The notes under the pieces: model-generated | The model's input: the letters and a program-made list of their open reading frames with translations, nothing else | What the model was told of the DNA's origin: nothing | Databases searched by the model: none | Position numbers and translations under genes: made by a program | Part shown: piece after piece, positions 1-64,000 of the stretch | How the letters are laid out: each line of letters begins with the position of its first letter | Position numbering within the stretch: position 1 is the first letter of the stretch | NCBI GenBank assembly: GCA_040954595.2 | Contig: CM082581.2 | Span: 9,031,878-9,095,877 of the forward strand | Direction of reading: 5' to 3' | Length of the DNA: 64,000 bases | Origin: Balanoglossus misakiensis | Taxonomy: Eukaryota > Animalia > Hemichordata

Positions 1-3000
1 TGTTTTTGGAATGGGCAAAGATTCGTGCCACTGATAAGTAAATGCATCGGTATCTGTTTCTGCTCACGTCCAACAAAACTTCATACATAAATATCATTTT
101 AATATGCAACAGCCAGTCTGGAAGGAGGGAGGGGTCCCTTTAATTCCTTACAATCAGCTGCACGGACACGCCCACACCGACCGATTGAACGTGTAGACAA
201 AGTTGCATCAAATCACGATAAACCCTGGTCTCATATGACTTGAACACATTGATAAGCATCTTATGATTTTCTAAATGCTTCCTGAAATCTTTCCTATCAG
301 ATAAATTGTCGGCCAATCTTCAAAATTAGCCGTCAATCGCTATTCCCAAGAATTATGACATTGCATAGTTTGTATATGTAGCTCCGCATCGATTTTATTT
401 TATTTGGCTGCTTCAACAAAATACCATACGTATTGAGACCGAGGGTTTGCAGAACTCTACCGTCTGTCTTCGATACAGCTTCATTTGATTTGCTCAAGTG
501 AAATGTATGAAAACCGACATGAAAAGTATCTCAACGATGTTTATCTTATTTGCCCGCTCCAAATAGACACGGCGACAAAGCCCATATCTCTATCGATCCT
601 TTAAGTTGTCCAAACGAAATGGTTTGAACCTCGAGGTGATAAGTTATACCGACTTTTTTATTTGTATCGTAATTCTTCCCCAGTCATGACAAATAAATTC
701 CTGGGCAGATTAAATGTGACCCCACACATCATGCGCCAAACTGCCCATTACTTGTGCCCACAGGTGATAAATATTGACCGAAGGGAGAAAACCTGGCAGT
801 TTGGTCTAAATGAAAAAAAAACACAGCGTAAGCTCATCACACAGTCCTGACAACAGCATTCATATTTATTACTTCCATATTTATATTTTATGACGCGTTC
901 AACCTGAAACACGAAAACGGTGTATTCTTACATATGAAATGCACGTTTCTTTCAATATGATATTCTGTTTCGTTGGTCCTACTGATTTTGGAGATTGAGT
1001 CGTAAGACAAGACGCGGACGTACAGAATAACGTGTTTATTGCAACTGCACGGGTGGAAGTTTAAACAGCCCAGCATTCAGTATCAATCGAGAGTATTTCA
1101 TGCTCAATTTATGGAAATGTTAATATTTCATACCGTCTTTGATTCATCGTTCTTGCTTGAATTTTGAATGAAGACGGGCGGATTTATATGGACAACTTGA
1201 GTCACGGTATGTTCCGCGTCTAACCGAATAAAATCAATGTCTGATGTCGATTTTCCTTCTAGGCTCCCAATGGCCGCGGTGCCCAGTCCGCAGTGGGGTT
1301 GCAGGGAGGACGTACCAGTGTCCGTGCTTTCTGACAAAAAAGGCTGTCCGGAAGAGATTGACACATCCAAGGTGTTAAGAGTCAAGTCAAGTTGCATTTT
1401 GTTGTCAAAGTAAGTTAATAAATTAAAGCATTAGCCGAAGGCGATTAATTGAAATCATCGCCCTCCTGAATCCATGTTTTGAATTTTCATCAACCGAAAG
1501 CTCAGAGTTGCGCTTTGTAGTCTGTTTCCGGTTGCCCCGTCAAATGTTTTTCCCTTCGCTGGACAAGACACGATTCATGTCAGGATCTTGTTTGGAATCG
1601 AGAGGGACCGACTCTTAGCGCATAGAGACCCTCTCATCTGTGTATATTCATTTAGCAATTGACACATGAAATTGCTTCGAAGGGGGAGAAGGGCTTGACT
1701 AATATTCCCATCCGGACAGAAGAACACTGGCGGCGATGACATTCCGTCAGCTGGGGACCTATTCTAAGTTTGTTGTTCAATTTCTTTCATCTTGATTGAT
1801 GCTCGTCACTTTACGTGGTATATGCCAGCGTTATTTTATTAATCGCCAGGTGTTTATCGCCGTTTCTTCGACAGAGCGGACATTAATTGACCCTTTCAAA
1901 AACGCCACCTTTTATTTCCCTTTGTCTAAAGGTAATACCCTTACCATACATTTTTTTGGTTTGTTGACAAATCATAATTAGATGTTGACAAATCAAATGC
2001 CATAATTAGAAAATCTATGCTATCACATCGAACAACACTGTGTCACTGCTGGGCACTGCATTTTGCATCCTATTATATTCGCAAGGCAAATACATGTACA
2101 CGTAAAATATCAACTTGTATCCGAATGGCGCCACCACAGACAAGCGCGTTCTTATGGCGATTTCAAATTCGTTTGACATACATAGAGTGATATACACTCG
2201 GACAGTTTCACTCCCCGTGCCTACTGCAACAAATGCCAAAGTTTTAACTCCCAGTGTCAAAGTTTGTCAGAAAGTCATCGTCGCGTTTGTGAGCGTATTC
2301 CTGTAAATGATCTTAACGAGCAACACAGCATGACGTCACTGAAGTGGGAGTGTTGGACGGTCGCTCGGCCCTGCCATCACAATGGTAGATGGCTTCGTAT
2401 GGTGGTTGGCTTTCTATATAATTAAAGTGGAAGCGTTCTCTGTAATTATGGCCTTCTTTTGGTATTATGGCGGTTGATAGCTTTCCCCGCCATAATAATG
2501 GCAGATTGCTTTTTGTGTGCTGGAGTATAGCGCCATTAAGTTGAGGTGGTAGATACCTTTCACTGTCATTACGGTGGTGGTGGAGAGTTGTATCTACGGT
2601 GAAGATCAATTTATACGTATCATTCCGCGGTAGAAAAGACTAGGTGTTCTGGCGCTTCTTTCAGTTTACCCCCGGTTTGCTGATTTTCTCTCGCGTCTTC
2701 CCTTCCGTTATCGTTTGTTTTTGTTTCTCGTAAGTGTAGAGCTCGCTCCTTCGCAGAGAACGATATCGCTTACATTGGAAATGTGAATTCATCATTTTTG
2801 ATGACAGAAAAGATTCGCTGGTTCCGTGATCGCCATTGCACGAAGAAAGCTGCTTCCTTTGACGAGGTGACCGCGAGAGTTAGCCGCACCAAGTGTTCTA
2901 TCGTCAACAGCGACGATTTTATAAACTGTATATGTACAAAGAGCGTTCGTGCGACACCCCAAAAAGATGCAAGTTGTCACGTTGATAGCGTGACGCCAAT

Positions 3001-5612
3001 AGGTGTAGACACAGATCTCCATCTCCATCGACTGAAAGCTAATGCATTTAAGAGGGGGGGGGTCTGTGTCTCCCTACCTACCTTCTCTCTCCTCCCCTCC
3101 CCTTTCTCCCCTCCCTCTCTCCACCAATTATTTAGTTTAGTTTAAAACCGCCAGAACAGAGGAGACTGAATTCATTTGGAAGAAGACGAGCTTATACTCT
3201 TTGACTCCGACTGGAGAGAGTGGCGCCGCCCATGCATCCATCACTATCCAACAACTGTCTGTGAGCGTGCCAGCTTTATAACACTAGCATGTTATTCATC
3301 ATGGAATCTTGTCCTGTTGATGGTCACATATCTCCATTTTGACACCATCTTTCATATCCGGACCCCGACGCTGATCGAAAGTCTGCGCCCTTTTCCTTTC
3401 CCAGCCATGCAATTTTTATCAAGCACTCGTGAATTCGCGCTGACGGCGAGGGAAACAGTCTCAAATACCGTTTAGAAAAACCAACATTCACACGTCGTCT
3501 CGTCAAATAGCTTCTAATCGTTACTCTCCTATTTGTTCAATAAATTTGCTAAACAGAGAAGTCTGTTAATTTCTTTTTGTCCGCTGTACTCTATCAACGT
3601 TTATTGTACCCAGGGACCCTTTGCAGACATCATCATTAGTGAGGCTATCTCTGGGGCTTTGGGGCGATTTCAGTTTATCGCCAAAAGCCCCTCGCTTGAG
3701 TTCCACTCTTTGTATTTTAAAAGCCAAACTACAGAGCATGTAAGTTTGGGACGGACTAACCATTAATCATTCCCCCCGTTTGCCATGTCGATTTCGCGTC
3801 GGCGTGTTGTAGATTACAGTGGGCAAAAAACAGTTAAGTTGTTAGGTACCGGGGCAAACGCTGTCCTGCGCCGTGATTCATTCATCAATCTCGCTTTTCT
3901 ACTGCCAGAGCACTGATGTATTGCACTTATTAAAGCGACACTAGCCCCAAACATTTGATATACATTCTTGTTTATATCTATTCTGTGTGGCAACCAATCT
4001 TTGTTCTTATATTCCACCAGACGACGCCCATCATTCGGTTTGCGAGACTGTAATATTCTTATTGTATTATGGGTTATATATTACACGCACTCCTAAATTA
4101 TACTGAATCTTTCTCTAAGAAATTACCATAGGGGTGACGTACTGCAAGAGCTTCACTGGCAACTTGTACGAAAGCGTTTCAATGTTGTTGGAATTGCTGA
4201 TCACGTGATCACTATTTGAGGTTTCCCAATTTTAAAGGCCCAGAGCTCTAAAGACAACGCTTTTTTATACATAAACCACAGTTTTTTTTATTCATTTCAT
4301 AATTTAAATTTTATCTGTCTGTTTCCTAATTTCTCTTATCTATCTTTGCAAATTATTAAAGCTATTTATTTATTTATTTAGTATTATATTGCCTGCCAGG
4401 TACATACTTGCAATAATGTTTTACCGATTGCATGAAAATGAAATAAATAATTTAATAAAATGAACGCACATCGAACAGGTAAAATATTTTACAATTCAAC
4501 GAATAGAATAACATGGGCCATGTGAAGACATTGCAACCCCAGCACAGGCGCACTCTGTCAGCACTTTGCCGTGATGGTAACAATACCAAGATGCTTTGGG
4601 ACCCCGGCGACCACATCACTGTTGTTTCCACGCGTAACCACTACATGGGATTTTAGTTTTCCAGCGAGGTGTACGAGCATATACAAACATACCGTATTAC
4701 GGAGATGTTTTATTTCACTTAATACATTTGTGTTTTTCTTACAATCGGCATTCTTCTTTAACACGAACTGTAAAACAACGTGTAGCCGGTACTTCGCCAG
4801 AGTTCCCCTCTCGTGGGACGGTTTCATTGCAAATACCCGGCGCGGTTCTTTTGCACCGTCGATTAGAGCGGCGTACATATCGAACAAATGTTTTGCAAAA
4901 GTGGCTCTAGAAATCCAGAAAGTTTACTTAGAACATCGAAAACATGACGACACTTAAGTGAGAAGTAGTGTTTTCGCTTTAACCTCTCGGGGAAGGGGCA
5001 ACTCACAGGTCAATCCCTTCATTTACTGTATTATTCCGACTTGCCCGGGTTTAAAACAAACATTTTTTGAAACCCCACAGCCGATCCGACCTCATCGATT
5101 TTAATGAGTTGATCTTGGTTAAAATAAAATCTTTGTTAGACATCTAATGGTCACGATGTACAACCGAACAGAACTTAAAACGACATTTAGTTGTGTTTTT
5201 GCTTATATTTAAAGGAACAGGGCACGTGCGCGTCAATTTTGATATTGTCAAAAATCTGTGAGTCGTTTCTTGGTTTCTTTTTGTGTTTATACAGCATACT
5301 GGTACCCACATGTTAAACGGAGGCCGTCGTTATTGTTGATAATTGACTTTAAGTACACTGACTTACATTCAGTTGTAAATAATTTTTAAACAAAGCGATT
5401 TAGTACACAGGCTACACTCTCATGTCTCATAATGGGTGTGTCACTGTTCTCACGGAGAACAAGAAGCCATCAATGTAAAACAGAACAAACATTATGAAAA
5501 CATCAACCAATGTTACAGTTGCCGCCCCATTAAAAGTGTCCTCGGCGCACGTCATTGTCCTTCTGTTGTGTTTCAATACTGAAAGCGACTTTTAACAAGC
5601 TGCGTGATGAAG

Positions 5613-5980
5613 TTATGAATAAGTGAAACGATTCATTGTTTTTAAAGAGTCTAAAACATGGAACTGTGGCACCCTACCTCACTTGCTTTTGTGTTTATTA
5701 TGGACTATTTTCAAAGTTGCCATATTGTACAAAAGTGCTCATCTTTTCTGTTGGTCACGGCCAAGATTGACTTATGAATAAGTAAACGATTCATTGTTTT
5801 AAAAGAGACCAAAAAACCTAGAACTTCGGCATTCAACGCCCATTGCCTTTATGTTTCTGATGAATTGTTTTAAAATTTGACATCGTGTACAAAAGAATGT
5901 ACATCGTCTTTGTTTGTCAAAATCTGGTGTTGATTTAGCATCGGTGCATTCATACAGTTTGACAGTCACGGCCAAGATTG
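5613..5980. repeat. Diverged tandem duplication of about 160 bp (5613-5771 and 5772-5980)
   Basis: Both copies start TTATGAATAAGT(G)AAACGATTCATTGTTTT, share TGTACAAAAG and end GTCACGGCCAAGATTG. Copy 2 carries about 50 extra nt. Confidence 0.85.
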
Positions 5981-8204
5981 CTTGATAACGATGTTATCTC
6001 AAATTTTGTCGTATCAGACGGACGTACTTAAGTTGATGACTGGCATGTAATAGATGTGCTCTCTCCCTCTCTATTTGTCTGTTAATTTCAGCAGAGTGGC
6101 TCATGTGATCGTGTTCACGTCGAATTTTGACGATTAGTTGTATTGAGGTGTTCGTGAAGCGCGGGAGAGGGTTCAGAAACCGTTCGATGTGATGGGTGCG
6201 TTTGGGGATGGGAAATGAGTTAAAATGGCGGGTGTGGGATGTTTTGCGGCTCTGGGAGAGATAGCGTACACAGCCTTGGCCGGTGCAACTGTTTCAGTGT
6301 AGATGACGGTAGAAATTGATGGTATGGGGGTGGTGATGATGCTTGTGGAAGCACATTTAATAATAAAACTCACGCCGTACGTTTTAGCTCTCCCATACAT
6401 TTTCACATCTTCCTCGCCCGAGCGAGCGATCAAGTCACCAAGCACCGAGCCAGGTCGCCCGCGTGGCGCAGAGAGCGACTCCACCAGTCACCGGCGTCTG
6501 ACTAGCACATTTCCAACGCTGACAAAAACCGATGACTTCGGTAATGAAAACTGACACATTGCTAAAAATAATAATAAAAAGAACTTACTTAAATATGAAA
6601 CTCCAACTGCGCAAATTTCTTTCTTTCATACATGAACGGTTCGATCATCGATTACCATGGTAATGTCATGGAAATTTAAACTGATGGATTGGGGTCTATA
6701 ACTTGCTTGCTGTAAGGCACTATTACATCTAGTTAAATAGCTGTACAAAGGACTCGTCGGGAAATTTATAGATATTAACAATATGAGTGATGGCCTCCCC
6801 ACTTCATAAAAATCCAGTCGCCATCCAAAAAACAAACCCAGCGTTGTCCCTGTCTGGTGACAAAGCCAACATACATCAAAACTTTCGACAGCATTTGAAA
6901 AGGGGAGAAAACGCAAACTCTTTATTTTACAAGTGTTTTAGTTAAATAGAAACCTCCTTTGGTTAAGCAGGCAGCAATTTCTTGTTGCTAGGCGACCGGA
7001 TGAAATTTCTTTGCTATCTCTCGATCAGTGTAACAAACAAAGGGCGCTGCAGTGTGCCGTGGCTTCTTTTTTTTCTAAAATGGATGCAAAAGATAATATC
7101 TCGCTGCATCTGATGCCCGAGCAGCGCGAGCAGCGACTGTTATTATGGGGGTTACACTTATTACTTTGACGGGTAATAAATTCGATCTATCGAGAGGGCC
7201 CGAGCATCGCTCCACTCAACTCAACTCCCGACATGTGTATAGACCTTGTTCATTTCGTGGCCGGCCTTTTGTTTCAACGAAAGAAGGGAAAAAAAAAACA
7301 GAGCGGCGAGTGCGCATCCCGCCTTCCGAACCATTACCCAAAGTCTGTCAGTTCGCCGTATATTGTTTTCTTCATTTCACGCCAAATTTGATCCCTGCTT
7401 GCTGGAGATGCTGATTACATTGTCACGCATTTTCCCCCTGCATCCACGTGTATTAATATCCATCTAAACAACGCTAATTCGCCTGTACATTTCATACCCA
7501 TATAGTTAAGCTCGCCAATAAATTTCCAGTAGAATTAATTCTCGAAGATATGGTAATTGATTGCATTCCTAAATTGCCAAGAACGCGACCACGTGATCTT
7601 TAGTTAAGTTTTTCGCCGTGGAAAACAAGTCGCCAGTCTGGGGGCTGTCTGGGTGATTAATCCATTTAGATACACTTAACCGTTTTTTATTTGTGCTTCC
7701 TTATAATTGGTCACTTGGTTTTCAGTAATTTTGGCTTCTAACATCGTCTCAAACATAAATCTAAGAGTTCTTTTGTTGGTGTGTCATGTTGAACCTGTGA
7801 TAAATTTACAAACAAAATCAGCAAAGTTCAATGCTATTTTGAGGGAAATATTGCATTTTTGCGCTTCCATCATGTGATCTGTGGAACGCTCCGTAATAGA
7901 TTTTCAGAGAACGAGTATACGATGAAATCGTTAAATGAGTCTTTGCCCCGCCCTCGGGCTTTTCCTCCTTGCATAGACACTATTATCATGGAGAGGTTGC
8001 CAGGAGCGGTTTCATCCTTAGTCAAATCGAATTTTCACGTGTTTGTCTCAGATTTACGAGGAAGAGCGATAAGAATTCATGTATTTCGTGAAGTGGGTCA
8101 GAGTAGGGCGCATGCTCTGACACCTTAGGTTAAAGTGTACACGTTATAAACGCAGAGAACTGCCTGTATATGCTCTATGCTATTCAGTTGCCATGAACGT
8201 GATC

Positions 8205-8235
8205 GTGTGTGTGTGTGTGTGTGGGGGGGGGGGGG
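8205..8235. repeat. (GT)n microsatellite followed by poly-G
   Basis: Visible directly. Confidence 0.9.
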
Positions 8236-8419
8236 TATTTTCGGTAGCGATATTTTAATCTGAATGTAGATTTTAATGTACAGCTAGCCTTTGCATGCGT
8301 TTTACTGTGAATTTTTTATATGTTTTTTTTTTAAATTGGAGAGTTGAAAACGTTATTTTCACGGCAGCGAAAATGTAGCATACACCGGCGTGTGATGGAA
8401 AATACACTATAAATATGAG

Positions 8420-8510
8420 TCAGACAGTCACACAGACAGAGGGAGAGAGGGAGAGAGAGAAAGACAGAGAGAGAGAGAGACAAAGACAGACAGGCAGACA
8501 TAGACACAAG
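8420..8510. repeat. GA/GACA-rich low-complexity tract
   Basis: cagacagagggagagagggagagagaaagacagagagagagagacaaagacagacagg. Confidence 0.8.
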
Positions 8511-10137
8511 GCTAACGAAATCGACATGATCTTCAGGACTTGACGACATCAATGATTTCAATCTTACACGTTTCAATACTACGCGTGTGGGATCAACTGA
8601 TATACGATTTTTTTCTCTCTCACAAAGTTGATTTACAGCTAGACTGATGATTGGAAATCACAAAAAGCTTTCACAAAGAGATAGGACCGTAATCCTCGCT
8701 ACCCATACACGGCGACAGACCCCGCCATCAGCCAGAGCCGGTGACGTCACTTCTTCGGAGTTTAAAATATCGAGAACTTTAATTTTTGCGATTGAAAAAA
8801 ATTGATTAACTCTCACGATGGCGTTTCGAACAATTTTCTTGAAATTTAATGCATTTTAAAAAGGCACATATGCTTGATCGACTCGTGTTTTACCATGTTG
8901 ATAATTTTTTTTCGGATTCGGAGCAAAACGGAAAATAGGCGATTAAAATGTAAACGAGCGAACGGAAACATAGGTGCTCAATTTCTTATGTCGTTTAACA
9001 ATTTGATAGAGGCTGTCTACTCTATTTCATCCAATGAATGTTGATGTCCATTACATAAAAGATGTCAACGGTATTGCGGAGCCTTTTAAGGCTATCTCCA
9101 TGGCTTGCCAATCTTTCAACTTTTTTTCTTTCTTTTTTTTCTAAGAGGTTAGGTTTTTCATTTACCTTATCGTACCCATCAGCTCTTAACGCGCTCAACT
9201 AGCCAAAGCAAACAGTCGCTCCTAATCTCTAACGCAATCGGCAAATATGTCGCGATCGCCTGGATGTTATTGTTGATATTTTTAACTTTCTTGTAAATTT
9301 CCTCCGCCACGAGATTGAAATTTCCTCCAACTTTTGCCAAGTTTGTTGAGTTGACGTCGAGCGAATTCGTTCTCTTCAATGTAGTATTTTTTGCGGAAAG
9401 TCAGAAACTAGGACAAACAGATGTTTTCATTTCTTTATGTGTCGCTCTCGATCGCTTTTAATGCTCAGTTTTTTCATCAATGATTCATAACTATTACATC
9501 CTCCCAATAACCCGGGGTGAGTTTGCTTCGCGGCCACAATTAGAAATATACACAGCACCAGCTGTGGTTGATGAACCAACAATAACAAGAACGCGGTCCT
9601 CGCGTTTTACCAACGAGAATCCACACATTAACCAGGATTATTTTTAGCTTTTCTTCTTCTCAAAATGTAGAATGTCTAATTTGCGGGAACGGTTCGCAGA
9701 TTCACACGATGTGCACTTCGTTTGCCACGATATGGCGTCGGTTATCCAAAGTCGATAGTGTCGTATAACATTTCCGTCATTGTGTTTCCCTTCACTGAGA
9801 AGTGATGCTGTTTAAAGGCGCATGTTTGAATCACATATACATTGTGCCCCCTTTAAAACGGTGCCATTGTCCGTGACAAAGTGGGACAGTGTATATTGAT
9901 CGACTTGTTTTCCTTTTGGTTTCAGTCGCCCAATGATCTGATCGATAACCGAATGCTCTTTTTGCCCGCCCGCCTGCCTGTCGGTTTTGTTACGTGTATG
10001 ACAGTATGAATGAAATTAACCAGATCGACGGTTAGATGGTTTGACGCTCAACTGCCGCGGAATACAGAGGCTCCGGTCCGCTACTTCTGTTTTTTTGTGG
10101 ATCCCCAAATCAACTTGAAGCAACCCAAACAGATCAT

Positions 10138-10138
10138 C

Positions 10139-10188
<50 letters not shown>

Positions 10189-10220
10189 CGACGACGACGA
10201 CGACGATGACGACGACGATG
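10138..10220. repeat. Compound (AAC)n-(GAC)n trinucleotide microsatellite
   Basis: About 17 AAC units then GAC/GAT units. A degenerate AAC tract continues at about 10280-10340. Confidence 0.95.
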
Positions 10221-13200
10221 AAAAATGTTAAAGCCATGGCAACATACTAATAATACTGTCATTACACATTTTTAAAATAAACAGCAACAACAACATCAAC
10301 AATAACAACAACGAGGACAATAATAATAACATCAACAATACTGTGTTTCAGTGTTGCCAGTCTCACTGAGCACGCTCTCACTGTGTATCAGTCATCAGCG
10401 AATACGAAAAAAACACTAATTCAATGTCAACCGCCAACTACCCAATTCATCACATTACCGGTACAAAGTAGAAATTGTCCCTTCAGTTTAAAGGATAAGC
10501 TTATCATTAAGTGAACACAATTTTAGTCCCGCGTCATCCAGGATGGAAATGGCTGTCAGTTTGTACCTGGCCCATTTTTCTGCTCACTTAATTGGCCCAT
10601 TAATTAACACTTAAGTCTTTAGTTAATTACTGGATGATCCCTTGACTGGATAAACACCCAAACAAGTAATTAAAGATTCAATCAGTTAATTTTAGTAGTT
10701 AACTAGTTAGTTTAAGTTAGCTAATAGGTTTAGACCTTTGTTTTGCTAACTGTAATAACTGTTCGCGTAGCAAATATAAAACATCTGGTGTCGTAAATTC
10801 ATCACACAAATGCCAGAAGTGAGTTCAATTAGCTGATGGGAAATGGCTATAATTAGCAAAACATTTATATTAGTGACTCTTCCCTAGGCTAATACAGGAA
10901 TGATTAAGTTGTCCATTTCATAGGCCGATCTCTTGGTGCCACGTGGTAATTAAACAGAAAATGCAAAAGCATCTATCTGGAAACGATAATCGGCGCTGGA
11001 GCTTTGGACTTTAATGTGTCGCTTTCCCCCCGTCCCGTTTTGCGATAAATCGATCGCCCGATTCCTCGAATCACTTTCGTTGGAGCTGTCTTGTGATCGG
11101 CGACGGGGGAAGCAGCGCTAACGAGATACTGTCGATCAGTCGACTTAAGTATTTGTCCACAAAAAGCAGTTTTATAAATTGTCATCTTAGCATCTCGAGT
11201 TAATGATGGAACTAAAGATAACTATTAAATGCGAATGGGGAAAGTGCAAACATCAATTCTGAAATTGATTAGATTTGTTGGACGAGATTGATGAAACCCA
11301 TTTACCTTCTATCATCGTAAAGTATTGAACGCAACTACACAAACCTTTATTCCTCAAATTGATATCAGCGATCACAGATTAAGCATTTTCTATGATATGA
11401 GAAGTCTCCATGTGATGGTCTGACGAGATAAGACCGTTCCCTTTCCTTACTGCTTCCTGGCTATAACATCTCGCCGCGGCTCGCGCTCGCGCACGCGGTT
11501 GCCATACCTACCGGAAATGGAGCGAATTACGTGGTTCTACTTAATGTGCAAATGGAGGTGGAACTTGCGTGGCTCTCTGCGAAGACTCCTGGTAACCTAA
11601 GGGATGCCTGGGGAATTCATGTGATAAATTGAATAACAAACCAAATATATCAACTCCAAGAAGATGGGTGCAAATGGAATATTACCAAAAGTGACGTTAC
11701 GCATGTCTCTCGCTTGTACAAAGACAACCTGGATGGTCCCATGGGGGCGCCCACTGACATCCCACGCCTGTCTTGCCCAAACTATTTGTATCTGTACAAA
11801 CTCGCTTTGCTTTCGGGGATAAATTTTTAAAGCGGTGTAATTGCACTGTCGAACTGGGGACTATCTTTTGGCAATTGCCTTGTGCTTTGATTCTTTTCTC
11901 CCAGGAATTCGGCATTTTTTTCGCCAGGCGTCAAAAAAAGAAGAGGAGAGCGAGTGAATACAAAGGGCATCGGAGAGGAGTAATATGATATTTTGTAGGT
12001 AGTTCATCAACTTCCAAAAGGCAATTCCAAGTGTTGTGAATCTGTTCTCGGTTTTAACATTCAGCATCAGTCTCTTACTATATGCGGAGTCCCCCAAGCC
12101 AAGAGAATCCTAGACTAGAAAATGACAACCTGAATAATACTGACGAAAATAAAAAAAATACCCGAGGTTTATGCTATTTTTGTTATATTTCATGTTAAAC
12201 TAGTTTGACCGCTGTGACAGATCCTCCCTCGCCATTTCATGCGAAACATTGTAAAGGGCGTTACAGCCATGCAGCCGACACACTTGTTACCAAGTCCGGC
12301 AACCTGTCTTGTTGCATTAAGCGTCAACTCCGCACAATAAATCGGTCCAATTCTAGGAGACTGCCGTTACAGTATCTGAAGATTTATTGAACTTGTCTCA
12401 CTCAATCTAGGCACGAGTATAATTGAAGTGTGTATAATTTCCCCGGGAGTTTATATTCGTGTGATTGGTTAGCCTGTTTGTTGACGACAATGAGAAACGC
12501 GGACGCGCCATTCAAACCTTTTAGAGGCGACGTTGAAAAACATACAAAGTTGACTGTCATTCCGTTTACCATTTGACATTGCGGTCACTTCATAACATCT
12601 GCATGGCGCGCCGCTGTGCTGTGCGTTCCCCTACGCAATATTATCGCTTCTTAGTATTTCCCTGCCAGATAGAAAATTTCATTTTTTTCTCGCTGTCATT
12701 TATAATTATTGGTCTACATTCAGAACTTCGACAGATGAACTCCCATGATTCATTGTTTTCGTGAGCCGACAAAACGGACAGGAAATGATGTATTTTACGA
12801 GTCATATGTGAATATTCGGTGCTTTAAACCATGAGACAGTCAATTTCAATTGTGGTTTCGTCTCGCCATTGAAACTGCAACGGGTGCGTGTGTCTGATAT
12901 CTTTGAACATGTTTTGTGTTCTGACGGCAAATCGCGCCTGTCTGTTGGGCCCAGTCAATGCTGCGGATCCCTCCCACAAACACACCGAATTCAGGAGAGC
13001 ATAAAATAACATTAAAACTTTGATTCTATTCGAACGTTTTGATAGACGCAAATGGTTTGTAATATTTCCTGAGAAAATGATATTCCATATATGACCATTT
13101 AGTATATATAGAAAACGCCAAATAAATTAACCCGTTTCTGGAGCTTTCATTGGAGGGACGTCGCGACAAAGTCGACATTTATAAAGCTATCAAAAGCCGA

Positions 13201-16200
13201 TGTAATATTTCTCAAATTTCCGGCAATCCGTATTAAGCCACTCACGTATAGAACAATAAACAACCTTCGTGGTCTGGTCGGGCTTAGATGAAACTTCGTA
13301 GGCCGGGCAGACCGACAGAACTTTTTTGCGCTCAGCTGCCGGTCAGATTTATCAATGTATTCATTGCGCCTCGGGCGGAATCGGAAAAGCATCGGGTGTC
13401 ACACGAAGCGGCCTGGAGAATCACTCCTCATCAAAACCTCCTTTCAACAACCGACCGGGTCGGCGATACAAACACAAAGTCCAAAAAAATTGACTTCTGT
13501 GCCCGAGGAATCCAACCGGTATTATCGAACCCACATACATGTAACGCGAGATTTTGACTCCAGACGGCGCGAGATTTAGATGACAACGTGGTATTCTTAC
13601 CCGTCGTAAAAATTATTTTCATTTTTGACAGGCACTAAGTCATATAAATTGATTTTTAATAGTACAAACAACCCATTCTAATGTCGGCTATTTGTGGTTT
13701 TTGTCCAGTGTTTGATCAGAAAAATTTACACATTTAAAACAGATTTGTTGAACTTTCCACTAACGGATCCATTTTAATATTTTTACGATAAAATATTCAG
13801 AGAAGAACAGTTTTTTTCATTTCCTTCAATGAATCTTGCATCTGACGATTTCATTGTTTGGTAATTTCTCGCTAAATTTGCAATGTCACTCTTAGATTGG
13901 AAAAAATGTAATTCACATGTTTACCAAAATCGTATGCATGCAAACCTCTTATGTTCCTAAAATTACGAATTTAAAAAAAAAAAAAGCTACAAAAATATTT
14001 CTATCCAACTTGAGTCATACGATATAATTTGTTGTCAAGAGGAATATAATGTCTTCAACTTAATATTTAAATTTGATCGTTAAATCAGCGCGCATTTTAG
14101 AAACTCTAATGAAGATCGAAATACAAGAAATTGGTTTGCAGTGGTGTATTGGTTTTTTTCTTCTCCCTATTTGCCTTGGCTCCGCCGACAGAGTCAATCG
14201 GTGACGACGATCTCGTGTCGGCTTCACAATATGAACCAAGGAATAGTGGTAAAAGGCATGCGTCGCGCTGCCAGGATCAACATAATAACCGAGCACCTGC
14301 CGACCAAAGTATTTAATCCTTTAATGAGACGAGGCACTACCATCCCAAAAAAACTCCGTCCTGTTTGTAAAAAAAAAATCTCCCCCTTTTAGACTTTGGT
14401 GTCCGCTTAGTGGAAACTCTAGGGAATGTTTTCCTAAAACGCGAAGGAACGACTTGTCTCCGGTGCTCTTTCTGCTGTTGATAAAAGGGTAAACAGTATT
14501 ATTGTCAATATTTACCGCCCTGGTTATTAAAGCTGACTATGTAACGTGTAATTATCTAGCTCATTTGCATATCCTGCTTCTGTAGTCGCTGAATGCACGA
14601 AATAATGCCGTGCATTCAACATCGTTCCTTTGTCGTTGCTGCAGCGAAACGGAGCCGATTAAACACCAACGGCCGATTGTTAGCGCTGGTGTTCAATCCG
14701 AAGTCCTATCATTTCTTGAACTCTTGAAAGCAAAAAGGGGCCGTTTAATGCCCAAAACACAATCGAAACGAAATAAAAATACTTCATATTATTAATTGAG
14801 TTAAAATGTTGTATTGAGTCTCACGTACAAGTCGTCGCCCTGGAGTGCGCCGCTGTCGTATCTCTCAAATGCCGAGGTAAAGAACTTAATTGTCGTTCGA
14901 AATGACGTGCACTGTGCACGATATCATACAATGCAAAGACTTCAATTATGGTAGTAAGTGTATTTACTGTGTGTTTTCTGTCTCTTGCGCGGCGGGAGGG
15001 ACACAGACCCCGGGACCGGCAATTATTTCTTGAAATTTAGGTTCGTCATAGTCGGGTTTTCATGTTTTACTCGAAGCGGAAGAGAGAGACGGGGAATTGA
15101 ACGGGAAAGGCGGCGGGTGCAAGTGCCGTTCCAGGCTGCTTCTAGCAGGTTGCTTTGAGTGTTATTCAGAGGTTGTTGTCCATTTTTTTTTAAATGTGTT
15201 CGATTCGAATGACGCGATCGCTGAGCACCGCCGAAGACACATGTAAGTATGCTTAATGCAATATCATTTTTGGCTCATCTTACGCCGGTTTGGGTGTCGG
15301 ATTCGGTTTAACATGCGACCAAAGAGGACAAACCCTACACCGCACCATTCCCCGGTTTGTCCAGTGTCGCGCCCCCGCCCTCTTAAGTGCAGTATTGTGG
15401 GCGAACTCTTACAAATCGTGAAACAGGACACCTAACCCGAAAAATCGTGTTAACTTCAGGGTCACCCAAACTTGTTTAAATCAAATTCTAAAGGAAGGTG
15501 GAAAGGTTATTCAAATGCGTTGATGCCGCCATGCACTTTCCCCACACGAGTGGGTCGCCCCCGAAATATCATCGCGTCACGACCTGTAGCCACAGTAACC
15601 GATGATTGCGTCACGGCGTCTATACCCTCCTCTCGTGATATAGATGTGGGAATGAACTCCATCATTGAAAGGTTGATATTCAGCCATTATAGACGAATTT
15701 AAACTCGTTTGAAACTGATTTGGCCTGAAGGAGCTAATCTCTGCAGGAGACTGGGTAACGCCACCTAATGAAAACATCAACATGCTTTATTTCGTGGTGA
15801 CATTTTGCAACATTTTTTTTTCTAAATTAATTTGGCCCCTAGGACGTTCGGTTTTTCAGTTGGGCCTTTATCTGGCTGACACTATCGCCAGGAGCACCAT
15901 GCATCGGCGAATCAGTGACTCGAATCGGAGATATCCAATTTGGATCTGCATGCTGGGGGATCGGGTTATTTTCATCCGCTTTTCAAGATAAATTGAAATA
16001 TAGCCATATTGGATTTTTTTCTCTCGCCATTACGATGGGTGCACTCAACTAAAGCAACGTTAGAAACTGTGACCATCGGTATCGTTAAATGCCTGTGACA
16101 GAATAGCGAATATCATCAACGCTTCTTAGGAAAATGACCCTGGTAAAATTTGGCACGTTAATCAGAGAAAAAGTATTGGGTTTGGGTGGGTTTTTTTCCG

Positions 16201-17633
16201 GTGTTTATTTGGGTAAATTTGGGAGTTTGCAAACTCTGTCAGCGCCAAATGGGAAATTTTGCTTACCGAGCGACCAGTACTGATTATATCGCCCTCTTTT
16301 GTAGTCAGGAGACTGCCTTTGTGATCGATAGAAAGGCTTTTGCATTCATCAGTGTACAGAAAACATTGTGTGCTCCTCCATGTATTTAAGCAGTGTTCCT
16401 ACATATTCTTGTTTGGGGAACATATGTTCGTCTAGTATGGCGATCGCCACAGAACAGAAGTTAGCCCGTTGTTTGGCGGGCAGTCCAATTGTGTTTACCG
16501 AACACTCTTGACTCCGCCACTTCAATGAACGACATCAATTGCTGGTTTTAACGTTTTAAGCGGCTATGTGCCCTGGGCTACTTTCTTCCTAAAAGTCAGA
16601 CGCAGCTATTCTTATTGGCACGTAATTGCTTTTGTTCGCAAAATCGCCACTAGCTTTCTGATGTCTTTGATGTTTTTTTTCCTCCCTGCGTGCTTCAATT
16701 CGGCGGCTTTCAAACAGTAGCCCATACACACGCTCTATTTGGCGCCATTGTTCCGAAGAATAGGAACCTATAGTCACCATCTTTTGCAAGCATATGTCTT
16801 AACAGAAATAATACAGAAACGAGCTGACACGGGCTACCGACCGATGCTTTTTTTGGCCGGGCGACTTGAAAACGGAAGTGAAAACAGCAACGCTCTCTGC
16901 TTCCTAATGATTCGAGTCAGTCTGACTGACCGCTGCCTCGGCTTGAGCAGTCCGAGCCCTGGAAAATTTCTGCATCGGCACGATGGCAAGTTCGTATAGG
17001 ATGTTTTGATGCCATAAAAATGAACTTTAAATGGCCTTTTTCGGGAAACTCGATATTTTGGCGTGACGCGTTTCGCCGCGCGCGCATGTGTACTGTCATG
17101 ACATCAGTGGCGTTAGATGCATGCGCAGTACCTGCAGTGTGCCACCTTACAGATTAGTTGATAAATCGCGGGCCAGAGAGGGCTGGCATGTGAAACCAAA
17201 TGAACCCTAACTAAACAATCCCTTCGCCGTTATCCCCTGTTAAGTTGTTAGGTAAATATTAGCTTCCTTGTGTAAACTCTCACTTACCAGTGTAAACGGT
17301 CACATTGAAAAGTAAACACGAAAAACCAACAAGAAAACAGTGATCTGTCAGCCCGGGCTGTTAATTGCCTCACTTACGTTAAAACGTCGCCTGATATTCT
17401 ACAGATTGCCTATGCGACGCAGAGGGCTGGACAGACAGGTCGTTACAAAATGCACTCGATGATCAACTGTCAGAGATCAAGGTGCATGTCTGAGTTTATT
17501 CTTATCAGTCGGTGTACATATATATATATTTCTCTCTCTGAGAATCTTTTGCGCGGCAGTGATTGAGTGATCACTGACGATGTTAGAGGCCATGCGGGTT
17601 TAGGATCAACGATCACAAGGCGGACCATCCAAC

Positions 17634-17697
17634 GATCGCCGTGGGGTTGACGGGGGATCGCCGAGGGGTTGGCGAGGATCACCAAGGAGTTGGCGTG
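17634..17697. repeat. Degenerate 20-22 bp minisatellite, 3 copies
   Basis: GATCGCCGTGGGGTTGACGGGG / GATCGCCGAGGGGTTGGCGAG / GATCACCAAGGAGTTGGCGT. Confidence 0.7.
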
Positions 17698-20600
17698 ATT
17701 CCGAGAGAAGAGCGACAGTAATCCCTCGTTTGAGAGACAAATATCTCGAGACAACTACACATAGAAGGATATGTTGCTATTTATTAGAACATACAGGCGC
17801 TGTTCGTCTCAGACTGTTCTGTTTTAATCAGCAGTCTGACGTTGGAGGCGTGGATGCATGACATTTCACAGTGTTTCCAAAAAACAACCCTGCCAACATT
17901 GAAGGTGTTCCTGTACAATCATAATCCCCCGGCAAAGACCTAATTGTAACGTCGAGAGATTTGGGAGCAGATCTTCCGTCTGCAGCGAGATCGTCGGGAG
18001 ATCGAAAACGAAAGCCAACAGCGTGCATTTTAAGAAGAAAAAAACGCAAATCACGACGGAGAAAATTTGTGATACGTTGCATCGAACGGCATTATGGCTC
18101 GTCGAGATCGTTTGGAGTAAGGGCACGGTTGAACCACTTCACTCCGAGAGAGAAAGCTCTCTTTTCTCTCTCTCTCTCTCTCTCCAGGAAAAAACAGTGA
18201 TACTGATGGATGACGTTGCCGGCGAGTGGATACAAATGTACTCTGTGATTAGAAGCTACACTCAGTCGCAGTGATCAACGGAGCAGAGAAATGGCGCTCC
18301 ACCCACTGGGTCCCGTCCTCTCCCAACACAGCAACTCAGCTGTGTCGACGGCGTGTACCTGAGTGCGTCGCCTACACAGTTTAATTAACCTTTCAACACC
18401 GTCTTCAACACAACTACTTTCAACGTGGCAAAATCGCGACTATTTGCACTGATCAAAAACGAAGAAAAAAATCCGCGTTTCTATTACTTTGCAAAAAAAA
18501 ATCATACGAAGTACTATTTCCTTTCTACAAACACGGTGTGTGTTGTGATGGTGTAATTTTTTTCCCCGAGCAGGAGGATGCGTCGCCAACTCGATATACG
18601 TAAGATTAGCTCACGAGCCATCGAGCTTGGAGAGCTTTTGTAAAGTATATCACCCATACATCAGTCGGGCCACAAGCCGAAGCCTCTCTTTGCAACTTTT
18701 GGGAACAGCTAAAAGCCTTTTGAAAGTATAATCAGGAATAATTTATAGGCGGTTTGTTCCTAATGGGGCCGTCGCACATCGTCTTGTTCATTTCCTCATG
18801 CAACCAACTGTCTGTGTGTACAGCGTGTGTTTTCCACCGACCAATCCACGAACCCGAAACAGCCAAGCAAGAACCCTAACCCCACTTGTTCAAAAAACAT
18901 GCTTCATTTTTTTAACTCAATCAATTTTCAGAAAAGATTAATTTACAACCCGACTGGTTGCTGAGTATATCTCTCACTGCTTTCCCCTGCCCATCGCGAT
19001 TTCGTTTGTTTTGCTTTTTGCGTGTTGGGTTTATGGATTTCGGAGGAAGGGTAATTTTCAAGGCTTCCATTAAGCCGTGTCATTTGTATCCCGGGACATT
19101 GACTAAGTACGGAGGCCCGCCGTCTCGTCTACCGGGGGAGGGGACTTACGCCTTGATGGGCATGCTACCGTATCATGTATTACAATGAACATAAAGCAGA
19201 TACAACAACTTGGCGTAACAGTATACGCCCGAAGACAGTGTCGGGCTATGAGCGCTATAAATTCTGGACAATTTCACTCTAATAACCGCTACCACACAAG
19301 TGTTTGGCGATAATGCCTATCTGAGCAAATTAAGTGGCGTTTTCCAGAAACTTTTTTTTTTGCATCCTCTACAAGGCGAACGCGGCAAACAACATTCGCG
19401 AGTCGACTCCCCCGCGCGCCCGCCTTCCCGCGCCGCTGTGTAATAGCCGGCTGATGTTTTAACAAGTATTCAGGCACGAATTAAGGGAAATCTCAAACAG
19501 AAATCACTCCTGACCCTTGACCTCCCACTTACAACATCATTGAAGAATATTACAGCAGGGGTTACTGTAGTATTTGCGTTGCTAATCAAAACAGAACAGG
19601 GGGAAATTTCCGCTTATCGCGATGGAGGGATCTGGGCCGTATGCGAGGCATACATCTGCGTCGTAATGACCATCGACACTGGGAGGAAACATGAAACGTA
19701 GCATACAAACACAATGGAGCCAGCGAGACGGGCTCCCGACGACAGATACATCATTGAAACTCTGGCTATAGTGCCTGCTGCATACTGTGTAGCCTTGCTA
19801 GATACATATACATATATACAATACACGGGGGCAATATGCCCATTTAACGATTCAGTCCATTTTAAATTCGATCCCCCTTTCAGAGTAATTTAGCGTCAGG
19901 CCATGCCAGCTAATCAGACCCCATCGCCGCTTTCAATCTTCCATAGGAAAAATTACCAATTAATTTTCAAAACGAAAATATCCCGTTTCGAGTCCTCTGT
20001 GACCCTCGGATTTCGAGATTTCTTATTTTTTTGTTATATTTTAAAGTCAGTTATCAGGCTGGACCGTCTATTGGTGGCTTAAACAAGCGCGCGTTGCCGA
20101 CACAACATCACGAGGAAACCAACAGAGGAGCGGAGAATGGATTTTAAGTGGTCATTGCAACCCCGTCAATCACCCGTCCTATCCAAACAAACCATTTATT
20201 TCATTGAAGGAGAGTGTATACGTTGAAGTTGTAAAATGTAATGATCTTTACGGCGAAAGGTATAAATTTTAATCCTTGAAATCCGAACATTCAACGTTCA
20301 CACATCTTCCTCGCCTCGTGTTATAATATAAACTTCCGCCAAATGCCCAAATGACAATCAAGCGTCATTAAGACTTTTAAAGAGAGGCATCGCCGCTGGT
20401 TCATATAGACGAGCGCATCCTTCAATTCACCCATATATACTTCGACATCATCCAGCCTCAGCCGCAACTGACATCCCCGCCAATTTCTTTTTTATTATTT
20501 CTGCTGCGTCGATCTGCCTTTTCGCAACTCGGGGACCACCCGCTTGTGTGTACAGAACTGGTTTTGATAGCGACGCGACCCTTGGTGGATTGTCTTACGG

Positions 20601-23600
20601 ACCCGACCGACATTGGCCCGCCGTGTCTGCGTGACAGTTCATCGAAATCTCCGCAGCCTCAGAGAGTTGAATAACCCACAGTACAATCGAGCAAACCCAC
20701 TCCATTTAAAAAAAAATGAAACATTGAACCAGTTTTTAAAATATTATAATTTTAAATACTTTGTTAATTAACCGAGTCGATCATAACCGTACTGGGCCGC
20801 ATAGGTGCTTGCGGGCCTGCAAAAACAACTTGTCCAAATTCCCGTGAACAGAGAGTTGAACAACTGTAAGTAGAATCATCATTTATATACACAGCAGGAA
20901 TATTTAATCCGTAAAAAATTTAATCATGACAATCACGCTGCGCCATCGATCTGAAGTCAATCGGGTCATCAATGAACGGAGCGTCGATGTACTTCGTGTA
21001 TAATAGATTCATGTTATTTATGCGTATATTGTCGCATGTGATGTTTGATTTCAAATACTGCGGACGAAGACACTCTTAAAAATGCCATTACATGGGCACC
21101 TGGAAGATTGCTTTCAATAGGATAATGTTAAATCACAAAAAAATGAAAATAACCTTGCGGTTTTGATCACGCGTGCGGCATTCATTATAGACTGACAATG
21201 TTTAAGCTTTTGTTTTTCTTCCGGTTATTGTTGCCGCAAGCCAGAAAGACTCTACTTTTTAATTTTAATTTCGGCGAAACCCGTGAGTTGTGGGCAAAAT
21301 TGACCTCAAAATCGTCTAACGTTATTCCTACACAGACGACAGAAATCACAGAATGAATTGTGTCCGGTTTCCCCGAGAAACGACCATGGCATTGAATTAT
21401 ACCCACATGAACGGTCTTCATTACGGTTGCTTAACCATTTCCGATTTCAATTAAATCCATTATCTGTACCGTTATGGCCGATCCTCTGCTCATTTTCGGG
21501 TTACAAATGAATAAACAATGCGTTGTTTAGAGATTAGATTTCCGAGAATTCCGAACAGCGCAGTGGAATGGAGTGCAGTGCAGTGCAGTGAGTAGCGGAG
21601 CGATTCATCGTACAGATAGCGGATGGACTCGACTATCGTTATTTTTTATTAACGCAGGTATGCGAACCACGTCTTATCCAATACACAAACGAATCACAGT
21701 CTACATTTTGACAGGCGATGGCTGTGCTCAAAAGCAGACAGGTAGGTTGATATAAAACTCAAAATGACGTAAAAAATACTATCGGTATCTCGGATGCTAA
21801 CAAATGCCTATTGTACGTGCATCGAAATTCGTTCGGGTGTTCAATTTTTCCATACTGTTTTCTAGCAAGAAGTATATTGGTATTCTATACTTTAGCTGGG
21901 TATCTTCGATACTTCAGCTGGGTATCTACGACCCGTGTGTTGAAGTTTTCGCGTCAGAAAATATACAACAAGAAGCAGGTCAGATGTAAACGTCCGCGAG
22001 AAAATAACTACATGTATGTTGGAGAAGCGACCACACATGCTCACACACACAAAAAACATGGTTTCAAACAAAGGGTTGTTCATTACAAGTGCATTGTAGA
22101 GTTCTGTTCCGGTGTTTGGAACGTTTTCTGGCACCACGGGCTCCCATTAACGACATCAACGTGTACATGACTGCATCGAGAAAATAGGGAAATCATGAAT
22201 ACTACATGCGGCTGGCAGACCACTGGAAAGGACACGCAGTCGTTTAGCCGATACGCCGGTGAGCACGGGACAACGACTCTTTCCTCCCAAAGTATACATT
22301 CATTTCCGCGAGCGTGGTTTGTAGATTTTTTATAAAATGGGCTGTCTATGATGGATTTAATAAGAGAAAATTAAGTAAGCTGTTATCCCTGGCGAAATGC
22401 GATGAAAATGGCGCGGTCATGCATGGTCGCAATACGTATTCGCTGGGTGTAATTAACAAAATATGAATTGAGATGTGTATATTACTGAACGTCCTGTACT
22501 ATGTCAATTTCAGTTGGGAGCGGATATACCCTACTACCAGCGTTTGAAACGTGATTACAATGATATGAAAGTTACTGCCCGAGTGGCGATCTGCCATTGT
22601 CAACAGACAGTCGATTTTGCAGGTGAAACGGAAATAGGCGTCGTGTACAACCGGAAGACAGTAAAAATAAAAACCCACTTACGCAAAAGATTGATGGTTT
22701 GTGTCCCTTTCATTTCAAAATGATTTTATTTCATACTTGATAAGCGTTGATACGCCTCTCGCCTCGCGGAAAAACCACGAATGTCGCGCCGTTCAACCCG
22801 TATAGGAAAACCGCCGTAACTGCGGTTAGGCCCGGCTGCGAGCGCCGTCGTCCACAAGCGCCGCCGTGATGCTCACACTTTACCAATGAAAACATTATCA
22901 GTATTGGCGACACTTCACAAAAACACTGAACGTCTGAAGGCATGTCATCTGGTCGATACAAGTACTGTTCATTCCAAAGATGAAAACAAAACAAAGCCGT
23001 TCATTTCAACTCAATTCAGTCCGATTCAATGCAATTCACAAACACTATAGAAACACTGATTCGATGTCACAAAAAATGGTATATTCAGCTTTATGTAAAG
23101 GCTTACACTAGTTTGTCCAAATCATTTACAGTTACACACAACAAAATTTCACACTCACAGAGCTCCAAAAATAATCCATTTTCAAATTATAGAAAGATCT
23201 TAAATCTTTATAAGGCCGCCTCCTTTCTAGGGCAAGGGCTAATTGTTCAGATATGTTTGTGTTTTATTATATAGCCAATTTCATTATGAAAACACTTTAT
23301 ACGATAATTTGATTTACTGTCCAAGCTAAGCGGTTTTTCTTCTTTGTCCTTATTTACAGCGGAAGAAATTCGGATACATCCCCCGAATCTGTTCAAACTT
23401 AAAACCTTCACATCTGAAACAAAAATCGTCACGGTTTTTCTCACCATAGTAGACAAAAAAATCAAAAATTTACAAGATAGAACGGAAACGGTGAGCCCGT
23501 AAATGAAGATGTGGTTTTAAAATCTAAATGACAATCTCAGTATGTTTTCGCAAGCAAGGTCAGATTTTCTGATATTTTGATCATTTTTTAGAAATGACAG

Positions 23601-24575
23601 CGCTAACGACTAGTCTGGGCCATGAGTAGCAAACCGCTTAGCGTGCATTGCATCTTGTTTGTTTGTTTGGTTCTTTGTTTGTTTCCTAACTAGACAGGCT
23701 TTTCTACAATCGCCATGGCAACGACACGTTCTCTTCCCAGAATATAGCGACACTTTTTACATTGACAAATGACTGCAATCTCGATGACGTAAAAACTTTT
23801 GAAATGAAGCAATTATTGACTCACGGGGGTGACGCCTGTATATGAATAATGTCAAATATTTCTCATAAAATAAGAAGTCAACACATAACGTTACTTATTT
23901 TCACATACTCTTTAGTTTACTGCTTATAACAATTCGTCTGAGTTCGTGTTCAGTTTACAAGTCACAAAACTTGTATGTAATTCAGTTTCACGGAGCCTTT
24001 CTTTTTCGCAATTGCCGCGGCAGTTGCGGTGTATGGGTGCTTCAGGAATAAAAAAATGGTTTCCTTTTCCTACCTATGCCAACTCAAACTTGAACTTGAA
24101 CTGTGCTGGTCACCAAAAGTTCGCCGTATGATCACGCACTCGACAGCAGCTTGCAGGCAAGAGTCTGCGGGATGACATACAGGTCGGCCAGTATTTTCTT
24201 CGTGTTTTTTTCGGTTTTCGCCGGAAGAGAGAATAAAGTTCCTCAACAAACCGTAATCCATGGATTGAAGCGACGTACAGCAAATATAAAAGACTTGCGT
24301 GTGACACAGGATTCCCACATTCAAGTTCAGGGTTAGCGTCATCAGCGTTCGCCCCTTGTTGTGACTTCTTCACGTCAGTTCGTACCAATATTTGGTGGGG
24401 GCTCTTTTCCTTACAGAGAAAGATGACAAAACGGAAATAATTTCAGTCTCGGGCTTCGCCATCGACTTCATCACATCGGTAGCAATCGTTCCCATGTAAT
24501 ATATGTATACGTTTGTTAAGTGTCTTTGTATTTTTGGGGGGCATTTTGTTTTAAACTTTGCAATTGCTGTGGTTC

Positions 24576-24813
24576 CTATGTAGGAGTACACGTCAGCGCC
24601 GTGCCCGAGTAATTCCCGCCATTGGTTCTGTTCTCGTCGGCAGCCCAAGGTTGGAGGTTCTGAAGCGCGTTCAGAGAAGCGTTCTGCATACACAGTGGGT
24701 CTGTCCTTCCCTCCTGTAAACTGAGACTCTTCATCGCTACTTCGTGTTGAATCGTGAACATAAATCTACTCGCTGCTTGTCGCTCGGCCTCTCGCTCCTC
24801 CGCCGTTTGCCTC
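24576..24813 (-). CDS. Tlx: Tlx exon 3 (C-terminus)
   Basis: Acceptor TTTTGAACAG|, encodes [16 protein letters not shown]...DPLC...[11 protein letters not shown], ends in TAG. Confidence 0.95.
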
Positions 24814-26323
24814 CTGTTCAAAAATATTTGTTTTCTCTTAATTAAAACGTGTCTATCGAGTGTTGTGCACGTGGAAATTTGACCACAGTTTACAGCAGAC
24901 TCTTACAGTATACAGGCTAATATGTAAGTTTACCCTTGGCACTGTAAACGGATCAGGAGTCTTTATCTCAATTCGCACGACCTTGCCAAACTCCAGCCTG
25001 TTTTCCACTCTTATCTAGTTCTGCGTGATGAATACCATGATTTCAATAACACAGTGTGATTGACTACAAACTATTTGATAAATTTATGGCTGTGCAGGGT
25101 GCGGGTCCGCTTACACATTTGTCAGCACTTGATTAAGGGATTTGCCGGGCACTCAACTCAAGCCGACGAGCTGTCCCAATCGTTTAACTCGTGAAAAGTT
25201 GACAAAATAAGGCCCCTTGTAAGTTGTTTCTCCTTTTAACTGACTGAATGGCTCTGATTGTTTTGGGAGTGGCTCTCGGTCGTCATTGTGACCCGCCGGA
25301 GCAACTTCAATTCAGGTTTTACAATTCCGTTCTGAGGGAAACCAAGAAAAACATATAGACTCCGCTTAGCTTACCTCCACTTAGTTCGCCTATTCTGGAA
25401 CCAGGTCTTCACTTGTGCGTCTGTCATTTTCAGTGCTTTCGCTAAGGCGGCCCTCTCTGCCGAGGCGAGGTACTTTTGTCGGTGGAATCGCTTCTCGAGT
25501 TCGCATATCTGCAGACGGGAGAAGGACGTTCGTGGCTTTTTGCGCTTCGGGGGTGTGCGATTCTGGTACGGGTGGCCGATTCTCCGTGTAACTGTATTAA
25601 AAGGAAAGAAACGGGACGCGAACAATTAAAATATATAATGGATTGGGGAGAAAAAGACATAAAAAGTACTCGAGGGAGTGCATATGCGTCTTAAGATCGT
25701 GGATCAACCAACTGGTGGACTTGTATCATTCTTTTCATAACGTGTTAAAGACTTAAGTGCGGGATATATATCACTCGATTGTGGTTTCGCGGCATGGTCT
25801 CCCCCACCCCTGCTGCGAAACGCCGCGCACAGAATTGAAGGCCAATTATTGAAAGTGTTTCCTCCACTTTGGTTTTGATTACAGACCGATGGTCTGATTG
25901 TGTGTTTGTTGTATACCTACCGGTGAGTCTGTCTTTGGCGAGCCGTCGCGACTCCATCCAGGGGAAGGTGGACGAGAGAGGTGCCGGCGGGGGCCGGTGG
26001 GCAGGCACTCGGATAACCCCTGTCGTCGTACTGTAGGAGGGAAGCAGCGGCTGCGGGTAGAGGAGCGCTCCGGAGGAAACAATTGCGCTGAACGTGGGCG
26101 AGAGAGGTAGAGACGATCCCGATGTTGTTGTCGGTGTGCTTAAAATCTGATTGATACTGAAGGAAATGTTCGCAGTGTTCGAGTTGCCCGTGTGTGAGTT
26201 GGGAGGTCGATCCCTCTTGCTTTCCTGGTCCGAGTCCTCCTTCTTCATGGTGCTCTCGCCCTCCTCTCTGCGCTCAAGCGATGATCGGGCACCGGTGCCG
26301 CTCTCGATCTCCATGTGTGGCAT
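24576..26323 (-). CDS. Tlx: T-cell leukemia homeobox (Tlx/Hox11-family) transcription factor, 3 coding exons: 26323-25921, 25591-25375, 24813-24576 (858 nt, 285 aa)
   Basis: Eh1/TN motif (SFSINQIL), [10 protein letters not shown] box, FPWME hexapeptide, homeodomain [58 protein letters not shown] with the Tlx-diagnostic Thr47, followed by [12 protein letters not shown] and the C-terminal [11 protein letters not shown] motif. GT-AG introns are phase-compatible (1 and 2). Confidence 0.97.
25375..25591 (-). CDS. Tlx: Tlx exon 2 (homeodomain)
   Basis: Acceptor TTTAATACAG|, encodes [24 protein letters not shown]...[10 protein letters not shown], donor AG|GTAAGC (phase 2). Confidence 0.97.
25921..26323 (-). 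CDS. Tlx: Tlx exon 1 (eh1, GVIRVP box, hexapeptide)
   Basis: [11 protein letters not shown]...[15 protein letters not shown] ends at donor G|GTAGGT (phase 1). The start could be the ATG at 26323 or the next in-frame ATG. Confidence 0.92.
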
Positions 26324-26467
26324 CTTTGGCCGTGCCTGTTCAATTTAAAAACCGGGGGACCTTTCACCGTGACTAGCTGTGACTTGTGTTATGTTAAACT
26401 TTTTTTTTCTCTCTTGTCAGATGTCCTGTCTTGTGTCAATCCCAACACTGCTCGGTTGTACCCGGCG

Positions 26468-26681
26468 ATGAATCAATGCGCACGACTTGTCATTTTGCAT
26501 CTTCGCCTTGCATGTCCTGTTTTAATCATAACCACCAGGAACCATCTCGTGGGAATACTTTCCCGGCCGCCCATTGGACGATGCCTAATGCCTGACGGAC
26601 GGCAGGCAAGGACTCAACGAAAGATAGGCAAATGAAAAGGCTGCCTAAGCCCCGCCGTGGGTGTGTCCACCTAATCAAATT
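26468..26681 (-). promoter_or_regulatory. Candidate Tlx proximal promoter
   Basis: On the minus strand: TGATTCAT (26468-26475), CCAAT (26573-26577) and GC-rich boxes. A paired-like P3-type site TAATCAAATT (plus strand) lies at 26672-26681. All are immediately upstream of the ATG. Motif matches only. Confidence 0.45.
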
Positions 26682-27752
26682 CAACTTCCATACATTACCG
26701 GGCAATTAGGAGACCTATACCGGCTTTATGTAAACTGCAGCTATATGCTGCACTGTTTGCCATACGATTTGCAATTAGCTGTACTTTTTTTTGATATCTG
26801 CTTTCAATGAACAATTAATCAACACCGGTCACAAAAACAGGCAGACGCCCATCTTTGAAAAAACACTGGTCGAATAAAAATCGCAATCGTGTCATAGACA
26901 CATAGATATCACACTGATTTTTCCTTGTCTCACCAAATATGCGCATTTAACAAGTCATTTCTGAACCCCCAAAATTTGTCAGGGCTCTTTCAGATGAACG
27001 TTTACAAAAAAGACACTGGACCGTGTTTTAGTGAAATTTTGTTCACCACGGGAATCGGGTTCGGAAGGGATATAACTTAGGATGGACCACAATGTAGCTC
27101 GTGAACAATTTGCAGACCGGCCCTACACAGTAGCGGTTTGCTGACGGGAGATGCGAGGTAGGGGAAAGCCTTTGCGTTTAATACTCCATCGGACGCTGCA
27201 AGTAGATCCTTGTACCGATGTGCAGTAAATTAAAAACGAATCGTGATTTTAAAACATCTTGACAATTCCAATTTCTAAATTCTGCACGGAGAGGCTGAGA
27301 CCCCCCTCCCCCTCCCCCGAAATAACTCCACCGGGTTCTCCTATAGTTATAGAAGTCATCGGTTTTATGGCGCTATTAACAGACTGGGTGAATTTTTACT
27401 TGGGACCAATAATCGTGATTAGTTCGAGTGTTGCTGCTGGAAACAGCAAACGTTAGCGAAAAGTTGCCCCAGGCCCAGTGTGGCGGGACAAACACGCTTT
27501 GCTTAGCGATAAGCTCATACTTTCAAGATAATGAAAAATCTTCATACACCTCTTTGTTACTGATTTATTTTTCATGGTAGAATTATTATTCCAAAACATT
27601 CTATACCCGTCCAGTGATATCACTGTAATCGCGACAATATTCGATGGCGATAAAAGATTTACCACAAAAATACAATTTGTTTAAACTATCACCTATGATT
27701 TTGGAAAGATGAAATATATCATGCTTTTAGTATGAGTGATGCATGTATAATT

Positions 27753-27790
27753 ACATGACATAACATAACATAACATAATATGACATAATA
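27753..27790. repeat. (ACATA)n pentanucleotide repeat
   Basis: acatgacataacataacataacataatatgacataata. Confidence 0.8.
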
Positions 27791-30700
27791 CATTAAAAAC
27801 GTAAACTTTTTTCCTTTTCAATCCCATGAAGAAAAGAAAAAAAACTTAGCAAGTCTGAGTCTTTATTTATTACAGTCCAAATTCGGCCCAAATTCAAATC
27901 ATGTCAAACCGCATGGTCTCATACCACATCACATCCTGAATTGGTTTTGGTTTCTGCACCGGAAGCATTGCGTGAAAAAATGAGCAACCACACGAACAAT
28001 AAAAAAAGTTGGCGGCCGTCTGCTCACTTTGCGCGGGAAGGTGGGTCGCATAAGTGACACCTGTCGCCAGATCTAGACGTCAAGCTCTCTGTGACTTTAA
28101 CACATATTACCAAAGAGATATCGCTGCATTTAATCCCGATTTAATAGAGAGTCAGCAACTGGACACTGCCATTCGCATCATCGTTAAATAATTAAACAGA
28201 TAAACAAATAAATAAATACACAAATAAATCAATAAACAAACAAATGGATATATACTAAATATATGTAAATAATTAAAGTAAGTCGTGCCAAATTCATGTA
28301 TAGTTGGAATAGTTAGCTGGATTGTCCACACAATGATTGACTTAGAAGTTATAAAAATAAGTAAGAAATCCGAAATGTTTAGCTGTGTGTTCCCGAAAGA
28401 CTGTCATCGCCGTAGGGCAGAGACCAATCGCCATTACTCACATTTTCCACAACACTTTCTATAGTAATTATGTGTTTATCCAAGTCAGACAATTACGCTA
28501 AATGCTCCGATCGAGATATGTTCCTGGACTGTTGCGGGAAGGAGGTATTTCGTCGAATTGAGTCGGCGGCGCTGAGCTGAGTCAGAAAGACGATGATGAG
28601 ATGACGACAAGGACGGTGCGTCTTCTGCGCGCATCCCCCCAGACAAAAAATGATGTGACCGGTCGCGGGTAATTCCTTAATTGAAAACTGTTTCGGTGAG
28701 TAAGGAAACTTAGAGGATCAGACAAAATAGCATTTTGTCTTTTTTTCTCCAGTGATTGCTTTTTCTGAAAAGGCACATTAATACTATGGTAATTGACACT
28801 CATAGCTCACGCCATCATTTTTCAAATGTAACGACAAAATGAAAAGTCACCAAACAGTAATAAAGACAGATCCTGACAAATGTCAAACCACGTCACTAAT
28901 CAAACGCGTAACTCAGACAAGAGATTTAAAACAAATATTAACAATCACAGACGGGATATAGCTCTGGGAATAAACAGCAGTTCGGCTAAATCCCGCTCAT
29001 TTTCTTCCGTTGGCCAACGTCTCTGCACAGACTGCGCGGTCTTCGTGGTATAGGGCCGGCGAGTCTGTTGTGTTTTGTGTCTACAATACAACTCAACGGA
29101 ACATCCCTCCGCCCGAACTAATTATTCTTTCTCTTTGACAACCCCAGCCATTAAAACCACGCGCCGGTGTCTCTTTGCCATATTAATATGTTCCACAATA
29201 TATCCCTAAAGCTGTCTGCGCTTAATCCCGCCTAATTTGTGCCTAAACAATGCCGGCAAAACAATCTGCCGCGTCGTTGGTGTCGGCATGCCGTATTCAC
29301 GTAACGCACCGAAAAAAGAAGAAAATCACGGTCGTAAACTTATGCTTATACTCTCATCATAGTCAATAGACACAGGTTCCTTCAACTCACAAACAATAAA
29401 TTCATCAATTCCGAAAGTTGACGGATTAGAGTTTATCATCAAATGCAGGAAATTCAAAATGGCCGCCAAGTCCACCCTGACTCTACCATGGAAATTATTC
29501 AAATTATTTGTCTGAATAAAGCAATCGAAACTTGATGTTTGACAGTCTAGAACATAAGCAAGAATGAAACAGGGTGTAGGGTTTTCATTTTCCAACCTGA
29601 AATATGTCCCTGAAGACACACAAAGCATCAACAGCAATGAGAGACTGACAACCAAACGTGTACACACGTGTAATTTTAACCTGCTCAGCACGGGGTGCAC
29701 ATTCACACCGCTTGGAATTTTTGGAAGCACGCGGCAGGACGTCGAACGACGTGAGCCTAATTTGTGTCTGCCATAATTTTGTCAACAAAGGGTTCGTGGA
29801 CCCAAGCCGGGTGGAAATTTCATTTTCCCACAAAATAAACATTTTCAACATCATGAAATATATATAATGCGGATGTAATTTATCACAGGCGATATGCGGA
29901 AAGTAAGTCTTTCTGACGATATTAAAAAATCTGTGGGCTTTACACTCGCTACTTAGTTCTGATGGAAAAGCTGGTTACTTGGAGGCATGCCCATACATTA
30001 TTTGTATATCTCTCCAAGGTGTTACTTATGTTTAAATTCGATTAGCACGGATGCTTCCCATTTGCAAATTATTGGCCATTTGCTGTCGAGAGGGGACTTT
30101 TGTCGGGGGAGGGGGGGGGGCTGCCATTTTATACGATGATATTCTGCCAGCCAAATCATTTTTGGGGAATTCCATGAGAGTAAGTTTGTGGAGTTCTACA
30201 TTTTAATATATATTCAGCCCTTCACTTCATAACACACAAGAAGGATGCCTCACTCAACAGCTGACAATATCGCTGATAATTATGTGATCGATTTTTATTT
30301 ATTTCTGTGTTGGAACAGATCTTTAACGTCACTGCCACCGCCTGTCATTATAACGCTGCTCTGGCTGTGAAGTCTCATCACTTGCGATCTGTCGAGAATT
30401 CGTACAGACGGAGAGTGGGTGTCTTCTCTTGTTTATTTAAAAGCCGTCTTTATTTAACCGCGTCTTTCAACTTGACAACCCCCAGCTGCAATTGAAGAAA
30501 AAAACGACAGCGCTTCAAGCCGATGTGGTCGGTCAACAGTCGACGTGTTAAACGTCGAGGCAAAAATTTCTTGTGTTTTTTTTTCTACCGAAGAGCACCG
30601 CAGAAAAAAAGCACTAAACACTAGACTCTTGTGTCATATGATAAACGCTCCCCGAAATGTCAAGCGATTTAGACCACGACTAATGAAAGACTGAAAGCCA

Positions 30701-31489
30701 ATATGAACGTTCTCATTTATGCCAGGAAAATTAATCGTCATACTGATGGTAAAGAAGACTAAATTGGGGCCATAAATTTTCCTCATATCTCGCTCGACGC
30801 GCTTATCAGGATGATCAGAAACTACTTTCCCTACAAAGTTTTTTACTGCCCCCAGCTCAGCCAGCCAACCGCCGGCGCCACGCATATGGGCTCGGTAGGA
30901 AATTTATATTTTAAACGCCCTCCCGAGCATTAGGCTAAGCGTCGTAGTAATAAGGGGTAGTACTCAGTTAGTTTGTAGTTTTCGTGCACGATTTGTCCCT
31001 TAAGACTGCCTGCACCTCTGCTTAGAAGAGTTAAGGCTGCCGAGATTTCCCGACAAATGAACTCTTAATAGGCGGTCAAGTCAACTGTTATTTAGTACCG
31101 GTGATGGCTAATAGCAAACACTTAGGTTATATTCCAACTTCGAATTGTAAAACGTTGTCGCTGTTACTGCCTGAACACAGCGTGTTACACAGATTGTTAT
31201 ACTCTCCACTCAGGTGAAGATTACCGACGAAACCGCCAGTTTCCAATTTACCGCCTTTAATTACTGTAGACTTTCCACTGCCTTTAAACATCATGGTATT
31301 TACAGAGATAGAAACCAACGTCATTGTACCGGGAACTTTGACCATTTAGAGTGTAAAAGAATATGTATAATCAACTATTTTCGCGTTATTTGATATATTC
31401 ACATATGAGATACATATATACATTCGTATTAGTTACATTGATACATAGATACATGAATGCAGATGCATATATAGATAGCTAATACGGAC

Positions 31490-31575
31490 ACGCACATATA
31501 CACGTGTACATTACACACACACACACACACACGGACTGACACGCACCTACACAGGTACACAGACAGATACGTCAA
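31490..31575. repeat. (CA)n-rich microsatellite
   Basis: acacacacacacacacac core with degenerate flanks. Confidence 0.8.
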
Positions 31576-34500
31576 TACACAAAGTGATAAAACTTTGACT
31601 TTGACAGCGATATTTGAAATCGTGCTTGTTGTGTTACACCAGTATTTTCCAATAAACATATTATTTATTTCTTCTTCAAAAATGGTCATGCGATTCACTC
31701 TAGGTCTGCCACTGTATATTCAGTTAATCACTTAATTTATTTTAATGCGCTGAATAAGGACGGCAGTGGACACGGCCAGTGAATAGTCGGATTTTTATCA
31801 ATATTTAAAATTTAATTCATTTTTGTTAACGGATGAGTAACAGAAACATATATCTACACGAACAAATGATGCTATTTAGAAGCGCGCGCACGAGAGAGAG
31901 AGACAGACAGAGAGACAGACCGAGACACTGTTACTGAGGCGATCAAACAATTTACAAAAAAGTCACACACGGGATAGAGGAAGGGGAGGAGGAAGAAAGA
32001 AGAGACCCGAACTCCATCCCTGTCTTGTGTTAGATATAAATTCCCTTTACGTCTACAGAACGGCTAGGGATAAGCGCAAATTTGAAAAAATGACTACATT
32101 CAACATCTCAACAAGGATTGATTTACTTGGAAGCTTTCAATCGCAAATGTGTCTTCTGCCAGACAGATGCTTAGAATATCAAAGTTGACGTATTCCATTA
32201 AACTATTAAATGTGCAGTACAAAGCGAAATAATATTAGTCTTGAATTCTGCAATTTAGATTGGATATTGGCGTTTCCAGATTAGCAAATACTGATGAGAA
32301 ACAAAACGATCCAAGAGCAAGATAACGCAGGGGTAATTACCGATTAATATGAGTTTGATATGCAGCCTTTAATAACAGATTCCGGATCGTATCACCCGTG
32401 TTTATTTTACACGAAAAAAAAGATTATTACACTTTAAGCGTATCCGACTATTGCCATGGCAATTTATCGATAAAAATTGTTGATATAAGCGGGCTTATAG
32501 GGCTGATAAATAGAATTCGAATTATAGATCTGTCTCCGGATGGGAATTTGCGAGGGTGGTGCTTTCATTTCACCCCGCCGCTAGTAATCTTCGTCTGCGA
32601 CTTTGTCTCTGCGATCAGCTGAAGAATGGATGTCATCGTGCGCGCTCTTAACGATACATTCCAGTTCATTTCTGTCATGGCCAATTCCCGGGAGATGGCT
32701 TGCACGTTTAACGGGGTTCTGAAGAGGCGCAAGATTACTTTTATAGAAGTAATTTCCTATATTTGCAGCAATTACGATATCACTTCTAAATCCTCCCCAA
32801 CGAGAACATTCAATTCATAATGTGCCAGCCAAATCTGGGAGATCCCGACTGTCGCAATTAACGCTCTTGTTTGGGTCATCCTTTCCATTTGCAGGTGATT
32901 CCTACCTATGCACGTAATGATTCGGAACTGATCTCCATCATATGATAAATCATAGTTGTCCAAGTGAAACCAAAACCTCCAAATCGCCCTACATGAAATT
33001 GCTCTTCAAAATCAACTCCATGCCGACTCTTAGCCTAAATGATACAAGTTACTCCTCTTAGACGTGATTGCTCGGCGATTTGCTGTCGGTGCCGGCTTTT
33101 CTTGCGTTGACCCGGTCTCTGACCCCTGACCTCATAGTCGTCGAAACCAGTCCATCGACTCACCGCAGCCCCAACAACTTCTCTCAGCCGAGGCGAGAGA
33201 TGTCCATTTGACTGTCTCTTGCATGATTCGTCCATTAGTTTGAAGTCTGGCTCCCTTCCATAAATCAAGCAAGGCATACCGTGTGGCCCCGGATGTTATC
33301 CATGCACCAGTTACAAATAGCAGAGCGAAACGCAACCCGTAAGGACTGTATTAAAACCTCGAAAAATAATTATTTGACCGCTGCTAAATACTTAAACCAA
33401 ACTTTTCGTCGGTGGTCGATTAGTGGTAGCTTTATGACAACAAATGCCTCGCCCTATCCTTCTAACTTCTTTTTTACGAGACTGGCTGAATGCTACCTTG
33501 TAAGAAAGAGATATATAAACATCTGCCAACCTTTGTTCGGTTTCCAAGGACAAAGCAATAAAGGTTTGCTGCAAAACTGACGCAGAAAAGCAAAAGAAAG
33601 TCGCACAAACCCATCCAACATACCTAATTAATACCTACCACACCAAACCGTCATATTTCTGAAGGGCATGTTAAAGGAAACGCATATGTTTTTATTTGGG
33701 CCTTAGGGTGTGGTCTCTCAGGTGTAATGCATTCTTGGAAAATTCCTGTTCCTGTGTATTCAAAGATTGTATTCTGTGTTTTTAATATCATCCAATGGGC
33801 ATAAAGATGGTCGGAAGAGCTCTTTGACAGGTTTGTAACATTTGGAAAGAACAACCACTGATTTTACACAATGCAATTAAGTGTTTCTGGGAAACAGGCT
33901 ACTGTGACACAGCACAAGACGTGTAGTACGGAGATTCGGCAGTATCAGTTGAGGGATGGCCACGGCGAAGAGAGGAAACCACACGGGGCTTACCTGACCT
34001 TGAACGGTCCATCGACTGTGCCGATCGTCGGATCGTAAGAATTAAAGTGGCCGAATGATATGACACTTTACATTTTGCTGTTAGTAATTAGAAGCCGGTG
34101 TTCGATTCACGTTACACGAACTATAGTTTAATCTCAAAATAATTCAAATCGTTACGAAAAACCCTGGACCCATTCCTGTCATATTTAACCTCAATATTGC
34201 GTGCATTCAATCTCCGTCCTTATATTTCAAATTAATCAAAAACAAGAGATACCCAGTTTCCTTTATTCCTGGAAACGAAAGTTTCATCAAGCTTTATCTC
34301 AGGTATACGTAAAAACCGCGACGACTGCGCATGTGTAGACAGGGTCGTATCAGATGATCGGCAAAGCTATACAATTTATATAAATAATGGCCATCGACAG
34401 ATCTATTGCATCGGTATAGTATTTTACACTCGCTGTTATCAAATATCTCCAGTGTCTGTTTGTACAGTCAGGAATTATCAATTTGCATCTGGTTACATCT

Positions 34501-37500
34501 ATACGTTCACTGCATCACTGTCGTTGCCAGATGCACTATTGAAACATGCCCAGCAGTCGGATCACGTGACGTGGATGAAAAATTCCCTTCGCCGATAACA
34601 ATGCGTCAGCTCTCTCCCCCTCCCTCTCTCGCCTATAACATAACTTAGAAGTTGTCATTCCTCCCACAGTTATCGCTAAGATAATACCTGCTTTTCGTAA
34701 TTGCTTTGCAACGATCATTACAGCGTTTAATCAACACTATCTTACCGAATTCGCCATATTTCTCTCTTCCCATCGACTGTGTGTAACAGGTCTTAGATTG
34801 CATCTGCGTTTCCGCGCAAGTGCATGGCTACATATCGCCGTATCTGTGTCATACTTCTTTGAAATACATTAGATTTTTCCCCAATCAGAGAATCATCACT
34901 CTTTTAATAATATGGGGGGGGGGGGGATATTTTATCGACGATATGAAACATTTGTCTGGTTTAAGACATAATTGCAAAATTTAATTTTAAGATTTTCAAG
35001 TGCTGTGCAATTTTTTCACTCGTCAAGTCTGCCACACAAACCGTGTGACATCATGGCGGACTTCTTTCACCAAGCTTTTTCAATGCTTTTCAACTTTATT
35101 ATATTCGAAGTGGCTTTCAGAAAAAAAAATATTGACACGCAGTTTGAACTCTCTTTCACTCGAAAATCGTGATGTGTTATTACTCGGAAAATACGAAGCC
35201 GAAATAATGCAAACGTTTGCATGTGATTGTCAGAGATCTTGTCTGTGAGATAATTATGTTTTTTTTTGTAAACAAAACTTTGTTCTTGAGTTTTAACTAT
35301 GTCAAGCGTATGGACGAGGAACTTTTGAGGTACGTTGTCCCTGCCAGCATATGGTCGACCTAAATAGGAATATTGGAAAACGTTCATGAAACCAATCCTA
35401 AGTCGGTCGTTTCTTTGATATTATATCTAGAGAAATGTTTAAGGCTTCAGACTCGCTAGTTCAAAAACTACCGATGTTAGAGATGGCAACTGCGGGCACT
35501 GTTTTATGACGGCGGGGGTATAGAGTTGCACCGTCTTGTCACCTCGTTGATTACTGTGATAAAGGAAGACTGGGAAGTAGACACGATTGCTTCTTGATGG
35601 GAAATAATTGCTCTTGTTGCTGCGAGCGATCTCCTTTAAAAATACGGGGCCCATCTCCCTGATTTCTGGGCCGGGCCCGAGCGCGCCGGCACAGAGCGAG
35701 GTGTGAACGCGGTGGACGATTACAGCCCCCAACAGGGCTTATTACGAAGCCGTAGAGGGCCGCAGAGTCAGCCGTGTTGGATTTGGAACCCGAGTGTTAT
35801 TATAGCCTGCAGACTGGCAGTGATGAAGAAAACCAACAAAGATATTATCCAAATTAGACCCGAGATTGATTTTAACACCCATGTCGTTAAGCCTGCCCAT
35901 TTGACGTAGGTAAAAGTCAATTTAGAAGGATTCCCTGGTTTGAATAGGGTTTCCGTCGAGACCAGGTACACACTGCCTTGTTCATTTTGCCTTGTTAAGA
36001 CGCCAGTTTATTGTTAAGTGGATGTTGCAAATGATCATATTTTCCTCTTTTGTGTTTATTATTCTATTACAGAGAGGCAATCTCCCATAACAGTGGAGAT
36101 TTTCAATTCAGAGCGAGCTTTGCCGAGTGGATGGCTCGGGGCCGTTGGGCTTTCGGCGTCTTTGGCATTCCCGGTTTCTTCACAAATGAAGTCGCCATGC
36201 ATTGTTATAAATAGATCACAAACACATACATAATAGACGCGATCTTTGTCTCGCTGTTGGCATCCCAATCGAATCGCTGTCTTTTGATCTCATGGAAAAA
36301 AGATGCTCATTTCAGTGTAGATTTCTCTAGATTGAAATGGACATGGTAGAAGGCAGTCTATTAAACTCGTAATTTCAGGACGCCCGGCTCATTTTCGCCG
36401 ATGAAAGCCGCGTAAATGATCCCCTATTTAATACACAGGTGTAAATATATAAATTCAATTTGGAAATGTCATTTAGGTATGAACCCGTTTATACGGAGAG
36501 ACAGACTATCAAACAAACATTTGATTGCCTTGACAATTGGTACTAAAATCCGTAAATGGTGGTGTATTGAATATACTAATTGCCTCGCCGTTTTCAGGTA
36601 AAGCACCGGTGTTCATTGAAAAGTCTCAAGTATTTCTTGATAAATTATCACTGTGGTTTAAACAACGGGAATTGAGTTCGCACTTGAGGCGGATATTCCC
36701 CGAACAGATTTGGGAGCTAATTACACGGGGCAGCTGCTGCAATGGGAGACTCCATTCCTAATCATTCTGTTGGTACGTCGTATTGCCATTAACTTCAATT
36801 ATCAAAGTGTGCCCACAAGGCGTAGCCCAGCGATAGGCATCGTTGCCGCTGAAGGAAAGAAAAGGCGCGTAATTACTATCATGAGCCATAAGACGTTATT
36901 TTGTTAACAGTTCTATTAAAGATCCGAGGATCTGTTTTCGCCGTGGTGTATTGTGTGTACACACATCGCTCTTTTTCCTCCCTCGCTCGCTGCTCGGTTC
37001 TGTGTCTCCAAGACAACGGGTGTCCCAGGCAGAAGTCTCGGGAAAAAAGAATGCTGTAATTACAGGCCAAATGAGTCTAGCTCGTCCAGGATGAACCAAA
37101 TCCCGTTTTAATCTGCACGTTCATAAGGCGATCAATATACGAATTAAAAGACTCCCTCACTGTGAGATCAAGTATTCCCCGTACGATGATCGCCATTCAC
37201 CGGGAACGCGACATCCCCCACCGAGACTCGGTCATTTCGGTCCGGTAAAATCTTAGATTAGTCGTCTTCGTTTTGGGGGAGGTATGGCGAGATTTAATTT
37301 TGTTTTGGGTCAGTAAGAATAAGTCTTATTGAACAATGAAATAACGGATCAAGATAAATAAAAACAAAACACAAAAATGCTGCTGTTTTTATATTGGTAT
37401 TGCATCCTTAAAAATCTGCGGATCAGACAATGGATAGAACATGTATCTTTTCCAACTCCCACGACACACCTGATAAAATCTATTCCTGTTGCATGATTTC

Positions 37501-40500
37501 CTCGCTAAATCCCGACTTCGCCGCTGCCAGCTTCGTGACAAAGTGACGATTTCATTAAAGGCAGGTGCCAGAATAATGTGAAACAAATGAAGGTCAATAG
37601 CGGCCGGGGCTGCGTTTGAACCCGTAGATGTGAAAGGGAGTAACCTTGAAAGCACTTATTCCTTCATTATATCATAAGACACACTATTTTTGCGAATTTT
37701 CTAACTCACGGAACTTTTTAACACCCAAAATTCGTGATTCATTTTGGCCACTGCCTGGAACATGTTGACTGTTTCCGACATGTTTTTTATCTTGGCCGAA
37801 ATTGTGAAAAGTGCCGGTTGTCTGCGTGCAGAAGAGAGGCTTTCTTACGCAATAATCCGGATGTGCATAATAGTTTCATCCCCACCTCAGGCTATCACCA
37901 GTCCGGATAATATTTGGCGTTTGAGAAATGTCTCCCGCCCGTGTGGACAGTTGTAGTCAAATTAGCTGCCGTCTGCCCCCTTTTGTTCTTTTGTGTATCT
38001 TTTCAACGAATGCCGATTAAAATCGTTTCTTTACAAGACCGATTCGAAGAAGTCTAAATCACCGCTCAGACAAGCTCGTCTCTCAGAGTTAGTTGTGTCA
38101 ATCGACAGCATCCTATACTCTCCTCATAGATTCCGCAAGACTATCTCCGCGGACGGTAGCTGTCACTACTCTTAGGGGATGTAAATGTAAGTCGGAAGAA
38201 CTTTGCCCTTCCTTTGTTGGTAGCTGGCAAATGGAACCTTTTCAGGTTGTGGGGTTAACAGTCAGGGTTAGGTCTCAAAAGTAAATGAATATTTACAATA
38301 ATTATTATTATTTATATCACAGAATTTCTCTCTATTTCACTCTCCGTGTGCGAAAATACCTACCGTACACCCAAAAACAGCCTTTCGCCGAACACGGTGA
38401 CCCTTGACCCCCTCGATCATGATTAAAAAGTGCATCCTTCAATTTTCGTCATTTCCGCGTAATACGCAAACAATTGGCCGGTATCAAATATTGATGTTTT
38501 ATTATGATAAGAAAATTTTACAGATGGTTACGGCTTCCACGCACTAATGCAGCCTGAAGTCAAAGGAAAATTCAATTCCTCTTAACGACTTTGGCAGTAT
38601 TAGATGACCCAAAAGAAATCCGCTAATAAAAGCGGCACACTTCGAGTCGGTTTTCAAGAGGGCGCGTTTTTCTATGGAATTTCAAGTTCGTTTTAGTAAG
38701 TTATTAGAATCTAGTGAGAAATTATTGGCGACTTGGAACATGTAGCTGAATACACATATTCTAAATATACATATAAGCTTATCTCAAGTAACAAGATATA
38801 TGTTAAAATAAAAAAAAACTACTTTCTCACTAGAAACACAAATAATTTGACCACACAAATTCCGTGTAAAATGTAAGTTTTCAACAAGAAACAAACATCG
38901 GATTAAGGTGTATAGTCAGGCGCAGTGCCGTGTAAACCCCAGAGCAAAACTCAGTCATTACTGGACACTGTAATGATGTTGAAGACATGCTTGGGTTGTC
39001 AGCGCGACTAGTCGAGTCCGTCGTGAATTCTTGGCATTGCATGCAAATGTCCACCGCGGCAGTTATTACAGGCTCACCGCAGCCACTGTGAATGAAAACG
39101 ACCTCGGTGTCCCACGCGTGTGGACGATAAGAGCGCGAGCCCCGGTTTGCGAACAATTCTCACACAGTTTCCGTCGTGAATTGAGAGAGAGACGAACAAT
39201 CCAAGCATTATCGTTATATCTATACCAACTTTCTATTAGAGTTTATGGCGTCTCCACTGATCGTTTTACGAGGTTATTCGCAACGACAATTAGACGGTTA
39301 TTCGTACGTTCAAACGGAACCCCAACAAACGCACCCATAACACGAGATACACATTTAACAACTCTGGAAGACTGTAGGAATTTCTCTGATCCACTTTCGG
39401 GGTGCGGGCGGTAGCACCTGTCACAGTCACCATATTGGTCGCAATAATGACATTCTTTGCGAAAGAAGTCGATTTGCCCATTATCGCTTTTGGTGGGTAT
39501 GTCTCTCTTATAACATGTGTACATACCATTGAGGCTCGAGGCTTCAGAAAACTTAAACGACACCAGATGGAAGTTTTTGGTTGACTTTTTGTGACACCCT
39601 AGAAAACAATGGAGTCGTCTGTCACACACGATTTGCTATCTGATATTTTATTGCAGGTATTTTAAGATTTGTTACAGCCGTGTATCGTGCACAATAGCAG
39701 ATCACCGATGATAGGGATGACGGGACTCGTTTGAAATATGAGGAGGCTTCATCGCGATGGAAATATAATTTTTCTCGCTGATTATTCATTTTCTAGAGAA
39801 TACACAGTCTGACATGTCCCTGAACCGAGACTCCTTATATCAAATGCCAGAAGTGATTGATTCAATCATTTTCCACAAATCATGTCGTTGAAATATCCGT
39901 CTGACGCTGTTCTACACCGCTTCGTATCCTAATCATTTTCAGCGTATTCCCACGTGCAAAACTAAAAATCACCAATTGCACGATCAATTTTCAATCAAGC
40001 GAACGACAAAAAGTGGGTGAAAAGAACTCTTATGCAGGCCATTGAGACATGCGTAGACTTATTTTCCTTGCACAGCCATGGGGAGGTTGATTTTTGACAC
40101 ATTTTGAAAAAAAAGATGACATGACATCGATACGTGTAAAGGTGCTTACGCATCACGATAATTACCCTATGAATAGAAGCATTTCCGTCAACCTGGCTTT
40201 CCTTGTCAGTGTTAATGGACATTCCAAAGTAATCTTTGATGGTTTTATGGCAGTATTCAGGTGACAACACGTCAAAATTTAATTACCTTTACGAGCGTTC
40301 CAATCAACCAGTTAGCGTAAATACATTATGACGTCGATTTGTTTTTCAAAGAAGAGGGATATGCGAATGAAGTCGTGAGGTAAGGAAGAGTGCTAATGAA
40401 TAAAAGTTGCAAAAGAGTCTACGTGAACATGACAAAAGGGAAATAATAAAACGAATCTTTAAAGGGTTGCGGGAAATTTGTATCAGTTTTGAAATTAGTG

Positions 40501-40504
40501 AACG

Positions 40505-40560
40505 CACAAACAGACAGACAGACATACACACACACGCATGCACAGACAGACAAACAGACA
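40505..40560. repeat. (CAGA)/(CA) compound microsatellite
   Basis: cacaaacagacagacagacatacacacacacgcatgcacagacagacaaacagaca. Confidence 0.8.
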
Positions 40561-43500
40561 TTCACCAATAGAGAATTACTCAGGTCATACAAGTAGTCAT
40601 AGACATAGAAACACAATACGCACGCGCCAAACTTGTGTGATTTGTGTGTCAGAGCGTGCTCACGAACATCTTTTAAAACACGTCACAATTTATTCTCAGT
40701 CTATGCTGCTATCATTCATCTTATACAACAAAGACGGAAAGGTGAATTCCATAAAAATCTGAGAAAGCACTTTCAAATCTCTTCATAGTTCAGTCAGGTT
40801 TCATCCGAACCAGCAAATTCGACGTGATAACGGTATTGCGTGTAATTGGTCAAAACACCCGACTCTCGTTTCAAGAGCCATTTCGTTTCAATGCCAGAGC
40901 AATAAAATGCGATTTTAATTTGAAACAATGACCGCAAAGAGTCAAACGTTATTTTTTTAATACGATAGTTTCCTCTTTCGCGACAACTCATCTGATCGCG
41001 GCTCTTACATCGACGTGTCTGTGTGTCCGATCGTCTCTTCGCACAATATGACTGTTCAATATTGTAGTCTTAATTCGCCGAACCATAAAAACGCCCGTAT
41101 TTCCAAGCAAACCTGGCAAAATATAATCAAGCCCGGGCTTACTGACTGATTTGACGCGACCTCACCGAGCTAAGGAGACATGGCGGGGTCTTAAATAATC
41201 CAAACGCACAGCCTGTAATTGACAACACCCGATGCCTGTACGTATCACGACAAATTCCTCAGCAATTGACCCGGCTGCTGTAGCCAATGAACATTAAATG
41301 CAGTTTGCAACACCGCCAACGACCCCACGAGTGTTCAGTTTAACACAGTGCCATAGCAATATTGACACAATTGCCCCCTCCATCTTGGGGCAAATTGTCT
41401 GTTTAGACAGTAAACCGTTAATGGAAAATATCGAATGAAGGTGATACGGATGGCGCACGCGGGGAATTGCCATGCCACGGAGAGGAAAAAAAAAACTGCA
41501 ATCGTCGGTAATGCCCATAGAATAGAATGAAATGAAATTACACCGTATAAAGCATTCATCTGTTTACACTTGAATCATGGAAATAAAACAAAACACTGAT
41601 AATTTAGAATTATAAGACTGAAATAGACATCTATTGGAAATTGACAACCCTTGTTATGTACATTCCATCTCGCCGTGCATATTAATATAGCTACAATTGG
41701 AACAAGATCAACGAATCCATTCAAACAGTTGGCTGGCAAATTGACCGGGGTTTTATCTGAGACATGTTCTAGAGCGGAAAGAAAACTTCATTTAACTGGC
41801 GGTGGATCTTATCTTGCAGCGTTGGCGAAATAGGAAGGGATGAAAATTGAATGGAGTTATAAGAGCTTTAAATTTTACAGAGAAAGTAATTAGTTTTGTG
41901 CATTCTGTACACGTCGCAATAGAGTGCATCAAGTGAAATGTAACTGATGTGCAGAGCGCTGATGGACACACACCGTCACAGTGTGCGCTGTAACACTCAT
42001 CCACGACACGGGCAGTAAATGTTCTGCGCTCGCCCGTTTTGGATGAACCTGGTACAGCTAGGCATGAATATTTGATGAATTTGAGAGAAATCTAATGGTT
42101 GTCTGCCTGCTGTAAACAAAAGCTATGCGACCCAGGGACGCGGGTTTTCGCTCTTCGATACCTCAGATATCACCATGTGGCTTCCCGCTCCCCTCTCCTC
42201 ACTACCCCGGGCTTGATAGACGGGCCTTTAAGGAATGCTGATGGGGCGAACACTCGCGAAATAATCCCGGCTTCATCGGCCGGAAAAATACTAAACAAAG
42301 ATAGAGTTTGACATAGGAGGGTATGAATTGAAGGTGTTTTTTTGGGGGGGAAGGGCCCACCAAAAACTTCCACGTGACTTAATATCGTACAGAAACGTGT
42401 GCGTGCCTCCAAGTGCTGTAACCTACCAAGAATTTCTGTTACAAGCGGCGTAGGGACAGCCTCGCCCGACGATTGAAATTCTCGCGTGCGCCAAGTTGGA
42501 GAAAAAATTGAGCAGATGTTACGGCAAATTGCCGTGATCCAATGTCAATTAACGCACAGAATGTTGTCTCTTACCGGAAAATTTGACCAGCTGAATTTGA
42601 CTAGACGTTCATTGCTACTCGCCTGTGATGTTCAGCGAAATGACCACCCGGAATTTATTGATTGATGTCGGCAATTAATTGGTTATGATGCATGCTTTGA
42701 TGGTAATGATTATGCATCGTGTCATTAGACTTTCCAGCATCCTGCGAGGGTTTGTAGTTTTTTGATCCGCGCGACAAAATGCGCCTAATCATTTCTACAA
42801 ATATGGGGAAGCCGCAGCTTTTGCTGTCGCAACGCGTTGGATAAGGTTTCCGGGGACGCTTACTATGGAGGAGGGGGTGGAGGGGGAGGGGGGTCATGTC
42901 ACGGCGACAATATATAAACCCGTGCCAGGCATTAAACGGCCAAAAGGGAAAGGGAGCCACAACCCCTCCTCATCAATCATAAAATGCCATAGTTTATTTG
43001 TTAATGGCCCGCAGCACGAGCAGACCATTCCCAAACTGACAATTTTACTGAACGATTGCATTTCCTATGGCGTGTGACTTCGGCAAAGCACCTGCGTCTC
43101 GACACACACAGAGAAAAAACAAACAACAACAACAAACAGTCTGATGTATTTCTTATCCATCAGATTTTTTTCTGCGCATCTCTCGTCGAGTTCTCATTGC
43201 CTGAATGGCTCAGTGGACGGACGGCGCCAAAGCCATCTAGCTAACTAATAATTTGGTAGAAATCCCAGCGACTTTAGAGTTATCACACACGATAGCGGAA
43301 GATAATTGCCTGCCGTAAGGGCCGACATAAACGACCCTATAATAGCCAATAACGGTCATCAACTATTAAAGTTCATTAATGCGATAGTCATAGCGTGTTC
43401 GTGTCTGGATCAAAATGTAATGAGAATAGGCCGACTCTAACCATTCATAGATGCCCCATAGAATTACCTTGTTAAACTGTTTTCGGATGAACGAAGGCTT

Positions 43501-46500
43501 TTTATTAACACTACCTAGTTAGTGTATCTTGTCTGATGCCATCTCCAGCGCGTCTCCATCTCCCAGACACTGGAATGAGCCACTTTATAATTCCGCGTCT
43601 TTTCTTTAAGGTCTTTTACAGCAATTATCGGAAAGTGCTCACTGCTTTTTCCCTCTTTGGCTGATAACAGACACGGGCTTTAAGTCGCATTATGTAGACA
43701 GCGAGACACCGGGGCAGATAAAAAGGAGTGAAAATCTATGGGCCAGGTCAAAGGTCGGATTCATTGGAATGGAGCAAAATGGGGGTTCTGTAGTTAGATG
43801 GCGTATCTTTATGAGCAATTCCTTTTAGGACAAAACGCAAATTAAAACATCTATCATTTGCTTCTCTGATCTCTCTTTCTTTAAAAAAATTATCGCGACT
43901 TCGTGATCCTCTTCAGCACGATTTAGTGCGTGCGTCACGTGACAGAATTACAACTTTCTGTTTAAGTGGGCAATATTTTGTTGGCGAGAAATGGCAGCAA
44001 TACGATTTAATCTGGTCATGAGTAACTCTTTCCCGATGACCGAAGTAGTCTTGTTTTATGATGAAAGATATATATATGGTCATTCTTCACGATTTGCTGG
44101 AGTTTATTTGACGTCTTCTGCAATCACCATAAAATGGCCGGCGGCCGCGCAATTACAACTTGCAAGACGTTCTAAAGCTTCACTCAGCCAATTTTTGTAT
44201 TTCATCCCTCAGTCGATGTTTGTCTTTCTGCAAAGAATTTTTTTCCGTTCCGCTTTTACACAAGCGTTGGCGAAAACCTTCATTAAGACAGTCCTTGCTC
44301 GAGTAATCAGCTTATTAACTTTGATTACCGTTGACTCCTAAATCGGTAAAATAGATAATTAAGATCGCAAGCATACAAAGGAATCGGGACTTGAAAATTA
44401 CTGTCCTTAACCGTGTTTTACATATTATGCAGATTTTGTTATTCTTCAAATGATCGATACAGGTCAGAGGTGAAAATCCTCAACTTAACTTCAATTGACG
44501 ACGCCTTTTCTCGTGAGTAACAAAAATAAATCAATTTTCTGTTTTCTTTCAATATGGATGTCAGGAAGAGATTGTTCAGCTTTAGTAGACAGATTCTGAG
44601 CGAACATGCAGAGCAGTTGGTCGGACTGATCTGCCGGCGTGTGGTTGACTCCGCGGTACAGGCGGAATCCGCATATTAAAATCTAACCACGCGGCGTCTT
44701 AAACTTGCAAATCTAATGATGATAGCGGAATAGATATCCCGGGGAAACTGAATGGGAAGTGAAGCATTTCCGCCAAAAGTTCAACTTTGATGATCCGTCC
44801 ATGCCCGCGCAATCCTGCCTGTGCACTCTCTCATGCCTGTTTTCATTATACAGAATTAGCGGTTTCCGATACGGAGCCCTCCTCACCTGCTCGCGCATAC
44901 AGCTCATCGAACTCTTATCGGATATTCCGCCTTTGGATTCTTCTTCATGGTGCATTATAAATGAGGACGAAATTAGACCGACAAAGGCATTTCAGGGATT
45001 TCCTCGTGGCCCTTATAATTTGTAACTACCAATATATTTCCGTGTATGAACTTGTTCTGTCGCTATAAAACTTGCTCTCACTGTCAAATGGGCTTGATTA
45101 TTATAACTGTTCTTTTCTCGCATGGCAGTGTTTTTTGAGTCTGTACGAGCCGTACTTTTGTGTGCAAAAACGAACCTGATGAAGAGAACTCCAGAACAAT
45201 GGTTGGGTGACTTCATGATGAAAAGTCTCAAATCTCGACTTTGCACGATTCGGCATCTTACTTTCACGTACGGGGCCCTGCAAGTCAGTGCTGGCATTTC
45301 CCATCGACCAGTCATAACGCCCAGAGAGTGACTGCCCCAAGCAAAACAATGCTAGAAAACAGTCTATTATGAGTTGATCGATATTTGCCCGTCAAGCAAG
45401 TTCACATTCGTGGTCAGATTACGCGTCGCCGAATAAATCGTAGCTGAAGGCGTGGAATAACTGAACGTTTTTTTTTTCGGGTTTACTGATTGTGTAACAG
45501 TACTCTAGCATGTAAACTGTAAACGTTCAAGGCGACAACAAAATTATCTTGCACAGCAAAAAAACCGATTTCCACACCCGGATATTGGATGATATTGTAA
45601 TCCTCCGCTTTCCGCTCCTGATTGAAAAGTCATTTCAGAAAATCGTCGAACTTGACCTCTCAGTGGGTAATTGAGATTGGGGCGAGTATGTCGTCACTAA
45701 AAGTATCGCCTAAAGTTCATTCGATTGTGTGGAGCTAATGTGGATTTAGGATTTAAGAAGGTTGTTTTGCTTAATATGGCGAATATACCTTTCCGATCTC
45801 AGCTTACGGAAACGACGTTAAGGTCGTAAGGTCATGACAGCCCACTTCCGAGTATGCGTATTGATAAACCATGACATAGTCAGGTTTCTTTCCCGGTATC
45901 CGGAGGTTTGTCTAAGATGTTGACGGTGTGCAAGTTTAAATCAAAGATAATTCGAAGAATTGAAATCAAGAACAAGGAAGAAATTCCCATGATTCACTAG
46001 TGACGTCACGACTTCTATAATTTGATTTGAGGAAGTTGCCAATAGGGGTAATCTCTGAATATTAAGATTTCAAGCGTTCTGAATAATTCAAGTACGACAT
46101 GTGAATCCATCCTTACATGCTCTTCATAAATAGAATGCTGGATTATTATTATTTTCGTTATTTGTTAGTATTTGGAATCTGTGCACCGGTAAACGATCTC
46201 TAAAAAAACAATATGACTGCTGCGCATCCTCGTTTCATTGAGAAAGGATGGCTCGCGCCCAGCTTCATCGCGTTCGGTGAAAAATGACCCCGAATGAATT
46301 CAGCGCTGCCCTGCCGCCCGTTATATCCCTTCCACTCTCTTTTGACATTAGTCTGAGGCAACAAGGCAAACACCGCTTTGCGTAAGTTGCAAATTAAATA
46401 ATTGCCTCGAAACTGAAGGTGGTGAGTACCGTCGGGTATTAGCTCTTAATACGGCGACGATTGGACAAGTACACGGCGACGAGGAGATGACCTGAACGCT

Positions 46501-49500
46501 GGAGCCTAAACACACATGCACAGACAGTCATCTCGGTGATGAGGGAGAGAGGCGAAAGCTTTGAGACAGATTTGTCTAAGAGGTACATACGGGTCACTGG
46601 CAAATCATAATAATTTCAATGCGGCTGTTAATGGCTTTAGTTGTAAGAGATCACGGGGAAAAAAATATTAACACAGCGATGACTCCCGAACGGATTAAGC
46701 CGAGCCATAAAGACGGCTAGAGACGGGGACTCTTTTGATGCTAAAATGCTTCTAAATTTTTGATGTTTTAATAATTTGTATGACACTACATCTATTCTTG
46801 GCGGTAATACTATCCCAACCCCCGTTAGTGTAACACGGGTGGCTTTATTGGGAAAAATAAATACTCACGCACGGGGGATTGTCGGGGCTTTCTTCAAAAC
46901 AATTACGAGTAATGTTTGAGGTTAATACGGGATACGAACTCTCTTTGAAGAGTGGATCATCAGACCTTTAGGAAGGTAATTTTCGCGAGGGCTTTGTCAG
47001 TGCGTATTTAAGGATACCAGTCGCAGTCCAATGGAGGTACTTAATAGATAATAGCCAATACCTGGGATTGGCTGTAAGCTGCTTGCAGTAAAAGCTTCAT
47101 TGAAAAGCGTTATTAGGTGTCTTTGCTATGTCTATAGGGTGCGCAGAACTTTCGGCGTGTTACAGCTAGGAAGCTAATAAAATTGCCAATCACCAAGTGA
47201 AGGGGAAAAGCGCAAGTGCTCTGATAGCCGCTCTTTTTTTTTTCTTCTACCGGTATTTGCGTTTGATGGCCTCATCACTGGTTGTTATATAGTTAACGTA
47301 AAACAGGGTCACAAGGAGGAATGGGTATTAAACTATGATCAGACTCCAATTGTTATTGTTATCACTATATGATTGGGAACGGTTTACCGGGAAATGGCGA
47401 CTTTGCGATGTGATGACTTGTAGAAGAGACGTCACGTGTCTAATCCGCCTATGTGTGTGTGTCTCCGTGTTATCACTCAAGCTATTGCTAGTAATTTCAT
47501 CGCAATTTCACTGCCGGGCGGGCTCAATTTCATACTCGCCTTGTCGTGTAGGGAAGTTGGAATGATTTTTTTCTCTCTCACCAAGGCAAAGACGATGACA
47601 TAATAGACGTGTCTTTCTCCGGAATGTATTAGAGGAAAAAAATAAATCATACAACTTATGGAACTCCTTCAGGGCAATGCGCATGTGTAACACTGTTTAG
47701 TTTTCTATCATTTATATAGACATAGAGACTAAATTGAACTAGACTTATCATAAAGATTGCAACTTATCGTACCGGTGTTTAACATACACCATAATTTCCA
47801 CTTGGAACAAGCATTCGATATTCAATGGTCGTTTAGAACTAATGTTTATCTCTACAGGCGTATCGATCATGTTGTTATTAAGTGGTAATATCATTTTCTA
47901 CACAGTTTTCATTCTACATTATATACTTCTCCTAGTGAATATCAAATCCAGTCGAACACCGGAAAAATATCCGAAGAAACGCAATCATATCCCGTCTTCA
48001 ATTATTTATATGGGATTATTTCGCAAAATATCGACAAAAGACCTCGGGAAACCGGCACTGATAATAGTAAATCACATTGCCAAACTTTGGAATTTAATAT
48101 TTCAATTTAGAAATGGACCGTGTGTACATCGTCAGCAAGGCGTTTCAAAGAAATTGAGAGAACGACCACAATGTAGAACAATTTGAATTTTACAACAGAA
48201 AGAATCTATGCGCATATGTAAGCCAAGTGCATTGATTTGTTCCAATATTTCGGTCTAGAATATATTTCTATTTTTTGTCGTTTCAGTATCAAAGCATTGG
48301 GCCTAGCGCACTAGAATCGAACGTTCGGATGGATTGGAACTACGTCATGTTTTATAGCAAAAACGTTATGATTTATACAAACAAATAAAAACACACAAAA
48401 TGTTGCTGCCGTCGGGATCACGTTACACATTGTATACTAGTCGCTAAAGTATTGTTTGAACAGTACAACGGGCGGACCATAGCAATAAACGCAAAGGACG
48501 GCAAGTCTGTCGATTATTAAATCATTTTATGAGGTTGACTCGATCTGTAAATACTCATCACCAGAAACCCCTCAGGTCGTATTTCCGACCCTAAAAATAT
48601 TAACTGTTTGTTATCGTTTTGTTCTCTCAATACCCCAGACGAAGCGCTTCTCCGCGTCCAGCTAATATTGTTATTAACTAAACTATTAAAGCTATTAACT
48701 TTATGAGTATTGTACTGGACTAAGGTAAATTGTTTTTGATAGCATGATATGTTTGAAGCGTGGCTGGCGCTGGCTACTGGAGCAGGCAATTCGAAATTGA
48801 TTATGAAATTTGCAGCAGCTGCCGGTCGCCATTTTACTAAAGTTCAAAGTTCACCAGCTACACAGCCAGCATTAGAACATTGGCCGTTTCCGAGCGAGCA
48901 CAGTCCCTCTTCAAAAATACAAGTGGGCGGCAGGAGAACTCACAGCTTCAGCGGTGTATATCGGCCTTTGAACTTTCGGAAAGGCGAATTAGAGAACGCA
49001 AATTCTGGCCGAGGGCTCATGCTTTAAAAATTTAGACACTATCACTGGTGTGCCTCGGGCGTATGTCATAACTTAAATTAATTTCTCTAAAACAACGACG
49101 AGATGAAACGAGGCAAGACGGATTGAGTGAACGGCCAACGAAACGAATTCGCTGCCGCCATCAATGTTTTATTAAAACAAATCACAAAGCAAACATGACG
49201 GTTTTACTTTACCGACAATCAAGCAGGTAAAGACGAACTGGGAAAAGGATCAGATGGTATTGTTTTGTTCGTGAAGACACGTACGATCTCTATATCTCTA
49301 TATCACGGAGAGCATACTTTGGTTCTATCATTTCGTACTATATACAACACAGGTAGTTTTCAATTGTCGGCTTTTTGCTGACGGTTCTACTTTCATTGTA
49401 TCGATCACGGCCGGCTCCCGACTCACTGTGTTGAACGCCCTCTAGTGTCCCGATGCGACCTATCACCATGTGGGTTATTTTTCGCCCAACACAAGGAAGC

Positions 49501-52500
49501 TACAACGCCGCGTTCAATTGAGTAAATCATCCTCGATGCTAACGCTGTACGCCGTCGGTGTACTTTATGTTCCGTTTCCTCAATGCTGATCAGTTCTTGC
49601 GATGAGTATGCAGCAACTTACTTAACACCTTTTGTTTTTAATTTCGAGGCAGACCAAGGTGTTTAAGAAACAATTTGGCGCTTCGAGCTGCACGCTCCAA
49701 TGAAGAAAGCTCTTAATCACACACCCGTCATGCCGATGCATCCACTATGATCTATTCGACTACGGCAATAATTGACACTCTTTGTCAGGAAAAGGGACGA
49801 CTTCAAGAAAAAAAAACAATCTCTCGCGGAAGATAACTTCCACGCCGTAAATTTATTACCTTTCAGCCATCATACGACGCAGAGGCACGACGACTTTTTA
49901 CCTTTCAAATGTCGTTGATAGCCAATGATAGGAAAGAGGACGCGATAAGATATAGGACCTCTGCGCTGCGCATCAAGTCAATTTCGTGAAATCAAGACTA
50001 TATCAATCAACTTGTTTGTAAATCCGAGATCAGGCTAATGTATCCTTGGAGATGCCGACCGACTACCGTCGAATGAAATAGATTAGAGTTGTTGGGCTGA
50101 GCATGGCACCCCTGAGATGCGGGTAATGAACATCCGAGAATCAATTTCAGCCGACGCGTTAGTTGTTTCGCCACTAAGATTACCGATGACGTCAGTCAAC
50201 TTGAGAACTAACACTGACCGCCACGTTAGAGGAGCCATCACTATTAAGACGATGGTCGTCATCTCAGAGGAACGCTAAGACGATCGCTGAGCCAATACAT
50301 TTAATGTGTCTATTCTCATTAATAGAGCTTGCGCGGTACACGCAACTGTTCTATTTAACGAAACTCTCGGTAAAAATCAATCATTTCTTTTTTTTCTCAA
50401 GTTAACCGCGTCATAATGTATACATCAGTAATCGTGGCGTTCTATACGTGATTCGTAAAGCCCTCGGACGTTGATCCACAGCCTCCTCAGACTTTCTCCC
50501 CCCCCCTTCCTCCCGTGCACCCCCCTCTCTTCCTTGTAAGCTGCACGTACAGACACGAAGATGACATGAATCATTTGGGTGATCTCTTCCCTCGTTAATA
50601 TCGAATTGCGTTTGCCTTACACTCCACTGAGAAAGCACTGGTTCCACATTACTGCACCGATTTTTTATTGCCCACCATTTGCACATTCCAGTGCTCATAG
50701 ACGAGTTAAAACTCTACATTTGCATTATATGTACCTTCAAATAACCCATGACTGAGCCCTGCAGATCTGTTACTGTAATAAAGGTACGATGTACTTTCGT
50801 GGATGGACAAGCGATAGAAAGAGAGTGCGACCTCTACGATAACATCATCGTTATTGCAGTGCAGTACATTGTAGATAGAATACTAGTATGGTAGGGAGAG
50901 AGGGCGCTTTACTTCGAGATAACAATGTTACATCGTCATAGGTCTGGCAAGCGCAACATGTGAACAACTTTCAAAATTGTGGGAATATTCGATCGACGGG
51001 ATGTAAGTATGTTCTCTTAAAACTAAATGAAAAAGAATTAGCAACATACCCCCCCCCCAAAAAAAAATGTAGAACTCATCTCGCAGATTACAAGTCACAT
51101 GATGGAAACACATAATTCCGAGAGTGTAGTGACCGCAGCTATTTCTGGACGCTTATCACCATAATCAATTGTTAATAAATGTTAATACATTCTCAATGAA
51201 GAGTTGGGAAATTACCGTTTAACCTTGAGCACAGTTCCCAATCACTGTGTGTCTTCAATAAATCACTGTGAATCGTGTAAAGGAACTAAATTGTCGATTA
51301 TCAAAAGAATGCTACTACAAAGCCATTTGACGCAATGAACAGTGCAGCAATTCATAACAATTTCATACAATTGACTTGTCCAAGTATTAAAAAACAACAA
51401 CAAATGTATTCTTCATAATAGTTGATATTTTTACTAACAAGTGTAGCGATTACCCAATGTTTCAATTGGCGGTAACTCACGAATGATTGTTTATATAAAT
51501 TATAAATATACACTGAGTATTGTTTGATGGTCATTGCAAAATACACAAACAACCAAATTATAACAACATTGCAGGAGCATTTAATTAAGAAGGTAACTTT
51601 CATTATAAAACGTGTCATTAATAGAAACGTATTATTGCAATGGAAATTAAGGGAATCTGAGTAAAGATAAACCTCGCACTCTTTTTGAATTTACAGTGCA
51701 CACATTCAATAGACCCCCGGCATTGCATGTCTTACTTAGGGGTTTCTTTCAACTACAGCGGTCCTTGCAGATGTCAAGTTTCTACTGAATTCAAGCCATA
51801 GATTTTAAGCCTAAAATAATTTGGGATAGCGAATACATGACTACATGTACAAAGCTATTTGCGTGTTGTGCGTGTTTGCCTTGCACCTCATTCGGTCACC
51901 AAATGCTGAGCTGCTACACTTTGATTACTTTGACTGAATCTTAATAAATGAATGAAATTAAGTATTATGAATATTCATCACCCGTGCCTGACGGTGTTGT
52001 ATTGTGGGTGGTGATGTTAAAATACAATTCTTTAATAAGAAAGATCCCGAAAAAGATGTTCGCATATTTTGATCAAAAAAGGCCATGCTGATTTTCGTAT
52101 GAGTTAGATAAACTATTCGGCTAACAATTATTGACGTCTGTGTGACGTTGTTCCAAAGATTGTGTACATATTTGTCGACATGAAGCGGACTGTAAAATTG
52201 ATTTCATGCTCGAAAATCCACATTTTCCAAATTCATCAAATTTCAGAACAATACATGTAACACAGGTCTTGTTAATATTGAAAACAGAGCGCAGAATAGG
52301 AAACTTCGCCAGGATCTTTATAATCGATTTCTAATTACATGCTTTTTTCGTAACACATTATTAAATCATGCAACTGCTAGCATGTCAGTTGAATTATACA
52401 AACAACCTCCCTAATGATACTTAATGAAAGATTATAATTATGACCCTGGTTGGAGACTTCACACTATTGCGTAAGTCCGGTTGTTCTTCTTGCCCCTATG

Positions 52501-52593
52501 GGATAGCTCTGTTAATTACTGAGCGCTGCATTTTCTCTGGACTGCCGTACAGACGGCCGTGCCACTCAGGGTCTAGTCTGATGCTTTCAAAAG

Positions 52594-52663
52594 ATGGGAG
52601 TCACCAGACCTCAATACATGATAACAATTCTCGCGATCGTTACGTTTACAGTTCAAGTTTGGG
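52594..52663 (+). CDS. PKD1-like exon: signal peptide
   Basis: MGVTRPQYMITILAIVTFTVQVW has a hydrophobic core and ends at donor G|GTGAGT (phase 1), which fits the next exon. Confidence 0.75.
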
Positions 52664-55600
52664 GTGAGTATACGTAAACTGTAATTTTACAATCTCTGAA
52701 TTATAACAGATCTATTTTTACGTGTTGGATTGTAGGGACTATCATAGTCGTCTACAGAATTCTGCGTAATCTGTGTGCAATGACGAGGCAGTTTAATTTC
52801 GAGGCGCTGGGAAAACTAGAATAAGACAGAGTTACAGACAAGCAAAAAAAAACCCTCACATTGCGGGAAACAAAAAGCCAGCGTGCAGGTAGTAAGTGAT
52901 AACTTACGAGCTACACGGTGAAAATTTTGACAAAAAAGTTTTCGCGTTAGAATTTATCCCGGATTTATTGGTATTATTTCCCATCACCAACTCGCTGGCA
53001 ATACCCTGATGCAAAGTCCCTGTGCCCGATGCTACCTTCATATAGTGAAAGTAATTATCACTATAGTTAACACCTTTTTTAGTTTGAAGTTTGTCTGAAA
53101 GGAGGGACCATTCACGCCCGAATGTGTCGACAATGGTTGTGGGCGGGGCAATCTGCATATCACCGCCACCAGTAGCCAGAAAGTACCCGTACAGGTGACC
53201 GTCCCCTATGCTAGCCTACGGTGTACCGTACGCGCATTCACGCTATACCACATATATCCAACGTTAATTTTAAACCGTGTTTCAATGCTTGAAATCACGA
53301 GTAATAGCGGAACAAATCTTCACTTCATTCACTCATTCCCGGGCGTGGGAAGTGATCATCCGAAACGGCACCTGAAATCCATCCATCCAAGTTATATATA
53401 CCACTGTACAATTAGATTAAAGTGTACCTTGCCTTTCTTTTCTTTTTGTCAGCTGCAAACTATCGTTATGAAATCAGTTCAGAGAAAAAGACGTGGAACG
53501 ACGCGGCCGCTGACTGCTCCTCACGCGGTGGAATGCTGGCCAAGATTCTGGACTCGACTACACAGTCAACACTGGAGTCGATTATCGCCAAGGCTGGTCA
53601 CTCAGGTACAAATACGAACGCATTTACATTTGCATATTAGCCACTTGTCTTTTGCAACTGCCATGTTTTACTTCACTAAGAGGCGTTGGTGTCGGTGAGA
53701 AAGCTGAGATTTGACTTAACCGCCTCTTTGATGTTGCAGGTGAACGCGTTTGGTTTGGGCTTGCTGATGAAAGCACTCTGTATTATCCTGACAGTTGCCC
53801 AATATCACGGTATACAAACTGGGACGCAGGAGAACCAAACGGCTACTACGAAAATTGTGTTCATATAAGACGGTAAGGTTTAACCGTAGACTAGCCCACT
53901 AGTCGCTTGGTGATTTTTGTTTTGTTTTTATAAAGATTCTCAATACTTTTCGTGTATTTGCCAGCATTGAGCGAGTTTCTTGTACTGGGCTGAGTTTCGA
54001 ATTCGGGGCTGGGCTTCTGATTTCGGTTGCCATCCAACAAGCGACTTTAATATATGGGCCAACGCGACCCTCCGCACACGCTACGTAGAGTGACTCTGAA
54101 CGATTAAAAATCAGACATTCGTCCTACCGACAAGAGAAACTCGATTTGAGTGTTCCAATATTTTGCAGGGATGGTCACACCTGGAACGATAACGACTGTT
54201 CAGATGAATTCTGGTACATTTGTCAATTTGATGAAATTCCTGTCGGTAAGTTGCAATGATCAGAGACCTGAATTTTGTGTTCCAATATTTTGCAGGAATG
54301 ATTACACATGGAATGATTTACCATGTTCGTATGCAAACTGGTACATTTGCCAATTTGATGAAATTCCTGTTGGTAAGTTGCAATGATCATATTTATGTTT
54401 TGACGTATTGTATTAACACACTATAAATGCCTAAACATAACTGTCCTGCATGAAGTTAATGTGTGCGATACAGATACTGGTTGGAGGTCGAACATTAACA
54501 AATCGATGTTCATGAAGTAAATGTTTACATTAAATTTATTTATCATTTATCGCATATCCAGTCCCAGAGCAGCCTGCTTCACTGTGGCCCCTGAATGACG
54601 AATACGGTCTGGCAGAAGCTACGGGTAACGGCAACGACGTCATCGATCAAGGTGACGTCACCATCGGAACTGTGGGAGGAGTTGACGCTTACTTCTTTTC
54701 TGGACAAACTAACTCCTCTGTCACTTTTTCGATCGAAGATAAGTTTCTGTTAAGCTTTTCTATGACTATCCTCGTGGAAGTGTACCCCCAGTCCCGGCCC
54801 GGACCCATTCTCACCGCCGGCCGCCATGGTTGCAGCATCACCAGAGATGATCTTGACACCGTGTCTGCCAGTGTGGTCGACACTGATGGTACAGTGTACA
54901 CCATGACTATGGAATCACTCACTGACAACGAGTGGAATTCAATAGGGATGTCCTATGACAACTTCACCGGCGAACTCAAATTGTGGCACAACGGCGGAGT
55001 GGTCGACTGTCTCAACATCGGTCAAGTTCGACTGAACACTACCGATAGTCTGCACCTGGGGTATGACGCTACCGTCGCGGATACCGCTTTCGGGGGCTAC
55101 GTCACATGCCTTCAGATATACGACCAGGATTTGTCTGGGACTGAGATACAATCTGCACATAATAAATGCCCTGTTCATTCAGGTTAGTGGTGGCATTTTT
55201 TCATTAAAATACGGGGAAGATTGTCTCAAATGACCTTACAAACAGCAGGTATGTATGTGGGTATATATGGTTAAGTGTTGCCTCTCCTAATTCAAGCGGT
55301 TTGTCTTCTGTTGTTTCAGATCCCGTGGACCACTGGGACTTGAGCGGGAGCTGTGACGCAAGCACGCCCTATGAAGAATGCGCTTTGTTAGAATCCTGCG
55401 ACGATGGTGTCATTTCAAATCTTGACAGAAACGTGGGCATCCTCAACGCCCGGGCTGCACTCACCGACTCCCCTATCGCCCCCTACCCAAGTTGCGCCCT
55501 CCACCTGGAGAAGAACTACGTCATCTTCGGCAATTACTCGGGTACCTGCGTCTCGGACGTGTCTCTCTGCACTCTTGGGATTTCTGCGTCGTTGTGGATG

Positions 55601-58600
55601 CGAATAAGTGTCACGGAGAGTGACTGCTCGGGGATCGTTTTCTCGTCGGGAGGACACGACGGTAACTCTCGCGGCATCATTGTCCGACTCGACAACACCG
55701 GGACTACTTGCAAGCTGATCTTTGACGTCCGCAACGGAACTCAGAGATGGAAAGCTCAAAAGGCCCTTCCCTACGACGATTATTGGTTCCATGCAGCTTT
55801 CACCTTCAGAGAAGAAAACGGAGCAAAGATATACATAAACGGCGACTTGTGGACCCAAGATAGCAGACCAACCGCAGCTTTAGCTGCTGTTAACAACGAC
55901 AAGACCCTTCTAGTTTTGGGAGCGCGAAACGATAATTTAGACAACGAAACATCCATTTCTGGTTCCTTCAGCGACTTTATGATATACATGTCTGAGCTTA
56001 GTGCAGACGTGGTGTCATCAAAATACAACGTCTATGTAAATCGTGAGTACACTCTCTTGTACTCTGGTACTATCAAAGAGAAATAACATGCCTTTCGCTT
56101 GTTAAATTGTGGCCAAACGATAGGAGGACATTACTGGTTATTTGTCCTTTGCAAGAGTATTCTGCTTGGTTTAAGAGACTTAGAACATCTAATGTGACTA
56201 TAATTGTCTTCGCTATTACAGGGAATTATTTTGGACCGAAACGTTGGCTTGACGGAGGCAGGTGTGGAAGCTCTTTCCCATTGCCAAATGGCGGAGCTTC
56301 CATATGTAACCCCGATAGCACACAAAGATGCTGCTCTTCGTACATGTGGTGTGGTTCCTCTTCGGCGCATTGCAACTGTAACGCCTGTACCGATTACCAA
56401 TCCGTATTCGGTAAGTAAGATCGCGCGTTCCGTAATCTCCAAGATTTGAGTAATGCGCATACACATGTAAATGTGCACTATTTTTTTTTCATTATTGTAC
56501 GTCATGAGGGTGAGGTACTGAGGCTCATTTGCAAGACAAAACTGGTTTTGGCTTTGGAAACAATATGGCCGCCACGTCAGGTTTAATGGTATTGTCACGT
56601 GACTATGCTAGTTTTCCAGGGCTACAGCCATTATACTATAGGGTATGTTTTTTCTTTAGGGAGCTGTGATCCTGGGTGGCTTTCCAATGATGTTTCGTGT
56701 TATTACTTCAGCACTGACTCCAAAACTTGGGCAGATGCAAAAGACCAATGTGAATCGATCGGGGCGTATCTCGTCATCATCGAGACCGCTAGTGAACAGG
56801 ACTTCCTGAAAGGCCAGGCACTTTTAAGAATAGCATCGTGTTCTCCTTCCTCAGACTGTATGACGTGGATTGGACTGCGTAAATATAAGGTAATCATGTG
56901 ATTTTTAACCCCCCCCCCGTCAATGAGGGCCAGACTAGGCGCACGTTACACAAGTTCAAATGACATTCAAATAATTATATTCTAGAATAGGCGAAACCAT
57001 GAATGACGCGGATGTTTATGTGATGTCAGGCAGCGGCGCAACGTCACTTTTTTGTCTTCTTCCACAACAGTCTACGTCCTCGAACTTCAGATGGATAGGC
57101 GGGACTGACCCAGTGTATACAAGTTGGGCAGACGGACGACCTGCCGATGTCAATCAAGCCGACGGTAACGATTGTGTCTCCATGGAGACGACAGGTGGCA
57201 AATGGTATAATCAGAACTGTGACTTACTGGCGAGATACGCATGTGAAAGAAACGGTGAGATGTCTCTCGGCGGATTAATGAAACCATTTAGGGGGTGATG
57301 GATAGGGGTGCTCTCTGTGGTTAACGATAGCAATCGATATTCTGAAGCTTATGCCAGCCGAAATGAATTTATGCCCGACTTGCTCATTTGCCGGGCGTAC
57401 AGATAAAGACAACACCAGTGACCTGTTGCATTGTATTCTGTTCTCGTGTGAAAACTAATTAACCCACTGCATAGATGATGGTACAATATATAATGGGGCG
57501 GAATAAATGAATATATTTCACTGCTTATAATTAAACCAACATCAAACCTATGATGATCAACCTACAGGTACTCTTCCAACATCAACGCCAACCGTTTCTT
57601 TGTATACCGGTATTGAGGATGACTTAGCAGACCTAGTGTCATTTTTAGAAAATTCGACGTCTACAGATTCCCAGGATTTAGAGGTAGTAAAGTTTAAGAC
57701 ATTTCTCGAAAATCTTTTCGACTGTGATTTAGTTGATCATAATATGATCAAAAATAATGCCCTGTCTATTTTTGGAAACCAATGCATACTCGGCCGTACC
57801 CATGCTTATGGTCCTGAATCCATTATCAAGTGACGTACATCACACTAATCATCTATAATATACATATGTCCCTATATGGGCGAATGGTTTATTACGCTAA
57901 TCAACCCCTCTCAATAACATTTCACTCGTTTTACTCTAGTTGGTGGAATTTGTTGAACGACTGTACAACATTACAGGAATGATCACAGATCTGGGTATTG
58001 GGCTGAATGAAACAGTTGCCATCATTAAAGGTTTGTGTAGAAATATAAGTATATAATATACATGACACAGACATCTACTTGTCAATGATTAGATACGAAA
58101 CCGTCCTACGGCCTGCGGCCATTTGAAAGTGGCCACGTGAAAGTCATTAAGTGGCCCGCTCGTCATTTCCCCGCAGATATCACGTCTATGACAGACCAGG
58201 TCATGTCTAAGGTTATCGGACATTCGGGCAACACGTCAATACTGGCTAACATGACACACTCCAAAGAAGACGACAGGCAGCTGACATATGGTCTAATGGA
58301 AACAATCGACACCATCGCCGACGTTCTACACGACGTGATGGAACCAGCAGGCGACGAGTCAGTGATGATCAACCTACCATCCATGTCGCTGTATGTCGCG
58401 GTGACATCTGCGGCCAATTTCGGAGACTCCTCCGTCTCGTTTCCGGGTTCCTCTGAGGTGGTTCTACCTCCAGCGGAGGACTTGTTCCCGAACATGGATA
58501 TGAACGAGACCATTTATTTTGTGGTAAGTGCGTTTCTTAACCAAATCTCCAAGTATTTCTTGGCCAAAAACAACGTGCAATATTCACAAGTGGCAGCTAT

Positions 58601-61600
58601 AGGACCCGTTTTTCATTTTCATGATAATTTTAAAAACACATTTTCAATTTTGCAGTCGTTAAGGACACAGGGGAGCATGTTTACATGGGCAGATAATTCG
58701 CATCTCATGAACTCTGAGGTAATAACTATGTACTTCAAAGATACGTCCGGAAAGAAACTCAAAAGTAAGTCGTTCTACCCCGCTTTTCTCAAGAGTCGTC
58801 AAGCGTGATCATTTCTGCGCACCTTTAGCAAACAGTGACCAGTGCACACCGTCGCACTCTGACGGAAGCCAGTACAGACAAAGGGCATAGATCCCTTACT
58901 GTGCAAAAAGTTGGTATTTCGTTATTCACAAAGCTATCTGTTTCAACCCATTTCTCCTATGCAGTCAGCGGTCTCTCACGATACATCACTCTGAAGTTGA
59001 AAAACTGTCAAGCTGACCCACCCAGTCAAGCTGTGATTTCGCCGACCTTCTACGAAGAAACTGAACAAGGAAACTATACATGGAGCGTTCAGGTAATTAT
59101 AGCAAAGCTGGCTCCATTTAGGTGGGGTTAAATATTTTGCATTTGCATGCCAGTCAACCCCTCCCTGTTCTTTGCCAATCCTAAGCCATTGCGTAACGGT
59201 AAAAGATATTCTCCTTTTGTTCACAGGCACCTGAATCTTTTATGGCATTTCAAATAAACGTTGATGTCAGCCATATTGTTTTGAATGAGTCGGTGCACGT
59301 GTATATGGCCTACAACAGAACGCCGGGGCCTGGCGACTATGACTTCAAGACAAGCCTATCGGAAACACAAGGGATGTTGAAGATATTCATTCCAGACGCG
59401 GAAATAACAGATGCCGGCGATTACATGTTCTCGTTTTACTTACCATCAGGTATGGTTGTGTTTGTGGGAAAGTGTTGCGAATTTTATTTGACCATAGACT
59501 CTAGTTTTGAGCAAATCTTCAGTTGTCAAGCGCGAAATGTTCAAAAAATGTCATGTGGCAATTGTATTTTCGCTTTTTATACAACCAAGATACTATCGTA
59601 TTGATATTCGGACTGTCACCCTCCTAGGAGCGGAATCAGTAGAGACTAAAAGGATGATAGCCTTCTTGTGCTTAACATGTTCGATGATTTAACTTCTCCT
59701 TTTAAAATCAAGGTGCAAATTTGAGCACGACGGTAACACAGTATGGGTGTAAATATTGGGATCATGGCAGCGCAAGGTGGGAAAGACATGGATGTATGGT
59801 AAGTGAACCTTTGAACGTTAAAAGACGTGTGCTTTCTATTGTAACCAGAGGAGTTGTCAGGGAGTTGAAACACAAACGAGTGGCAGCGTTTTGTAAACCT
59901 ACTGTATCCATGGCAATATACTTTCTACAGGTGTCGCCCGAATCGAGCGTGGAGACCACGGTGTGCCTGTGCAATCACATGACGTCATTCGGTGCTGCCT
60001 TCTACGTGGTGCCACCCAATCCGATTGACTTCCAAGTGGCCTTTAGCAATTTTGCCAACTTGGACGACAACCTCTCGGTATTCCTGACGATAATCGGGAT
60101 TTTTGTTTTCTACTTGGTTTTCGTTATTTGGGCAAGATGGCTAGACAGGAAAGAGCATATCGAGGTAAGAGCTGTCTTTTTCTGGTGGAATCGGCATGGG
60201 CCAATAGTGTCATGGTTATGTGTTCTTCATCTGTCGTACCTCGACCATATTCTGGGTGCATTAAAGTACTTGACACCAGCGGTCAGCCTTTGATCGAGGA
60301 TTATTCTAGCGGTCCAGACAACCACATCGCACACCTACACGTCCATAGTATTCCACAGTCACGTGAAAATGCCGTTGTCCTCTTTCAGTTTGACAGTCTT
60401 CCATTATCAAGCAATAGTCCGTCTGATAAGTACATGTATGAAGTCACCATTAGTACCGGGATAGACAGAGGAGCGGGTACAACTTCCAACGTCTACTTGA
60501 AGCTGTACGGGGCGGACAGTAGAACCAAGGCAAGGCCTATTCACAGCGTCGACGCCGAGGTACATGTATGTGTACGGGATGTCATTTCTTTCTTTGAGTT
60601 CGGTCGGAGATGTGAAATGCAGCATTGGTTAACTAAAAACTAGATAGCGTTTCAATCACTTGCTTTCTGAGAACATATTGAAAATCATTACCAGTGTTAT
60701 ACCAGTTGCCTGTATCTCTGCTCTTTTCGACGCTCGACAGTTATTCCAACGCGGGAGTCGGCACTCGTTCCTGCTCGGTTCACCGTCGTTTCTTGGCGAC
60801 ATAAAATACCTCCGGGTCTGGCACGATAACTCCGGCCAAGGACGGAATGCGTCGTGGTTCCTGTCGGAGATCATAGTCAAAGATTTGACGACTCAGAAAA
60901 AGTAAGTACCGATTTAAAATTGTGATAGTGAGAGGAAATAACGTGAGATGGTAGGAGATGCTTTATGACCTTTGGTGTTCCACCTCAAACTGTGTTTCCG
61001 GAAAATACACCCATTCTAACGGCAACTTAAACGTTTCCCTCCAAAGGTACGATTTCCCATGTTTCAAGTGGCTTGCCGTGGAGCGAGATGATGGTCAGAT
61101 ACAGCGTGTGTTGACGCCGTGGGACGGGAAGGGCGCGAAACCGGGAGAGTCACTTTCCCGAAAAGCACGAGACGACATGATGGACGACCACTTGTGGGTT
61201 TCGGTCTTCGCAAAGCCTTATGGGACACACTTCACGCGGGTTCAGCGCGTTTCCTGTTGTTTGATGGCGCTGTTGACGTCGATGTTGGCCAGTTGTATGT
61301 GGTACAAGTCCGAGTTCAACGATACGAGAATACAGACCATACGACTGGGTAAGCATAGCAACACTATTCAAGCTTATATATGTTTTACTTGTTTCAGCTA
61401 TGCGCTGCGCTGCAGGAATTGCAGGCGATCAAGACAGTTGAATATTTTATCTACATTAATTATGTCTTATATCATCTGATGACGTCATTCACAGGTCCTT
61501 TCACATTCACATGGCATGAGATATTCGTCGGCACCATGAGTGGACTGCTTGTTGTGCCCATCAGCGTCATCGTCGTGGGAATATTCCGGAAAGCTAAGCC

Positions 61601-64000
61601 AAGGTCGCGGCCGTCCTGCAGTACGGCATGTGACGTCATATCATGGCCGAGGAGGGTCTTCCCGTCGTCTGCACAACAACAACAGCATCAAAAGCAACAG
61701 CAGCAAGAACAGTCACATCTCCCGCCCGAAAGCATATTCATCACTTCTACCGTGTCGGAAGACTATCGAGTGTTGAAAACCAAATCGATGGCGTATTACC
61801 ATTCGTCACAGAGTGAAACACACGTTATAGAATTTCAGGGGATTCCAGAAAGTCATGCCGTGACTACGCAGGCGCAAGCCCAGGCGAGCGTCGCCAGCAC
61901 GACCAGAGAGAAAGTGAAACGTATACTAAACAGTGACTTCCAACTTCCTTATCACTTCGTCTACGTCGGTTGGTTTTTGGTGTTTTCTTCGACGTTCCTT
62001 TCGGCTTTCTTCACCATTTTGTACAGTATGCAATGGGGGCATGAGAAGTCGGTTGCTTTCTTGAAGTCGGTGACAGTGTCTTTTCTGGAGAATGTGTTTG
62101 TCTTTCAACCGCTGAAGGTAAGAAGGCATTTTATCCATTTTTTATATTAAGGGTCAACAGTGCTGAATTAAAAGATTGAAATTAACTATGCGAAATCCGT
62201 CAAATAGACAGAATTGAAGGTTCTCATTTCCCCCACTGCCATGCGCAAATCTCGCGACTGATGCCACTTTTCGTCTTTCCTTCTTACAAGGTCATCGTCC
62301 TGGCGATATTGCTCTCGCTTGCCGCTCTTACAAAAGAGCAGAATTCCACCGAAAACAGAGACACCGACGACGTAAAAGCTCTCCCCGCGACGGGACCACC
62401 GCTGGAAATAAACGACGAAACGTGGAGCAACCAACGGGAACAGCACAACAAGAAGAAAATCCTGGGTGGCATCGTGAAAGAAATACTTCTGTATTTTGTG
62501 TTCATGGCATGCCTGCTTATCATTGCTTACAACGACAGGGATATCAACGCCTACAACATGAGGACCTCACTGCACAACCTATATTTTAACAATGCCCATT
62601 TCCAAACGGTGAGTGTTGATCAGTTCTGAATACATGTACTCTGTAGAATTCTTTTCCAGGAAAGGGTCCATATTCTCTATCAAAGCCCAATACAGTGACA
62701 TACGTGTCTATAACTGTGGCACACAATAACACATTCGGAAACCTTTTGTTTGAAACAGATTACCTCAGGAAGCGCAGCATTGTGGGAGTGGATTTTTGGT
62801 ATAATGCTACCGTCTTTGTATCCGACACATTTGTACAATGGACAACCGATACCGAGCGAGCTGTCGACCATCACAGCTGATTGGACATCGTACAGGGTAT
62901 CATCCCCACGACTACTACAGTACAGAGTGCGACCGGGTAAGTCCTGTAGGTTGAGTTCACCAGCGAGACAGAGAGAGAGAGAGACCAGCAGACAGACAAA
63001 CAAACATACAGACACATAGACAGACAGAGACCGAGGGAAGAGCGACAGGCATGTCCGAACTCCAATTGTCGGGCAAAAATTGCGTACGTTGTCAAGTGTA
63101 CAATGTCTTTCCTCCCACAGGTCTTTGCACACCACCGCCTGCTTTCAGCGCTATCCTGGACCAGTGTAATGTTGAATACTCGCCAAGCTCTGCTGACCGG
63201 GCCGATTATGACGTTGGATGGTCGGAGTTGGTTCTAGCTAATACAACTGGTCACGAGACTCCGCCATCACCATGGATACTATCAAGCGATATCCCAGCTA
63301 TAGGATACAGAACGTCGTTTTCAAGTTATCGCGATGGTTCCTATGCCGTGCATCTGGGTCAGTGTCAAGTTCACCCTCGTTCAAAAGCATGTACATTCAC
63401 ATACCTCAATATTTCAACGATAGATAGATGGATATTTGCTAGGTTGCTTAGTTTGACACCAATGTTCCCACAACTCCAACAGGTGAAAATTATGGGATAG
63501 CTGAGAACACCACGAGATCTCTATGGCAACACCTATGGCTTGATCGACTCTCCAGAGCGGTTATCATCGATTGGCTCGTATATAGTGCAAATCTCAATCT
63601 ATTCGGGTAGGTACACGTGCTTTTGGTTTGTACTGTTACAGTAGTATGTGTAATTTTTACATACATCATTCAGCATTTTGCCTGAACATTCACGCATTAC
63701 ATGCAAAGAGTTCACTTCAGTACTTTTCCCCCAGGCTTATCATTCTACCCGTGGAGTTACCGACATCGGGCGGAGTGTGGGTTCATCCAAGGATCGAAAT
63801 ATTCCGCCTTGACGATTACATAGGAAGCTACTGGATATTCCTGGCGACAGTGCAACTTGTGTTCGTCTGTTTCCTGGTTTATTACATTATTGTAGAGGGG
63901 AGAAAGATATACCGCGAACGACGGGAACATTTCAGTTCATTTTGGAATTGGCTGGAGGCAAGTAATTATGGTTCTACATGTCATGTCAACATTGTATGTT
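52594..64000 (+). CDS. Polycystin-1-like (PKD1L2/PKD1L3-type) GPS-containing 11-TM receptor/channel subunit, 3'-truncated by the window
   Basis: Hand-built exon chain 52594-52663, 53453-53605, 53740-53872, (54169-54245 or 54296-54372), 54562-55182, 55320-56042, 56222-56410, 56660-56889, 57071-57254, 57568-57683, 57940-58030, 58177-58523, 58656-58764, 58965-59092, 59227-59449, 59713-59798, 59931-60164, 60389-60559, 60741-60901, 61047-61348, 61495-62117, 62291-62608, 62759-62936, 63121-63357, 63483-63606, 63735-63957 is phase-consistent throughout (6051 nt). Family motifs: GPS CKYW...W...GC...CLCNHMTSFG, PLAT (YEVTISTG...GAGTTSNV...LRVWHDNSG...SWFL...FPCFKWL), DHLWVSVF...FTRVQRVSCC, WLDRLSRAV...YSANLNLF. 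Confidence 0.95.
53453..53605 (+). CDS. PKD1-like exon: C-type lectin 1, N-part
   Basis: YRYEISSEKKTWNDAAADCSSRGGMLAKI; TTTTGTCAG| acceptor, G|GTAC donor. Confidence 0.88.
53740..53872 (+). CDS. PKD1-like exon: C-type lectin 1, middle (EPN motif)
   Basis: ERVWFGLADE...YTNWDAGEPNGYYENCVHIR; phase 1 to phase 2, donor CG|GTAAGG. Confidence 0.9.
54169..54245 (+). CDS. PKD1-like mutually exclusive exon A (CTL1 WND segment)
   Basis: DGHTWNDNDCSDEFWYICQFDEIPV; TTTTGCAG| acceptor and G|GTAAGT donor; 77 nt. Confidence 0.82.
54296..54372 (+). CDS. PKD1-like mutually exclusive exon B (CTL1 WND segment)
   Basis: NDYTWNDLPCSYANWYICQFDEIPV; same acceptor and donor sequences; 77 nt. Confidence 0.82.
54562..55182 (+). 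CDS. PKD1-like exon: LamG/concanavalin-A-like domain 1
   Basis: PASLWPLNDEYG...SFSMTILVEVYP...NEWNSIGMSYDNFTGELKLWHNG...LHLG...FGGYVTCLQIYDQDLS, a LamG_3-like pattern. Confidence 0.85.
55320..56042 (+). CDS. PKD1-like exon: LamG/concanavalin-A-like domain 2
   Basis: PVDHWDL...CVSDVSLCTLGISASLWM...SSGG...WFHAAFTF...KIYING...LVLG...GSFSDFMIY. Confidence 0.85.
56222..56410 (+). CDS. PKD1-like exon: hevein-type (chitin-binding type 1) domain
   Basis: WLDGGRCG...CNP...CCSSYMWCGSSSAHCNCNACTDY; 8 Cys with the CCS-x-aromatic-x-WCG signature; phase 1-1. Confidence 0.85.
56660..57254 (+). CDS. PKD1-like exons: C-type lectin 2 (56660-56889, 57071-57254)
   Basis: CDPGW...SCYYF...KTWADAKDQC...WIGL / FRW...YTSWADGRP...DCV...WYNQNC...YACE. 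Confidence 0.9.
57568..59449 (+). CDS. PKD1-like exons: stalk and GAIN domain (57568-57683, 57940-58030, 58177-58523, 58656-58764, 58965-59092, 59227-59449)
   Basis: Phase-consistent GT-AG exons; a helical region, then the polycystin GAIN-like pattern SEVITMYF...LKISGLSRYITLKL...VYMAYNRTP...YDF. Confidence 0.78.
59713..60164 (+). CDS. PKD1-like exons: GPS motif and TM1 (59713-59798, 59931-60164)
   Basis: CKYWDHGSARWERHGC/VSPES...CLCNHM^TSFG...VPPNPIDF...VFLTIIGIFVFYLVFVIWARWLD. Confidence 0.93.
60389..61348 (+). CDS. PKD1-like exons: PLAT/LH2 domain and TM2 (60389-60559, 60741-60901, 61047-61348)
   Basis: YEVTISTG...GAGTTSNVYLKLYG; FQRG...LRVWHDNSG...SWFL; FPCFKWLAVE...DHLWVSVF...FTRVQRVSCC. 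Confidence 0.93.
61495..62608 (+). CDS. PKD1-like exons: TM3 to TM6 region (61495-62117, 62291-62608)
   Basis: GPFTFTWHEIFVG...IFRK; LPYHFVYVGW...YSMQWG...FQPLK/VIVLA; EILLYFVFMACLLIIAY. Confidence 0.9.
62759..63957 (+). CDS. PKD1-like exons: TOP (polycystin) domain and start of channel domain (62759-62936, 63121-63357, 63483-63606, 63735-63957)
   Basis: LWEWI...PRLLQYRV...C; YRDGSYAVHLG; WLDRLSRAVIIDWLVYSANLNLF; VELPTSGG...FSSFWNWLE. Confidence 0.9.
62964..63030. repeat. Intronic (GA)/(CAGA) microsatellite
   Basis: gagacagagagagagagagaccagcagacagacaaacaaacatacagacacatagacagacagaga. Confidence 0.8.

What the first reader, a model, noticed from the sequence alone, without database searches (positions are those of the whole stretch)
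54150..54389. Mutually exclusive duplicated exons that swap the sugar-binding WND segment of a polycystin C-type lectin
Seen: a tandem duplication with a 127-bp period gives two 77-nt exons (54169-54245, 54296-54372). They share the same acceptor context (GTGTTCCAATATTTTGCAG) and the same donor context (G|GTAAGTTGCAATGATCA). Each exon starts in phase 2 and ends in phase 1, so including both shifts the frame, and retaining the spacer hits TGA. The spacer is only 50 nt, the shortest intron in this gene model. Both copies are intact and keep WND, both Cys and WYICQFDEIPV, but differ around WND (DGHTWNDNDCSDEF vs NDYTWNDLPCSYAN). Established: EPN and WND form Ca2+/sugar site 2 of C-type lectin domains, and neighbouring residues tune specificity. 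Inference: a splicing switch gives one polycystin receptor two ligand specificities.
Basis: partly seen in the sequence, partly recalled or inferred. Interest (0 to 1): 0.85.

Follow-up and report, generated by a model that had tools for sequence, protein, structure and literature searches.

The report
Swappable sugar-binding exon in acorn-worm polycystin
A polycystin receptor-channel gene, likely from an acorn worm, carries two intact copies of the exon that builds one wall of its sugar-binding pocket, arranged so that only one copy at a time gives a full protein; splicing likely uses either copy, which would give two receptors predicted to differ in the fine choice of sugar.

Summary
Two 77-nt exons (54169-54245, 54296-54372; phase 2 to 1) lie 50 nt apart in a 26-exon PKD1L2-like model that reads 2017 aa without a stop with either exon; both, neither or the retained spacer give early stops. 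The other 25 introns are 125-789 nt. Neutral sites of the two copies differ by about 35-43%, yet their splice flanks are identical (0 of 36) and WND, both Cys and the last 11 codons are unchanged, which a dead copy would rarely show (about 0.002 in simulation). EPN and all five predicted Ca2+ ligands are shared, so the mannose-type class would not change; the swap hits the positions of SP-D Arg343 and langerin P310/K313/F315. In Ptychodera flava, whose gene copies are 84-93% identical, the same face is the most variable part of the protein. No transcript evidence was obtained, and overall dN/dS (0.37) alone does not exclude a decaying copy. Verdict: likely mutually exclusive exons, a known mechanism in a new receptor.

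The parts
52594..52663 (+). Predicted first coding exon; hydrophobic N-terminus that looks like a signal peptide
   Evidence: Aligns to the N-termini of P. flava homologues; GT donor, phase 1; signal peptide judged by eye
53453..53605 (+). Constitutive exon, first third of C-type lectin domain 1
   Evidence: Pfam Lectin_C E 3e-4, just under the curated cut-off; tblastn to P0002
53740..53872 (+). Constitutive exon with EPN, the following Glu and the first inner Cys; ends in phase 2
54150..54168 (+). Acceptor flank of exon A, identical to that of exon B
   Evidence: 0 of 19 differences
54169..54245 (+). Exon A (77 nt): WND followed by N-D-C-S-D-E-F
   Evidence: matches the WND-to-last-Cys segment of solved C-type lectins weakly (best E 0.1)
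54246..54295 (+). 50-nt spacer: 17-nt donor flank of A, 14 diverged nt, 19-nt acceptor flank of B; in-frame TGA if retained
54296..54372 (+). Exon B (77 nt): WND followed by L-P-C-S-Y-A-N
   Evidence: matches mannose receptor CRD4 at E 0.0026
54373..54389 (+). Donor flank of exon B, identical to that of exon A; end of the duplication
   Evidence: 0 of 17 differences
54562..56042 (+). Two exons (54562-55182, 55320-56042), each a laminin-G/ConA-like domain; the first needs a phase-1 partner
   Evidence: Pfam Laminin_G_3 E 5e-10 and 9e-18
56222..57254 (+). Cys-rich hevein-like module and a second C-type lectin domain that lacks EPN and WND
   Evidence: Pfam Chitin_bind_1 E 0.013 (below cut-off), Lectin_C E 1e-6 and 6e-8; translation
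57568..63957 (+). Rest of the gene inside the window: GAIN/GPS region, PLAT domain, transmembrane part, start of the polycystin channel domain; the gene runs past 64000
   Evidence: Pfam GPS E 2e-4 (just under cut-off), PLAT E 4e-5 and 2e-6, PKD_channel E 4e-5; open frame

Best explanation
An old tandem duplication gave this polycystin-1-like gene two copies of the exon for the WND side of its first lectin domain, and splicing likely includes one or the other, giving two full-length receptors predicted to bind the same mannose-type sugar class with different side contacts. Shown: only one-exon messages keep the frame; the spacer is 50 nt; the sequence differences. Inferred: (1) double inclusion is blocked because any branch point in the spacer lies under 50 nt from A's donor, and leaks are removed by nonsense-mediated decay; (2) both exons are in use; (3) the changed residues retune binding to larger glycans; (4) binding at this domain feeds into the receptor-channel. 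Since the splice sites are identical, the choice would rest on the branch-point region and the diverged 5' half of the exons, or be close to a fixed mixture.
For: Frame logic and intact 2017-aa frame with either exon. Spacer 50 nt against 125-789 nt for 25 of 25 other introns. Both exons have splice sites in the normal range of this gene: donors 9.9 and 8.9 bits (others 2.9-11.1), acceptors 6.7 and 7.1 (others 1.5-11.9). The duplication is old: 5 of 15 synonymous third positions and 6 of 14 spacer-middle bases differ. Yet preset splice windows differ at 1 of 24 sites (Fisher p 0.024 against the synonymous sites, 0.007 with the distal bases added). If one copy had been free since the duplication at the rate that gives the observed 7-8 residue changes, intact GT/AG, no stop, WND, both Cys and identical flanks arise in about 0.002 of runs, the identical last 11 residues in 0.02. 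Against four P. flava copies, derived residues fall on both exons (A: His, Asp after WND+1; B: Asp, Ala, Asn) (read by eye). The residue after WND is Arg343 in SP-D, a key selectivity residue (PMC2791854 passages); langerin P310, K313 and F315 tune binding (PMC7276794 passages); A and B differ at all four matching positions. Among four P. flava copies the matching 14 residues are in the top 1.3% of windows for divergence (0.405 against a mean of 0.117) and the adjacent window is the highest of the protein.
Against: No junction read, transcript or annotated isoform was seen for either exon. Overall pN is 0.18 and dN/dS 0.37, about what one freed copy would give (7.3-7.4 residue changes at t 0.15), and there is no sign of positive selection. 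Six adjacent base changes look like one slippage event (Asn-Asp repeated in A), so there are fewer independent changes than 18. The flank lengths were partly chosen from the data, so 0.002 is optimistic; at t 0.1 it is 0.014. The overlap of A/B differences with P. flava variable sites (6 of 8, against 6 of 17) is not significant (p 0.097). None of the 6 P. flava records seen shows a swapped isoform of one gene. The most variable P. flava window (EPN loop to beta3) is constitutive here. Sugar binding by this domain is untested.
Confidence: 0.6

Rival explanations
1. One exon carries nearly all messages; the other is a minor or recently abandoned copy that has not yet decayed visibly.
For: Overall amino-acid divergence fits one freed copy; no RNA evidence; many predicted exon pairs fail validation (1399 of 6541 human candidates passed with one read, 10.1101/133215 passages).
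Against: Identical flanks, no stop, no indel and an untouched core despite about 40% neutral divergence; derived changes on both copies; a dead copy with a perfect donor and acceptor would compete for splicing.
Confidence: 0.22
2. A recent duplication whose 5' exon half was then overwritten by sequence from a paralogue or a divergent allele; the identical flanks would reflect youth, not selection. Either-or splicing may still occur but need not be adaptive.
For: Differences cluster (16 of the first 46 nt, 2 of the last 31); P. flava has five copies of the gene that vary in this segment, and exon B shares L-P-C-S-Y with one of them.
Against: The 3' half also differs at 2 of about 5.3 synonymous sites, and the spacer middle is homologous (8 of 14, chance 0.015) but diverged; no second copy of the gene lies in the window.
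Confidence: 0.1
3. The pair serves mainly to make non-productive or truncated messages: reading into either donor flank ends the protein four residues after the complete lectin domain, which would give a secreted lectin.
For: The identical 17-nt donor flank covers the in-frame stop in both copies, more than the splice consensus needs.
Against: No canonical poly(A) signal in the intron, one ATTAAA at 54529 only; a retained message would be a decay target (established knowledge); the acceptor flank is equally conserved.
Confidence: 0.05
4. Assembly artefact: two haplotypes or paralogues merged in tandem.
For: Raw reads could not be examined.
Against: The unit (127 nt) is shorter than a usual read; 23% exon divergence beside identical flanks is unlike allelic variation; the window has no N and the gene is otherwise clean.
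Confidence: 0.03

Closest known systems
Tandem-duplicated mutually exclusive exons (human survey 10.1101/133215; C. elegans survey PMC4165533; passages read)
   Same: Equal-length homologous neighbours, length not divisible by three, donor-to-branch distance under 50 nt. The human survey lists frameshift in 377 (60%) and short distance in 57 of 629 clusters.
   Different: Here both safeguards act together and the splice flanks are identical; not validated by RNA.
FGFR IIIb/IIIc exons (function recalled; a title on their mutual exclusion and decay seen in a reference list)
   Same: Alternative exons exchange part of a receptor's ligand-binding domain.
   Different: Lectin domain of an 11-TM-type polycystin, 25 residues only, apparently lineage-specific, no known regulation.
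Ptychodera flava 'polycystin-1-like protein 2' gene copies (XP_070540434, 070540745-748, 070540433)
   Same: Same domain order, 55% identity over 2017 aa, EPN and WND kept in lectin domain 1, the same segment variable.
   Different: Variation there lies between separate genes; no swapped isoform among the records seen. Their introns could not be read.
Sea urchin REJ1-3 polycystin-family proteins (PMC1934368 passages)
   Same: Polycystin-1 family with C-type lectin domains; the paper cites positive selection on these domains.
   Different: No LamG pair reported in the passages read; no splicing mentioned there (0 hits for 'splic'); nothing links the present gene to sperm.
Collectins and langerin (SP-D PMC2791854; PMC7276794; passages)
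   Same: EPN...E...WND Ca2+ site; tuning by the residue after WND and those around the next Cys.
   Different: Their variation is by paralogue, species or allele in the passages read, not by exon choice.

Membership tests
Mutually exclusive exons | Adjacent, homologous, equal length, compatible splice phases | tested here: met
   77 and 77 nt, phase 2 to 1, 17 of 25 residues identical
Mutually exclusive exons | Each exon alone gives a full reading frame; both or neither do not | tested here: met
   minor loophole through downstream AGs
Mutually exclusive exons | Junction reads for each exon that bridge the other | not testable with these tools
   No RNA run was listed
Mutually exclusive exons | Exclusion by steric limit (donor to branch point under about 50 nt) | tested here: inconclusive
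   Geometry meets the criterion (50-nt spacer); the branch point is not mapped and the species' minimum intron size is known only from this gene (125 nt)
Mutually exclusive exons | Docking-site/selector RNA pairing (Dscam type) | tested here: not met
   No unusual fold: z -0.55 for the repeat, +0.47 for the spacer; pairing with distant intron parts was not tested
Polycystin-1 family (PKD1L2-like) | GPS, PLAT and polycystin channel domains in order | tested here: met
   Pfam hits on single exons (GPS just under cut-off); GPS reads HMT where P. flava P0002 has HLT
Polycystin-1 family (PKD1L2-like) | Orthology to vertebrate PKD1L2 specifically | not tested
   Name taken from NCBI labels of the P. 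flava homologues; no tree built
Polycystin-1 family (PKD1L2-like) | Complete 11-TM region and C-terminal tail | not testable with these tools
   The gene runs off the window; no genome held
Ca2+-dependent mannose-type C-type lectin | EPN, Glu two before the inner Cys, WND, four conserved Cys | tested here: met
   Present with either exon; ligand set as in SP-D Table 1
Ca2+-dependent mannose-type C-type lectin | Ca2+-dependent sugar binding | not testable with these tools
   Needs a binding assay

The most novel reading that the evidence does not exclude
Selection keeps the two exons' splice sites identical so that the animal makes two sugar-tuned versions of one lectin-gated polycystin channel, reaching by exon choice the same pocket diversity that Ptychodera flava reaches with five whole-gene copies. 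The pair would be a natural, otherwise identical experiment on what a polycystin lectin domain binds and how that opens the channel.
Probability: 0.3. Interest if true: 0.72.

Novelty: new variant of a known kind. Interest (0 to 1): 0.5.

Why it matters
Natural ligands of polycystin lectin domains are poorly known (PMC1934368 says so for PKD1L2 and PKD1L3 as of 2007; PMC9672506 names only Wnts and shear stress as activators of PC1). Two receptors that differ in eight residues beside an intact Ca2+/sugar site, with the same face hypervariable among gene copies of a related species, point to a variable glycan ligand and make it testable with two small recombinant domains. The splicing mechanism itself is well known.

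Tried and rejected
RNA runs: no RNA holder listed, so no reads were laid; this is no evidence either way. No genome held, so paralogues outside the window and species-wide intron sizes are unknown. The window's own protein was not found in the protein collection: searches gave no hits, one search gave P. flava and prokaryotic-type hits only; weak evidence by the tool's own account. Metagenome scans: 0 matches to the acceptor pattern; 66 pattern hits, none confirmed. RNA folding gave no significant structure. A single-sequence fold of the P. flava lectin domain was poor (pLDDT 54.7) and was not used. A branch-point motif scan found candidates in only 14 of 25 introns, so the candidate 25 nt before exon B carries little weight. 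Positive selection between A and B: not supported (dN/dS 0.37). No other exon of the gene has a copy in its introns. Two draft exon borders were wrong and were corrected: a false 62-nt intron at 58031-58092 (true acceptor 58177) and the exon start at 62759. Literature searches for lectin or polycystin mutually exclusive exons: 0 papers; 2, unrelated by title; 12; 5, on Dscam, FREPs and invertebrate immunity by title; 0; 43, 15 listed; none listed describes this case by title or abstract start. The library lacks most subscription papers; no supplements were read.

Full report
Observation. The repeat is real: period 127 nt, 1.9 copies, 54150-54389. It holds two 77-nt exons, A (54169-54245) and B (54296-54372), 59 of 77 bases identical and without indels. 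The 19 bases before and the 17 bases after each exon are identical.

The gene. I built a 26-exon model by hand from 52594 to 63957. It reads 2017 aa without a stop with exon A and also with exon B; all 25 introns are GT-AG and 125-789 nt long. Pfam on single exons gives, in order, C-type lectin, two laminin-G-like domains, a weak chitin-binding hit, a second lectin, GPS, PLAT and the polycystin channel (the first lectin piece and GPS score just under the cut-offs). The closest proteins are five Ptychodera flava gene models named 'polycystin-1-like protein 2', 53-57% identical, each on a contig of the same 39.1-Mb length. The window is therefore likely from an acorn worm; its own protein was not found in the collection. 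Only lectin domain 1 has EPN and WND; domain 2 lacks both here and in the four P. flava copies printed. P. flava isoform X2 joins isoform X1 at residue 121/122, one codon from the split codon here, which fits an intron at about this place.

Either-or geometry. The upstream exon ends in phase 2 and the downstream exon needs phase 1. Skipping both exons stops the protein after 130 aa, including both after 180 aa, retaining the spacer after 148 aa. The spacer is 50 nt, so any branch point for B lies less than 50 nt from A's donor, the criterion used for steric exclusion in the human survey (10.1101/133215 passages); too-short spacers are also reported in C. elegans, where the limit is about 40 nt (PMC4165533 passages). 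A 50-nt intron is thus not unspliceable in all animals; here it is far below the gene's minimum of 125. One loophole exists: AG sites giving exon starts 54570 and 54573 would restore the frame of an A+B message. No RNA structure stands out. Donor and acceptor scores of both exons lie in the gene's normal range.

Are both copies alive? The duplication is old: 5 of 15 synonymous third positions differ, and the 14-nt middle of the spacer matches the DNA upstream of A at 8 of 14 bases (chance 0.015). Against this background, preset splice windows differ at 1 of 24 sites (p 0.024; 0.007 with the distal bases added) and the last 11 codons carry no amino-acid change over about 28 non-synonymous sites (a run of 11 or more by chance 0.025). 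A simulation in which one copy is freed at duplication gives intact splice dinucleotides, no stop, WND, both Cys and identical flanks in 0.0019-0.0021 of runs at the branch length that yields 7-8 residue changes, and in 0.014 at a shorter one; the flank length was partly chosen from the data. Against the reading: overall dN/dS is 0.37 (Sd 5.75 of 14.5, Nd 12.25 of 66.5), which alone fits one freed copy, and six adjacent changes look like one slippage event. A copy abandoned recently would also pass these tests. No transcript was seen (one search listed no run).

What the swap would change. SP-D binds Ca2+ with Glu321, Asn323, Glu329, Asn341 and Asp342, and Arg343, the next residue, is a key selectivity residue, equivalent to Ile207 of MBP-A (PMC2791854 passages). 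All five matching ligands are common to both forms here, three from the constitutive exon and two from WND. EPN marks the mannose/fucose/glucose class (PMC7276794 passages). The sugar class is therefore predicted to stay. A and B differ at WND+1 (Asn/Leu), WND+2 (Asp/Pro) and at two, three and four residues after the next Cys (Asp/Tyr, Glu/Ala, Phe/Asn). In langerin numbering these include P310, K313 and F315, which the review names as tuning contacts, K313I abolishing sulfated-glycan binding. That Asn307 is the Asn of langerin's WND is recalled; langerin matched both exons over equal lengths but weakly, and its alignment was not displayed. A is more acidic around the pocket and B more hydrophobic, so different preferences for larger or charged glycans are predicted, not shown.

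Independent hint from a relative. Four of the five P. flava copies cover lectin domain 1 (P0156 starts later; isoform P0162 was left out). They are 84-93% identical, mean divergence 0.117 over 2188 columns. The 14 residues that match the variable half of the exon diverge by 0.405, in the top 1.3% of windows, and the adjacent window (residues 109-122) is the highest in the protein at 0.512. So the sugar-binding face is what varies among gene copies there. Site by site the overlap is not significant (6 of 8 differing sites are variable, against 6 of 17 identical sites; p 0.097), and the top window is constitutive in this gene. Sea urchin REJ lectin domains are cited as positively selected (PMC1934368 passages; the primary paper was seen only as a citation).

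Mechanism, committed. Likely mutually exclusive splicing of a duplicated exon, enforced by the short spacer and by decay of frameshifted messages, giving two full-length receptors with one Ca2+/mannose-type site and two sets of side contacts (0.6). How ligand binding would act on the channel is taken from the polycystin-1 model (PMC9672506 passages) and is untested. Rivals: one dominant exon with a minor or lately abandoned copy (0.22); young duplication overwritten from a paralogue (0.10); truncated secreted lectin (0.05); assembly artefact (0.03).

Novelty. The mechanism is a known kind. Six searches listed no paper on such exons in a polycystin or C-type lectin sugar site, judged by titles and abstract starts, in a library that lacks most subscription journals. 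Unchecked notes report duplicated exon pairs in other genes of this genome, a lectin-half swap in insect latrophilin and a dead duplicate exon in a shark lectin; I treat these as leads only. Rating: new variant of a known kind, interest 0.5.

Noticed in passing
window 25370-26344, minus strand: A Tlx/Hox11-type homeobox gene: an exon with an eh1-like SFSINQIL motif and FPWM hexapeptide, then a homeodomain exon. The family label is recalled from the motifs; Pfam gave no hit on the first exon.
   Followed up: partly
window 5613-5919: A second local tandem duplication, AT-rich and apparently non-coding, 75% identical over 149 columns with 3 gaps and scattered changes; it shows what an unconstrained duplicate looks like here.
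   Followed up: partly
window 54246-54262 and 54373-54389: The identical donor flanks extend to +17, beyond the splice consensus, and include an in-frame stop four codons after the lectin domain; the reason for this extra conservation is unexplained.
   Followed up: partly
window 63957-63963: The last exon in the window may end at a GC donor or four bases later at a GT donor; the next exon lies outside the window.
   Followed up: no
window 56222-56410: A Cys-rich hevein-like module (Pfam Chitin_bind_1, E 0.013, below cut-off) sits between the laminin-G domains and the second lectin, 63% identical in P. flava: a possible second sugar-binding unit in a polycystin.
   Followed up: no
P. flava proteins P0002, P0154, P0163, P0155, P0156: Five near-identical polycystin-1-like genes, likely a cluster on one chromosome, whose most variable window is the EPN-to-WND face of lectin domain 1.
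   Followed up: partly
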